Shown: in pieces, positions 1 through 62,782 of the stretch | Layout: each line of letters opens with the position of its first letter | Position numbering within the stretch: the first letter of the stretch is position 1 | From: Negaprion brevirostris | Taxonomy: Eukaryota | Reading direction: 5' to 3' | Length of the DNA stretch: 62,782 nt | NCBI GenBank assembly: GCA_030324005.1 | Contig: JARDVH010000099.1 | Span: 63,157,418 to 63,220,199, forward strand | Notes under the pieces: generated by a model | The model's database searches: none | Seen by the model: the letters and a program-made list of their open reading frames with translations, nothing else | What the model was told of the DNA's origin: nothing | Position numbers and translations under genes: made by a program

Positions 1-1180
1 CATTGCCTGTCCACTGCCCTTTCAGTAATGTTTCCCAATCGATCATAGCCAACTCATGCCTCATACCATCATAGTTACCTTTATTGAAATTCAGGACCTG
101 GTCTCAGAATCAACTACTTCACTATCCACATAATAAAAGCAGAATGCTGTGGCTACTGGATTCTGAAACAAAAACAGAAAATGTTGGAAAATCTCAGCAG
201 ATCTGACAGCATCAATGGAGAGAGAGAGTAGTGCCAAAGTTTCAAGTATAGATGGCCCTTCATCAGAGCTCTGATGAAGGCTCATCTAGACTTAAAATGT
301 TGGGTCTATTCTCTCTCAACAGATGCTGTCAGACCTGCTGAGATTTTCTAGTATTTTCTGTTTTTGTTCACCTTGATAAATAATTCTATCATGTTATGGT
401 CACTCATCTCTAAGGGTTCTCTCACAACTAGATTATCAACTAATATTTTCTCATTGGACAATACCCAGTCCAAGATGGCTCGATGTCTTGTTGGTTCCCT
501 GTCTAATGCTACTCCAACATTACCACTACAGTTGGCGGTCTATATACCACTCCCACAAATGTGTTTTGTCCCTTGGTGTTTCTTAATTTGACCTATACAG
601 CTCTCAAATCATCTGTGCTAACATCTTTCTTCAATACTGTACCAATATCTTCTTTAATCAACAATGCAACTCCATCATTTTTTTCTATCTGACCTTCCTA
701 AACACTGAACAGTTCTCAATGTTCCTTAGTTTCCATCCTTAGTCACCTTGGAGCCATGTCTCAATAATCCCAAATATATCATACCTCTTTACATCTATCT
801 GCCCAACTAATTAATCCACTTTATTTCAGATGCTTCAAGCATTCAGATACAAACCTTCAGGTTAGTCCTTTAAACGTTCATGTCCTGTTCCTACTTTTTT
901 CTTTACTGTGTCCTTACCTGATCCTGATCTTTGATTTCTCTACCTATCACTTTTCTTATTTTCCATGCTGTCTTTTCCCTTGTCCTTGATTCCCCCTGCT
1001 CTGAATCCTTACAATGGTTCCAATCCCCCTGTCATATGTTTAAACCCTCCCCCCCCAACTGCCCCAAGAACATACATCCAAGGTATAAACTATCTAATTT
1101 GTACAAGACCCAGAAGTGGTCCCGATATCCCAGGGATCTAAAGCCCTCCCCCTCACACCATCTTTTCAGCCATTTTACAT
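1..1180 (-). mobile_element. Decayed CR1 LINE (endonuclease region and upstream), split by a Penelope-derived insert at ~139-370
   Basis: Minus strand encodes ILDWVLSN...SDHNMIE, typical of the CR1 APE endonuclease C-terminus; host sequence rejoins across the insert. Confidence 0.75.
139..370. mobile_element. Penelope-derived fold-back (inverted pLTR) element
   Basis: Imperfect palindrome 164-370 (aacaaaaacagaaaatg...tattttctgtttttgtt) centred on cttcatcagagctctgatgaag; CTGATGA core on both strands. Confidence 0.75.
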
Positions 1181-1529
1181 GATAGAAAAATATACTGGCT
1201 GGAATTCTTCAATGATAGACACGCCCACCACCAGTGAGCACAGAGAATTTGACGCTCAGCCAAATCTCCATTCACTGCAGAGAGATTGGAGAATCTCCAC
1301 TGCAGGTGAAGTCAGAGAATATCAGCTATTATGTATGAAATGCCACAGTTAAAGTCGCACAAGTGTGTGTGATAGCTCTTTATTTTTTACATTTGTGCAA
1401 ATTTTTCAATGCATGGCATTCTTCCATCTGTGAGAGATTTTGAGAATGCAGCCATAGATTGGCGAGGTCAGATAAGGTCATCTGCTGCATTTCTTTCGAT
1501 AGTCAAATTAGAGAGACATAGTCTGCCAC

Positions 1530-2955
1530 AAGTGGTGCATATGAAGTTGCTCCTTGCCAGTGATGCGGGATGATCTATATTGACACCTTATTTGCAAGGC
1601 TGACTCTGTTTTGGAGCTCTGAAACCACATGCTGCCTTAGTGATAACCTTCTGGCGAACAGCTGGCATTGCCATTTGCATCAGTCATCAGCTAGAGTTTC
1701 CCACTTGTCGTGACTGATGTAGAGGGCTTTCACGTCTTTATTGACAGTATCCTTGAATCAGAGTTTTGGACTTGCTGTTTTCTTGGCACAGGCTACCTCC
1801 CTGCATCTCCCTTGGTGATGCAGCCAAATTCTATCCTGTGCACATGACCAAGGTAGCAAAGCCTTCTTTCTTTGGCTCATGCTAGCACACTTGGCATGTT
1901 TGCCCTAAAAAGGACTGCTCCATTGGTGATTTTATCTTTCTATGTGATGCCAAGGGTGCAACATAAACATTAAAGATGGAGGTCATTGTGCCTTTTCTCT
2001 TGGTGGGTATAGGTTATCCAGGCTTCACTGTCATTTAGCAATGTGCTGAGTATTCAGACATCTTGGTCCTATGGGTAGGTTTGTTGTTTTCTCTTGCCAG
2101 TTTTGTTAGTCAGCCAAAGTTAATGGCAGCTTTTCCAATGTGTGTGCTGAGCACTTGGTCAAGAGATAGTTGCCACCTGTCTCTACGATAGCAAAAATTG
2201 CTGACTCCTTCACGTGGTGCAAGTCTGATGGTAGGCCTGTCTCATTAGTACAGTTTTCTTGACATCTATGCAAGGGAGAATATGATAGGCAGTACAATGA
2301 TCCCAGACTGCTTTGAGGTGGTCTTCTATCTGGGCAACTAGAGCGGCATCATCGGCATACAGAAGCTCTCTAATCAGGACATGTCTCACTTTCTCACTTT
2401 TGCATTGGCTTTCAGTCTAAATAGGTTGAGGAGTTTCCCAGCTGATCATGTGTGGAGATACGCTACATCCATGTTGGCAGGGAAAGCATAGGTCAGTAGG
2501 ATAGAGAGAAAGATACCAAAATGAATACAGGCTAAGGTACAGCCTTGTTTCACCCCCATTCTTAATCTCAAAACTGTCAGCAATGGAGCCACTGAACTGA
2601 ACTGTGCCGAGCATGCTATCATGTAAAGACATGAGACTTTGAGGCTTTGGAGGACAGCTAATTTTCTTTTGGATCCAGTAGAGACATCTCGTGCTCATGG
2701 TATCAAAGATGTTTGCTGCTCCCTGCTTCTCTTGAAGAGGATTGAGGGAGAAGATCATGTCTGCCAAGGATCTGATGTCTGTTCTGAATATAGTGCCTCT
2801 GGATATATTCTGTTAGCTAATCAGTGGCACCGTCTGGGAGTGTAACTGGCAAAGGCCTTCCTAGTGATGCTGAAGAGTATATCCTAGTAGATGTTGCAAT
2901 CATTTCCATTGACTTTCTTCTTGTATAGCGTAATGATATCTATAAAGTTTCAACA
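1530..2955 (-). mobile_element. Decayed RTE-clade LINE (RT domain to 3' end)
   Basis: Minus strand ELLYADDAALVA (~2335-2370) and SLHDSMLGTVQF...FEIKNG; many stops and frameshifts. Confidence 0.85.
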
Positions 2956-3110
2956 TGTTGGTTCAAGCATCAACCCAGGACTTGAGCACATAATTTAGAT
3001 AGATATCTCAGTGCAAGTCTGAGGGACTGCTGTGTTGCTGAAGTTATACGTTTCAGAAAATCTGCTAAGACCCTAGCTGTCTGTTCAGATTCAATCTTCT
3101 GATTTCACAG
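2950..3110 (+). mobile_element. Deu-domain SINE (SacSINE-like) 5' fragment
   Basis: ggttcaagc...ggacttgagcacataat...cagtgcaagtctgagggactgctg resembles the tRNA-derived head of this family. Confidence 0.45.
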
Positions 3111-3969
3111 TGGGGGACATTGCAGAAGAACCCAATGACATCTTCACCCAATACATACACGCTGCATGTGCATCCACATATATACCATGCACACACGTTC
3201 CAGCAGAAATCTTGATCTTATTCCCCTTCCATCATCCACAGAAATTGGGCCAACCACAGTTTGTGCCCAACAGCTTTCATAGCTGAGATCAACCAACCCA
3301 GACTGTAGTAATGAAACCTGGAAACTTCTGTATTGCTTAGTATTACAAGACACCACAAAAAAGCGCATAACTTGTACTTACATCACTGATTTATTTCTTC
3401 TTACATAATCCCTAGCATATACTGAAACCTCATTTTGATTCTAAGACTAATTTTATTGCCACAAATATGGTATACTTAACTTTCAATAATGATATTTCCT
3501 GGTATGTTTAATGTGAAGATATCAAAAATGACTTCTACTCATCTGAAACAGGCATATATCTCATTTCATTGGAGTTTGGGTTGCATACTAATCAGTGCTT
3601 CATTAACCCTGGCCTAGATTTGATTCAGGAATAACGTTTTTGTTACACAGTAGTGAAACATAACTATGTACAGGACATGAGGTACAGGATACAACAGCAC
3701 AACTATATTGGTTAGATCCTTCGTAAATATTTCAATGCATAATCAGTTCTAGTATATTGCACTGTATCAGCATCAGAGAGAATTAACTGAGNNNNNNNNN
3801 NNNNNNNNNNNNNNNNNNNNNNNNNNNNNNNNNNNNNNNNNNNNNNNNNNNNNNNNNNNNNNNNNNNNNNNNNNNNNNNNNNNNNNNNNNNNNNNNNNNN
3901 NNNNNNNNNNNNNNNNNNNNNNNNNNNNNNNNNNNNNNNNNNNNNNNNNNNNNNNNNNNNNNNNNNNNN

Positions 3970-4281
3970 GTGCAGCCTTTTGCGGCAACAGCCTCTCTCT
4001 CTCTTTCTCTCTCTCACTTTCCCAATGCTGAATATTGATTCGTATTATAAATGTTGTCAAACATGGTACACAGTTCAGCAGATCCAGAGTGGCAGGTCGT
4101 CAGCAGCAGCATTAGCAGATGTCAGGTCAGGAATCAAAGGGCCTGCTGGACGCTTTGGGGATGAGATTCATCGATTCTATAAAACCATGAAACAGATCAA
4201 GCACTTGAAATGATGGAAGCGGTCATGGCAGAATGAGGATGAACCTTCCTACATGATCGTCCCAGGAGAAAAGCTTCATGT
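3970..4281 (+). other. Candidate first exon ending ATG-T|GTAAGT
   Basis: Non-repeat stretch after a (CT)n run; consensus GTAAGT donor at 4282; ATG at 4278-4280 leaves phase 1. No transcript evidence. Confidence 0.3.
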
Positions 4282-4484
4282 GTAAGTCTTGGTGTATATC
4301 TTTTTATTTGTTATTTTCATTGCTATTTCAAACCTTCCTCCTCTTCCCCAGCCCCACACAATCTCAATGTTTCTTGCTCTCAAAGGCCTCCAGTAACATA
4401 TACAGCGTCCTTCGCTGAGACAGAATGCCACTAGCTGGATTCCCCCTCGATTCCAAAGTCAAATTCAGCATCATCATCTTTTTT

Positions 4485-5244
4485 TAAACATAGGAACATA
4501 GAAAATAGAAACAGGACTCGGCCATATGGCCATTCAAGCCTGCTCCGCCATTCATTATGATCATGACTGATCGTCAAATTCAATATCCTGATTCCCTCCT
4601 TTCTCCCATATCCCTTGATTATTTTAGCCTCTAAAGCTATTTCTAATTTCTTATTGAAGTCAGACAAAGTTTTGGCCTCAACTACATTCTATAGTCGTGA
4701 ATTACACACATTCGCCACCCTCTGAGTGAAGATATTTCTCCTCACCTCAGTTCTAAAAGATTCACCTCTTATCCTCAAACTATGACCCCTGGATCTGGAC
4801 TCTCCCATCATTAGGAACATTCTTCCTGAATGTATCCTGTCTAATCCTGTTAGAATTTTTTAAGTTTCTATGAGATTCCCTCTCATTCTTCTAAATTCCA
4901 GTGAATATAATCCTAACCAATTTAGTCTCTCCTCATAAGACAGTCCTGCCATCCCAGGTAAAACTTCGCTACATTCACTCTATAGTAAGAACATCCTTCC
5001 TCAGATAAGGACAGCGAAACTGCACACAACACCCCAGGTAAGGTCTCACCAACGCCCTATGCACTTGCAGCAAAACATCCCTATCCCTAAACTCAAATCT
5101 TCTCACTATGAAGGCTGACATACCATTTGCCTTCTTTTTACCACCTACCATATGTGCACACTTACCTTCAGTGACTGATGCACAATGGCACCAAGGCCTT
5201 GCTGAGCATCCAACGGTCTCAATTTGCACCCATTCAAGTAATAA
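4485..5244 (-). mobile_element. CR1 LINE 3' part
   Basis: ALVRPYLGCCVQFRCPYLRKD (CR1 LVRPHLEYCVQFWSP motif) and TTTCTATG-like tail. Confidence 0.9.
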
Positions 5245-5582
5245 NNNNNNNNNNNNNNNNNNNNNNNNNNNNNNNNNNNNNNNNNNNNNNNNNNNNNNNN
5301 NNNNNNNNNNNNNNNNNNNNNNNNNNNNNNNNNNNNNNNNNNNNATATTGGACTAGTGTAGGTTAGATGGGCTTTAGAGTGGTTTTCACAGGTCAGTGCA
5401 ACATTGAGGGCCAAAGGGCCTGTACTGTGCTGTAATGTTCTATGTTCGAAGGCACCTTGATGAATTGTGGGAGTGCATCTTGTAGATGGTACACACCGCT
5501 ATCACTGTATGTCAACGGTGGAGGGAGTGAAAATTTAAAAGGGGGATGGGGTGTTAATCGTGTGGGCTGCTTTGCCCTCGAT

Positions 5583-6500
5583 GCATAGAAACACAGAAAA
5601 GCAGGAGTAAATCATTTGGCTCTTTCAGCCCACCCCACCATTCATTTTGATCATGGCTGATCATCAAATTCAATAACCTGATCCCCTCTTCCCCATATTC
5701 CTTGATCTTTTTAGCCCCAAGAGCTTTATCTAATTTCTTTTTGAAATCAGACTATGTTTTGGCCTCATCTATTTCTGTGGGAGTGAATTCCACACATTCA
5801 CCACTCTCACCTCAGTTCTAAAAGGTTTACTTCTTATCTTCAAATTATGACTCACCATTGGGAGCAACAGAACTTTCTGAATCTACTCTGTTTAACCCTA
5901 TTAGAGTTTTTTAAGTTTCTATGAGATCCCCTCTCACTTTTCTAAATTCCAGTGAACATAATCCCAACCGACTTTGTCTTTCCTCATATGACAGATCTGT
6001 CATCCCAGAAATCAACCTGGTAAACCTTTGCTGTAATTCCTCTGTAGCAAGGACATCCTTCCTCAGATAAGGACGTCAAAAGTGCACACAGTACTCTAGA
6101 TATGGCTTCACCAATGCCCTATTGCAGCAAAACATCCCTATCCCTATACTCAAATCCTCTCATTATAAAGGCCACATACCACTTGCCTTCTTTATTGCCT
6201 GCTGTACCTGCACACTTACTTTCAGTTACTGATGCACGAGGACTCCAAGGTCTCATTGTGTATCCACCTCTCAATTTGCACCCATTCAAGTAATAATCTG
6301 TCTTCCTATTATTGCTACCAAAGTGGATAACCACACATTCATCCACATTATACTGCATCTGCTATGCAATGCCCACACACTCGGCCTGTCCAAATCACGC
6401 TAAAGTATCTCTGCGTCCTCCTCACAGCTCATTTTCCCATGCAACTTTGTGTCACCTGCAAATCTGTAGATAATACATTCAGTTCCCTCTTCCAAATAAT
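5583..6500 (-). mobile_element. CR1 LINE 3' part, same subfamily as 4485-5244
   Basis: MQYNVDECVVIHFGSNN...YYLNG motif; sequence parallels the preceding copy. Confidence 0.9.
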
Positions 6501-6785
6501 TTTCCATAATTACACGGAGAATGAGTGTATGGCAAGGGCAGTATTTTTGTCAATTCCCATTGCCCTTGAACTGTTCAGCTACTTCAGGGGAAGCTAACAG
6601 TCAACATATTTGCTGTGGATCTGAAGTCATGTGTAGGCCAGACCGGGTATGGACAGCAGATCCCATTCCCTCAACGGACATTAGTGAACCAGTTGGGATT
6701 TTAACCACAATCAACAATAGTTTCACGGTCACCGTTACTGAGATTAACTTTCAATCTCAGTTATTTATTAATTGAATTTAAAGCC
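6500..6785 (-). mobile_element. tRNA-derived SINE with CR1-type tail, partial
   Basis: Reverse complement of the body of the full copy at 46130-46537. Confidence 0.7.
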
Positions 6786-7825
6786 CTCTTAGAATGTAAC
6801 CAATGATAACATCAAGTCTGTTGTAGTATGACCAAAGGTAACAAGCTGTAAGGATCAGCTGACCCAGTAAACGATGTAACCAATGACAAAATTGGTCAAC
6901 TGATCAGTTGACTCAGGATAAATAAGAATCAGTAGGAAATTGTGGGGATTTTGGAATGGTCCAGGGTGAGGTCTCAAATGTTGGAATAATGAAATTTCTC
7001 TTTTAAACCTTTTTCTTTGATTTATAAGTTGGAGTAAGTTTTGTTTTATTGTGTACAACTGAAGAGCTCTTTCTGGAGGATCAACAAGCCCAGGAGATAA
7101 TGTGGTGGGATATAAATCTACGTCCCCAGAAGATTGGCCTGGATAGCTGAATTACTAGTCTAGTGACATTACTACTATGTCACCATCTCCCCATTACCTC
7201 AGAATAGTCCACATCAGGAATGTTTTAGAGGGGCAAAAAAAGGTAACAGCACTTATATATTCACTCCCCTATGTTGTTTTGAAAAGCAGATCACCCAACT
7301 GTCTGTTTCAGAATGAACAAAACTCGCATAAGCTGAGTGAAGTGTCGGTCCTTTCAATCGTAAATTTTTTTAAGAAAGAATGAAATAAACCAAAAGAAAT
7401 GACAAGCAATTAGTAAATGTGTTACTGAGGATTGTTTCAAAGACCAAAATCCTGAAACACGTGAACTTCAAGATCATTCTAGGATATCAATATCTGTGGT
7501 TAACTAGGCTCCTGATTTATCATCAATAATAAAAAAAGTCTCAAAAATTCCTTCTTCGCATAATAAAGCAACCCACTCCCCCAACTTATGTAATTCATGC
7601 TCTTAACACGCAAGATAAAATTTGCATCAACACTGGTACTGATGTGATTCACAGCATGGCATTCCAAATTTATCACACTCCCAACTTCATTGCTCATGTT
7701 TCACCACATAACGGATAAAATTGGGCCCCACATCCCAACTAACAAATTTTATTGATAATATCATTCACTATTTATGCCAGTTGCATGCTCCAACTCTGAG
7801 ACAATGAAGAACTTTCATTTAACTT

Positions 7826-7980
7826 TTTCATTTGATTTATTGTCACATGTATTAGCATATAGTGAAAAGAATTGTTTCTTGGCACTATATTACAAAACAT
7901 ACATTCGTAGATAAGGAAATGAGAGAGTGAAGAATGTAGTGTTACAGTCCTAGCTAGGGTGTAGAGAAAGATCAACTTAA
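7826..7980 (-). mobile_element. Rex1/Babar LINE 3' end fragment
   Basis: tttgatttattgtcacatgtattag...gggtgtagagaaagatcaac matches the 3' ends at 29124 and 45037. Confidence 0.75.
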
Positions 7981-9324
7981 TTAATTAAAGCATTATTAGA
8001 GAGGTTAAAAGAGTTAGAATGAAGTTTTGGAAGCACAGAGCAAGAGTAAAAGATAGAATTAAAAAGTATGTCGGGCGCAGCTTGCAAGAAGTCGCCCCAC
8101 TACTGACACTGCTAATACTAATATTCAGAAACAGGCTGAAATCATGCAGTAAATGTTCTAAAATTAATCAGGTCAGATTTTTTCATGAACTCTTCAGGCG
8201 ATTTATTTTTCTGCTGAAGAGCTAGAACAGCAGTTATCATGTATATGATACTGAATCCAATTCTCCTTTTAAATTAGCCAAAACAGAGAAATGATTGTCC
8301 ATGCAAAAGCTTACGTATGATCAATCACTGACCTCCATAGTTCCCAATGTCCATAACAAGTCCAATAAAAGGCTGTGATTGGGAAAACCCCATAACTGAC
8401 CTGCGGGTGTCTAATGATCAGTGAGAACAGAATGGCAATGATGCAGTGATTTGCCTCTGTAAATAACCCCAATGAGACAATGAAGAACTTTCATTTAACT
8501 TTTTCATTTGATTTATTGTCACATGTATTAGCATATAGTGAAAAGAATTNNNNNNNNNNNNNNNNNNNNNNNNNNNNNNNNNNNNNNNNNNNNNNNNNNN
8601 NNNNNNNNNNNNNNNNNNNNNNNNNNNNNNNNNNNNNNNNNNNNNNNNNTATTTCATAAAGTTGCTGCAGTGTGTTGTTGGCAGATCTATAGAGTGTACA
8701 TTTACACTATCATTTTACCTGGAATAATGCGAATGCGCAAATCATTTGACTTTGTATGTTGTGTAGGAAGACCATGGCAACTTGAAATGTCTCAAATATG
8801 ACAAAATCAATTTAATGCTAATTCCCTAAGTAAGGTCAAGTTAATTATGTACTAATCAAAAAACGATGGACAAATGCCTTGGTGTGATTATTTAACTTTT
8901 GAACAGCCTCATCTTTGTTCTGAAAAGAACAAACTTCTTCTGAAAAGAAAAATTAAATAGTTGAACAGTTTTGCAGCTTAGAATCAACCTTTCTTCCACA
9001 CCATCCATCTCAGAAAATGTTTGAATATTTCTGTCTCACCAGCACTGATGATATCAGTGGTACTACCTTGGGGAAGTTATTGATGGCACCATGGAATTGA
9101 ATTAACATTGAGAGACACAGCCATAAAGCTCAGTGATTCAATGCCAGTTGGTCTGCTATTCAGCTCACTCACACCCTCAGTTTCAGTAACTGCTCCAACC
9201 CAGTATTCACCAATAATTTAATCAGTACTCGCTGTTGAACAAGTAAATGCATAGGTGCAAGTTGAATCTAACTGTAACATCCTCACTTCTCTAGAGGGGA
9301 ATACAATTAGAGTTAAATAAAGTT

Positions 9325-9560
9325 TCTCTTTTATTCTTTCATGGGATCTGGGTGTCACTGGCTAGGTAAGCATTTTTGCCCAACCTTAATTGCCCTTGAA
9401 CTAAGTGGCTTGCTTGGCCATTACTAATTTATAAAATTAATTAATTGGACTTAAATTCCATCATTTTCTGTGGTGGGATTTGGACCCATGTCCTCAGGCC
9501 ATTAACCTGGGCCTCTGTTTTACTAATCCAGTAACATTGTCACTATGCCAAGGTCTCCCC
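9325..9560 (-). mobile_element. tRNA-derived SINE with CR1-type tail, internally deleted
   Basis: Head and tail match 46130-46537 in reverse. Confidence 0.7.
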
Positions 9561-12500
9561 AAGCTGGCCCACCACCAGCTCGCCTCCAAGTTCGTAATTC
9601 CTTTCCAGTGACTCCAGTTAGAGTATCAAGTAGTCGAAATAACCATTCGACATTTACTATTGTTCACACTTGAAGAGAAGATACTGAGAAATTATAATCC
9701 AATACAACCAACAGAAACCAACAGAATAGAAGTTCATTACAATTTTTAGTTAATCAATTTAAAAATATTTCAGAGAGTAATAAATGCTGACATCATCATC
9801 AGGAAAATGGCTTCCAGGGATTAGTGACAATGTGAAGGAGCTGGATTAACATATACAATTGAAATGACACAATTGCTGATGTTAACTCTGTTTTCCTATA
9901 ATGTCAGCTCAGTAACTCATCCAGCCCAGTTCCCCAAGGGTATTTTTTTTTGAAAAGACAAGGCAAATATACAGGAAAAAAACAATAAGGGTTATTAAAG
10001 TACATTGTTACTGTCAGTAAAGACAAAGTGGTCTAAGGAGTTGGATTAGGAACCTGTTTCTTCAGAGATGTGAGCTGAAACCCAACACTTCCAGTTGATT
10101 TAGTGGTTCAAAGCATGACTCTCAGAAGAGAAATTTAAGAGTTGCAATTCTAGTTCTCCAAGTTTTTGTTTATTCAAATGCTCATTTGTCTTTCAGTTAA
10201 TAGAGAAACTATGACTCACTGTGAGCTTACGCAATAGTTCAGATGGACACTTGAGTGAGCTGTCAGTGAATGACTGCTGCCATGGGCCATGGTCAACATG
10301 TGTCACTGCTTTCAGAAGAAAGGAAAACAATTAGGGAAAAAATGTTTGGGGAGGGGGAAACAAGTTGGTCAAACATTGACAAAATATTACAAAAAGAAAA
10401 TCCCCAATGGCGTGGAATATAAATAAATATACAATAAGCTTGGAACATTATGTTCGTGAATTATTTGATTGCGGGGGGTAATGTATTGTTCAAGATTTTA
10501 ACTATGTTAAACTGCTATCTGCTTGATCCCGTGGTTTAGGGAGAATTGAAGGAACCCAAGGCATTATTGAAAAAGCAGGAAAGTCATTCCAGATTCCTGT
10601 AGAACATTCTTTTCTAAAGTAACATCGATAAAGAAAACCAATTGGTCATTCATTTCACTAATGTTTGTGGAAACCTGCTGTGCATAATATGGTTGCCATG
10701 CTTTTTCCTTGGAAATGTAACATCACTGGCAAGGCCAGCATTTATTGCTCATCCCTAATCACCCCCAAGGTGATGATATCAGTCCTTGTACTTACATGAA
10801 ATATCTTGAGACATTTCTGAACCATGTCACAAGCATTTTTTTAAACTTTGCTACAGTGTCAATTAACCAGTACCATTATTCATATTGCCATTTTATGCAC
10901 AACATACTCAAGAGGTTCAAACAATATAACAGTACTTATTACGTATGCGTGATTCATGCCCCTCTCCTGCCACATACAAAGTGGCACCAATTTACCAGTT
11001 TCCAGTGAAAGGGGGGTGGTATCAAACTTCAATCAGGAATTACATTAATTACCTTTCAATGGTATGTTTTGGAGTCTGCATAAATCTCTCTAGTTTCAGA
11101 GGGGTGAAAAATTGAAATGAACTGCAGAGGAGGAGTAATAGTACATGGAGATAGCATCTATTCACAATGGAGTTATTTTATTTAAATGACAGCATTCTTG
11201 CCACCGAATTAGAACTCGAGCACATAATCCAGGCTAACACGGAGATGTAGGTGGGAGTTATGCACAGCTGGAGATGCCTACTTTTGGAAGTTAAATCAAT
11301 GAAAATTAATCCCATGGTACCAGAGAATTCTCCTGTTATTCCAACCAACATTTCTCCCATAACCAGTTTAAGAGAGTAAGTAATCAGGTCAATTAACTCA
11401 CTTGACATTTGTGCGACCTTGCTGCAAAGGATGCAAAAACCTTACAAATGTAAGTTCTTCCTATGCACAGACAATAAGATACTTTTTTTTAAAAAGCAAA
11501 TTGCTTATAATCGCAGCATGAAAGCAACATTTTAGAGGATAAAAGCGAGTTTGGCACTAAATACCAACTCTAGCAGAGGTACAGTTTGTTCTCATTTTCT
11601 GTACTGATTCACCTTCTATAGTGACTTGCACTTTTACTCATCTAAAAGTTTTAGATGGAACAATATGTCCAGTACTGCACTGAGGACCTTGGGAAGAGCA
11701 ATTATTCACAAGTGTGATGCATTCTTATCTAATCCCTTAAGGCGCGTATTAGCGGTTTATGATTGCTACACTTTCCTTACACAAAGACCTCCAGTGAGCT
11801 ACAAGTTGAAGGACCAGCCACAGAACTACTTACTTCACACGGTAGAACTTATGAAGAAAGGAATGGCACAAAATCAGTGGAGCAGCAATCAGTGGCAACT
11901 TACCACATCAACCCCTTAACTAAAGAGGAATGAAGGATGTATCATTAGAACCAAAAATTTCTCTCTCTGGAATAATGCACTCAAGTATCCAAAAACACAG
12001 CTAGAATTCCATCAATCGGGGAAAGAAGCAGGTTTTAATTTCTATGCAAGGTTTTTGTTGCACAGACATTACTGTATTGCAAGCAACAACAGTCCCAAGT
12101 TTGGCAATAATGCAAGTGCCCATAGGGGAGATAGAGAATCAACTATCAAGACTCTTCCAGGAGCAAAAGTGCTGTTGACAGAAAATGATAATCTGTATAT
12201 TTTCCCACTGCAGTTTGAGTGCACATCTCCCTTGTACATACAAGTAAAGCAACTTTGCATTGGTGGCATGCAAGGACCTTGCCCTCAACCCTCCCTCACC
12301 CTTAATCAAGCAAGGTGTGTAACTGGGAGTCATGACTTTTGGCAATTTCATTAAGATAGTTAGTTGTACATGCATAGCCACTTACACTGTTGTGTCCCCA
12401 GGGCTCCAAGATACTAGCAGTCCTGGATTACTATAGATCAACTTTAAGTAGAAATAATTCATAGAAATTACAAATCAAAGTTTATGCTTCACATAAGCCT

Positions 12501-12752
12501 GCTACCAACCTAAGGTCATCCATCCATTTCAGCATGTCCTTCTATTGTTTTCGCCCTCATGTAACATATCTAGTTTCCCCTTAAACATATCTATGCTATT
12601 CACCTCAACCACTCCGTATATAGCGAATTCTATTTTCTAACCACCCCCGGCTAAAAATGTTTCTCTTGAACTCTTTAATGGACTTATTTTGACTCTTATA
12701 TTTAGTTTCTACCTATCCCGCAACTGGAAACATCCTCTTCATCTCTATCTAT

Positions 12753-13612
12753 TGTTATGACCAGGTTAGGAAGTGTGAGCTGACTCCTCTCTTTGCCCCA
12801 CTCCGGGATTGGTTATGGCAGAGTTTGAATTTTAAAAGGGTACTATTGGCAATTCAATAAAGAAATACTTAACTGTGTGCAGCTGGGTGTAAGAAATAAG
12901 CCAGCCAGATTCTTTAAGTTAACAGGAGTTAGTTTTATTGCTGAAACTGACTCTAAAGATGCAGAAATTAACAAAAGGCTTCTAAATGCATGAAGGTATC
13001 CAACTTCCAGCCAATACAAAAACACACAACTCCCCAAGCATCCACAAAAAAAGATCGAATTTTACCAAGTATCAGAACTTTAAAAATTGTTCGATGGCTG
13101 TTCACAGTTAAAGAGCCACTTTCCACCATAGCTGCTGGTATTGGGATTTCTCATTGGAGCAGCCAGTTGTGGCCAGTTGATTCTCTTATCTCTTAGGGAT
13201 AGTTATGTTAATTTGGAATCCTCCTATGAGGACTCTCAGTTTGCAGCAATGAGGTCTTCTGGTGGGTTTTCAAGTCACAAACAGCTCAGCTTTGGTGAAA
13301 GGAATTTCAGAAGAAAGATAGATAGGTGAGGCTCTTCTTGCCCTTTCTTATCTCCGAGGCAGTCTCTCTTCCTGTTAGTTCAAATCCAGTGTCTCTTTTA
13401 CACCCGAGAACTGGGTGATGTGATCTCTATCTGGTTTCAATCTGAGTTCGTCTTAGCCATTGGCAGAGATCTCAGAACAAATTCATCGTCATAAAACAGC
13501 TCTTATCCTTCACAAAGGCAAAATAGAAATTACTACAGGTCAGTGTCCTTTGTGCAACAAAAGTATGTATATGTTCTCCTGATGACATTATCAATTACTA
13601 TTCTGTATAACA
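12753..13612 (-). mobile_element. Solo LTR (860 bp) inserted into a CR1 fragment
   Basis: Termini TGTTAT...ATAACA; AATAAA on the minus strand at ~12934; CR1-like host (from ~12490) resumes as aatcccttcagaattt. No clean TSD. Confidence 0.65.
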
Positions 13613-13814
13613 AAAATCCCTTCAGAATTTCAGTTTTCTCTTTTCTAGGGATACAAATTCTGCAATATAAAAGAGGGGCTGTTTGCAAAAGACACTTAAA
13701 ATGTTAAACTGCTTCTTTTAACACACACAATAGTCTTTGTATTCGATGATATATAAAATTTAACTTTTTAGTAGGGGTTAGTTCATTAACGAAACTACAA
13801 TGGCACAGCCTTAC

Positions 13815-13856
13815 CTGGTGAAATTGGTTGTTCTTCTGTTGTTTAGAGGTCACCAT
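13815..13856 (-). CDS. Candidate first coding exon MVTSKQQKNNQFHQ (phase 0)
   Basis: Good Kozak context (gtcATGG), 14 open codons, donor CAG|GTAAGG. Peptide not recognised. Confidence 0.3.
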
Positions 13857-14677
13857 GACAGCATTGAGTGCATTTGATCAGTCACGTGATAGCTTTTCAT
13901 GTCAATGATTTTAAGTTATCGATCATGCAGCCCAAAGAAAATAACTAGGCTACATTTTCAGGAGAGTTACAGGGTTACTCTCTGCATTGTATATGTTATT
14001 ATACTATCTTTTCTTACGCTGTCAAAGGTTATGTGGAGAGACAAGCAGGAAAAAGGCATACAAAACACCAGCAGAAAGAAAATGAATGATGAGGTCAAGA
14101 AAAAAAATTCAGCACAGCCTTACACACATACTGGTTACATCAATATTTCTTGTCTGGATGCAGATCCAATCAAAAACAAATTAGGCTTGGAAAGATATCA
14201 AGAGCAATCAAAATGTAATTCTTTTACACATACCTCGTTTTCTACACGAGGCTCCATTCTGCATTATTAAACAGCAATCATAAGGTAGGTTTCACAACAT
14301 AAGTGAGTTTCTCTAATCTCAATAGATAAATAGAGCGTTAGGGAAGTACTTCAGTATACAAGGATAACAACGTGACAGAAAAACAGGCTTCAGTGGTTCT
14401 TGAGGTTGGCTGCAGGGGGATGGGGAAGAAAGTGGGAGAAATTTAATAGGCAGAGAAAAACAAAAATTGGTGCATTCTCTCCGAAGATTAGACATATAAA
14501 ATACTGTGACTAGGATTGCTAACAGAAGCAGTTGCTCAGAAATCTGAAAAGACCTAATATGCAACCCATTCCGTACTTTCCCACCAAAGCAGGACCTCAA
14601 AAAATTAATTTAAACTCTGAGTGCCCCTCTCCACTGAAATCTTGAGTAAAAGATGAAAGAATTATATGATCTGAAGA

Positions 14678-14945
14678 GAACATAAGAACATAAGAAATAG
14701 GAGCAGGAGTAGGCCATCCAGCCCTTCGAGCCTGCCCCGCCATTCAATAAGANNNNNNNNNNNNNNNNNNNNNNNNNNNNNNNNNNNNNNNNNNNNNNNN
14801 NNNNNNNNNNNNNNNNNNNNNNNNNNNNNNNNNNNNNNNNNNNNNNNNNNNNAGCCTAGTAAACCTCCTCTGCACTCCCTCCAAGGCCAAAATATCCTTG
14901 CGTAAGTGCGGCGACCAAAACTGCACACACTACTCAGAAACCGGA
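14678..14945 (-). mobile_element. CR1 LINE 3' part spanning a gap
   Basis: QFWSPHLRKDILALEGVQRRFTR and (TTCTTATG)n tail. Confidence 0.9.
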
Positions 14946-15064
14946 GTGTACTCCAGTTACTGTATATTTTGGGGATTCACATTTCTTCTTTGTGGTGCAA
15001 CATTTCTCATTGTTGCCATTCTTGGGCAATGACTGAGGAATTCGTATCAATTATCATCCACACT

Positions 15065-16870
15065 ATCACAGAACTGTTACAGCGCAGAAGGCAGTCCAAT
15101 TGGCCCATCGTGTCCAGATGAGCATCATGACAGTGTCATTCCCCTGCCTTTTCCCTGTAACCCTGCACATTGTTTCTATTCACGTAATCATCCAATGCCC
15201 TCTTATATGCCTCAATTGAACATACCTCTCCCACACTTCCAGGCAATGCTCTCCAAACTCAAACCATTCTTTGTGTGGAAAGGTCTTTTTCTCAGATCAC
15301 ATTTACTTTGCTCACAAATCACTTTAAATCTGTGCCCTTACGCTCTTGATCCTTTCACAAGTGGGGACAGTTTCTCTCTATCCCTCAGGATTTTGAACAT
15401 CTCTATCAAATCTGCTCTTGACTGTCCGAGAACACGCCCAACCTCTCCAAAGTATCCTCATTACTGTTTCTCAGCCCTGGAAACATTCTTGTAAACATCT
15501 TCTGCACTCTCTCCAATGTGTTCACATCTTTCCTATAGCGTGGTGCTCAGAACTGCACACAATACTCCATCTGAGGTCTAACTAATGTCTTGTTTAATTT
15601 CTGCATAACCTCCTTGCTCTTGTACTCTATGTCCCTATTAATAAAGCCCAGAATACTATATTAACTGCTCTCCCCAACCTGTCCTACCATCTTCAAAGAT
15701 CTATGCACATATACACTCAGATCCTTCCGCTCCTGTACTCCCTTTATAATTGTACCCCTCATTTTATATTGTTTCTGTGTTCTTCGTACTAAAATGCATC
15801 GAACTTCATCTACCACCTATCTGCCCATTCCACCAATCTGTCTGTGTCATTCCAAGTATTATGTCATTCACAGACTTTGAAACTGTCTCATGCACACCAA
15901 GATTTAGATCATTACTATATAGGTGGATCATTAATATAGGGGCAGCACAGTGGTCAGTACTGCTGCCTCACAGGGTCAGGGACCTGGGTTTGATTCTAGT
16001 CTTAGGTGACTGTGTGGAGTCTGCATGTTCTCCCTGTGTCTGTGAGGGTTTCCTCCAGCTGCTCCAGTTTCCTCCCACACTCTCAGCAATGTACAGTTTA
16101 GGTTGATTGGCCATGCTAAATTGCCCCTTAGTGTCAGGGAAACTAGCAAGATAAATGCATGGGTTGCAGGATAGGGCCTGGATAGAATTGTTGTCGGTAC
16201 AAGTTTGATGGGCCGATTGGCCTCCTTCGGCACTGTAGGGATTCTATGATTAGGAAAAGCCAGGGTCCCAAAAACCAACTCATGGGGAACACACTACATT
16301 TTTTCGTCCAGCCCAAAAAAGGTCCATTGACCACTACTCCCTACTTCCTAACATTCGGTCAATTTTGTAACCACATTGCTAATGTCTCTTTTATTCCATG
16401 CATAATATCCTTTCTTTCAAGTTTGTTATGTGGCACTGTATTGAATGCCCTTTGAAAATCCATATACACCATATCAATATCAGTACACTCATCTTTTTGC
16501 TACCTCTCCAAAAAATTCCAGCAAGTTAGTTCAGCACAATTCCCAATTTAGTAATCCATGCCGGCTCTTCCAAATCATGAGATACAACTTTTCTCAGTAG
16601 TCTGTTGTGAGACATTGTATTGAGCTCCTTCTGAAAGTCCATGTGCACCACATTAACAGCATTACCTTCATCGACCCTTTCTTACCTTCTCAAAAAACCC
16701 TATCAAATGGTTGAATACAAATCCAATCTTTCAAAATCCATGCCGGCTCTTCCTGATCAATCCACATTGTTCCATGTGACTACTAATTTTGTCCCAGAAG
16801 CTTTACACCACTGATGTTAAACTGGCTTGTAGTTGCTGCACTATCATTTCAACCCTTTTTCAAAAACATT
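15065..16870 (-). mobile_element. Decayed CR1 LINE(s) interrupted by an HE1 SINE
   Basis: CR1-like RT and 3' sequence; host rejoins around 15939-16250 (atcattaatatag...taggaaaagc). Confidence 0.75.
15939..16250 (+). mobile_element. HE1-type V-SINE
   Basis: tRNA head gggcagcacagtgg...gggtttgattc, V-domain gtggagtctgcatgttctccc, CR1-derived tail actgtagggattctatg. Confidence 0.9.
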
Positions 16871-17964
16871 GTTGAGACTATCATTACAAGCTTTTCTGAA
16901 TAATTATATGGCTTATATATAACAGGAGAGCCTCAGCAGGACAACCCTCTTCTATCCAAAGAACCCTGCTCCAGTTCCACAAGTACTCTAAAACATCCTC
17001 TCTTCCCATCAAAGCATATGGAAGTAATAAGAATCACAGAACATGTAATAACTTATAATGTATAATGTAATCTCCAATATTTTATAAGCTCAACAAATGA
17101 ATTTCTGTGACAAATTTAGTTTAGACTCATAGATTGAGGAAGTTATTTTAATGCACTGCTGTAAATGGCAATCTGTATATATTTTTCATGCTGCATATCT
17201 ATTAAAGTCATTGCACATAATACTCCACCTTCAGGGGAATATAGCCAGCGCACATCAATAAACCTTTTCCTGCTTTTTTTTCTCATCAAGATGTTGGTAC
17301 TAAGGAAGAGAACAATTCCTCATTTCAAGTACCCAGTGTCAGTAACAAGCACTTTCAGCTCAAATATAGTGCCCCAGCATGCTTCCGCAGTGATGCTAGT
17401 AAAACAATCCCTAATGCACAGTGTGTGACATTTTTGCATTTCCCATTCCACCAAGGTGGCCAAATTAGAACTGGATTACCACATAAAAAATAAAGCTAAA
17501 ATTTGATAGAAATGACAGAAAATGTTGGAAAAAGTATACCACATGAGTCAATGTCTGTTATAGGTCATCATTCCAGACACATACTCCTTGTCTGAACTGC
17601 TATAACCTGTAAGCTATCTTTTATATTTGGGGAAACTTGGAGCTGGAAATTAAATTGAGACAAGCCAAATTTGATGGGTACAAATTAGCAACTGTGGGTT
17701 GTTGTAAAAACCCAACTGGTTCACTGGCATCCTTAAAATAAGGGAACCTGCCATGCCTACATCTGGCTTAGACTGCTCTCAGGAGCAATAAGTACAGTTT
17801 TGCCTAAATTCAAATAAACAACTTTTAAAAATTAAAACCTGGGTCAGAAAATAAATAGTCCTTCCTTCAGTCTAGACCAAATTTACATCTAAAATCCAGA
17901 GATAACGACAATGTAAACTCATAAGTTTTAATTGCCTTCAAAACATTGGAAGAAAATAGCCTCA

Positions 17965-19150
17965 GTACTTTATAGGAACAGGAGTAGGTCGGTTAGCCCA
18001 TTAAGTCTGTTCTGCTTTTCAATGAGATCATGGCTGATCTTCAACCTAATGCTACATACCTGCTTTCATCCCATATTTCTTCATACCTTTGGTGAACAAA
18101 ACTTATTACCTCAGATTTAAAATTAATAATTGATCTAACTACTTGTAGAAGTGGATTCCAAACTTCCGTCACCCTTTGCATGCATAAAAATGTTTCCTAT
18201 ATTCAATCTCAAGACACCTAACTCATGACCATTAAGCAGTATCCCCTATTCTTACACTGCCCAATTATTGGAAGTAGTTTCTATCTGTCCTATCAGTTCT
18301 CCTAACTAGAAAGAGCTCTTGGGCTAAAGGGGTCAAGGGATGGGGGGAAGAGATCAGGATATTGAATTCAATGATCAGCCATGATCAAAATGAGCGGTGC
18401 AGCAGGTTCAAAGGGCCAAATGGCCTACTCCTACTTCTATGTTTTTCTTAATATCTTTAAAAAATTTGATCAAGTTACCCTTTAACCTTTGAACATCCAG
18501 GAACTACAACACCAGTTAGTGAAATTTCTCCGTGTAACTTAACCCTTGGAGTCCAGATATCCTTCTGGTAAATCTACACAACATTCCCTCTCAAGTCAAT
18601 ATATCCTTTCTAGGATTTAGGTATGAGGAGAAGTTGGATAAATTCGGATTATTTTCACTGGAAAGATGGAGGCTGAGGGGTGACCTGATAGAAGTCTACA
18701 AAATTATGAGAGGCATAGATAGAGTGGATAGTCAGAGACCAGGATGGAAAGATTAACTACAAAAGGGTTCAAGGTGAGGAGGGAAAGTTTAGAGGTGACA
18801 AGTTTTTCCCAGAGGGTGGTGGATGCTTGGAACACATTGCCAGTAGAGGTGGTGGAAGCAGGCACATTAACAATGTTCAAAGCATACCTTGATAGACACA
18901 TGAATTGGAGAGAAACAGAGGAATATAACCATGTATGGACGCAGTAGTGGGTCTAAATGAGAATTATGAATCAGCACAGGCTTGATGGGCCAAACGGCCT
19001 GTTCCTGTGCTGTATAATCTTTGTTCTTTAAGGTACTGTGCCCAGAACTGCTCACAATACTTCAGGGTATCAGAAATTTATATAGCAAAAGAATAATTTC
19101 TACCCCCTTGTTTTCTAGTCAATTCATACAAAACCTCATTCCATAATTCG
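17965..19150. mobile_element. Nested CR1 cluster: minus-strand host with two plus-strand CR1 3' fragments (~18310-18447, ~18613-19030)
   Basis: FSQRVVDAWNTLPVEVVEAGTL motif on +; host resumes after each insert. Confidence 0.75.
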
Positions 19151-19634
19151 TGCTGATTATTTCTGTTACCTGTCCACTTTAACCCTCCAGTTTTATTGTT
19201 CAGACCAGATTCCCATTCTTTCTTCTTTCCAAATGCACCACTTCACAATTATTTACATTTTACTAGCCTACCTACATGCTTCTTCATTCTCTCACCTTCC
19301 TGCCTAGTTTATCATGACCCTATTTGGGTACAGACATCAAATTTTGATGTTTCTCTATACTCATTCATAATATTATTTTAATTAATTCTTATCACTACCA
19401 ATCTGAGAGGCTTGTTGGCCCCAAACAGATGGGCAAGTAAGAACCAGGCATGCTGGACTGCAACCATAACCACATTTAGACTAGGTCAGGTAAAGAATGC
19501 AGGTTTTCCTTCCCAAAAGGAAACTAGAAAATGAGCTGTATATTTACAACAATTTTACGGCAAATGGAGAACAAGATCAGTTCCAATGTGGATCCCTAGA
19601 GCGAGCCAGATCTTGCTAGCTAAATGAAACATTT

Positions 19635-20380
19635 TTTAAAAATTAATTCAAGGAACGAGGGTTTCACTGACTCACCCAGCATTTATTACCTACCCCTAAC
19701 TCGAGAAGGTGGTGGTGGTGTGCTGAGCTGCCTTCTTGAACCACTGCAGTTCATTTGGTATAGGTACACCCACAAGACTGTAATGATGTCAGGAGCTGAG
19801 CGGCTGCAGCAAATCCCAAAATGAGAGTCAGTGAGCAGGTTATTGCTTAAGTGCCAGTTAACAACACTGTTGATGACCCCATCCATCACTTGACTGATGA
19901 TCGAGAATAACTGATGGGCGGTAATCAGCCAGGTTAGATTTATCCTGCTTCTTATGTACAGAACATAACCTGAGCAATTTTCCATATTGCTGGGTAGATG
20001 CCAGTGTTGTAGCTGTACTGGAACAGGTTGGTTGGGTGGGTGGGGGCAAGTTCTGGTACACCAGTCTTCAGGTTTAGCATCAGAATATTGTCAGAATCCA
20101 TGGACTTTGCAGTATCAACTGCCTTCAGCCATTTCTTGATATCACATGGAGTGGCTGAAGATTGGCATCTGTGATGCTGAGATCCTCTAGGGGAGGTGGG
20201 ATACATCATCCACTTGGCACTTCTGGCTGAGGATTGTAGGCAAATTCTTCAGCCATATCTTTCACACTGATGTGCTGGCTTCACTTGAGGAAGGAGATAT
20301 TTGTGGAACCTGTTCCTCCAGTGAGCTGTTTCATTGTCCACCACCATTCACAGCTGGATGTGGCACAATTGCAGAGCTAC
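19635..20380 (-). mobile_element. CR1-type LINE fragment, internally deleted
   Basis: LFQYSYNTGIYPAIWKIAQV and HKKQDKSNLADYRP motifs. Confidence 0.8.
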
Positions 20381-21279
20381 TCGAATAATAAATAAAGACC
20401 CGGTACTTTCACATTTCTGTCCACAGGAGTCCTTACCTGTTATAATCTCACCAGTAGCTTTTTTAAAAAAATGTGGATGAAATTTCACACACCACTTATT
20501 TACTAAGAGAATGAAGTTACAAAGTTCCATAATTTCAGAGTTATTATACAAGGCTCAACAAATCAGACACTAAGACCATCTATCCTATTCTCTAACATCC
20601 AGAATTAACATGCATTAACCATGAGTTAACAGGCTGATTGTAGTTAACTATAATCTATAAATTCAACATTCAAGGGCAAATAGAACCAAAAAAAAAACTT
20701 ACAAATTGGTTCAGCAGTCCACTCAGATTTGTTGTCACAGTGAGTCACAAAGTCCTTTACATTCTTTCATGAAGATTTTCAAAACCTCTTTCAGTCTGAT
20801 GCTCAGCTGACAGCAGTGCACAACCAACTGGAGTTTCATGAGCACAAATGACTACAATCACCAGAAATGGTGTGCACTTGCAGAGCTGCTCAACTTCGCA
20901 TGGATAGCACTGATTCACCACTGTTATCGTCAAGCAACAGAAAGTTGCAGTAGTTCATTTTCTTTTGCTTCTCAGCTTCTGGAACTAGCCCCTTATCCTT
21001 GAGCCTTCTTCAGCTTGTGCGTTCTGTTCCAGCCGACTCAACAACTGCTACTATACAGCTTGGACTGATCCTTTTAGATCTTTCCCCAACATTTTCCCAA
21101 CCTCAGCTGGTTTTTGGTTTCCTTAGAAACTGGGAAAGTTGAGCATCATTTCTAGATTTACCTTTTCTGCTTTCCTTATAACTTCATTTTCAGTCCAGAT
21201 TCCACTTTGCAATAGGGTCTGCCTCAAAAATTTACAAATTCACTTAAAAACAGAGATTTCCTCACACTTGCAAGGAACA

Positions 21280-21485
21280 GATTGGGGTCTCAGTGACGTA
21301 TTTGTATAGGTAAGTTTAATAAAGACTTTGGACAGCAACAGATGTAACAAAACAAGATTAGCTCAAACAGAAAGGAGGAGGTGTGCCCACAAATGGTGCA
21401 GACATGAGCGGCTTTATTGACTCACGTGCGTGCACGCACACATGGCGCACACACACAGGTGCTTTGAGTAAGATTAGCATGTGAC
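21280..21485. promoter_or_regulatory. Candidate promoter/enhancer motif cluster
   Basis: CCAAT (minus, 21281-21285), TGACGT 21294-21299, TGACTCA 21418-21424 overlapping CACGTG 21423-21428, palindrome GCGTGCACGC 21428-21437; locally retained CpGs. Confidence 0.4.
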
Positions 21486-21522
21486 ATACATTACATACTT
21501 CAGGGGTTTTTCAAAGACTAAA

Positions 21523-22227
21523 TATTGAGTTGAACTTTAGCTAATACAAAGACTCACGACACCAAATCCTAGTGAAAGGTGTTTCTTTATTGACCAACAG
21601 GTACTGGAAGAGAACTGCTGAGCAGTCCAGTCTTCTCTGAAGTTACATCACATCGGCGATATAATTACACAATTTGAAAAAGTTATTTTACAGGCCCAAT
21701 GGTTCATCCAAGTTGGAACTGAACCAGTCGTCATTAGCACAAGTCAGTCATCATTAGTAAACATCATATTCCTTGGCTAATCACAGATATTCTCTGAAAG
21801 CATGGGAACAATAAATTCCAGTGGTTTCTGCCTGACTTTTCCATGGCCACCTGGCCTAATCTCTTATCTGGTCATATGTTTGGCCTATTCATTAGCTGCC
21901 CGGTGTCCTTGTTTGATGAATGTCGCATTCACTGAGCTGTTTTGTACTCACGCTGATAAAAGTTATGCTACTGCAAGTGTATTGCCTATTTTCCCATGAT
22001 GCCTTAGAACCCTGTGCCATTAGTCAAGCTGTATGCTTCTTCAATAACATGCTTTTCAAAAATACATGTTTAACCTCTTTAACTGTGTTATATGTGTTTT
22101 TATGTAGACAGTATCTCTATAAAATATGTATAAGGCAGTCTGTGATTCATATCCTAAGCTAATCCACTCTGTTTCCATAGTCTTTATTAGTGCTTTAAAT
22201 CCCAGAGTGTTTTGAAGTCCTCTAACA
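21523..22227 (-). mobile_element. Solo LTR, related to 29993-30881
   Basis: Minus strand begins tgttagaggacttcaaaacactctgggatttaaagcactaataaa, homologous to tgttagggaaatttcaaataatcagagatttaagacactgataaa; both end caata with an AATAAA near the 3' end. Confidence 0.7.
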
Positions 22228-22969
22228 ATATATTAGCATGTGTAGAATTCGATGATCAGCCATGATCAAAATGAATGGCAGAGCACGCTTGAAGGGCCGA
22301 ATGGCTAATTCCACTTCTAGTTTCTATGTGACTGCTAGGTCCAGGTGCCTTGACAAGTGCTCTTGGGTATTCCCTTCAGTTTAGGAGAATAGAAACAAGA
22401 ATTGTGCCTCTTAATAGTAAATGATCGCCAAAGATGGGTGCTCAAATATTTTTGTAAATAGACAGAGAAGCAGCCCAATTGGACATCTGCTTAGTCCTTG
22501 CAATCAAGTTTGAAATATTTTAATGTTTTACCTTATCACACCAAGATCCACAAAACAAATTCTATTAGCGTTTTGAGGGCCACATTTGATGACAAGAATA
22601 TTACCAAAGTAATTATGGCTCTCATTAAAATTTTTTGTTTATAAAACCTTCTTACATAAATATACTTCAAACATGCAATAAAGAGCTAGTAAAGTATCCA
22701 AAACAAACCAAAACAAATCAAAAAAAGTAATCACCATAATAATAATAATAAAAACATGTTCTTCCACATTAAATTTAACTTATTATTAAGGAGAGTGGTC
22801 AATGAAACCAAAGATTGAGGTCAACTCTTAAATGCACTTTAGGATGGTCCTAATAATGGCGATGCACAGAAGGAATAAAAATCCCTCATTGTGTGGTAAC
22901 GATACATCTATTTCCCTCATCGAGGCAAACTACAAAATCCTCACAAAATCATTTTGGATAATAAATGAA

Positions 22970-23522
22970 TTTCATAGAATCCTACAGTGCAGAAGGAGGC
23001 CATTCAGCCCATCAAGTCTGCACCAACCAAAATCCCACCCAGGCCCTATTCCCATAACCCCACATATTTACACTGCGACGGTCAATTTAACATGGCTAAT
23101 CAACCTAACCCGCACATCTTTGGACTGTGGGAGGAAACCNNNNNNNNNNNNNNNNNNNNNNNNNNNNNNNNNNNNNNNNNNNNNNNNNNNNNNNNNNNNN
23201 NNNNNNNNNNNNNNNNNNNNNNNNNNNNNNNNNNNNNNNGTCTGCACCGACCACAATCCCACCCAGGCCCTACCCCCAATCCATACATATTTTACCCACT
23301 AATCCTCTCTAACCTAAGCATCTATGATCAATTTAACATGGCTAATCAACCTAACCCGCACATCTTTGGACTGTGGGAGGAAACCGGAGCACCCGGAGGA
23401 AACCCACGGAGACACAGGGAGAATGTACAAACTCCACACAGACAGTGACCCGAGGCCACAATTGAAACTGGGTCCCTGTCACTGTGAGGCAACGGTGCTA
23501 ACCACTATCCCACCGTGCCGCC
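22970..23522 (-). mobile_element. HE1 SINE(s): two overlapping partial copies either side of a gap
   Basis: Tail catagaatcctacagtgcag, V-domain and tRNA head in reverse; aatcaacctaacccgcacatctttggactgtgggagg occurs on both sides of the gap. Confidence 0.85.
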
Positions 23523-24319
23523 TCAATCAACATTGTTTGATCAATCAACACTGAGTTAGGTCTTTGTGTGTTGCAAATGCTTTCACATTGGGCCTTAAAT
23601 GGCATCATGTTTACACAATAAACTTGCTCGTGATTTTTATAGGTCTTAGAAATTAATTTAGATGTCATTCTCAACTCTGGAGTTGGCATGGTTCTTGGCA
23701 AAGAAATGTTTATCCACTCTGAAGATCTAATACACCCTCCAGGTTAGGCACCCATTTTATAGGTCAAATTCAAATATCACATGTATAGTGACACAAATAC
23801 AATACCCAGATTTCACTGCCACCAAGACCATTCAGAACCTGAAGTGTGCAATACTGTTATACCACTACATTCAACTGGGTACATAGAATATATGAATGGT
23901 ACAAAATATGTATCTGCACCAACCTATGTAACTATTTTTCCTTCACTGAATGAGCGCACATGCCACCTGTAGCTTTGATTATTCAGCTCCCTAGGAGTCC
24001 AGGATATGCACCAAAATTTTATAAAACATAAATATGTGTCAGACGACTGGTAGTACAAGAGAATATAATTTGAGCAGGGATTACTTTGTAAGTGTTTAAG
24101 GTTAGTTTGCTAATGTCGGACATCCTAACCAAACTGATTGCCTATCCACAAACTTGCTGTGGCTTTCATGTTTCCAGATGAAGAACTCAAGAATTGAGTT
24201 TGTAAGTGATTAACCCTACCATCAAAAATTGATGCTGTGGTAATGCGATTAATGGTTTCCTCTTGGTTTAGTTTAATTTAAATTATGTGAATAATGAAGC
24301 TGTTAGCCACAGAGTCCAT

Positions 24320-25886
24320 GTCCTAATATGCTAGTGATGTGATATGTCTCTGCAACTTCGAGGTGGCAGTATAACAGTGGGAGCTCGGGGCAAGTGGCAG
24401 CACAGCTTTGAGGATTTGGAATGAGATATTTAATACCTCAGCACTGGATTGAATTAAGTATTGACAAAAGTTTGATTCCTGCAGGTTATGTAAAATAAAT
24501 TTAAGGAACATCTGATGGCATGGATTGAGAATTGGTTAGCAGGTAGGAAACAACAAGTAGAAATAAATAGATCCTTTTGGGAGTGGCAGGCAGTGACTAG
24601 TGGGATACAGGAATCAGCGTTTGAGCCCCTGCTATCCACAATATGTACACATCAACGATTTGGATGAGGGAACCAAATATATTTCCAAGTTTGCTGAAGA
24701 CACAAAATGAAGTGGGAAAGTGAGTGGTGAGGATGTAAAGTGGCTTCAAGGCAATTTCGACAAATTAAGTGAGTGGGCAAATGCTTGGCAGTTGCAGTAT
24801 CGTGTGGGTAAGTGTGAAGTTATCCACTTCGGTAGGAAAAACAGAATATTATTTAAATAGTGATAGGTTTTGAAATGTTGATACATGAAGGGACCTAGAT
24901 GACCATGTACACCAGTCACTGAAAGTCAGTACAGTATATGATTTGAAAAGGAGATCATAGGCTGGTCTTCCCTGCAAAAAGATTTGAGTACCGGAGCAAG
25001 AATGTCTCACTGCAGCTGTTCAGCGCTTTGATGAGACCACACCAGGGAGTATTATGTGCAGCTTTGGTCTCCTTATATAACGCACAGAGGGAGTGCAGCA
25101 AAAGTTCACCACATTGAAACTTGGGATGGTAGGACTGTTGTCTGAGGAAAGGTTGTGTCAACTAGGCGTATAGTCATTCAAGTTTAGAAGAATGATAAGT
25201 ATTGAGAAGTATAAAATTCTGACTGGACAGACTGGGGATAGAGATGATGTTCCTTCTGGTTGGGGATTCTAGAACAAGGGATCACACTCTCACAATACAC
25301 AGTAGACCACTTAGAACTGAGATGAGGAGTGGCGGGGTGCCGCAGTGGTTAGTACTGCTCCCTCACAGCACCAGAGACCCAGGTTCAATTCCAGCTTTGG
25401 GTAATGTCTATGCAGAGTTTCCACATTCTCCCTAAGTCTGCAAGTGTTGCCTCCAAGTGCTCTGGTTGCCTCCCAGAGTCCAAAGATGTTCTGCAACAGA
25501 AAATGGTCATACTAAATTGGCCCTTAGTGTAAGTCAGGGAGATTAGCAGGGTGAATGTGTCGGCTTACAGGGGTAGGGCATGGTGTGAGCCTGAATAGGA
25601 TGCTTTCAGAGAGTCGGTGCAAACTTGATGGGTCAAACAGTCTACATCTACACTGAAGGGATTCTATGAAACTTCTTCATTAGAGAGGATGGTGGACCTG
25701 TGGAATTCTCCACCGCAGAAGGCTATAAAGGCCAAGTCACTGACTATACTTAAGAATGGAAGAATCCCAGATCAATCAAGGGCATGAGGAGACAACAGGA
25801 GTATGGTATTGAACTCATATTGAATAGCAGATCAGATTCAAGAGACTGAATGATCTGCCCCTGCTCCTATTTTCTATGTTTCTATG
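24320..25886 (+). mobile_element. CR1 LINE (RT to 3' tail) interrupted by an HE1 SINE
   Basis: ISKFAEDTK motif at ~24680 and tail tttctatgtttctatg. Confidence 0.85.
25329..25667 (+). mobile_element. HE1-type V-SINE nested in CR1
   Basis: tRNA head, V-domain and ggattctatg tail; host gagatgagga|gaaacttcttc rejoins. Confidence 0.85.
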
Positions 25887-25889
25887 ATC

Positions 25890-26636
25890 AAAATAGAAAC
25901 ATGAATTTGAGGATGCATACCTTTATACTAACTCTGCTAGCATGTGGCAAGAACAATACAGTAACAAGTGTTTGTGATCCCCTTTCATAGGTACATAAGT
26001 CATTGAAGGTGTCAGGGTAGGTTGCAAGAGCAGTTAGTAAGACAGATGGAATCCTGGGCTTTATATACAGGCACACAAGGATCAAAAGCCAAGACATTAT
26101 AATGAATCTTTATACAACTTTGTTTTGGACTCAACTGGAGTATTGTGTGCAAATTCTCGGCATTCCACTTTAAGAAAGCTGTGGTAACTTTAAAAAAGGA
26201 TGGTTCCAGGGATGAGATCTTATATGCATAGACTGGAGGAGCTGGGGTGTTCTCCTTAGCTAAGGTTGAGAGGAGATTTGGTGGAAATGTTCAAAATTAT
26301 GATGGGTCCCGATGGGTTAGGCAGAGAGAGAAACATTCCTCATTGGCAGGAGGATCAAGAGCCTGACAGTGCTGATTTAAGGAAACTGGCAAAAGAACCA
26401 ATGGGGATATGCAACCATAACAATAGTTAGGATCTGAGATGCATTGCCTGAAGCAGAAACAATTGGGCCTTTCAAAAGGAAATTAAGTAATGGCATGAAA
26501 AGAAAATAATTGTGGGGCTGTGATAAGGGGAAGAAAGGGAAAGGGAGAGCGGGATGGATAGTTGAGTTGCTCTTGCAGAGAACTGACATATCACAAAAGG
26601 GCAATCGGCCTCCTCCTCTGTTGTAACCATTCTATA
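25890..26636 (+). mobile_element. Older CR1 LINE 3' part
   Basis: QLEYCVQ-like motif at ~26130 and tail tgtaaccattcta. Confidence 0.75.
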
Positions 26637-26699
26637 AGTCAAGTTTTTAAAATATTGCTAGGAAAAATGTATTTGCTCCACATTTAGCCTTCAATGCAA

Positions 26700-26941
26700 T
26701 TAGCCAGAATTGCACAAACCTCTAACACTCCTCCCTATCACTCCCACCATATTGTATTTCACAACTATAGCAGGCAGTCAACAGCTGGAAATTGCTGGAG
26801 GAGGAGTGCAACAGATCAAGATCCACCAATATTAGCTTCAATAAACATCAAAGCAACAATTGTTCAAAAGATTCAAAATTGCAACAGAGTGTACCTTGTT
26901 CAGATTCTTGGTCCATACACAACCTTTAGAAGGAGGAAACG
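26700..26941 (+). other. Candidate non-coding exon
   Basis: About 240 nt of non-repeat sequence with no ATG seen, ending at ACG|GTAAGT. 5' boundary undefined. Confidence 0.25.
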
Positions 26942-28682
26942 GTAAGTTTTGCAAGTTTGGGGGATTTAAATCAAGAGAGGTAAAGTAACAGCAAAACATT
27001 ACTTGGTATTTTCTGGTCTATTTTGAAGCAAAAGGACTCACAGTTCAGTACATGTTTGTGATATCCTCACTGAGATGGGCTAAAACCCAACCTAGTTCCT
27101 ATCTTAAGGATTTAACACTACAACATGAGTACTTTCATAAGGTTGGTGGCATAAATAGGGGCATTCGAAGTGGAGGAGTTAATGGTAATTACAGGAGATT
27201 AAAGTCACATGTTTATGGTAATTTGTATTCACCACTGAACTATGAATAAAGACATTTCAAACAGATTAGGGTAAGTATTGGAAACAAGAAAACACGGCAG
27301 ATGCTGCACACAGGAAAATAAACTGTTTGCCTATTAGTCCTGAAACACAGTCAATTTACAGAGCAACATCTCTGCTGAGAAGGAAAAGAGAAGAAACAGT
27401 TCATTGTCCACGATGCAGGTTTCCGTGGTGAGGTAGAGTGTGATATATTATAATAACAAAGGGCTCTGAAATCTGCTAAGGTAGGTGGTCGCTGAATGTG
27501 GAAAACCCTATGTGCACATGTGAGGTTTGCCAATCAATATAAAAAAATGAATAAGATAACTTAAAATTCATTTTCTGTTTCCTTTAAAAAGAATTGTAAC
27601 AAATCTGCTTGAATAAAAAGTTTAAGAGTTCCTTTGTAGTTTCACTCATAGAAAGGAAAACTACCCCACCTGAATTTTAGCAATTTCAAATTAAAAATTC
27701 TTACTCAAATCAAATTGCTTATTTTTTTTCCTTCAAAGATTCTAACAGTTTTGAGTTCATGACACCAACAATAAGTTTAAGTTTTCTTGTCTGAGTCATT
27801 GGGTCCTCTTTTAAATAAAGTGGAATACTTTGGTCATACACTCAGGAGCACCAAAAGGTCAAAGTGATCATCAGGATCCAAACATTTTTGTACAAATGCA
27901 AAGATGTTGCCACCAGAGGTTGAGAAAGAGGATGTGGGAAATCATTTGGTTATACTGGGTATGTTTCAAAATAGATTTTGTTGATCTAACAGGTACTGGG
28001 GATTCTACATAGTGCATGAAATCTATTTCCTCTTCACTTAACAAACAATATACACAGCAAAATATAAATTTAGTTCCATTCTGCACCCCCCCCCCAAAAA
28101 TATTTAGGGATGAGGTAAAGGTGATAATAACTACTGAGAAACTGAGCCATAGGAGCCGTTAGCCTGCTGAGTGTTTTCAGGCAAGTTTCCTAGTCTGTAC
28201 TGAATTAGCTGATATCTCAGTTGGCAGAAGCAGACTCAAGAAGAAAAATCAGCCAGCTCATAGTCAAGTTGTTTTAAACCATAAACCTAACAAAAGTTGA
28301 TCAATTGCTTTGAAAAGCTAACAGGTGAAAGCAGTCTAGGAATTGGACTTACGATACTGAAAGTTCAGTGGCCCTGGGCTTGTCATAATTAAGGCTGTAG
28401 GATAACTCCAACACTGTCATTTGCGGAACAAGTGGCATAATTTGAAATTATTGCATATTCTCTACTAAGATATCGTAGGTTCTTATTAACAAGTTTGATA
28501 CTCTAATGTTCCTAAAGCCAATCGATAATCACCACCAGACATCCCAAAGTGTTTTTACAAGTGTAATTGCCGTTATAATGTAGTAATACAGTGGTCAACT
28601 TCGCACAAGCAGCGATGTGTATAATGATCAGATAACTTGTTCTGTGATGTTGATTTTCTTTAAAGTTATTTGTTCACAGGAA

Positions 28683-28930
28683 GTTTTATAAGTGAGAGTA
28701 TGGTGAATGAGCAAGAAACCGGAATGAGGTCACGAGATCAGCCATAATCATATTAAACGACAGAGCAGGCTTGAGGGCTAAATTGCCTACTCCTGCTCCT
28801 ATAAGAACATAAGAAACATAAGGAACATAAGAAATAGGAGCAGGAGTAGGCCATCTAGCCCTTCGAGCCTGCCTCGCCATTCAAAAAGATCATGGCTGAT
28901 CTGTAGTGGCTCAGTTCTTATGTTCTTGTG
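28683..28930. mobile_element. Two CR1 3' ends, a minus copy inserted in the tail of a plus copy
   Basis: ctactcctgctcctat ... ataggagcaggagtag inverted repeat; plus-strand tail ttcttatgttctt resumes at 28915. Confidence 0.8.
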
Positions 28931-29123
28931 AAATGGGCATCATTGCCTGGGCCACCATGTATTCCCCATTCATAATTGTCCCAAGAAGGTGGCAGTGAGC
29001 TGCCTTCTTGAACTGCTGCAATCCATATGATGTAGGAATACTCAGGATGCTGTTAGAAAGGGAGTTACAGGATTCTGACCTAGTGACAGTGAAGGAAGAC
29101 TGATATAGTTCAAAGTCAGGATG

Positions 29124-29828
29124 ATTTGATTTTGATTTGATTTGACTTATTATTGTCATATGCATTAGTATACAGTGAAAAGTATTATTTCTTGCGGGCT
29201 ATACAGACAAAGCACAACACTCACGGAGAAGAAAAGGTCAGGGTGCAGAACGTAGTGTTACAGTCATAGCTAAGGTGTAGGGAAGATCAACTTAATAGGA
29301 GGTAAGTCCATTCAAAAGTCTGATGGTAGCAGGAAGGAGCTGTTCTTGAGTCGGTTGGGATGTGACCTCAGATTTTTGTATGTTTTTCCCAATGGAAGAA
29401 ATTGGAAAAGAGTATGTCCAGGATGGGTGGGGTCTTTGATTATGGTTTTCGGAGGCTGCGGGAAGTGTAGACAGAGTCAATGGATGGGAGGCTGGCTTGT
29501 GTGATGAACTGGGCTTCTTTCACGACTCTTTGTAGTTTATTGCGGTCTTGGACAGTGCAGGGGCCATACTAAGTTGTGATACAACCAGAAAGGATGTTTT
29601 CTATGGTGCATCAGTAAAANNNNNNNNNNNNNNNNNNNNNNNNNTGAATTTCCTTAGTCTTCTGAGGTGTTGGTGGGCTTTCTTAACAATGGCATCAGCG
29701 TGGAGGGACCAGGACAGGTTGTTGGTGATCTGGACACCAAGAAACTTGAAGCTCTTGACTATTTTCACTTCATCCCCATTGACGTAGGCAGAGTGCGTTT
29801 CCTGAAGATGATGACTATCTCCTTCATT
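29124..29828 (-). mobile_element. Rex1/Babar LINE, 5'-truncated
   Basis: VKSFKFLGVQITNNLSWSLHADAIVKKAHQ motif; (AAATC)n tail; gatg on both flanks. Confidence 0.9.
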
Positions 29829-29882
29829 GATGGGGTGTGTTTTGGAAAGCAGCTTGCAGGTGGTGGTGTTCCCATGCATCTG

Positions 29883-31239
29883 AATTGATTCCAGAGATGA
29901 GAGGTTTGACTTATGAAGAGAGATTGGGCAGTTTAGCCCTACATTCCCTGGAGTTTAGAAAAATAAAGACATCTAATTGAGGTGTAGCCGATTGTTAGGG
30001 AAATTTCAAATAATCAGAGATTTAAGACACTGATAAAACAACTAACCCTAAGTGAAATGACTCCAGATCAGATTTACAGGGGTACTGTCTGCATAAAGAC
30101 ACGTATACCACATTAAGACATCTAAACAAGTAAGAGATTTGAACAAGTATTTCTGATTTAAACACGTATTTTGAATTTTAAAAAGGTATTCTTAAAGTAA
30201 TCTGTACACTTAGTCAAAGGCAGGATGCCCTGGAGCATGGTGGGAAGAAGACTGGGTGAGATGAACCACATTCTTTGGAACAATGAAACCACAGAATGTG
30301 TATATTCTTATCAGCATAAGGACGGACAGTATGGGTTCCTAAAGCCATAGTATGAATAGAGCTGTTCATTTTCTACTGATAAAATAGTGCTTCTCAGAGA
30401 TGGGAATATCAACTGTCTGGATTGACCATTGACGTAACTGAGGGTTGGTGAAAACAGTACCTTTGAACTCTACAGCTAAGCATCAGGGATTGCTAAGCGA
30501 TGGGCAGGGCGGGGGTGTGGAGTAGTATCCAGATTCTACGAATCAATGAAATCTCATGATGTGAGGGGATAGGATGTAATTGGCTAAGGTATATGACAAC
30601 TGTTAACAATGATTGATTTGTACTAATGATGACTGGTTCATAACTAACAGGAAGGTGAGAAAAGGGAACTTGAAAATGTATAATTGTCCTGCCTGATGTA
30701 CTGTAACTCTGGAGTGGTATTAGGGTGCTCAGGGACTTCTCTTTAGAGAGATGCTGGACTGCCTAATGCTATCTCTCCCAGCGATCTTTCGTCAAATAAA
30801 GATAGGTCTTTAACCAGGATACTGATTTCGCGAGCGTTAGCTGAAGTTTTTGCCAATAAGTCTCTGAAAAATTCTGCAATACAGGTGACGAGGGGAATTG
30901 ACAGGGTAGACATGGAGAGAATATTTTCCCATGTATGGCAATCTACAACAAGAAATCATAGTTTTAGGATAAAAGGGGTGGCAGATTTAAAACAGAGATG
31001 AGGAGAAATTACTTCACTCAAAGTGTTTTGAGTCTGCAGAATTCACTATCCGAGGGCTGGGACTTTGAATAACTTAAGGAAGAGGGATACAGATTTTTAA
31101 TTAGTAAGGGTTTGAAGGGCTATGGTGAAAGGGCAGAAAAGTTGAGGCCGAGATGAGATTGTTTTAATGACACAGCAGGCTCATGGGGGTTTATTGCCTG
31201 CTCTTCCTCCTAGTTCTAATGGTTCTTATGATTCTTATG
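29883..31239 (+). mobile_element. CR1 LINE 3' part split by a solo LTR
   Basis: atctg direct repeat at 29878-29882 and 31240-31244; tail ttcttatgattcttatg. Confidence 0.85.
29993..30881 (+). mobile_element. Solo LTR (889 bp)
   Basis: Interrupts CR1; TGTTAG start, TATAA at ~30680, AATAAA at ~30796, ends caata like 21523-22227. Confidence 0.7.
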
Positions 31240-32355
31240 ATCTGGTGCCCTTATCCATCCAGGTGGTACAGGTCTCAGGTATGGAAGATTGAGATATAAA
31301 TATTAGCCAGGACACAAATAAATAACTTTTTCTTTAAATGGTGCCATGGGTTCTTTTATGTCCACCTTATAGGCTCTAGTTTGACAATTCATCCTCAGTA
31401 TTGCACCAGACTGTCAGCCTGATCTTTGTGTTCAAGTCCTGGAATGGTCATTGAACCTACAACCTTCTCATTCAGAGATAACCAACTAAAAGACGACTGA
31501 CACCTAAACATTTTAAAAAATTGTTGTGATAAAGACATTGAGAATTCTTCTCTTTCCTCCCATACAACTTGTGCTGCAAATTCTCTCTCTTTGATTTCAT
31601 GGTTGAATTTTCCTTCTTTCCATTAATGTATCTTCAACCAATGACCACTTCTTCATTCCCCATCAGATAAGGATGGTGCCATCATCCTTTCCCAGAGTAC
31701 TCTGGCCTTTTCATCCTCCCTTCAATTGATTTGATAATAAATTGCAGCATCCAGTTAATTTTCTTTATTGTTGCTGCACGGTTTGAATATTGCAATGAAC
31801 AACTTGGATCACTTTCAAATTCTGCTTGGCAAGCTTTCCCGAATCCAAGGAGTATTCGTGGATTTTACTTCTAACTTGGGTGGTGACCATCACAAAATGT
31901 TTACGAGGTTTATCACAAACAATGAACAAAAATCTGCCTTACAGATTCTGCTTTTATGTTTTTCTCTAAAATAAGGTTCACTTAACAATAAAAATCCAAT
32001 CTTCTTGATAGATGTATACTAAAGTGTGGTAATTGGAGTTTGTTGCACCAGTTTGATCAGCATTCTTTAAAAGGAGGAAAGTCTTGCATCCCACACCCAA
32101 AGACTGTCTGAAAATTTGCCACCCCACTTCCAGGTCAAAATATTTGCATGCATCTTGCCCATTACAAAATTAATTAAGGGACATATTTTATTATTTCATC
32201 CAATGTGAACATTGCTGGTTAGGGCAACATTTGTTGCTCATTCTTAACTGCCATGGAAAAGGTGGTAAGCACCTTCTTAAAATGCTGCTGTCCATCTGGT
32301 GCAAGTATATTTACAATGCTGTTCGGAAAGGCGTTATAGAATTTTGACGCCACAA

Positions 32356-32537
32356 CAATGAAGGAACAGAGATATGGGCGCCATTTTTCAAGAAATATTG
32401 TAGTGTCCAGCTAGCATGAAAATTGGAGAGTTGCAGATCCATTTTTTGAGCAAGTTTTTAATCCCAATCCTACGCACTTAGTGCATGAAAAAAATGAGAT
32501 AGACTGCCTTGAGCTACTAGAGGCAGTGGGTGAGGCT
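32356..32537. mobile_element. Probable terminus of a non-autonomous DNA transposon, running into the largest gap
   Basis: Abrupt start gggcgccatttt interrupting a CR1-type fragment; resembles recalled shark PIF/Harbinger-like ends. Other end not visible. Confidence 0.35.
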
Positions 32538-34163
32538 NNNNNNNNNNNNNNNNNNNNNNNNNNNNNNNNNNNNNNNNNNNNNNNNNNNNNNNNNNNNNNN
32601 NNNNNNNNNNNNNNNNNNNNNNNNNNNNNNNNNNNNNNNNNNNNNNNNNNNNNNNNNNNNNNNNNNNNNNNNNNNNNNNNNNNNNNNNNNNNNNNNNNNN
32701 NNNNNNNNNNNNNNNNNNNNNNNNNNNNNNNNNNNNNNNNNNNNNNNNNNNNNNNNNNNNNNNNNNNNNNNNNNNNNNNNNNNNNNNNNNNNNNNNNNNN
32801 NNNNNNNNNNNNNNNNNNNNNNNNNNNNNNNNNNNNNNNNNNNNNNNNNNNNNNNNNNNNNNNNNNNNNNNNNNNNNNNNNNNNNNNNNNNNNNNNNNNN
32901 NNNNNNNNNNNNNNNNNNNNNNNNNNNNNNNNNNNNNNNNNNNNNNNNNNNNNNNNNNNNNNNNNNNNNNNNNNNNNNNNNNNNNNNNNNNNNNNNNNNN
33001 NNNNNNNNNNNNNNNNNNNNNNNNNNNNNNNNNNNNNNNNNNNNNNNNNNNNNNNNNNNNNNNNNNNNNNNNNNNNNNNNNNNNNNNNNNNNNNNNNNNN
33101 NNNNNNNNNNNNNNNNNNNNNNNNNNNNNNNNNNNNNNNNNNNNNNNNNNNNNNNNNNNNNNNNNNNNNNNNNNNNNNNNNNNNNNNNNNNNNNNNNNNN
33201 NNNNNNNNNNNNNNNNNNNNNNNNNNNNNNNNNNNNNNNNNNNNNNNNNNNNNNNNNNNNNNNNNNNNNNNNNNNNNNNNNNNNNNNNNNNNNNNNNNNN
33301 NNNNNNNNNNNNNNNNNNNNNNNNNNNNNNNNNNNNNNNNNNNNNNNNNGGGAATATTTCATCACACTCCTGACTTACACCTTGTAGATGGAATAATACA
33401 CATTTTGGATCCTTTTAAGCAAACTGGATATTGCAGAGGGGAGCAGACTGAGCCTGTCTATTCCATGATTTTTCAATGGCTGCTGCATTCTGAGCAGTGA
33501 CCAGAAAAGATGCTCTTCTGCCCCTCTACTGCCAACCCTATCCAACACCATCATCATGCTGCCAGAAAGCCTGGCCCTTTAATATTCACTTTTTTTCTCT
33601 AATCAATGAGCTGCTGACTGAGGAGCTGCACACTCAGTTAACATTAAAGAGTCCCAGACTCGAGTTATACTGCATCCACATTAACATCTAAACGGAGTGA
33701 AGTCGGTGCAGTGACTACATTTGACTGTCTAACTCCTATACATCAGGCATCAGACATCAGGGAGATAGAAATACGTCAATACTCTATCTTAAAGTACCTA
33801 GTACAAAAAGTTGGCTTTTTAATTACATCTCACTATATATCTTCAGTAGGCTATTTAAATTGTCAGAGGCTTGGTTCATCATCTTCAAAACAGCTTCATG
33901 GATGTTTAAGCCATCATCCATGACATCCAGTGGATATTTACTCAGCCTGTTGCATGCAGGAGTAATAGTTGATTTCCTCTTTTTACATGTTGGAGATTCA
34001 AAGGAGGTAGAGGGTAGATCTCAAACAAGCTTGGTCCAATTCAGGGGTCCTTCTGAAACAGTTAGAGGGAGATGAGCAGGAGTGGACCTGAAAGTTATCA
34101 AAGAAACACTATTTAAAACAATAGTCCAGAATTTTCTTCAGTCCCATGGCTTTTAGCGTAGAA

Positions 34164-34258
34164 TGATGTGGATATGCCGGTGTTGGACTGGGGTAAACAC
34201 AGTAAATTTCTGACAACACCAAGTTGGACTGAAACCTGGTGTTGTCAGACTTTTACTG
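34164..34258. mobile_element. 95-bp Penelope-type end fragment with hairpin and 13-bp TSD
   Basis: tctgacaacacca...tggtgttgtcaga inverted repeat; flanks ttttagcgtagaa (34151-34163) and ttttagcatagaa (34259-34271). Confidence 0.7.
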
Positions 34259-37200
34259 TTTTAGCATAGAAGGCATAATCATTTGATACTTTCCATGTTC
34301 CACAGTGGGATAATCAAACTGTCATGATTTATAATTTAAGTTTGCTGTTTTGTTTTGCTTTTGTTAACTTATCCATTCACTGTAATACAACATTTGTTCA
34401 CCAGCTCATAGTCAAAGTCACAGTCTGAACAACTGCTTCAATACCTCTGTTCTTCATATAAGTATTTAAAAATAGTTAGGTCAGCAATATATGCTTGGGG
34501 TAATCACCAGCCCATATCAGAACGAAATCCATCAGTTTTTGGAATATGGCAGATACATTTTTCATTTTGAAAAGCCAAACTGTAAACTCATACAGTCCTG
34601 GCAGTGCGATTACATCTGAGCAGAATTGATTCTCCACGCTAACTGGCAAATGCAATAAATTTTGTTTATGAACACAGTTGCGAGCTATTTGCTGCCCTCA
34701 AGTTTCCAAGAATAATCTATTCGAAACTCATGTGATCCTTATCATTCTGAGAGACCAATTATTACCAGCAACTCATGTTATTTGACATGGGTATTATGCA
34801 CAGAAGCACTAATTTTTAAAAAAATTATACTTATCTCATGTACANNNNNNNNNNNNNNNNNNNNNNNNNNNNNNNNNNNNNNNNNNNNNNNNNNNNNNNN
34901 NNNNNNNNNNNNNNNNNNNNNNNNNNNNNNNNNNNNNNNNNNNNCTCATGTACAAACTATTTTGCATGGCCCAGTTTGCTCATAGAAGTAGGCAAAAAAG
35001 GTAACAATTTCTTGCTGTGAGAACTGTTGGACTAAGACAAGCCATTTGCAATAACCTTCAGATAATAAACTTCCTTGTGAGAAATACATATGTTTGAACA
35101 TATTTAGATAGTAGACCAAACATTTGCAATCATTGATTATGTACCCCAGTGACATACTGAACTTCACAATGCACTTCCACACAACATTTAGCCTAAAAAT
35201 TTGTAACTTTCCTGCTTCACTGGTAATAGCATCTGATAGACCAATACCTAAGAATGTNNNNNNNNNNAATTAGCATTTATGTAGTTCAGTTACCAAGACC
35301 TGGAGAATTTTTGGAATGTTAGAGCTATACTTGCTTGTCAGTACATCATACAATAACGACATGCATTTATATAAAGTTTTTATGTCGAAAAGTGTCCTAA
35401 AGTACCTCATGGAAGTGTATTCTGACAAAAGTCTGCTAATTTGAGCTGTTGTACAACAGTGAAGTTGTCAGTATGTATGAGGTTACATCGATGCTTATGT
35501 TATGACATGGATCTGGGTATCAAATTGGACACTTGGTCAAAACTGCACAACAGAGGTAAACAACTGAAAGCTCAATACGAGGCTATGTGAGCCATACTTT
35601 TGACTATAATGTTAAAAATCAACAGTACAACAGAAATATCAGAGAGGCCCACAAAGCTGGTTAGTGTGAAAATTGGTAATTGGCACATTGGTTGCAGGAC
35701 CTGGTCTTCTGAGGCTCTGATAAAAGTGCATTACTGAAGCAAAGTACACAGAACTTCATCCTGTTATCTGTGACCTGGGACAGCTTGATGCAAACAATGG
35801 ATAGCAAAGTCCAAAGAGGTTTGGTTCCCCACTTAAATCCCTCACTTTGCTAAGCACAATTAGAAAAGTGAAGTGAATAATAAGGAAATAAACAAAAAGG
35901 TGTAACAAAATACTGAAAACTGAAGCTTTTTGACAAAAAAAGCTTCCCCATCTTAAACTCAAGGTAGGCAATATAGACCTAAAAATTACACTTCCATTTA
36001 AACTCCACACTTAATTCTCAAATTTCTACCTGGTGCACCTTAAAACAATTTCAAATTAACAAACACAAGTAATTTCCTGCCATCCAAACACCTTTATTAT
36101 TTTTGAGTTATTTACGCACAGCCACCGGCTGAAGAAAGGTTAAAGCTTATGGCAAGNNNNNNNNNNNNNNNNNNNNNNNNNNNNTTTTTGCTGTTTCGTT
36201 ATGCATTGTTCTTGTCATTCGTTTAATCAGACTCAACTGAAAAATTAATTTTTGCTATCCACATTTTTCTGATATATTAAAAGTGTAACCATACTGAAAT
36301 GTTCATATTTTACATTACTTAACAAGGCCAACACTGCTCTACAACACAAAGGAAACTTCAGCACTGAGGCATTGCAAAGAAGATCAATTTCTAAAGAAAT
36401 TAAAACTTGCAAAGAAACTTCCTTTGCTGTATTTTTTATTCAGCCTGTAAAACACACAGATAGTTAAATGTTAGAACGACATATCTGAGTCACCAGACTC
36501 CAGAATAGAATTGCAAACGAACATCCGTATTTTTCTGCCTTACCAGTAGTGTAATTCTAAGCGTATGCCATCAGTCATTTAAGAAAAATGCATGCCTTAT
36601 TCCAAACCAAAAGTGGTAGGGGAACAAAGATATGTTGCCAAGTGGGGTGTGAGCAAAGCTTTGCGTGGGGCAAAATATCACATATCTACTATAGATATCT
36701 CAGTTCTTGTGATTTTTTTAAAAACACATTTAGTTGTAACATTAAAGCAGCATCAGGATGAATAACAGATTTCCTTCCATGAAACTAATGCAGTGACTTT
36801 AAGAACTGGGAGCTCATTTATGAGGCAACAACCTTTTTGAAATGAAGTACGGTCAAAACTGCAAGAGAATCTTCTCAGAAAATCCTCAGACATAAATGAG
36901 TGACAGGTACTTCATACATCACTCCAGCTGGACCTTAATCTTTCCACTGCTGAATTACTTTTTCAGCTTTCCAAATAATCACATGGTTATACAAAAAGGA
37001 CCTACAAAGATGATGTTTCTTTCTGCTTACATACTTCTACTGTAATTCTGATTATGTCTCCAATACTGTTTTGTCATAAAGAATTGCAAAATATTTCCCA
37101 ATTAAAAAGCTATGATATCCTAAAAATTGCTTTAAAACATTTTTTTAAATATGAAATCCTTTTTACCGTCCTCGATTAGCTATATATTCATATCATGGAA

Positions 37201-37937
37201 TATAAAATTAAACCAATTTAGATAAGCACAGATATAGACTAGAAATAACATTATTACAAATGCACTTAAGATCATTTCAATCATAACTGCACTCTTTCCT
37301 CAAGTAGAAACCTCTTGGAAGGTGAAATGACTTGGGATCATAAAGTCTATAGGGCAAAAGACATTAAAAAGTAAGATCTGATTTAATAACAGAAGGTTTT
37401 ATTTAAATGCACATTGTGTTGTTTAATGAGATGGAGAGCCCAAAAATCATTGTAAGTTATTTTTTTCTGCTCCCGGACATGAGACAAATCGCAAGCAATG
37501 AAATTGCAACAGTAAAAGGCAAAACACAGATGACACAGCTTACTGGGTGACAGGGATAGCGGAAGGAAAATATTAACGATTTTGCACTGGAAAATATTAA
37601 TGATTTTCTGAACAAAGAAATCAGATAAATGAGAAATCCATACCCACCCAGAAACTCCAAACACCTAAGTTTTGGGATTCTTAACTAGAGCAGAGAACTT
37701 GAAGCACAATACCAAAGTTTGCTAATATTCAGTATTCAGGCTTCTGCAATCTCTTTGCTGGATCTACTGAAGGAAGGACAAAAAGGACAGCCTTCCCATT
37801 ACTGAAGTGCAAACTCATTGCGGGTCAGCAGGTATTTGTTCTTACAACAATAAGGGGAGATGTCAACAGACTGAACTCCTCTTTGTTCCAAACTGTAAAC
37901 ACGTGAGGAAATTAACTTGAGAAGGGAAGAAATACAG

Positions 37938-39225
37938 TACATAAGAACATAAGAAATAGGAGCAGGGGTAGGCCATTTAGCCCTTTGAGCCTGCCCCGCC
38001 ATTCAACAAGATCATGGCTGATCTGAAGTGGATCAGTTCCACTTTCCCGCTTTTTCCCCATAACTCTTAATCCCCTTGTCTATCAGAAACCTGATAGACA
38101 GGACCAGATAACCATCATTAGAGAGAAGGTATTCAATGAACCAAGGGGTTTAAAGGCAGATGAGTCTTTAGGACCTGATGGTCGGTACCTTAGGGTATTA
38201 AAAGAGGTGGCAGCAGAAATAGTGGACGCATTGGTTGTGATATTTCAAAATTCCTTGTATTCTGGTAAGGTCCCGATGGATTGGAAACATGCTAATGTGA
38301 TACCCCTGTACAAAAAGGGAGAGAGGCAAAAGGTAGGAAACTATAGGCCAGTTAGCTTGACCACTATGGTGGGGAAGTTCCTGGAATCAGTCATAAGGGA
38401 GATGAATGAGCATTTGCAAAGACAAAGCTCAATCTACCGTTGTTAACATGGTTTTATGAAGGGTAAACCATGCTTAACAAATTTGCTTGAGTTCTTTGAG
38501 GACATAGCAAGCAATGTGGATAATGGGGAACCTGTGCATGTGGTATATCTAGATTTCCAGACGTATTTGACAAGACACTACATAAAAGGCTGATCCAGAA
38601 GGTGAGATTGCAGGTGATTGGGAGTAGAATACTAGATTGGATTAAGGATTGGCTGACTGACAGAAAGCAGAGTGTCAGAATAAATGGGTCCTTCTCTGGC
38701 TGGAGAAATGTAACTAGTGGGGTGCCACAAGGGGTCTGTCCTTGGACCTCAACAGTTTACAATCTATATACATGATCTGCAAGCAGGGACGGAGTGTAAC
38801 ATTGCAAAATTTGTGGATGATACTAAAATAGGCAGGGAAAGCAGACAATGAAGAGGGTATAAAGATTTTACAGATGGATTTAGATAGGCTAGGAGTATGG
38901 ACCAAAATTTGGCAGATGGAGTTTAATAAGACAATAAAACATAGGAGCAGAATTAGGTCACTCAGCCCATTGAGTCTGCTCCATCATTCAATCATGGCTG
39001 ATATTTTTCTCATCCCCNNNNNNNNNNNNNNNNNNNNNNNNNNNNNNNNNNNNNNNNNNNNNNNNNNNNNNNNNNNNNNNNNNNNNNNNNNNNNNNNNNN
39101 NNNNNNNNNNNNNNNNNCCCTTGTCTATCAGAAACCTATCTACCCGTGACTTAAATATATTCAGTGAGGTAGCCTCCACCACTTCAATGGGCAGTGAATT
39201 CCAGAGATTCACCACCCTTTGAGTG
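37938..39225. mobile_element. Nested CR1 trio: minus host, plus RT fragment (38093-38929), second minus 3' end (38930-gap)
   Basis: VPMDWKHANVIPLYKKG...NYRPVSLT and WQMEFN on +; cccttgtctatcagaaacct at 38073-38092 and 39118-39137. Confidence 0.85.
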
Positions 39226-39789
39226 TTTCTGCTAATCAAACCAAGTTAAAGTCCAAGGGTTTAACCTGATATGTTTTGTCAGAAAAGATGTGAAGAAGAA
39301 TTGTCTCCCCTTAATTCATTTACATGGACAAAAATATGACTTTCTTCCGATTTCTATCTATAACTAACACAATCGGATGCGCAAAGGAAGTTTGGAGAGA
39401 CTTCCTGTGATTCTTGCTCTTTTTTCCCTCCCAAACTGCTCAGTCAAGATCCAGAGCTCTCTGCTGTTGGAAATAGTGATCTGGAAACCTGCATTCTGCC
39501 AATGACATATCCTGGAGCACATATGGATTGTACTACCATGAAGCCATGTGATCAGACTAATTTAGCATGTTTAGAGGTTCAATCTTTTCAGATTTCTGCT
39601 CCCTCCATTTTCATTCCTCCAATCTTGGGGACCAATGTATCATTTCTGCACAAAAATAAACTGATTTATTTTCATCAAAATGACCACATCCTTTTAAAGT
39701 TTTAATTTGTCCTTTGTCTCATTTATAGTACTTACAATAAATCTACAAAAATTACTGGAGCTATTTACGATACTTATGATAAATCTATG

Positions 39790-41262
39790 AAACATAAAAG
39801 TTGCGCAATGTTGCATCTGAGGAATTGGATGATCTCCTATGGGTTAGAATCAGTAGGCTGGTCAGTATTTAAAAACTCTGTGACTCGCCTGAACGAGAAT
39901 GCCATGACAGTAACTGGCTTCATTAGAAAGTGTGTAGAAGACTGTGTGCCAAAGAAGCAANNNNNNNNNNNNNNNNNNNNNNNNNNNNNNNNNNNNNNNN
40001 NNNNNNNNNNNNNNNNNNNNNNNNNNNNNNNNNNNNNNNNNNNNNNNNNNNNNNNNNNNNGTGTTTCCCAACCGCAAACCACGGATGAACCAAGCTATCC
40101 ACTGTTTGCTGAAATCCAGGTCTGAGGCATTCAAGTCAGGCAACCCTGACCTATACAACAAAACCAGATATGATCTAAGGAGATCCATCAAAGATGCCAA
40201 AAGGCAGTACCGGATCAAGCTAGAATCCCAGGCTAGCCACATGGACTCCGACCGACTGCAAGGTCTGCAAGATATAACAGGCTACAAGTTAAAGGCAGGT
40301 AAAATCGCCAGCTCCAATGCACCCCTCCCCAATGAGCTCAATGCATTCTATGCCCGCTTTGAGCAAGAAGTCAGCGATGGTATGCCATTCATTTCAGAAG
40401 CCTTGGTCGAATGTGTATCCGAGGTTATCACTGCAGACGTCAGAGCAGCCTTCTCAAAAGTCAACCCACAGGAAGCAAGTGACCCAGATGGGTTACCCAG
40501 ACAAGCGCTGAGGTCCTGCATGGACCAGCTGGCGGGGGTATTTGCAGAAATCTTTAACTTCCCTTTACACCAATCTGGGGTCCCTACCTGCTTCAAGAAG
40601 ACAACCATCATCCTGGTACCAAAGAAAAGCCAAGCAAGATGCCTTAATAACTATCATCCAGTGGCTCTGACATTTATCAGAATGAAGTGCTTCCAAAGTT
40701 AGTCATGACATAAATCAATCCCTGCCTCCCAGACTGCCTGGATCCACTACAGTTCATCTATTGCTGCAACAGGCCCATAGCAGTTGCCATCTCACTGGTC
40801 CTACACTCAATCCTGCAATACTTGCAAATTTACCAATGTCAAACTGCTATTCATAGTCTACAGCTCAGCCTTTATCACCATTACTCCTATGAGACTCTTC
40901 TCCAAACTTTGTGACCTGGAGCTCGGCTCCTCCCTCTGCAACCGGATCCTAGACTTCCTAACCCACAGGTGGCAGTCAGTAAGGATAGGCAACAACACCT
41001 CCTCCACCATCATCCTCAGTAGTGATACTCTGAAAGATTGTGTCTTCAGCTCCTTACCCTACTCCTTATACACCTCTGACTGCATGGCCAAATTCCCTTC
41101 CAACTCGATTTTGAAGTTTGCTGATGACACCACCGTTGTGGATCAGATCTCAACAATGACGGGATACAGTACAGGAAAGGAATAGAGTCTGGTGAACTGG
41201 TGTGACAACAATATTCTCTCCCTCAGTGTCAATAAAACGGAGGGGATAGACATTGACTTCGG
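39790..41262 (+). mobile_element. Rex1/Babar LINE, decayed RT
   Basis: VFPNRKP, PTCFKKTTIILVPKK, YHPVALT and LKFADDTTVV motifs. Confidence 0.9.
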
Positions 41263-43519
41263 NNNNNNNNNNNNNNNNNNNNNNNNNNNNNNNNNNNNNN
41301 NNNNNNNNNNNNNNNNNNNNNNNNNNNNNNNNNNNNNNNNNNNNNNNNNNNNNNNNNNNNNNTGAATGCCCTCCTTAAAATCAACCACGCTGACCATGCT
41401 ATCAGTTACCTATCCCAACATCCAACACCTTTACTTGGCTTCTGATTTTGTCTGGTAATATTCCTGTGAATTGGGATGTTATACTATATTGATGATGCCA
41501 TATAATTACAAGTTGTTGTTATTTTACATAGTGGAAGTAAATGGTCTATTTGGAAAACAAAAGCATCATAGCTGAGCCCAACCCTGTTGGCATATTACAT
41601 CACTCAATGGCACATTTTCACCAGGTGATCACTGGAAGACAAACACAAAAATCGGGAAACATTTCTTTTCAGTGACACCAAGGCTGCCCTGATAAATTAC
41701 CAACTGAGCAAAGGCCACCTAGATTAACATCTAACCTCTTCCGGATTTAAGCTCAATGCAACAATAGGTGGATCCGTTATCAAGCAAAAATGCTTTCAAT
41801 GATTACAGATACATCAAGTATAATATATGTTTAATAAAACTTTTGTCCTATACATTTTGTTAACATTTTACCCAATCTTTAATAAGCACATTTCATTCTT
41901 AAAATATCTTTCTAATTCTATTTTTAACCATCTTACAAACATATTTGAAGTACTTTCTGTACCTCTAGAAAACCTTAACTTATATTTAGCACTTGGGGTC
42001 AAACTGTCGCTTTACTGGTTACTCTCTAGTGAGTAAATACAAACAGCCAAACGCAAAACAGCATTAATCATTTTCAGGATGTAGTGCCCAATCTAGTGTA
42101 ACTCAGGTAAGGTGCATGTTAGGCAGTGTGTGCTTCATGAGACAACACTATCAGTATTTATTTGACATAGTTTGTACCATGTTCAAAGCCCTCTGGAGAT
42201 TGTCACATCACTGAATCACATATGAATGGAATTGTTTTGAGACAGTTCACACAAAACTCTAAACTAAGTAACAAATTTAGGTTCTTTTTCTTAAAATCTT
42301 AAGTCATCAGCTTACCCACATCACAACCAGCAGCATAAAACATGTACTCGGTGGTGAACAAAAAACTAAAAGAGTCATTGAGAGAATTATACTTGGTGGT
42401 ATATTCTTATTCAAGTTAGACCGAACCTTTTTGGAAAAAGCATAATTGAACGTTGTCTAAAAGTATAGCTTTCTATAAATAATGGGTGGAAAGGATATGT
42501 TGGAGAATGAGTTGGACTATCTATTGGTGGGAAAAATGAAGTTCAGAGTAGATATTATTTGAGAAACTTGAGGGCTAACACTGGATCTTTGAGGAAATAC
42601 ATTAAAGACATTACTTGGAATGCTAGGAGTGAGGGCACGAAGGGATTTAAATACAAAAGATGAATATTTTAAATTTAAAGCATTGGTGGAGGGGCAAGAA
42701 AAAAAACACTACATTTGACTCACTGTGATTAATGGCATAAGAGATTCATTGGTATTATTTAAATGTTGATATTGCTCTGAAGATGGATGCACATTTCATT
42801 AGAATACACTGAACCTGTTGATACATCTTCACAGAACTACAGATTTGTTACAGCATAGGAGGCCATTTGGCCCATTATGTCCACACTGGCTCGCTGACTG
42901 TGCAATGCATCTTGTGCCATTCCCCAGCCTTTTCCCCATAGCCCTTCATATTCTTCATTCTCAGACAATAATCCAGTTCTCTCAATTTGATTAAATCAGT
43001 GGTTCTCAAACATTTTGGATTAAAAACCCCTTTTCGAATGGATAGGAAATCACAGACCCTCAACTGAATGACATAATTCACATTTCAACCTTGCCTTTGG
43101 CACTGACGTGCTGCATTCCATCATCATCGAGGATGGGGATGTCTGTGGTTAACTGTTTATTCAGTACTGTTCATAATTACAGAGCTTTGATTTGATCCTT
43201 TAATTGTAGGATTGCTTTGCCTATTGTTAGCTGCTTCCATTGTTCAGCATGCATGTAGTCATTGTATTGTAACTTTTACAGGTAGGCACTTCAAATATAG
43301 GTGTGCCTGGTACTACTGCTGACATGCTCTGCACTCCTCATTGAGCCAAAGTTTGTAACTAGCTTAAATCACACTGATAAGAGTGTGGGATATTCCAGGA
43401 TAAGAGNNNNNNNNNNAATACAATTCCACTGCTGCAGATTATGGTCAGGGGGGTGGGGGGGGGGAGGAGTGGTTTATAAAAACTAAGTGTTACAATGACC
43501 CACAAGATTATTCAGGTCA

Positions 43520-44040
43520 GGTCACCCACAGCTTGGTCAGAGAAGTAGGTTTTAAGTGTCTTAAAAGGAGGCAAGTGAGGCACAGAGGTATAAGGAGAGC
43601 ATTCCAGAGCTTGGGGCCTAGGCATCTGAAGGCACAATCATCAATAATGGAGCCATTCAAATTAGAAATGTTCTAGAGACCATCGTTAGAGGAGCACATA
43701 CGTCTGTGAGGATTGAGAGGCTGCAGGAGATGACTTAAAGACAGAAGGAAAAACCATGGAGAGATTTGAAAATGGCAGAATTTTAAAATCAAGATGTTGC
43801 TTGACCTGGAGCCAAAAAGTCAGTCAGCAGGACTTGCTGCAAATTAAAACATGTGCAGCTGAGATTTTGGTTGACCTTAAGTTTACAGAAGGTAGAATAT
43901 GAGACATCACCCAGGAGTGCTTTGGAGTAGATGTATCTGGAGGTAAGCAGGGCAGCAATGAAGATTTCAGCTGATGAGCTGAGACAGGGGCAAAGTCAGA
44001 CAATATTATGGAGGGGATGGAAATAGGCAGTTTTAATTGT
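43520..44040 (-). mobile_element. L2-type LINE 3' fragment
   Basis: cagcttggtcagagaagtaggttttaag...attccagagcttggggcctaggc matches the recalled reverse L2 3' region. Confidence 0.6.
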
Positions 44041-44054
44041 GGCGTAAACACAAT

Positions 44055-45037
44055 CAGTATGGATAGGCAACACCATCTCTTCCACAATCATCCTCAACAC
44101 CAGTGCTCTGCAAGGCTGTGTCCTCAGCCCCTTACTATAACCCTTATACACCTACGACTGTGTGGCCAAATTCCCCACCAACTCGATTTTCAAGTTTGCT
44201 GATGACACCGCTGTAGTGAGTTGGATCTCAAACAATGATGAGACAGAGTACAGGAAAGAGATAAAGAATCTGGTGAACTGGCATGACGACAATAATGTCT
44301 CCCTCAATGTCAACAAAATGAAGGAGCTAGTCAATGACTTCAGGAAGTACGGTGGAGGACATTCTCCTGTCTACCTCAATGAGGGATGAAGTATAAGTGG
44401 TTGAAAGCTTCAGGTTTTTAGGTGTCCAGATCACGAACAACCTGTCCTGGTCCATCCATGAGGACTTTATAGGTAAGAAAGCCCACCAACGCCTCTACTT
44501 TCTCAGGAGACTAAGGAAATTCGGCATGTCTGCTACAACTTGCATCAACTTCGACAAATGCACCATAGAAAGCATTCTTTCTGGTTGTATCCCAGGTTGG
44601 TATGGCTCCAGCTCAGTCCAAGACTGCAAGAATCTACAAAGGATCGTGAATGAAGCCCTGTCCATTACTCAAACCAGCCTCCAATCCATTGACACTGTCT
44701 ACACTTCCCGCTGCTTCGGAAAAGCAGCCAGCATAATCAAGGATCCCACACACCTTGGATATACTCTTCTCCACCTTCTTCTGTCGGGAAAAAGTTACAA
44801 AAGTCTGAGGACATGTATCAACCAACTCAAAAGCAGCTTCTTCCCTGCTGCATCAGGCTTTTGAATGGATCTACCTCGCATCATGTTGATCTTTCTCTAC
44901 ACTTTAGCTACGACTGTAACACGACATTCTGCACTCTCTCCCTTCCTTCCCTGTATATAGTATATTTTGTTTATATAGTGCGCAAGAAACAATACTTTTC
45001 CTATATATAAATACGTGACAATAATAAATCAAATCAA
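44055..45037 (+). mobile_element. Rex1/Babar LINE, 5'-truncated
   Basis: FKFADDTAVV, FLGVQITNNLSW, QRLYFLRRLRKF; tail aataataaatcaaatcaaa. Confidence 0.92.
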
Positions 45038-46129
45038 AAATATTAAAGACAGTAGTTAACCAGTGTAAGTTATTTTTAGGTGATTTTAATAACTATACCT
45101 GACCTGCCATCCCAATTCCAAAGCTCTTCTACACCATTTGAACACGTGGGACTGGAATTTTGCTACCGGACCAGGTAGCTCAAGTGAGGAATAATCCTCA
45201 TAACAATCCCCACACCATGCCATCTCATAGCCAGTCACTCAGTGTTCAATGGAGATGAAAAATAAAGAAACTTGTAAGAATATAATACCGCCCTCCTTCA
45301 TACTCTGAAAAAGCACTCATTCACGAAAGCCAAAGTTTTTAAATTGCAAGTGATTAATCTCATATAAAAATAAACATCTATTCAGACCTCACATCAAAGA
45401 CATATAATCCTTTAATAGTCTCTTTAAACGGTCAGTCAAATTGCAAACACAGAATACCTACTGAGTGAATTGAAATTTTGAAACTCAGCCAAGCATTCAC
45501 ATTGACATAACATTAATAGGTCTTATAAAAGGCCTATTGAACATGCACCAGATTTTTTTTCTAACCTACACCAAGTGGCTCACCAACCAAAGCAGTCGAG
45601 CAGAGGGTTCTTTTAAGTCTCACTGGTAGTTTCAGCCTGTTTTTTCTCATGTTTAAAATGCAAGGGATTTAAAAATTAGATAATGACACTTAAAAGACCA
45701 AATCCATCGTTCAAGAACATGTATGTCTACTCCACCAATTTATGACTCCCACACTACGGGCTAATTTTCTTGGATTTGCCAACACTGGATCTATTTAAAC
45801 TTAGCAACCATGTTCAAATGGCCCCACTGAGTTCACATTTCTCTCCTATGTTTTTCCCCCTGCTACCAAAAACTGGGCCAGTTGGAAGTGGGCGGCAAGA
45901 CGTCAGCATCTGAGTCTATCCCATCACTATTGAAGATTCTGTGTAATTTCCCAATCCAGCCCTTATGCTCCAAGAGTGTATGTGGCCTCTTGTTCTTCCA
46001 ACTAAAATGTACCACCTCACACTCATCTACACTGAGGTTCATTTGTGAATTTTATACCCATTCTGCAGGTTTATTAATGTCGTCCTGTATTTTATAGCAG
46101 TCCTCTTTTACCGTCTACGAGGACAATAT

Positions 46130-46537
46130 CACTGCGGTAATGCAACTGGACCAGCAATCCTGGGGATTAGACTAATGCTCTGAAGACATTATTTCAAATC
46201 CCACCACAGCAACCGAAGGAATTTAAATTCAATTAATTAATTAAATCTGAAATGAAATGCTAAATTAATTGACAATGATCATGAAACTACTGGACTGGTA
46301 TAAAAACCCATCGGGTTCACTGACGTTCTTCAGGGGACATAATCTGCCATCCTTACCCAGTAAAGGCTACAAGTGACTCCAAAACCAGACCAATATGATT
46401 CAGTCTTAACTGCTCCCTATGCTAGCCCAGAAAGCCATTCTGTAGACAGCTCATGACCACTTGCTCAAGAACAATCAGAAATTGGCAAGAAATGCTGGCC
46501 TTGCCAGCAATGCTCACATTCCATGAAGAAATAAAAA
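46130..46537 (+). mobile_element. Near full-length tRNA-derived SINE with CR1-type tail
   Basis: ttcaaatccc B-box-like head, aaaacccatcgggttcactgacg core, tail aaatgctggccttgccagc...catgaagaaataaa. Confidence 0.75.
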
Positions 46538-46544
46538 AGTATAT

Positions 46545-46730
46545 ACCTTCCCATTTGGAGCCTTCAACAAATTTTGAAATTTCCTTCCAATTTCAAAGTA
46601 AATTGTGAGCAAACAGTGATCCCTTCATGCATCCTTGTGAAACACCACATGGTATTGTCTTCTCCAAGTCTGACTGTTTATTCTTGATGAACCTCTTCAG
46701 CCCAGGAGGTGAAAGTACTCCCGTAACACA
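46545..46730 (-). mobile_element. Ancient CR1/L2 RT remnant
   Basis: IPCGVSQG and ISKFVEGSKWEG echo GVPQG and [12 protein letters not shown]. Confidence 0.5.
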
Positions 46731-48620
46731 GATAGGTAGAGTTTCACGATTTTATTTTGACAAAACATGAAGAAACAACAATATAAAATCAAGTCGAGAT
46801 GTTGTGCAACGTGAAGGCATACAACGCTAAACTGCTGATTGCATGTTTAGACATAGCAGGACGCCACACAGATAACTGTAATGCTTTTGTTGCAGCGAAA
46901 TTGATCTGCCTATGTGGCACCACAAAATTCAAATACAGCTGTACCCTTTTGCTAGCAAAAAGCAGCATTAAAATAAGCCATCAAACAGTTGCATTGGAGT
47001 CCCATAGTTCCTAATGGGCATTTAGCTCAATGCAGCAGAGAGAATTGTTGCTTATTTTAATGCTCCTCACTTCTGCTCAAGAAGCGCACTCTCATCAAAA
47101 CTTCATTTTATGTATGAGGCAAATCACTTCAATGCTGTGGCAGAATACAAAAAAATTATGGCCCTAAAATGATGTATTCAAAATCTTGCCTAATTGCATC
47201 AACTAACTGACTAGCAGAAGGATTTGAATTTAGAACAACTCTTTAGCGCTTAGACGGTTCAGATTTTGAAACTCAGGCATGATATTAAAGTAGATTATAC
47301 AAGAGCAAAAGTTCCAAGTAGTTAATTGGTCTCCCAATGATATATTTCAACTTGACTTTGTACAAGACGAGGAGTACTTACATTCTTTGTCTCAGTATGA
47401 TTGTACAAATCACCAAGCTGCTACCTGGATTATATTAAAACTGAAATCAAGTGCCAAATTGTTACTTAAAGACCCAGAACAACAGATGCATTATTTAATA
47501 GGTGGGTGGATGGGACAAGATCAGCAATCAAAATAGATTAACTGCAAATTACAATTTCATAATCCTTAAAACTGAGCCACAGGGTGACTATGGATGTTTC
47601 CTTAAAATTCTTTTTCCTTCTTCAATCGCACCTTGGCTTTGTAATTCAGTGATATCAGCTCACCAGAAGCAAAAGACGTGGTCTGATTTCCTCTGCATGT
47701 CTCCACCCCCTGGACTGATTCAACTCCCAATACAATAGGAGTAACATGTGATACCTTCGCAACCAGCCATGATCTCATAATCCGAAAATTGCCAACTTGG
47801 AGATCAACAAAAGCCAAAAACTAATCTTTTGAGTTTTAAATATGGGCTGGGAAAGAGTAAGGTACAGTACACGCAATATCTCTGGTTTATATCGAAGTGT
47901 TGCAGCTATTGTGATGGAACCCAAATTCCACAGAAGCCAAATGTAATAAGAGCCTTTTACACAAAAATAATTAGCATCTGAATAAAACTATTCAAATCAA
48001 GGTTGGAGCCAAATATTGTGCTTGCATTAGGTTATGCATAAAGAGAAATTATATAATTCAAATGGCTTTCATTGCCATTTACATATTGATACACTTGGCT
48101 TCATCAATCTCTTTTAAACTCAAGTGGAATTCCTACATTTATTCACTTCGCAAATTCCTCTAAGAATTTATTCTTTTTCTTTCATACTGAATACATGTTT
48201 TCCTTCAAAACCTCAATTCTCCAAAACATTCTGAAGGTTTATCCAACATCACTTTTGAACTTTTAGATGGGACTAAAGAAAATGGTCATCTAATCTCTTT
48301 AACCTTCAGCCTCCGACATTTTCTCTTACAATCCTATCTTGTGTTTCTCCATTTTATCGACACTGCCATGATTAGTTCTAAAATGTTCTTCGCATATTTC
48401 TTCTTCCTTTATCCAAATGTCCCATATTTTATCCTCGTCTTAATATTTTCACCACGTTGAAATTGCACCTCAGTACCTCAAAGAAAATATACAAGGAACA
48501 TAGGCACAAGAGCCCTTCAAGCCTGCTTTGCCATTCAGTGAGGTTAAGGTTGACACCAATTTGTTCTCTCACTCAAAGAATTTACAACATGTTGGGAAAT
48601 AAAGTCAAAATGGTGTAGCA

Positions 48621-48912
48621 GGGCGGGTTGCTCTGGTTAACACTGCTGTTTCACAGCACCAAGGACCCAGGTTCAATTCCTGGCTTGGGCCACTGTCTAT
48701 GTGGAGTTTGCACGTTCTCCCTATGTCTCCATGTGTTTCCTCCGGGTGCTCCAGTTTCCTCCCTCAATCTGAAAGACGTACTGGTTAGGTGCATTGGCTA
48801 CACTAAATTCTCCCTCGGTGTACCCTAACAGTCGGAGTGTGGCAACTAGGGTATTTTCACAGTAACTGCATTGCAGTGTTAATATAAGCCTTGTGACTAA
48901 CAAATAAACTTT
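48621..48912 (+). mobile_element. V-SINE with HE1 head and a different 3' tail
   Basis: HE1 head and V-domain, then cggagtgtggcaactaggg...ttgtgactaacaaataaacttt instead of the CR1 tail. Confidence 0.75.
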
Positions 48913-49766
48913 TTAACATTTTAGGTTCGAGTACAGGTACCTCATAAGAGTGATAGGGAGAGAATTGTACACTCCTTCTACCTATGCAATGTGTGATTTG
49001 ACCATACATAATGAGTGCACTCAGTGCAAATTGGGGAAATGTTCCAGTTCTGAGCAATGATCACCTGATCGTAATGAGCATAAATATAGAAAGAAATTGC
49101 TTAAATTAAAATGCACAAAACTACTGAAGTCAACCCAATAAGCACTGCTTGAGCTGCACATATTCAAATAATTCAAAGATGTTCAACAAAGTCAATTATT
49201 TTTTTCTTGACCACTGCACCATATAAGTGAGATACATATTTAATTTCATTTAGTCACTTCAGAATTTCATGCATAAACATTCCTGCACCTGCTCTTCCTA
49301 TCTCGAATGCAAATCCTTTATCTGTGGACAGGGACGGAAATCTTTCGTGTCTGGTTCAATATGTACTAAGTAGCTGTCAACTTGGGTCATGTAGTCAGCT
49401 TGCTAATAATAGTTAATCACAAGTCTGTCCGATACACTGTACCATGCTAATTCTAGTGATGCTGTTTCCATTTTCCACGGATTCTGAATTTCACAACCTT
49501 CAAGTAGTTATTCACTCACTTCTCTTACAGGTTTTTGATTTGTTTTTGAGTTGTGTTAAAAACTCTCCGTTTGCAATTTTAGAATCATATGATACTTGAC
49601 TGTCCTTTAATAGTTATAGATCTGTTACTAGCTTAAGTATAGGAATAAAAGAATGTCCTAGAGCCAAGGTAATCCAATCTGCTACATTGCCGCTACTCTT
49701 TGGAAACCTGTAATTCGAAAACTAGGATGAGTAATGGAAAATACCTGAATCAATCTGCGAACAAGT

Positions 49767-50736
49767 ATGTTTTTTTCTGATTGGCAGACAGTGACTAGTG
49801 GGGTTCCACAGGGATCTGTGCTAGGACCCCAAATGTTTACGTTATATATTGATGATTTGGAAAAGAGAGCTGAATGTATTATCTCCAAATTTGCAGACTA
49901 TACAAAGTTGGGTGGGAGGCTGAGCTCCGAGGAGGATAGAAAGATGCTTCAGTATGATTTGGATAGGCTGAATGTGTGGGCAATTGCATGGCAGATGCAG
50001 TATAATGTGGATAAGATCATAAGATCTGGGGGCTGAATTAGGCCATTCAGTCCAAAGCATCTGCTCTGCCATTCAATCATGGCTGATATGATTGTCATCC
50101 CCATTCTCCTGCCTTCTCCCTGTAACCCCTGATTCCCTTATTGATCAAGAATTATCTATCTCTATCTTAAAGACACTCAATGATTTGGCTTCCACAGAAT
50201 CAGCACCCTCTGGCTGAAGAAATTCCTCCTCATCTCAATTTTAAAGGAGCATCCCTTCACGCCGAAGTTGTGCCCTCCAGGTCTGTGACTAGTGGTGTGC
50301 CACAGGGATCAGTGCTGGGTCCATTGTTGTTTGCCATCTATATCAATGATCTGGACAATAATGTAGTAAATAGGATCAGCAAGTTTGCTGATGATACAAA
50401 GATTGGAGGTGAAGTGAGGAAGGTTTTCAATGCTTGCAGAGGGATTTGGACCAGCTAGAAAAATGGCAGATGGAGTTTAATGTAGACAGGTGTGAGGTTT
50501 TGCACTTTGGAAGGACAAACCAGGATAGAGCATAGAAGGTAAATGGTAGGACACTGAAGAGTGCAGTAGAACAGAGGGATCTGGGAATACAGATACATAA
50601 TTCTCTAAAAGTGGCGTCACAGGTAGATAGTGTCATAAAGATTACTTTTGGAACATTGGCTTTATAAATCAAAGTATTGAGTATAAGAGTTGGAATGTTA
50701 TGGTGAGGTTGTATAAGACATTGGTGAGGCTGAATT
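49767..50736. mobile_element. CR1 cluster: plus RT fragment (49767-50015), minus 3' end (50016-50280), second plus RT fragment (50281-50736)
   Basis: [10 protein letters not shown] occurs twice, with ISKFADYTK and ISKFADDTK. Confidence 0.9.
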
Positions 50737-50928
50737 NNNNNNNNNNNNNNNNNNNNNNNNNNNNNNNNNNNNNNNNNNNNNNNNNNNNNNNNNNNNNNNN
50801 NNNNNNNNNNNNNNNNNNNNNNNNNNNNNNNNNNNNNNNNNNNNNNNNNNNNNNNNNNNNNNNNNNNNNNNNNNNNNNNNNNNNNNNNNNNNNNNNNNNN
50901 NNNNNNNNNNNNNNNNNNNNNNNNNNNN

Positions 50929-51617
50929 ATTGTGATCATTTCAGAAACAGCCAGTTCTGGTATTTCATTGCAAGCAGATCGCAGGGTTAAGAACCAAAGG
51001 CGGCGATTGTAAATGACCTTGGAATTGCCTTAAAGTGCAGATAGTGCTGTTTAGCAATTTGGTAGAACGCATCGATCAAACCAAGTGACTTCTCCTGAGT
51101 ATGTTATTCTCACCTTGGAATTGGCAGGAGAAGACAGAGTCTCACCTATTGTTGCAAAGACTTGCAAGTTTGGGTGCTCTCACACATGGTGACAAGACAA
51201 GCCACTGACACCATAGATTTGATGACACGTATGGAAGAAATACCTTGGAAATAGTGATGAAGTTCATCGTAAATCTGGACCGTCCACTGGTGTCTTCACC
51301 CAAAGACTATGTTGGGGATTTTTTTTAAAGATGTTCAACAGGGATTAATTAGTGTGGATTTGATAAATGTGGAAGAGCATTTAGGACAGCTCACATTGGA
51401 TAAAGATTATAATAGAGTTGGGAAATTTCTGAATTGAATCCTTAGCATGGAGGTACATCAGCAGAACACACTCTTCCAGTATTTTTCAGACACTTTAAGC
51501 GCTGTAATTCAGAATGCTAAGAGGAATGGGATACATAATATGGGAATTTTAGATTTGGGTTCTGGGGATGAGAAGGTGAAGAAAGTAGAAGCAAAGAAAT
51601 TCCTAACCCCAGGGTAT
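50929..51617 (+). pseudogene. SBNO1: Processed pseudogene fragment of strawberry notch homolog 1
   Basis: Reads [90 protein letters not shown]...[23 protein letters not shown], matching recalled vertebrate SBNO1 rather than SBNO2. Intronless; stops at 51010, 51031, 51052 and 51435; frameshifts, including the T-run at 51319-51326. Confidence 0.92.
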
Positions 51618-51623
51618 TTTGTT

Positions 51624-51979
51624 TTCTAACAGCATTAGACAGGGGATATTCAGAAAGATTGATCCCAACAGTGGAGGGACCCCAGTCATAGATTGAAGAT
51701 AAGGGGTATACCTTTCAGAACTGATGTGAGAGAAATTTCTTCACCCAGAGAGCAGTGAATATGTGGCATTCACGACCACAGAATGTAGTTGAGGCCAAAA
51801 CATTGTCTGATTTCAACAAGAAATTAGATATAGCTCTTTGGGCTAAAGGAATCAAGGGATATAGGAGGAAAGCAGGATCAGGATATTGAATTCAATGAAC
51901 AGCCATGATCTAGATGAATGATGGAACAGGCTCTAAGGGCCAAATGGCTACTCCTGCTTCCAGTTTTTATGTTTCTATG
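51624..51979 (+). mobile_element. CR1 3' end abutting the SBNO1 fragment
   Basis: ttctaacagcattagacaggg...gaggccaaaacattgtctgatttc...tttatgtttctatg; reverse-complement match to the 3' ends of 4485-5244 and 5583-6500. Confidence 0.9.
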
Positions 51980-52146
51980 TCAAGTGCTTTTATTAATAAG
52001 TCATTTTGTACAAACATTCAAACTTAAAGATTTATTTAAGAACAGTAACAATATTTTGTTTATTAAAACAATTTTTGGAAATAGTTCCAAGATATGTATT
52101 TTTATGATTGATAGCATTTTTCCCCATGTATCGCATTTTTCCCCAG

Positions 52147-52170
52147 GTCGCAGCAGGTTTGGGCTGAGGG
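52147..52170 (+). CDS. Candidate 24-nt microexon (phase 1-1, xRSRFGLRG)
   Basis: tttttccccag acceptor, G|GTGAGT donor, frame-preserving and phase-compatible with 56055. Confidence 0.45.
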
Positions 52171-53704
52171 GTGAGTGAATACAGCCTCACTGTGAAAAAG
52201 ATTGGCATGTGGCAACCCAGAATCATGTGCATCATGGTCAAATGCAACATGCTGCTTTTCTTACATTACTATGACAACACTAGCATTGAGACAACTTCTC
52301 CCATTTTCACCTACTCGGCATTTCTATTTTGCTCAAGGTTCTTACAACAGCCGGGAAATTCTGAATTTGTGTCAATTGGAGGGCAGTTTCATGCACTCAA
52401 CATNNNNNNNNNNGACAGTACTTTAAAAATATAAAGAAAAGCTCTCACGCCCATGTTCACAGGAAAGACTACTGGACATTGAGAATCTTCTTTAAAAATC
52501 AAATCTTTTTGCTCCACATACCCTTTCTGGATAACAAAGATTGACTTTAGACACTCCATCATGCATCAGCCAAAGACATACCCAACAGAAGAGAAGCATG
52601 GCCTCTAACTGGCGGCTGCTTGTTCCAAGTGGTAAATCAACTATCCTCTAATAAATCCTCTATAGAGTTAATAATTGGACCCTTGTCATGTGGACAGAAT
52701 TACATGAAACATAAAGCCTTGTACTGATACAACTTAGGATACTCAGGAAATATATACGGTGTCAAAATGCCATTCTCCCCCTTCAAATTCTCAGCATGTT
52801 GAAATCAAAACCCCAAATGAACGATTTCAGGTTATAAAAATCTCTCTAAAATTGTGGATATTGGAGTCCTGTTACCTTTGCATACCACTTTGTTTCTCTT
52901 TTCATATGTGACTCCTGGTTTTCACTGGAAGGAACACACGATCTGCTGTTTTTTCCTGAGTGCCCAAAAGTCCCCAACAAATTTAGGTATTACACGGGCA
53001 GTCACCGAGTCCATTTCTTCTGCATTAAGACGCCATCAATAGGACCAGCTCATCACAAAGGCCGCAGACTGTGTTATCAATGTAAAACCTCTCATCCTTT
53101 GTTAGCAGCTCGCGATTTCCTCCAACAAACTAAACGTTTTTAAGTTCCCATCGCCTACCCTGTACCTCTCTTGTCTATGATTTACAACGTTATCAATTTC
53201 TTTAATTCTATCACAGTACACAAGATACTAAAAATGAACTTCATTCAGAAAATTTGCTCTGGAATATTATTAGAAATGTCACAGATTTTAGTTGTTTTTA
53301 TCTTGGAAATTCAATTGAAATTCCAGTGTGTTACAGGATCCATAAATTGTGTTGCAAGTGCTTTGTTAATTTAACACATGGTTTTTCATATTTCTTTGAT
53401 CCCAGTCATCTTCAGGATGTTGGTTCTCTGTCTGGTCCAATTCCAGGAGCCTCTGAAAAGTGAAAATCTGGCAAAATCACTTGCAGTTAAGTTTAATGAC
53501 TAATATACAGTTTGGCTTTGGAATTATTACAACTCATTCATTTCTTTACCTATTTAATAAATTTGTTTGGCTGTTTTACAGAATTTACAGCAGAGGAATA
53601 GACCACTCAGACCTATGTTCTATGTTCAAGTTTATGCTCCACATCAGCCTCCTCTCATCCCACTTCATCGGCATAAGCTTCTTATTCCTTTCTATTTCCT
53701 TATT

Positions 53705-55615
53705 TACCTCTTCTTCTTGGATTGTTCCTCGTGAGTCGAGGATGACTTATTTCCACACATTTTAAAAATTAGTTCTCAGGTGAATGAGGAGTCCAAAGCG
53801 GCCTAGTTTCTGTTTGGGACAGATGGTGGTTGGAGGAGTGGGTGGGGTGCCTGGGGTGCCACACACTCCTTTCACCGTTGATCCTGAAACTCAAGGTGTT
53901 ACACTTCTTCCTGGATGCTTTTCCTCCACTTCTGGAGTCATGGGCCAGGGATTCCCAGGTGTTGAGGCAGATGTTGCACATTTTCCAAGGAGACTTTGAG
54001 GGTGTCCTTGAAACGTTTCCTCTGCCCTCCAGGGGCTCATTAGCCATGTCAAAGCTCAGAGTACAGCACTTGTTTTGGGAGGCATGCAGACAGTGTGGCC
54101 CAACCAGCAGAGCTGATTGAGTATGGTCAATGCTTTGATGCTAGGGATGATGGCCTGAGCAAGAACACTGATGTTGTGTGTATCTATCCCACCAATAGGT
54201 TTGCAGGATTTACAGAGGCAGTGTTAGTGGTACTTCTCCAGGATATTGAGGTGCCTGCTTTACATAGTCACATCTCTGAGCCATAAAGGAGGATGGGTAT
54301 CATTATTGCTGTGAAGACTATGAGCTTGGTACTGAGTCTTAGGTCCTCATCTTCAAACACTCTCTACCTCAGGCAACACAAGGCTGTGTTGGAACACCAA
54401 GGATGACATTGGTGTTGAAGCTAGTTGTTGATGACAAGGTATGGAAAGTGGTCCACATTGTCCAAGGTCTCGCTGTGGATTTTGATAATTGGGAGGCAGC
54501 ACTGCGTGTCGGGGGCAGGAGTAGGTTAGTAGAGGATTTTTTTGTCTTGTGGATGTCTGGTTCAAGGCCCGTGCTCTTGTACAGCTTGGTAAAGGTTCTG
54601 ATGATGGCTTGGAGTTCAGCCTCCGAGTGAACACAGGCTCAAGTGTCCTGTAGTTCAAAGGCAGAGGATAGAACATTGAACATTACAGCGCAGAACAGGC
54701 CCTTCGGCCCACAATGTTGTGCCGACCAGTTAAAAAGCAATGATCCTCTAATCTAAACCAAACCCTCTCCATCCCAAACTAGGCGCATTTACAACTGCAG
54801 CAGGCAGGGCATTCCAATCCCTCACCACCCTCAGTAAAGAACCTACCCCTGACATCCGTCCTATATCTACCACCCCTTAATTTAGAGCTATGCCCCCNNN
54901 NNNNNNNNNNNNNNNNNNNNNNNNNNNNNNNNNNNNNNNNNNNNNNNNNNNNNNNNNNNNNNNNNNNNNNNNNNNNNNNNNNNNNNNNNNNNNNNNNTCT
55001 TGCCTCCCAGAGAATCCTAGGGTAAATCCCGTCCGGCCCAGGGGACTTGTGGATGGAGTAACCTTGGACCTGGAGTAACCTTGGAGTTTGAACAGATTCT
55101 CATTTGTTCTGTAACTTAAATCCACTCCAGTGGGGAGCTTGCTGAGGGCAAAATGGAGCATAGCAATAAGGAAGATTAAAAAGGGCATTGGTGCGAATGA
55201 CACAGCCTTGCTTGACCCCGGTTCGAACGAGAATTGGGTGTGTGGCTCAGGATCATGGTTTGCATGTCACTGTGGAACAGGTGGAACATGGTGACAAACT
55301 TTTGGGGGCACACAAAACGGAGGTTGACAGTGTAAAAGGCATTCGTGCTGTCAAAGAATGCCACATAAAAGCTGTTCTTTGCACTTCTCCTGTAGTTTCC
55401 ATACAGTGAAGACTATGTCCATTTTGCCCCTTAGTGAGCCAAATCGGCATTGGGACTCAGGGAGGAGCTCTTCAGCCAAAGGCAGAAGGTGATTAAGGAG
55501 ATTTCTTGTGGCCGACAGTAGGGCAATTCCCCTGTAGTTACTGCAGTCAGATATGTCACCTTTCTTGAAGGCAGTTATGATGACGTTGTCTATATGATCT
55601 CCTAGCCTCTTCCCC
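53705..55615 (-). mobile_element. Decayed RTE-clade LINE with nested CR1 3' end (~54662 to the gap at 54898)
   Basis: AFFDSTNAFYTVN and GVKQGCV motifs; short (AAG)n tail. Confidence 0.85.
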
Positions 55616-56054
55616 TCCTTCCAGATAAGGGAAATGAGATCACATATTTATCTAGCTGCCCACTAAATGCATATCTGCTGTTGCCTCAACTACTCTTGTG
55701 TGAAAGTTGTTCAAAATCATGAGGGGACTGTTTTTGCTCATAAAAAGGATCAAGAATGAGAGGGCACAGATTTAAGGTGATTTGCAAAAGAAGCAAATGT
55801 GATGTAAAAAATTTTTTNNNNNNNNNNNNNNNNNNNNNNNNNNNNNNNNNNNNNNNNNNNNNNNNNNNNNNNNNNNNNNNNNNNNNNNNNNNNNNNNNNN
55901 NNNNNNNNNNNNNNNNNGTCTTCCCAAATATGTTCATCTAGTTCCATTTCAATACAATGTAACACAAATCCTTGTGCCAGCTCTGAATATTTTGTATTTT
56001 CTCAACGTTAACGCCCAATAAAAATAAGGCTTTGTGTCTTTCTTCATTTTGCAG

Positions 56055-56111
56055 GTGCCACAGAAGTTGAATACGCTGAAATCACAGTATTTAAAAAACC
56101 CCAAAACAGAG
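56055..56111 (+). CDS. ITIM-encoding exon (GATEVEYAEITVFKKPQNR), probable inhibitory immune receptor
   Basis: Strong acceptor tctttcttcattttgcag; VEYAEI (56066-56083) fits (S/I/V/L)xYxx(I/V/L); 57 nt phase 1-1 if GAG|GCATGT is the donor, otherwise stop at 56117-56119. Confidence 0.65.
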
Positions 56112-56744
56112 GCATGTAAATATTAATAATATTTGTGCATTTCTGTGCAAAACTGTGTGAATTTGTTGATGACAAGGTATTTCTTAACTGTTAATTTCAC
56201 TCGCGGAAGTGGCAGTTTAAAACTAAGAATTTCAGAGATTCACCACCCTCTGTGAAAATGAATTCCTACGGATCTTGTTTTTAAATGATCAACCTTTTAT
56301 CTCTTACCTATGTCCCCTTGTTTGAGACTCTTCCATAGTGAAATGATTTGCATCATCTACCCTCTCAAACCCCTCAGGATCTTATAAGTTTGAATAAGAG
56401 CGCACCTCAGCCCTTTAAAGTCCAAGGAGCACAGACTCAAATTATTTAGTCAGTCCTGAGAGGGCAAGTCTGTCATCTGGGGAATTAACCTGTCGAATCT
56501 TCTTTGGGCTGCATCCAATTTTACTATTTCATCTTGTAGGTAATTCACAGGATCCCCTGAAAGAGAAAACAAGTATATGGACATATCGAATGAATGTTAT
56601 TGAGCAATACTTTCGCTATTGAAGTCTCAGTACAATGAAAAACAATATGTTTGACTTTCTGTGGGCAATAATACCAAGGAACTATTTTCTGGAACTCTGC
56701 TAATGTAAAACAGTGTTTTATTCCTGTCATTTCCTCTCTTACAG

Positions 56745-56795
56745 CAGCTGACACAACAGATCCAAACGCGGAAGTGAATAAACCCACAAAAATTG
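56745..56795 (+). CDS. 51-nt exon (AADTTDPNAEVNKPTKIG), in frame with the ITIM exon
   Basis: Branch-like ctaat at ~56700, long pyrimidine tract, acag|cag acceptor, G|GTAGGT donor, phase 1-1. Confidence 0.6.
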
Positions 56796-56984
56796 GTAGG
56801 TGATTGGAAAAGTGCAAAAGCTTCTATTCAGATTTGCATTGCTAGATAACAGAAGACCTCTTAAATCCCAAACCATCAGGTTACTACGGATTTTCTGAAC
56901 CGCAATGTAAAAACACACATTAAAATGTAGCGAGTAGAAATATCTCACAAATGATAAAAGACCCTTATAAATTTTCTGAGGAAT

Positions 56985-57183
56985 GAATCATAGAATCACA
57001 GGACCCTATAGTGCAGAAAGAGGCCCTTCGGCCCATCGAGTCTGCACCGAACACAATCCCACCCAGGTCCAACCCCCATATCCCTACATATTACACCCAT
57101 TAATCCCTCTAACCTACGCATCCCTGGACACTAAGGGGCAATTTCTTAGCATGGTCAATCAACCTAACCCGCACATCTTTGGA
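56985..57183 (-). mobile_element. HE1 SINE 3' half
   Basis: Matches 22970-23522. Confidence 0.85.
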
Positions 57184-58129
57184 TAGAGGGCACTTGTTAA
57201 AGGCAAAAACCCAAAGAAACGTTCTTTATTAATCATGTAGGCATGCTAAAATATAACTGGACAGCTGGGCAGCTGAAAGCATTCCCTGACTGTGAGCGTA
57301 CTCAATGATACTACAACTAGAATTTAGAATTAACTAAAGAGTAAAAATCCCAAAAGCATAATAACTAACAAAAGCTCCCTGGTAAATGTTAGTTGACCAT
57401 TCATCTATTAAGCATATAACGAACCAGCCCAATCCTGTGACTTGCGATGCCCACACATGTGTACTTCTAACAGGGTCACTAGATGTTTGTCCTTCTTGTT
57501 TTAACCTCAATTAAAACTGACATTCTCTAGTTTTCTTTTTGTAAAACTGAGATTTCACCATCTCGTGCACAAACTGTCAGCGCTAAGTGAACCCCCCAAG
57601 AGACTTACTTTGAGAAAAAGTACAATATCTGTACAGCTCTTGAAATGCAAATGTTAAGTGACAGAAAATAACTTTAAATTGCTGTGAATTGCACAGCGTT
57701 TTAAGACACACAGGAAAACAACTCCTAACTTCCATGCATCGCATTCACAGCGATTTAATAATAAAGCTATAAGCTATAGGGACATTACTCAATTTTTGTC
57801 CATAAAACAGATTTAGAACATCTTACCTCTGTTAAGGATATGCTTTTTACAACCGTTGAGCCATTTGTTCAATATTACGGACCTTTTGTGGGAAAACCAA
57901 TGTTTTTATGGTGTATAGAAAATGCATCCGCTGTTTTTTATACATTGTGTATATTTATATTACAGTGAATCCCTTTAAGTGAATAATCAGCTTTCCACAC
58001 TATATTGCTACATTATCAAGAATTCATTCAAATTGTATTGGTGTACAATGCATTGCCAACTTGGAGGATTTTTGACAAATGTAACTTATAAAAAAAAAGT
58101 TATCACTCATCCTCCTATATTCCAAAAGC

Positions 58130-58420
58130 CTTCCATGGATACCTCATACCAGTTGGTAACAGCAGTGTTATGCAAGCCATGAGGTTCCAGATTCAATTCC
58201 CTGCTTGTGCTGATTCAACTTACCTCAGACAGATTTGTTCCAGTGGCCTTTGTATCCCACATCAGAGGAGGATAATTAGCCAAAGTTCCAGCTCCCGTTT
58301 GCTACGCAGCACCTGCTACTGGAAAATGATTTGTGATGAGGTCACAAGTGGTAAGGGTTTGGCATGGCAGTGATGCCCACTCCTCCTCTCCCATAGCTAA
58401 CAGCATTCACTGTTAAGAAA
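58130..58420 (+). mobile_element. LF-SINE-like ancient SINE
   Basis: ccagattcaattccctgcttgtgctga...aattagccaaagttccagctcc...tggcagtgatgccc; related decayed copies near 9100-9300, 28130-28440 and 57420-57500. Confidence 0.5.
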
Positions 58421-58554
58421 TGACACTTGGGCACCAGACAGCAGCCAGTGCCCATGTTCAAGAATGAGCAGCAGCAAGTTTCAAATGAAAATTTATTCCA
58501 AACCAAAATTTACCTTCTACTTCAACAACAAATGTTGAAAATGCTGATGAATTG

Positions 58555-59240
58555 TAGTGGATACAGGCAATCTTGGGAGGCCAGAATTGATTTCTGCCAT
58601 GACTAACCTTTTGAAGCACTTCATAATGATGGATGTCAGAGCCACCGGACGATACTCATTAAGGAACGTTGCCTGGTTTTGTTTTGGTACCAAGATAATG
58701 GTCGTCTTCTTGAAGCAGATAGGGACCTTAAATTGGTAGAAAAAGAAGTTGAAGATGTCTGCCAATACCCTCGCCAACTGTTCTGCGTAGAATCTGATGC
58801 TAGTACCCCATCCAAGGCAGTCACTTTCTGGGGGTTGATTTTCAAAAAGGCTGCTCTGATGTCCACAATGGTGACCTTAGATACAAGTTGGTCTGAGGTT
58901 TCCAATGTGAAGACTTCTTGCTCAAAACAGGCATAGAACGCATTGAGCTCATCAGGGAGGGGTGCATTGGTGCTAGCGATTTTATATGCCTTCATCTTGT
59001 TAGCCTGTTATGTCTTGCAGACCTTTCTGAAGTCAGCAGGACTCTGTGTGGCTAGCCTAGGACTCTAGCTTGGTCCAGTACCACCTTTTGGCATTTTTGA
59101 CAGATCTCTGTAGATTATATTTGGCTTTCTTATGTAGGTGACGGTCACCCGACTCGAATGCCTCAGACCTGGACTTCAGCAAGCAGTGGATATCCTTGTT
59201 CATCCATGGTTTCTGATTGGGAAACACATGGATTTGCCTC
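58555..59240 (-). mobile_element. Rex1/Babar LINE internal fragment
   Basis: LPDELNAFYACFEQ and EYRPVALTSIIMKCFKRL motifs. Confidence 0.9.
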
Positions 59241-59696
59241 TCATCCCCAGTTGGGAAGCCTAATAAGAGATGTTATCTCTGTTAGTCAACAATTCAAAAC
59301 ATTTCTGACAGGGCCCCAGGTAATCTGCCCATCCTAGATGCAGCCATTGATAGTTGAATTGGGAAGAGTTCTGAGAAAGGGAAGGAGCAGTATTTACCTT
59401 CAGACAGACACAAAGGAATGTATGAACTTATGGCCATTCTTTCCTTGTGCAAGAGAAAGTGGAAGATTTAGTTTTGATTTATATCAGAATCAAAATGCTC
59501 ACATCCAGCACAGATCCTGCAATGTACCTGTTAATGTACGTTAAGGGTAACTCTATGAATTAACCATTGCACTAACTTATCTATAAATAACCAAAATAAG
59601 CCTCAATTTTAGCTTCATACCATTTTGCAAAAGTAAGTTTCACCAAAGTAAGTTTAACGAGAGACAGAGTGGGTCCCTAAGGCTACACCACACAAC

Positions 59697-59952
59697 CATA
59701 GAAGAATTTCTACAGTGCAGAAAGAAGCCATCAGGCCCATTGAGTCTACACTGACTCTTCAAAAGAACAGCCCACCTAGGCCCTCCCCTCTGCCCTATCC
59801 CCATAACCCTGCACATTTTCCATGGCTAATCTATCTAACCCGGACATCTTTTGGACTGGAAGGAAATTGGAGCAGCCGGAGGAAACCTTCAAACTCCACA
59901 CAGTGACTGAAGCCCGGGGATTGAAGATTCAGATCATAATGTTGTGCACCGC
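59697..59952 (-). mobile_element. HE1-type SINE, decayed
   Basis: Tail and V-domain in reverse. Confidence 0.75.
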
Positions 59953-60059
59953 CTCCTTAAGTATCAGCAGTTAAATCTGGCAGGAGAGTGATTAAAGTTT
60001 GGGATAATATGGCCATTCAAGTTTTGTAAATTTGTTTTGATAACACAAATTGGAATATT

Positions 60060-61490
60060 TTTATGTGGGTTGCAGACAAGTGATATCTTTTTGTCTGCAG
60101 ATAATCCTCTTGATGTTGCAACTGAACTGAGCAGGTTTTTTTCTGCCGGTTTGAAAATTATCTTTAAGGAACAAGTGATTCTGCAGCAGGCTTCACTTCG
60201 TGCACCAGAAGGATCCCATGTTACTATCAATAAATGGGAGGTAGACAAGCAATTCAAGTGAGAGAATTCACAGAAAGCATGCAGTCCAGATCAGATCAGC
60301 AGAAAAATTCTTAAGGAATGTGCTCATCTGCTGGCAGTGCCTTTCTTTCTGGTCTTTCAGAAATTACTTGGCATGCATACTGTTCCTTGCTGCTGGGAAT
60401 CAGCCATCATTGTTCTGGCGCTAAGATGCCATGGCCTGCTAAGCGGAATGATTACCGACCAGTTGCTCTTATATCAATAGTCATGAAGTGTTGAGAGCAT
60501 TGTGTGAAAATGTCTTTTAATCCTCTTGCGCCACATATTGATCAGTTACAGTTTGCCCATCAACCTCGAGTCAGTGGACAATGCTGTCCTGACCTTGGTC
60601 TAACTGATCCAACAGCACAAGGATAGATTAAGGCAACTATGCTTGCACTGCCTTTGTTGATTTCTCTTCAGCTTTTAACATCATGCAACCATTGAAGCTT
60701 ATGAAAAATTGAAAAACCTTGACATTAGTCCCTTCTGTTCCTTCACAATGGGTGTTAGTTTCTGGGATTTTATTCTGAGTTGATGTTAATGAATATGGGA
60801 TCTCCTCAGGACTGTTATCTTTACTTTTCATTCTCGATACAAATGATTTTCGATCAGAATACAATCCTGGAGTATGCTGCTGACACGGTACTAACAGGAA
60901 TAGGAAAAGCAAATTAAACTTTAGGAACTTGTTGGAGAAGTTGAAGAATAACAATTCCCGTAACTGAAACAAAAACATGACGAAAAGCTAGTCACAGGCT
61001 TTAGGAAAAAGCCAGTTAATGATATTGTTCGCATGAAGATTCATGATGTAGACATTAAAATAGTTCTATTAGTATGTAGGTGTCAAACGAGATAAGTTGA
61101 ATTGGAAGGAACCATGTACATATGCATTGGCCAAAATGACATATATGTTTGTATTACCCCTGAAAATTTAATTCCTTTCAAGGAGATCCTACAATTATAA
61201 AACTGTTCTATACAGCTGTAGTTGAAAGCACTGCCCTTTTTTTCCACTGTTGTCTTAGGAAAGCAGCCTCTTTAATGGTATATAAATTACTAAACCAGGC
61301 CAGAAGGGTGTTTGATGGGTAGATCTTTCCTGACACAAGTAAAGAGTGTCATGAACAATGAGAGTCACCCCTTGTCTCAGCATTACTGTTGGTTGAGCTG
61401 AGAGAAAAGGATACAATGCCTCAGGTGTAGGACAAATTGGTTTTTGAACTTATTTGTGTCCTTCTCTAGAAGAACTTTTAACAGGAGTTT
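60060..61490 (+). mobile_element. Older, divergent Rex1/Babar-type LINE
   Basis: KILKECAHLLA, DYRPVALISIVMKC and FVDFSSAFNIMQP motifs. Confidence 0.75.
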
Positions 61491-61894
61491 GATGGATGGA
61501 TGAGGGTACATACTCAGGTGGGATTCACTGACTGATTATTTTAATGCATTGGAGAGTCTTTAAACACATATTTTAATTAAATTAGATTTGTGATAGGGAA
61601 ATTTTCTTTTTATGGTTATTATTCATTTATACATAACTTTTAATGCACGAGCAATGTACTCGAAATGAATTCCCATAAGGACATTTATTTCACATTAAGT
61701 GCAAGCATAATGAAAAAACATTGACTTTATTTAGATGGCCCAAGTACTAATTGCAATACTCAAGATCTGGATTGTGGATTTGGAGAAATGATTTTTTACT
61801 GAGATTTGCATTTCCTACAAAGGCAACAATTAAGAGAAAAGCAACCCCTAAAGATACCCGACTTTGGGAAACACTGTAATAGTAAGATAGAGGG

Positions 61895-62215
61895 TTGCAG
61901 ATGCTGTTGTTTGGAATAGGTGTCAAACTGAGGTCCCATCTGGCCTTTCAGGTGGACCTAAAGTATCCCATTTCAAAGAAAAATGGGGGAGCTATTCCTG
62001 GTGTCCTTGTCAACATTTATCCCTCAATCAACAAAACAAACACAAATTATCTGGTCATTATCCCATTGCTGTTTATGGGAGTTTTACTATGCAGATACTT
62101 GCTGCCACAATTCCTATAGTATAACAGTGGCTACACTTCAAAAATTCTTCAATGGTTGTAAAGTGCTTTGAAATGTTCAATAGTTGTGACAAGTGCTGTA
62201 TAAATGCAAGTCTTT
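61895..62215 (+). mobile_element. Deu-domain SINE with L2-type tail
   Basis: cctggtgtccttgtcaacatttatccctcaatcaac core and gtgctgtataaatgcaagtcttt tail. Confidence 0.8.
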
Positions 62216-62782
62216 AGGCTAATAACCAGAGAGTGTAGGTTTAAAGCAGCCGGTGGAAGGATTGGATGAGAGTCGGAGAGAATCCTTTTCACCTATAAGT
62301 TGCTGGGTGTCTGGAACTCACTGCCGTGAAAGGTTGTAGAGGTGGATCACTCTTTATGTTTAAAGTGTGCTTGGATATGCACTTGGAAGTGCCAGGCTAT
62401 GAGCCAAGAGCTGGAAAGTGGGATTAGTCTAAGTAGCTATTTTTCATTTGGAACAGGTATGATGGGCTGAATGACCCAGTGAGAAAGGTGCTGTAAATTT
62501 CTGTGATTTTATGCTTTCTTGCTGCTGAGGTAATGGTTGACTCAAAGAGGCCTGCTAAAATTGTCTATTTTTCAAATTCTTAATTGCTGTACTGGTCTAG
62601 ATGCACCTCTCTCCAGTTCAGATGCCCCCCTCAGCATTTAGGGTGAGATCCTAAATGAATATTTCTCATCAGTACTTACTGTTGAGAAAAGCATGGATGT
62701 TAGAGAACTTGGGGAAATAAATAGTGATGTCTTGAGGAATGTACATATTACAGAGGAGGTGATGCTGGAAGTCTTAAAGTGC
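62215..62782 (+). mobile_element. CR1 fragments (3' end ~62215-62510; ORF2 fragment ~62640-end)
   Basis: WNSLP motif; ILNEYFSSVLTVE motif at the window end. Confidence 0.75.

What the first reader, a model, noticed from the sequence alone, without database searches (positions are those of the whole stretch)
49767..51979. SBNO1 mRNA fragment apparently captured inside a CR1 LINE
Seen: ~690 nt of intronless, disabled SBNO1 CDS stops mid-gene (..FLTPGY) and is joined within ~6 nt to a same-strand CR1 3' end. There is no poly(A), and SBNO1 does not resume after the CR1 tail. The upstream CR1 piece 49767-50015 matches the same subfamily and strand as that 3' end. Known: CR1 RTs recognise their own 3' tail and rarely make ordinary retrocopies. 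Inference: RT primed on the CR1 tail, switched to SBNO1 mRNA and possibly back, giving a route to retrocopies in CR1-dominated genomes. The left junction is hidden by the gap at 50737-50928.
Basis: partly seen in the sequence, partly recalled or inferred. Interest (0 to 1): 0.72.

Follow-up and report, generated by a model that had tools for sequence, protein, structure and literature searches.

The report
SBNO1 gene copy with CR1 tail
A dead, intron-free piece of the strawberry-notch (SBNO1) messenger RNA is fused to the tail of a CR1 jumping gene in a shark-like genome and was likely pasted in as one piece, which would mean that an enzyme thought to copy only its own RNA jumped onto a host message; it does not sit inside a CR1 as first proposed.

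Summary
The fusion is real; 'captured inside a CR1' is not supported. Window 50929-51622 is spliced, disabled SBNO sequence, 88% like an intron-containing parent, cut mid-exon and joined to a 358-nt CR1 3' end with no poly(A). The hidden left end lies on another scaffold (C1), whose contig overlaps the window's by an exact 52 nt and adds 913 nt of spliced SBNO1; contigs from two related species support the join. The complete insert is [SBNO1, 5'-truncated]-[CR1 tail], bracketed by an 11-of-12 direct repeat (chance 0.02-0.5%). The parts have similar ages (10.2% at 0-fold sites, 11.5% CR1). Best reading: one CR1 insertion with one template switch onto SBNO1 mRNA (0.65). Against it: plain copies of this CR1 showed no long duplication (0 of 15), no empty site was seen, and one relative's contig failed to lay on the C1 piece. 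The genome also makes ordinary poly(A) retrocopies (EF1A), so this is not its only route. The mechanism is known for U6-L2, tRNA-CR1 and mRNA-L1 chimeras; I found no mRNA-CR1 case in 7 paper searches. This scan has noted similar mRNA-CR1/SINE fusions on other cartilaginous-fish DNA (unchecked notes).

The parts
50929..51622 (+). 3' part of the processed SBNO (SBNO1, name recalled) copy: 7 exons, 6 introns lost, disabled, ending at nt 70 of an exon
50929..50980 (+). 52 nt identical to the end of contig G000:C1:84944341-84959472 (minus strand). That contig carries 913 nt more spliced SBNO1 (to C1:84945305) and the left repeat (C1:84945317-84945306)
   Evidence: the only cross-scaffold end-to-end overlap among 143 gap-flanking ends
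51623..51624 (+). SBNO1/CR1 junction. Parent and CR1 share 2 nt here, and the copy has one other letter: a 2-nt microhomology plus a later change, or one untemplated base
   Evidence: bridged by X14 record 12 (51470-51759, 0 differences) and X5 record 26 (31 nt past the junction)
51623..51980 (+). 5'-truncated CR1 3' end (ORF2 C-terminus, 3' UTR, two 8-nt tail units); 41 of 356 sites (11.5%) differ from the majority of its 29 nearest fetched copies
51981..51992 (+). right copy of the candidate target-site duplication, 11 of 12 identical to C1:84945317-84945306, which lies 0-6 nt before the first SBNO1 base
   Evidence: tail-to-flank join bridged in X14, X16 and X1
49767..50015 (+). CR1 RT fragment of the same subfamily as the tail; a neighbour on the scaffold, not part of the chimera
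   Evidence: (RVT_1)
50010..50280 (-). 3' end of another CR1 subfamily in reverse; not part of the chimera
   Evidence: 74.8% to the family majority
50281..50736 (+). CR1 RT fragment of another subfamily running into the N stretch; not part of the chimera
   Evidence: 68.2%; no listed piece of X5 record 26 or X16 record 19 lies on 50560-50736

Best explanation
This is a dead two-part retrocopy, about 1.6 kb of spliced SBNO1 mRNA fused mid-exon to a 358-nt CR1 tail, that was likely written into the genome in one event by a CR1 reverse transcriptase that started on its own tail and likely switched once onto the SBNO1 message. Shown: spliced origin, mid-exon junction, intact CR1 end, no poly(A), a 5'-truncated SBNO1 end beside unique DNA, an 11/12 direct repeat around both parts, similar divergence of both parts, and presence in related species. 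Inferred: CR1 ORF2p nicked the target, primed on the CR1 tail, copied about 358 nt, jumped at a 0-2 nt microhomology to an internal point of a spliced SBNO1 mRNA, copied about 2.1 kb towards its 5' end (about 1.6 kb remain after a later deletion), and integrated, duplicating 12 nt. The copy then likely decayed neutrally and took separate internal deletions in different lineages. The CR1 fragments left of the window's N stretch are likely scaffold neighbours only.
For: Twelve exon-exon joins without introns, 6 in the window and 6 on C1, over about 50 kb of parent. Exact 52-nt contig overlap with C1. X7 record 12 carries C1-side SBNO1 and, through a deletion, letters matching window 51429-51456 at 27 of 28, against 26 of 28 to the parent, sharing two letters with the window copy. 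X11 record 1 covers L026:1176-341 and runs 503 nt further. X7 and X11 contigs join the C1 flank to the SBNO1 5' end. Direct repeat 11/12: 3 of 16045 background positions reach it, and 1 of 210 mismatched CR1 end pairs reach its score. No repeat of that length and match left of the window gap. Divergence 101/992 at 0-fold sites (10.2%) against 41/356 for the CR1; non-CpG Fisher p=0.25. 4-fold sites 19.1%, about twice the 0-fold figure, as expected for a copy dead from birth. No splice acceptor before the CR1 start. No such CR1 in the gap-free 1.6-kb parent intron that follows. Template switching by stringent LINEs is documented for U6-L2 and proposed for tRNA-CR1.
Against: 0 of 15 usable plain copies of this CR1 show a duplication scoring above 6, against 9 for the chimera, so a 12-nt duplication is atypical for this family. 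In X7 and X11 the left repeat has two other letters, giving 10 of 12 against our right copy, which 53 of 16045 background positions reach. No empty site was seen. A silent filter may explain this, or a split of the locus in some lineages. No same-species contig bridges 50929 (X14 has a hole there). The copy is deletion-prone (one deletion here, another in X7), which helps the two-step rival. Some of my exon donor limits were off by a few bases, so the divergence figures are approximate.
Confidence: 0.65

Rival explanations
1. Two steps: an ordinary poly(A) SBNO1 retrocopy came first. A 5'-truncated CR1 later inserted into it, and the 3' part of the copy was lost with the insertion or by a later deletion or CR1-CR1 recombination. 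The direct repeat is chance.
For: The genome makes poly(A) retrocopies (EF1A). CR1 copies of this subfamily are very common (7501 first-look candidates) and often about 400 nt long. The copy has taken independent deletions. This CR1 family shows no long duplications (0 of 15).
Against: It needs a chance 11/12 repeat at exactly both ends (0.02-0.5%) and a deletion that stops at the CR1 tail. Ages do not differ. The junction and the tail-flank join are the same in the runs that cover them.
Confidence: 0.2
2. One insertion, but from an RNA already joined before reverse transcription: RNA ligation, trans-splicing, or an SBNO1 transcript ending in an intronic CR1 and shortened by an internal jump.
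For: It explains the single repeat equally well. Ligation and trans-splicing are proposed for L1 chimeras. A same-sense CR1 lies in a later parent intron (C133:48353319-48352428) with its 3' end in a gap.
Against: The junction is mid-exon with no acceptor in the CR1. The next intron is gap-free and has no such CR1. The later intronic CR1 is only 71-73% like the family's long copies and would need about 5 exons to be skipped.
Confidence: 0.11
3. One reading: CR1 tail, then SBNO1 mRNA, then back to CR1, so that SBNO1 sits inside one CR1.
For: 49767-50015 is the same subfamily and strand as the tail. Double jumps are described (PMC2104539 abstract). X5's upstream 2721 nt are unaccounted for.
Against: SBNO1 runs on 913 nt on C1 to a repeat in unique DNA, also in X7 and X11. 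Two other CR1s lie between. No listed piece of X5 record 26 or X16 record 19 lies on 50560-50736 (that table keeps the longest pieces).
Confidence: 0.04

Closest known systems
U6-L2 and U6-Mon-1 chimeras of platypus, U6-LINE chimeras of Anolis, one gapped U6-CR1 in turkey (Doucet et al. 2015, PMC4476161; passages and section 10 read)
   Same: 5'-truncated cellular RNA fused to a short 3' piece of a stringent LINE, one duplication around both, explained by template switching
   Different: Here the partner is about 1.6 kb of spliced protein-coding mRNA and the LINE is CR1. The repeat is 12 nt, against 1-9 nt reported for U6-L2.
Human mRNA/LINE-1 5' chimeras (17 in hg38; bioRxiv 10.1101/2025.02.02.635956; passages read; supplements not seen)
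   Same: spliced mRNA 5' of a LINE in sense orientation, one duplication
   Different: Those use relaxed L1, often include first exons, often join at splice sites to long L1s. Here an internal, 5'-truncated, mid-exon piece joins a short CR1 tail.
PittSINE: tRNA head on a CR1-derived tail (Suh et al., bioRxiv 10.1101/081950; passages read)
   Same: CR1 RT proposed to switch template from a CR1-tailed RNA to a cellular RNA during target-primed reverse transcription
   Different: tRNA, not mRNA; it founded a SINE family, whereas this copy is single and dead.
Tripartite LINE chimeras (Gogvadze et al. 2007, PMC2104539; abstract read) and LTR-flanked retrocopies (Tan et al. 2016, PMC5131818; passages read)
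   Same: template switches at microsimilarity give partial gene copies without poly(A)
   Different: Those have two switches or element sequence on both sides; this one has element sequence on the 3' side only.

Membership tests
Processed pseudogene (retrocopy) | introns of the parent lost | tested here: met
   12 exon-exon joins
Ordinary L1-type processed pseudogene | 3' end at the mRNA poly(A) site with a poly(A) tail | tested here: not met
   ends mid-exon, followed by the CR1 tail; no A-run
Bipartite template-switch chimera (RNA-LINE 3' end) | cellular RNA fused in sense to a LINE piece that keeps its 3' terminus | tested here: met
   junction on single contigs of X14 and X5
Bipartite template-switch chimera (RNA-LINE 3' end) | one target-site duplication around both parts | tested here: inconclusive
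   11/12 repeat, 3 of 16045 and 1 of 210 by chance; 10/12 with the X7/X11 letters; 0 of 15 plain copies show one; no empty site
Bipartite template-switch chimera (RNA-LINE 3' end) | both parts of the same age | tested here: met
   10.2% (0-fold) against 11.5%; non-CpG p=0.25; low power
Bipartite template-switch chimera (RNA-LINE 3' end) | joined during reverse transcription rather than before it | not testable with these tools
   splicing not supported; ligation cannot be told from a switch by sequence
Tripartite chimera / mRNA captured inside a LINE | same element on both sides of the mRNA piece within one insertion | tested here: not met
   the 5' end is SBNO1 beside unique flank
CR1-clade LINE | RT-bearing family with a short-repeat 3' tail and 5' truncation | tested here: met
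   RVT_1 in a same-subfamily piece; shared 8-nt tail unit in 29 copies. The clade name CR1 is recalled; no repeat library was at hand.

The most novel reading that the evidence does not exclude
In cartilaginous fishes CR1 reverse transcriptase repeatedly duplicates host genes by priming on its own tail and switching onto mRNAs. Tail-capped, poly(A)-less retrocopies would then be a real class, missed by poly(A)-based screens, and 'stringent' LINEs would not be barred from making retrogenes.
Probability: 0.3. Interest if true: 0.65.

Novelty: new variant of a known kind. Interest (0 to 1): 0.42.

Why it matters
The usual account is that CR1's need for its own 3' sequence limits which RNAs it can copy (PMC5470649 passages, citing Suh 2015, which I did not read). 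A multi-exon mRNA pasted with a CR1 tail shows a way round that rule and gives a countable signature: a CR1 tail in place of poly(A). As a single dead copy it has no function of its own. It is also an old presence/absence marker with lineage-specific deletions, and it flags a likely scaffolding error between C1 and C99.

Tried and rejected
PDB search gave no result (wrong frame) and the Atlas was unavailable, so SBNO1 versus SBNO2 rests on recall. A duplication to the left of the window gap: best 9 of 10, overlapping the tail unit, rejected. SBNO continuation after the tail or beyond the C1 gap: none. Second genomic copy: none; only the window, the parent's exons and the C1 overlap were hit. 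Collapsed duplicate: X14 depth is 4.9-5.8 over copy, tail and flank, like single copy (weak, contig depth). An alternatively spliced template for the skip at C1:84945180/176: rejected, because X11 keeps the preceding exon spliced on (26 of 30 to the parent), so it is a later deletion. Empty site: none in X5, X7, X11 or X12; X7 and X11 carry the insertion, and X5 and X12 barely cover the stretch, which is no evidence. More CR1-tailed copies: 5 families searched (14-3-3, Ribosomal_S2, HSP90, GAPDH, EF-Tu D3), and 5 candidate loci were looked at. These gave 1 poly(A) EF1A copy, 2 old HSP90 fragments without a CR1 tail beside them, and 2 loci not resolved (L122, L123); 0 had a CR1 tail. These searches score only the best candidates. 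A first, crude duplication scan of the 29 CR1 copies was replaced, where 14 of 29 were dropped (3 unaligned, 11 with N at an end or an unseen 5' end).

Full report
Setting. The window is G000:C99:63157418-63220199 in a 2.69-Gb, heavily gapped assembly. CR1-type LINEs and tRNA-type SINEs point to a cartilaginous fish (recalled, not tested).

The gene part. Window 50929-51622 matches seven exons of one parent gene on C133 at 82-90%. The parent exons have AG/GT(GC) limits, and the copy joins them without introns (80 of 672 sites differ). It has stops and frameshifts. Parent exons hit Helicase_C_4 and AAA_34 (5 of 6 queries were SBNO exons; 4 of them passed the cut-off). SBNO1 rather than SBNO2 is recalled. 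The copy ends at nt 70 of an exon. The CR1 3' end follows within 0-2 nt; parent and CR1 share 2 nt at the join, with one letter changed in the copy. The CR1 ends in two 8-nt units at 51980. The following 424 nt hit only themselves. X14 (0 differences over the junction) and X5 carry the junction on one contig; X14, X16 and X1 carry tail and flank, X16 and X1 on to 53400.

The hidden left end. The same search returned C1:84944341-84944392, identical to the first 52 nt after the window's gap and itself beside a gap. It is the only cross-scaffold end-to-end overlap among 143 gap-flanking ends; two within-scaffold overlaps of 32 and 27 nt were also found. On C1, spliced SBNO1 continues for 913 nt with six more exon joins. 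Two of the parent's own exons sit on a third scaffold, C42, while C133 has a 3.9-kb gap where they belong, so such misplacement is likely in this assembly. In run X7 one 155-nt contig holds C1-side sequence and, across a deletion, letters that match window 51429-51456 at 27 of 28 (26 of 28 to the parent). In X11 one contig covers L026:1176-341 and runs 503 nt further. Both runs join the C1 flank to the SBNO1 5' end. A silent filter would explain it; a later split of the locus in some lineages is not excluded. Either way the ancestral insert is the same. The skip of several exons on C1 is a later deletion, since X11 keeps the previous exon.

One insertion? A 12-mer at 51981-51992, directly after the tail, matches C1:84945317-84945306 at 11 of 12, 0-6 nt before the first SBNO1 base. 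Chance: 3 of 16045 positions or 1 of 210 mismatched CR1 end pairs. Caveats: X7 and X11 have two other letters in the left copy (10 of 12; 53 of 16045), and 0 of 15 usable plain CR1 copies (of 29 fetched, of 40 listed) show anything as long. Ages agree: 101 of 992 0-fold sites (10.2%) against 41 of 356 CR1 sites (11.5%), non-CpG p=0.25. 4-fold sites differ at 19.1%, as expected if the copy decayed neutrally from birth while the parent drifted only at silent sites. The 29 CR1 copies are best hits (6.4-12.3% from the majority), so they may be biased young.

The upstream CR1s. 49767-50015 is the same subfamily as the tail (88.1% against 89.3%), but a reverse CR1 end and a CR1 of another subfamily follow it. 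No listed piece of the two contigs that extend left of 50929 lies on 50560-50736. The three-part model is therefore not supported.

Mechanism. Shown: structure, junction, ends, ages. Inferred: CR1 ORF2p primed on its own tail, copied about 358 nt, switched once to a spliced SBNO1 mRNA, and stopped in an internal exon (0.65). Rivals: later CR1 insertion plus deletion (0.2); RNA joined beforehand (0.11; no acceptor in the CR1, next parent intron free of such a CR1, a more distant intronic CR1 has its end in a gap); three-part capture (0.04).

How general? Five gene families gave one conventional EF1A retrocopy ending at the parent's 3' end in an 8-nt A-run (95% identical, one intron lost) and two old HSP90 fragments without a CR1 tail; none had a CR1 tail. 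So a poly(A)-type route exists in this genome, and retrocopies look scarce in this small sample.

Known. CR1 specificity limits retrocopies (PMC5470649, passages; PMC3747384, passages, which lists shark HE1/HER1). Template-switch chimeras with stringent LINEs are known for U6 (PMC4476161, passages and section 10) and proposed for tRNA-CR1 (10.1101/081950, passages). mRNA-L1 chimeras are catalogued in human (10.1101/2025.02.02.635956, passages; supplement not seen). Double jumps: PMC2104539 (abstract). LTR route: PMC5131818 (passages). Seven searches of the open library listed no mRNA-CR1 chimera by title or abstract; most subscription papers are outside that library. Earlier notes of this scan report SFR1-, RGP1- and TIAL1-CR1 and METTL6-, MTFR1- and WEE2-SINE fusions in other cartilaginous fishes; they are unchecked leads, not support.

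Verdict. A real, old, dead bipartite mRNA-CR1 chimera; a new variant of a known kind. Interest 0.42; 0.65 if a genome-wide count shows a class.

Noticed in passing
L121:4061-4630 (G000:C59:82874060-82874630): Ordinary EF1A retrocopy, about 95% like its parent (L111), one intron lost, ending in an 8-nt A-run at the parent's 3' end; 5' end in a gap.
   Followed up: partly
L120:~3700-4200 minus; L119:~3999-4136 minus: Two old HSP90 fragments that appear intron-less (read by eye), with no CR1 tail beside them.
   Followed up: partly
L035/L036 (G000:C42:9658795-9659360): Two intact SBNO exons with their intron lie on C42 while the rest of the gene is on C133, which has a 3.9-kb gap there: likely mis-scaffolding.
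   Followed up: partly
L026:341-10000 and beyond (G000:C1:84944341-84959472) versus window 50929: A 15-kb contig on C1 likely belongs next to window 50929 on C99; which scaffold is wrong is open. X5's 2721 nt upstream of 50929 are unexplained.
   Followed up: partly
L026:1176-1180 and L026:669: The copy took independent internal deletions at short shared letters: several exons in this genome, about 780 nt in X7. Usable as phylogenetic markers.
   Followed up: partly
window 52140-52180: A short stretch flanked by acceptor-like and donor-like letters just right of the insertion; may be a micro-exon or chance.
   Followed up: no
L123 (G000:C149:1300066-1300536): Two close Ribosomal_S2 hits in a 187-aa open frame; a large exon or an intact retrocopy, not resolved.
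   Followed up: no

Follow-up and report, generated by a model that had tools for sequence, protein, structure and literature searches.

Putative ITIM-bearing receptor tail exons, probably misplaced by the assembly, in a CAMKMT intron of Negaprion brevirostris

Introduction

CD72-type genes contain several small ITIM exons ahead of the transmembrane (TM) exon, and small exons with tyrosine motifs are found in the SIT1-, LST1- and PAG-like adaptors. In the tails of salmonid FCRL-like proteins, which we take to be LITR-like, an ITIM unit alternates with a second tyrosine-motif unit. According to excerpts of PMC5664058, the multi-exon spliced tail of PECAM-1 recruits SHP-2, and an excerpt of PMC12151841 gives the ITIM consensus as (S/I/V/L)xYxx(I/V/L). 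In an excerpt of a 2014 survey, no FCRL or LRC homologs are recorded in shark genomes (PMC4016189); database names and the genome analyzed here now give many shark FCRL- and LRC-like receptors.

Here, a 62,782-nucleotide stretch of the Negaprion brevirostris assembly GCA_030324005.1 (C99:63157418-63220199, hereafter the window) was analyzed together with 200 kb taken on each side. A first-pass annotation of the window had assigned three small exons to the cytoplasmic part of a probable ITIM receptor and had favored a type II one.

Results

Three small exons in a single phase

The three symmetric phase-1 exons of 24, 57 and 51 nt were present as that annotation had described them, all in phase 1-1 on the plus strand. 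When exons A, B and C were joined, the residues of its peptide, xRSRFGLRGATEVEYAEITVFKKPQNRAADTTDPNAEVNKPTKIG, were reproduced. The features are as follows, in window coordinates.

52147-52170, plus strand: exon A, 24 nt, phase 1-1, AG/GT, acceptor score 5.7, donor score 6.2
56055-56111, plus strand: exon B, 57 nt, phase 1-1, AG acceptor (score 9.7), GC donor
56112-56119, plus strand: alternative exits of exon B, a weak GT donor after 56115 and a read-through TAA stop at 56117-56119
56745-56795, plus strand: exon C, 51 nt, phase 1-1, AG/GT, acceptor score 7.4, donor score 2.4

The product of exon A is short and arginine-rich, and would fit a membrane-proximal position. Exon B encodes the ITIM V-x-Y-x-x-I followed by a lysine pair, and its phase-1 reading agrees with the consensus given above. 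As read from the sequence, phase 1 is the only frame open throughout A, B and C. The 57-nt size of exon B depends on a non-canonical GC donor, which had gone unmentioned in the earlier annotation. Use of the GT donor 4 nt downstream, or read-through of exon B, leads to a stop 2-3 codons past B, and either exit would end the predicted protein just past the ITIM exon. Exon C also carries a second acceptor in tandem (56748), another donor 4 nt further along and, at 56777, an AATAAA.

The tyrosine position of exon B is occupied by Asn in exon C. The likeness between the two exons had a p value of 0.012 at the DNA level and 0.35 at the protein level, and B and C were mutual joint-best non-self matches within 241 kb. 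From this comparison, exon C is likely a degenerate copy of exon B without its tyrosine.

The acceptors of A, B and C ranked 149, 4 and 38, respectively, among the 22,759 unmasked AG sites of the host intron. Under simulation thresholds that had been set after the exons were seen, 2.65 Mb of simulated DNA yielded five ITIM-bearing candidates and no group of three on one strand within 5 kb, and the density of single symmetric phase-1 candidates was that expected by chance (7 in 332 kb of real sequence vs 28/Mb in Markov-simulated DNA). A genome-wide search for the acceptor-plus-motif pattern gave 27 matches vs 8 with a reversed control; among the 27, exon B had the top acceptor (9.7; next 5.8) and the sole usable donor. 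The splice scorer gave an acceptor score of at least 5 to only 4 of 16 true exons and rated many true small exons poorly.

That A-C are intronic DNA which is exon-like by chance and was picked after the fact is, in our estimation, rather doubtful. The chance density of single candidates, the five ITIM-bearing simulated candidates, the GC donor of exon B, the lack of any homolog in the searches described below and the non-significant B-C protein likeness all fit such a reading, whereas the empty simulation for triples, the acceptor ranks, the one open phase common to all three exons, the B-C likeness in DNA and the register in which exon B matches known ITIM repeats speak against it. As predicted from DNA signals, A, B and C are probably real exons.

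A CAMKMT intron as host

The window lies inside one intron of another gene.

1-62782, minus strand: host gene; the entire window is within a single 242-kb CAMKMT intron, on the strand opposite to exons A-C

The flanking minus-strand exons match consecutive stretches of human CAMKMT (PDB 4pwy): the one ~71 kb right of the window corresponds to residues 43-70, and the one ~109 kb left of it to residues 67-87. PREPL is arranged head to head with CAMKMT, and SLC3A-type exons are found further out. One SLC3A-like exon (L018:1099-1488, minus strand) is situated just upstream of the SLC3A1-like gene and possibly belongs to a tandem paralog. Within the window, an exon-like stretch at 13197-13325 (plus strand) carries two tyrosine motifs in phase 2; it has the wrong phase to join A-C and is probably due to chance.

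The TM and lectin exons of a type II receptor had been expected to the right of the window. None was found in the 200 kb downstream, where only the CAMKMT intron, a stray RYR3 exon, the CAMKMT 5' exons, PREPL and the SLC3A-type exons are present. None of the 36 genome matches to Lectin_C (123 candidates scored) fell within C99:62.9-63.5 Mb. In a tblastn search of 463 kb around the block with 23 Ig receptors, the best E value was 0.07, while the same 23 queries matched 13 of 20 control loci at E<=1e-4. In a Pfam search that covered 143 of the 389 listed frames, none was assigned to an Ig or lectin family. A hydrophobicity scan of the plus strand gave 38 hydrophobic stretches, none of which passed a loose splice filter. 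The earlier remark that gaps could hide exons holds good: 16,156 of the 242,300 intron bases (6.7%) are N, distributed over 72 gaps, and because of these bases and the weak splice scorer, further exons could be hidden.

Exons A-C might also be the tail of a transmembrane adaptor with no folded ectodomain (SIT1/LST1/PAG-like), either misplaced or with its TM exon in a gap. This would account for the missing ectodomain with fewer hidden exons, and small tyrosine-motif exons are usual in such adaptors. On the other hand, none of the 38 hydrophobic plus-strand stretches supplies a TM exon and the block has one tyrosine motif alone, and we regard an adaptor as very unlikely.

Misplaced exons in the assembly

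Lone exons of other genes were found in this intron and in an intron of PECAM1.

L005:8550-8678, minus strand: lone RYR3 exon in the CAMKMT intron, ~38.6 kb right of the window, single-copy
L034:3939-4180, minus strand: lone DENND4-type (DENN-domain) exon in the CAMKMT intron, ~76 kb left of the window
L097:1509-1820 and L097:4402-4668 (C137), plus strand: two PDGFRA-like Ig exons, antisense in a PECAM1 intron

On C115, the stray exon is missing from the RYR gene, in which its two neighbours are present and separated by a 3019-N gap. The closest other copy of the stray DENN-domain exon in the genome is a 74% paralog. The DENND4 gene on C164 is without the stray exon, shows two gaps at that place (2185 and 1814 N) and seems to be without the next exon too. 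Both genes sit on other chromosome-scale contigs. Since the RYR3 and DENND4 genes need these exons, an assembly error is the plain reading. It is therefore clear that the assembly has wrongly placed exon-bearing pieces of two other genes in the CAMKMT intron. In the PECAM1 intron, the PDGFRA-like exons share an N-free stretch with the PECAM1 TM exon, and a PDGFRA-like exon there is single-copy.

By analogy with these neighbouring pieces, the A-C block was probably misplaced into the CAMKMT intron in the same manner. Against this, the local order is correct across the several N runs that the block spans, and the repeat flanking the gap to the right of the window looks, by eye, like one continuous element. 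According to PMC2413239, prediction of tail exons is poor, and a lone exon may reflect misassembly. Because the block is probably not at its true locus, the argument for a type II receptor that had been drawn from missing upstream TM and Ig exons is void.

Contigs of relatives across the block

Contigs from related organisms were compared with the block, and run X1, which may represent the source sample, was not counted as support. One feature of the block differs among them.

54671-55055, no strand assigned: high-copy repeat insertion and 100-N run, missing in organism C, where the flanks are contiguous

Each of runs X2-X4 has one contig with exon A; in these relatives, A>G at 52155 replaces Arg with Gly. 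Exons B and C were spanned by one X4 contig, and contigs of X3 and X4 connect 54670 directly to 55056. The exon block in organisms B and C showed roughly 94-99% identity by piece and the same local order; the interval 55765-55920 was bridged by none of the relatives' pieces listed. Because the block is kept in these contigs, it is real DNA. The relatives' contigs neither tie the exon block to CAMKMT nor untie it.

It is improbable, in our judgement, that the block truly lies in the CAMKMT intron, as an orphaned tail fragment or pseudogene or as a nested antisense gene whose other exons are in gaps. Its retention by two relatives at the above identity and order, its single copy, the 72 gaps of the intron, the tyrosine-less exon C and the non-synonymous change of exon A in relatives are consistent with such a location. 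However, this location requires that the leader, ectodomain, TM and last exon are all hidden in <7% N, no parent copy of a duplicated fragment was found, and two further lone exons of this intron are misplaced. A nested gene expressed in this shark and kept in related ones, whose product would be an ITIM tail that lacks an ectodomain and recruits SHP as a free adaptor or decoy, has only a slight chance of being correct.

Search for the owner gene

Searches for the gene to which A-C belong gave the following results. Among the matches listed (120 of 355), A, B or C was found in none of the 142 proteins compared. A homolog search with the exon B frame returned one unrelated repeat protein alone, that with the exon C frame had one candidate and no match, and the genome searches turned up no paralog of either B or C. 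Metagenome contigs, scanned for exact 20-base matches, gave no hit. In the main texts of the literature, VEYAEI and shark CAMKMT with PREPL each gave 0 hits, the scope of both searches being main texts and not the supplements of other papers, a frequent home of shark receptor sequences; four short tail motifs gave 0 hits in 10 supplement files of PMC10768021.

Candidate owners within this genome did not match on the stretches examined, which were partial and gapped, with 150 of 900 Ig_2 and 150 of 927 V-set candidates scored. PECAM1 (C137) has a TM exon and tail exons of its own, and three FCRL-like genes (C25) likewise carry tail exons other than A-C. No match to A-C came from CD22- and CEACAM-like stretches of C121, from the CD22-like genes on C110 or from the LRC-like genes (C169, C25 and C160), in which the four first tail exons seen were 28 nt long and in phase 1-2. 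A-C do not show the ITIM-ITSM tandem that the PD-1 consensus contains. An FCRL/LITR-like gene in place was rejected since no FCRL-type Ig or TM exons were found in the 200 kb upstream.

Several receptor loci came to light during these searches. Two tandem CD22/Siglec-like genes with TM and tyrosine-motif tail exons are located at C110:14.96-15.04 Mb (plus strand). Large clusters of FCRL-like and LRC-like Ig receptors occupy C25:119.7-121.6 Mb, C160:30-75 kb and C169:1.45-1.50 Mb, and lone Ig exons akin to those of the clusters are found on C99, C130, C163, C84 and C73. Shark PECAM1 (L090-L100, C137:7.72-7.82 Mb) lies tail to tail with POLG2-like exons, and its domain is 90% identical to the PECAM1 domain of Mustelus asterias. 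In its relatives, the membrane-proximal Ig domains are repeated and the tail does not resemble that of lizard PECAM-1.

Likeness to known receptor tails

In a tyrosine-anchored comparison with 442 tyrosines from 90 tails, exon B matched the ITIM repeats of salmonid FCRL-like proteins best, in the same register. Its score of 27, compared with 13.2+/-4.6 for shuffled sequences, was reached by 2 of 300 shuffles; the set consists of Ig-type proteins only, many of them redundant salmonid entries, so it is biased to FCRL and cannot rank type I over type II. The best tail match of exon C was at chance level (p=0.39). The B-C pair would look like an ITIM unit with its second unit if C has lost its tyrosine. 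The FCRL-like and PECAM1 tails of this genome consist of similar small phase-1 exons. Within a comparison that covered Ig-type proteins alone, the resemblance of the sequences points to type I tails of the FCRL/LITR/PECAM kind.

The type II assignment can now be weighed. A-C could be misplaced N-terminal cytoplasmic exons of a C-type-lectin-like inhibitory receptor (CD72/DCIR-like) with its TM and lectin exons elsewhere; the small ITIM exons recall the layout of CD72-type genes, the product of exon C ends in basic residues, and split-exon lectin domains exist on other contigs. No upstream start exon stands out, however, as the sole ATG candidate joined to A is within the polypyrimidine tract of A itself; neither a lectin nor a TM exon was found in place, and the register of exon B fits the type I FCRL-like repeats of the Ig-type comparison set. 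We consider such a receptor unlikely. Of the first-pass assignment, the part that survives is that these are likely cytoplasmic exons of an ITIM receptor, and its type II part is unsupported.

Discussion

The explanation that we favor, giving it somewhat less than an even chance, is that A-C form the cytoplasmic tail of an inhibitory type I receptor of the Ig family (FCRL/LITR/PECAM kind) and that the assembly probably misplaced them into the CAMKMT intron. We prefer it because the splice signals are strong, clustered and in the same phase, shark FCRL-like and PECAM1 tails of this genome have comparable small exons, the CAMKMT host offers no ectodomain, neighbouring exons are misplaced and the ITIM resembles those of FCRL-like proteins. 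By sequence, A-C likely encode an ITIM-like tail, which we assign to no named family.

In the true gene of such a type I receptor, A would be joined to an upstream TM exon that ends in phase 1, and would be followed by B, C and a further exon. Ligand binding would lead a Src-family kinase to phosphorylate the tyrosine of exon B, and SHP-1 or SHP-2 would be recruited to the phosphotyrosine through their SH2 domains, so that activating signals are damped. ITIM phosphorylation and SHP recruitment of this kind are described for PECAM-1 and PD-1 in excerpts of PMC5664058 and PMC12151841, respectively. Exon C would serve as a spacer without its former tyrosine, and the symmetric phase would allow A, B or C to be skipped and inhibition to be tuned.

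If this is true, one more shark ITIM receptor is added, whose tail none of the compared shark PECAM1 and FCRL-like proteins has; the addition is small. The caution about the assembly is the larger practical point: because exon-bearing pieces have been put in unrelated introns, neither gene neighbourhood nor the absence of an exon is a safe basis for argument in this genome.

Among known systems, the salmonid FCRL-like proteins are represented by P0063 ('Fc receptor-like protein 5', Oncorhynchus tshawytscha), which shares a Gly six residues before the tyrosine. They have in common with exon B the Tyr-Ala-Glu-hydrophobic core and a lysine pair at +7/+8, and their tails, as here, are built of repeated motif units. 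Fish FCRL-like tails differ in having several tyrosines and longer basic runs, whereas the present block has one tyrosine and an Asn in the second unit. This is likeness and not orthology, and the block here is without a linked ectodomain.

Lizard PECAM-1 (P0022) was the best BLAST match of exon B among the 142 proteins (E 0.27), and PECAM-1, with P0002-P0018 as shark orthologs, likewise has an ITIM unit followed by a second motif unit; the PECAM1 of this genome, in contrast, has its own tail exons, which are unlike A-C. The shark FCRL-like genes (C25:119.7-120.0 Mb; Mustelus P0059, P0064 and P0111) share a small phase-1 ITIM exon, comparable in size, followed by basic residues, but their ITIM exons are 66 nt long, lie at their own loci, have another sequence and are followed by a 32-nt phase 1-0 exon. 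In the excerpt of PMC12151841, catshark PD-1 has a tail unlike A-C with two tyrosine motifs and is linked to genes other than CAMKMT and PREPL, whereas the PD-1 ITIM of cartilaginous fish has, like that of exon B, an Ala at pY+1.
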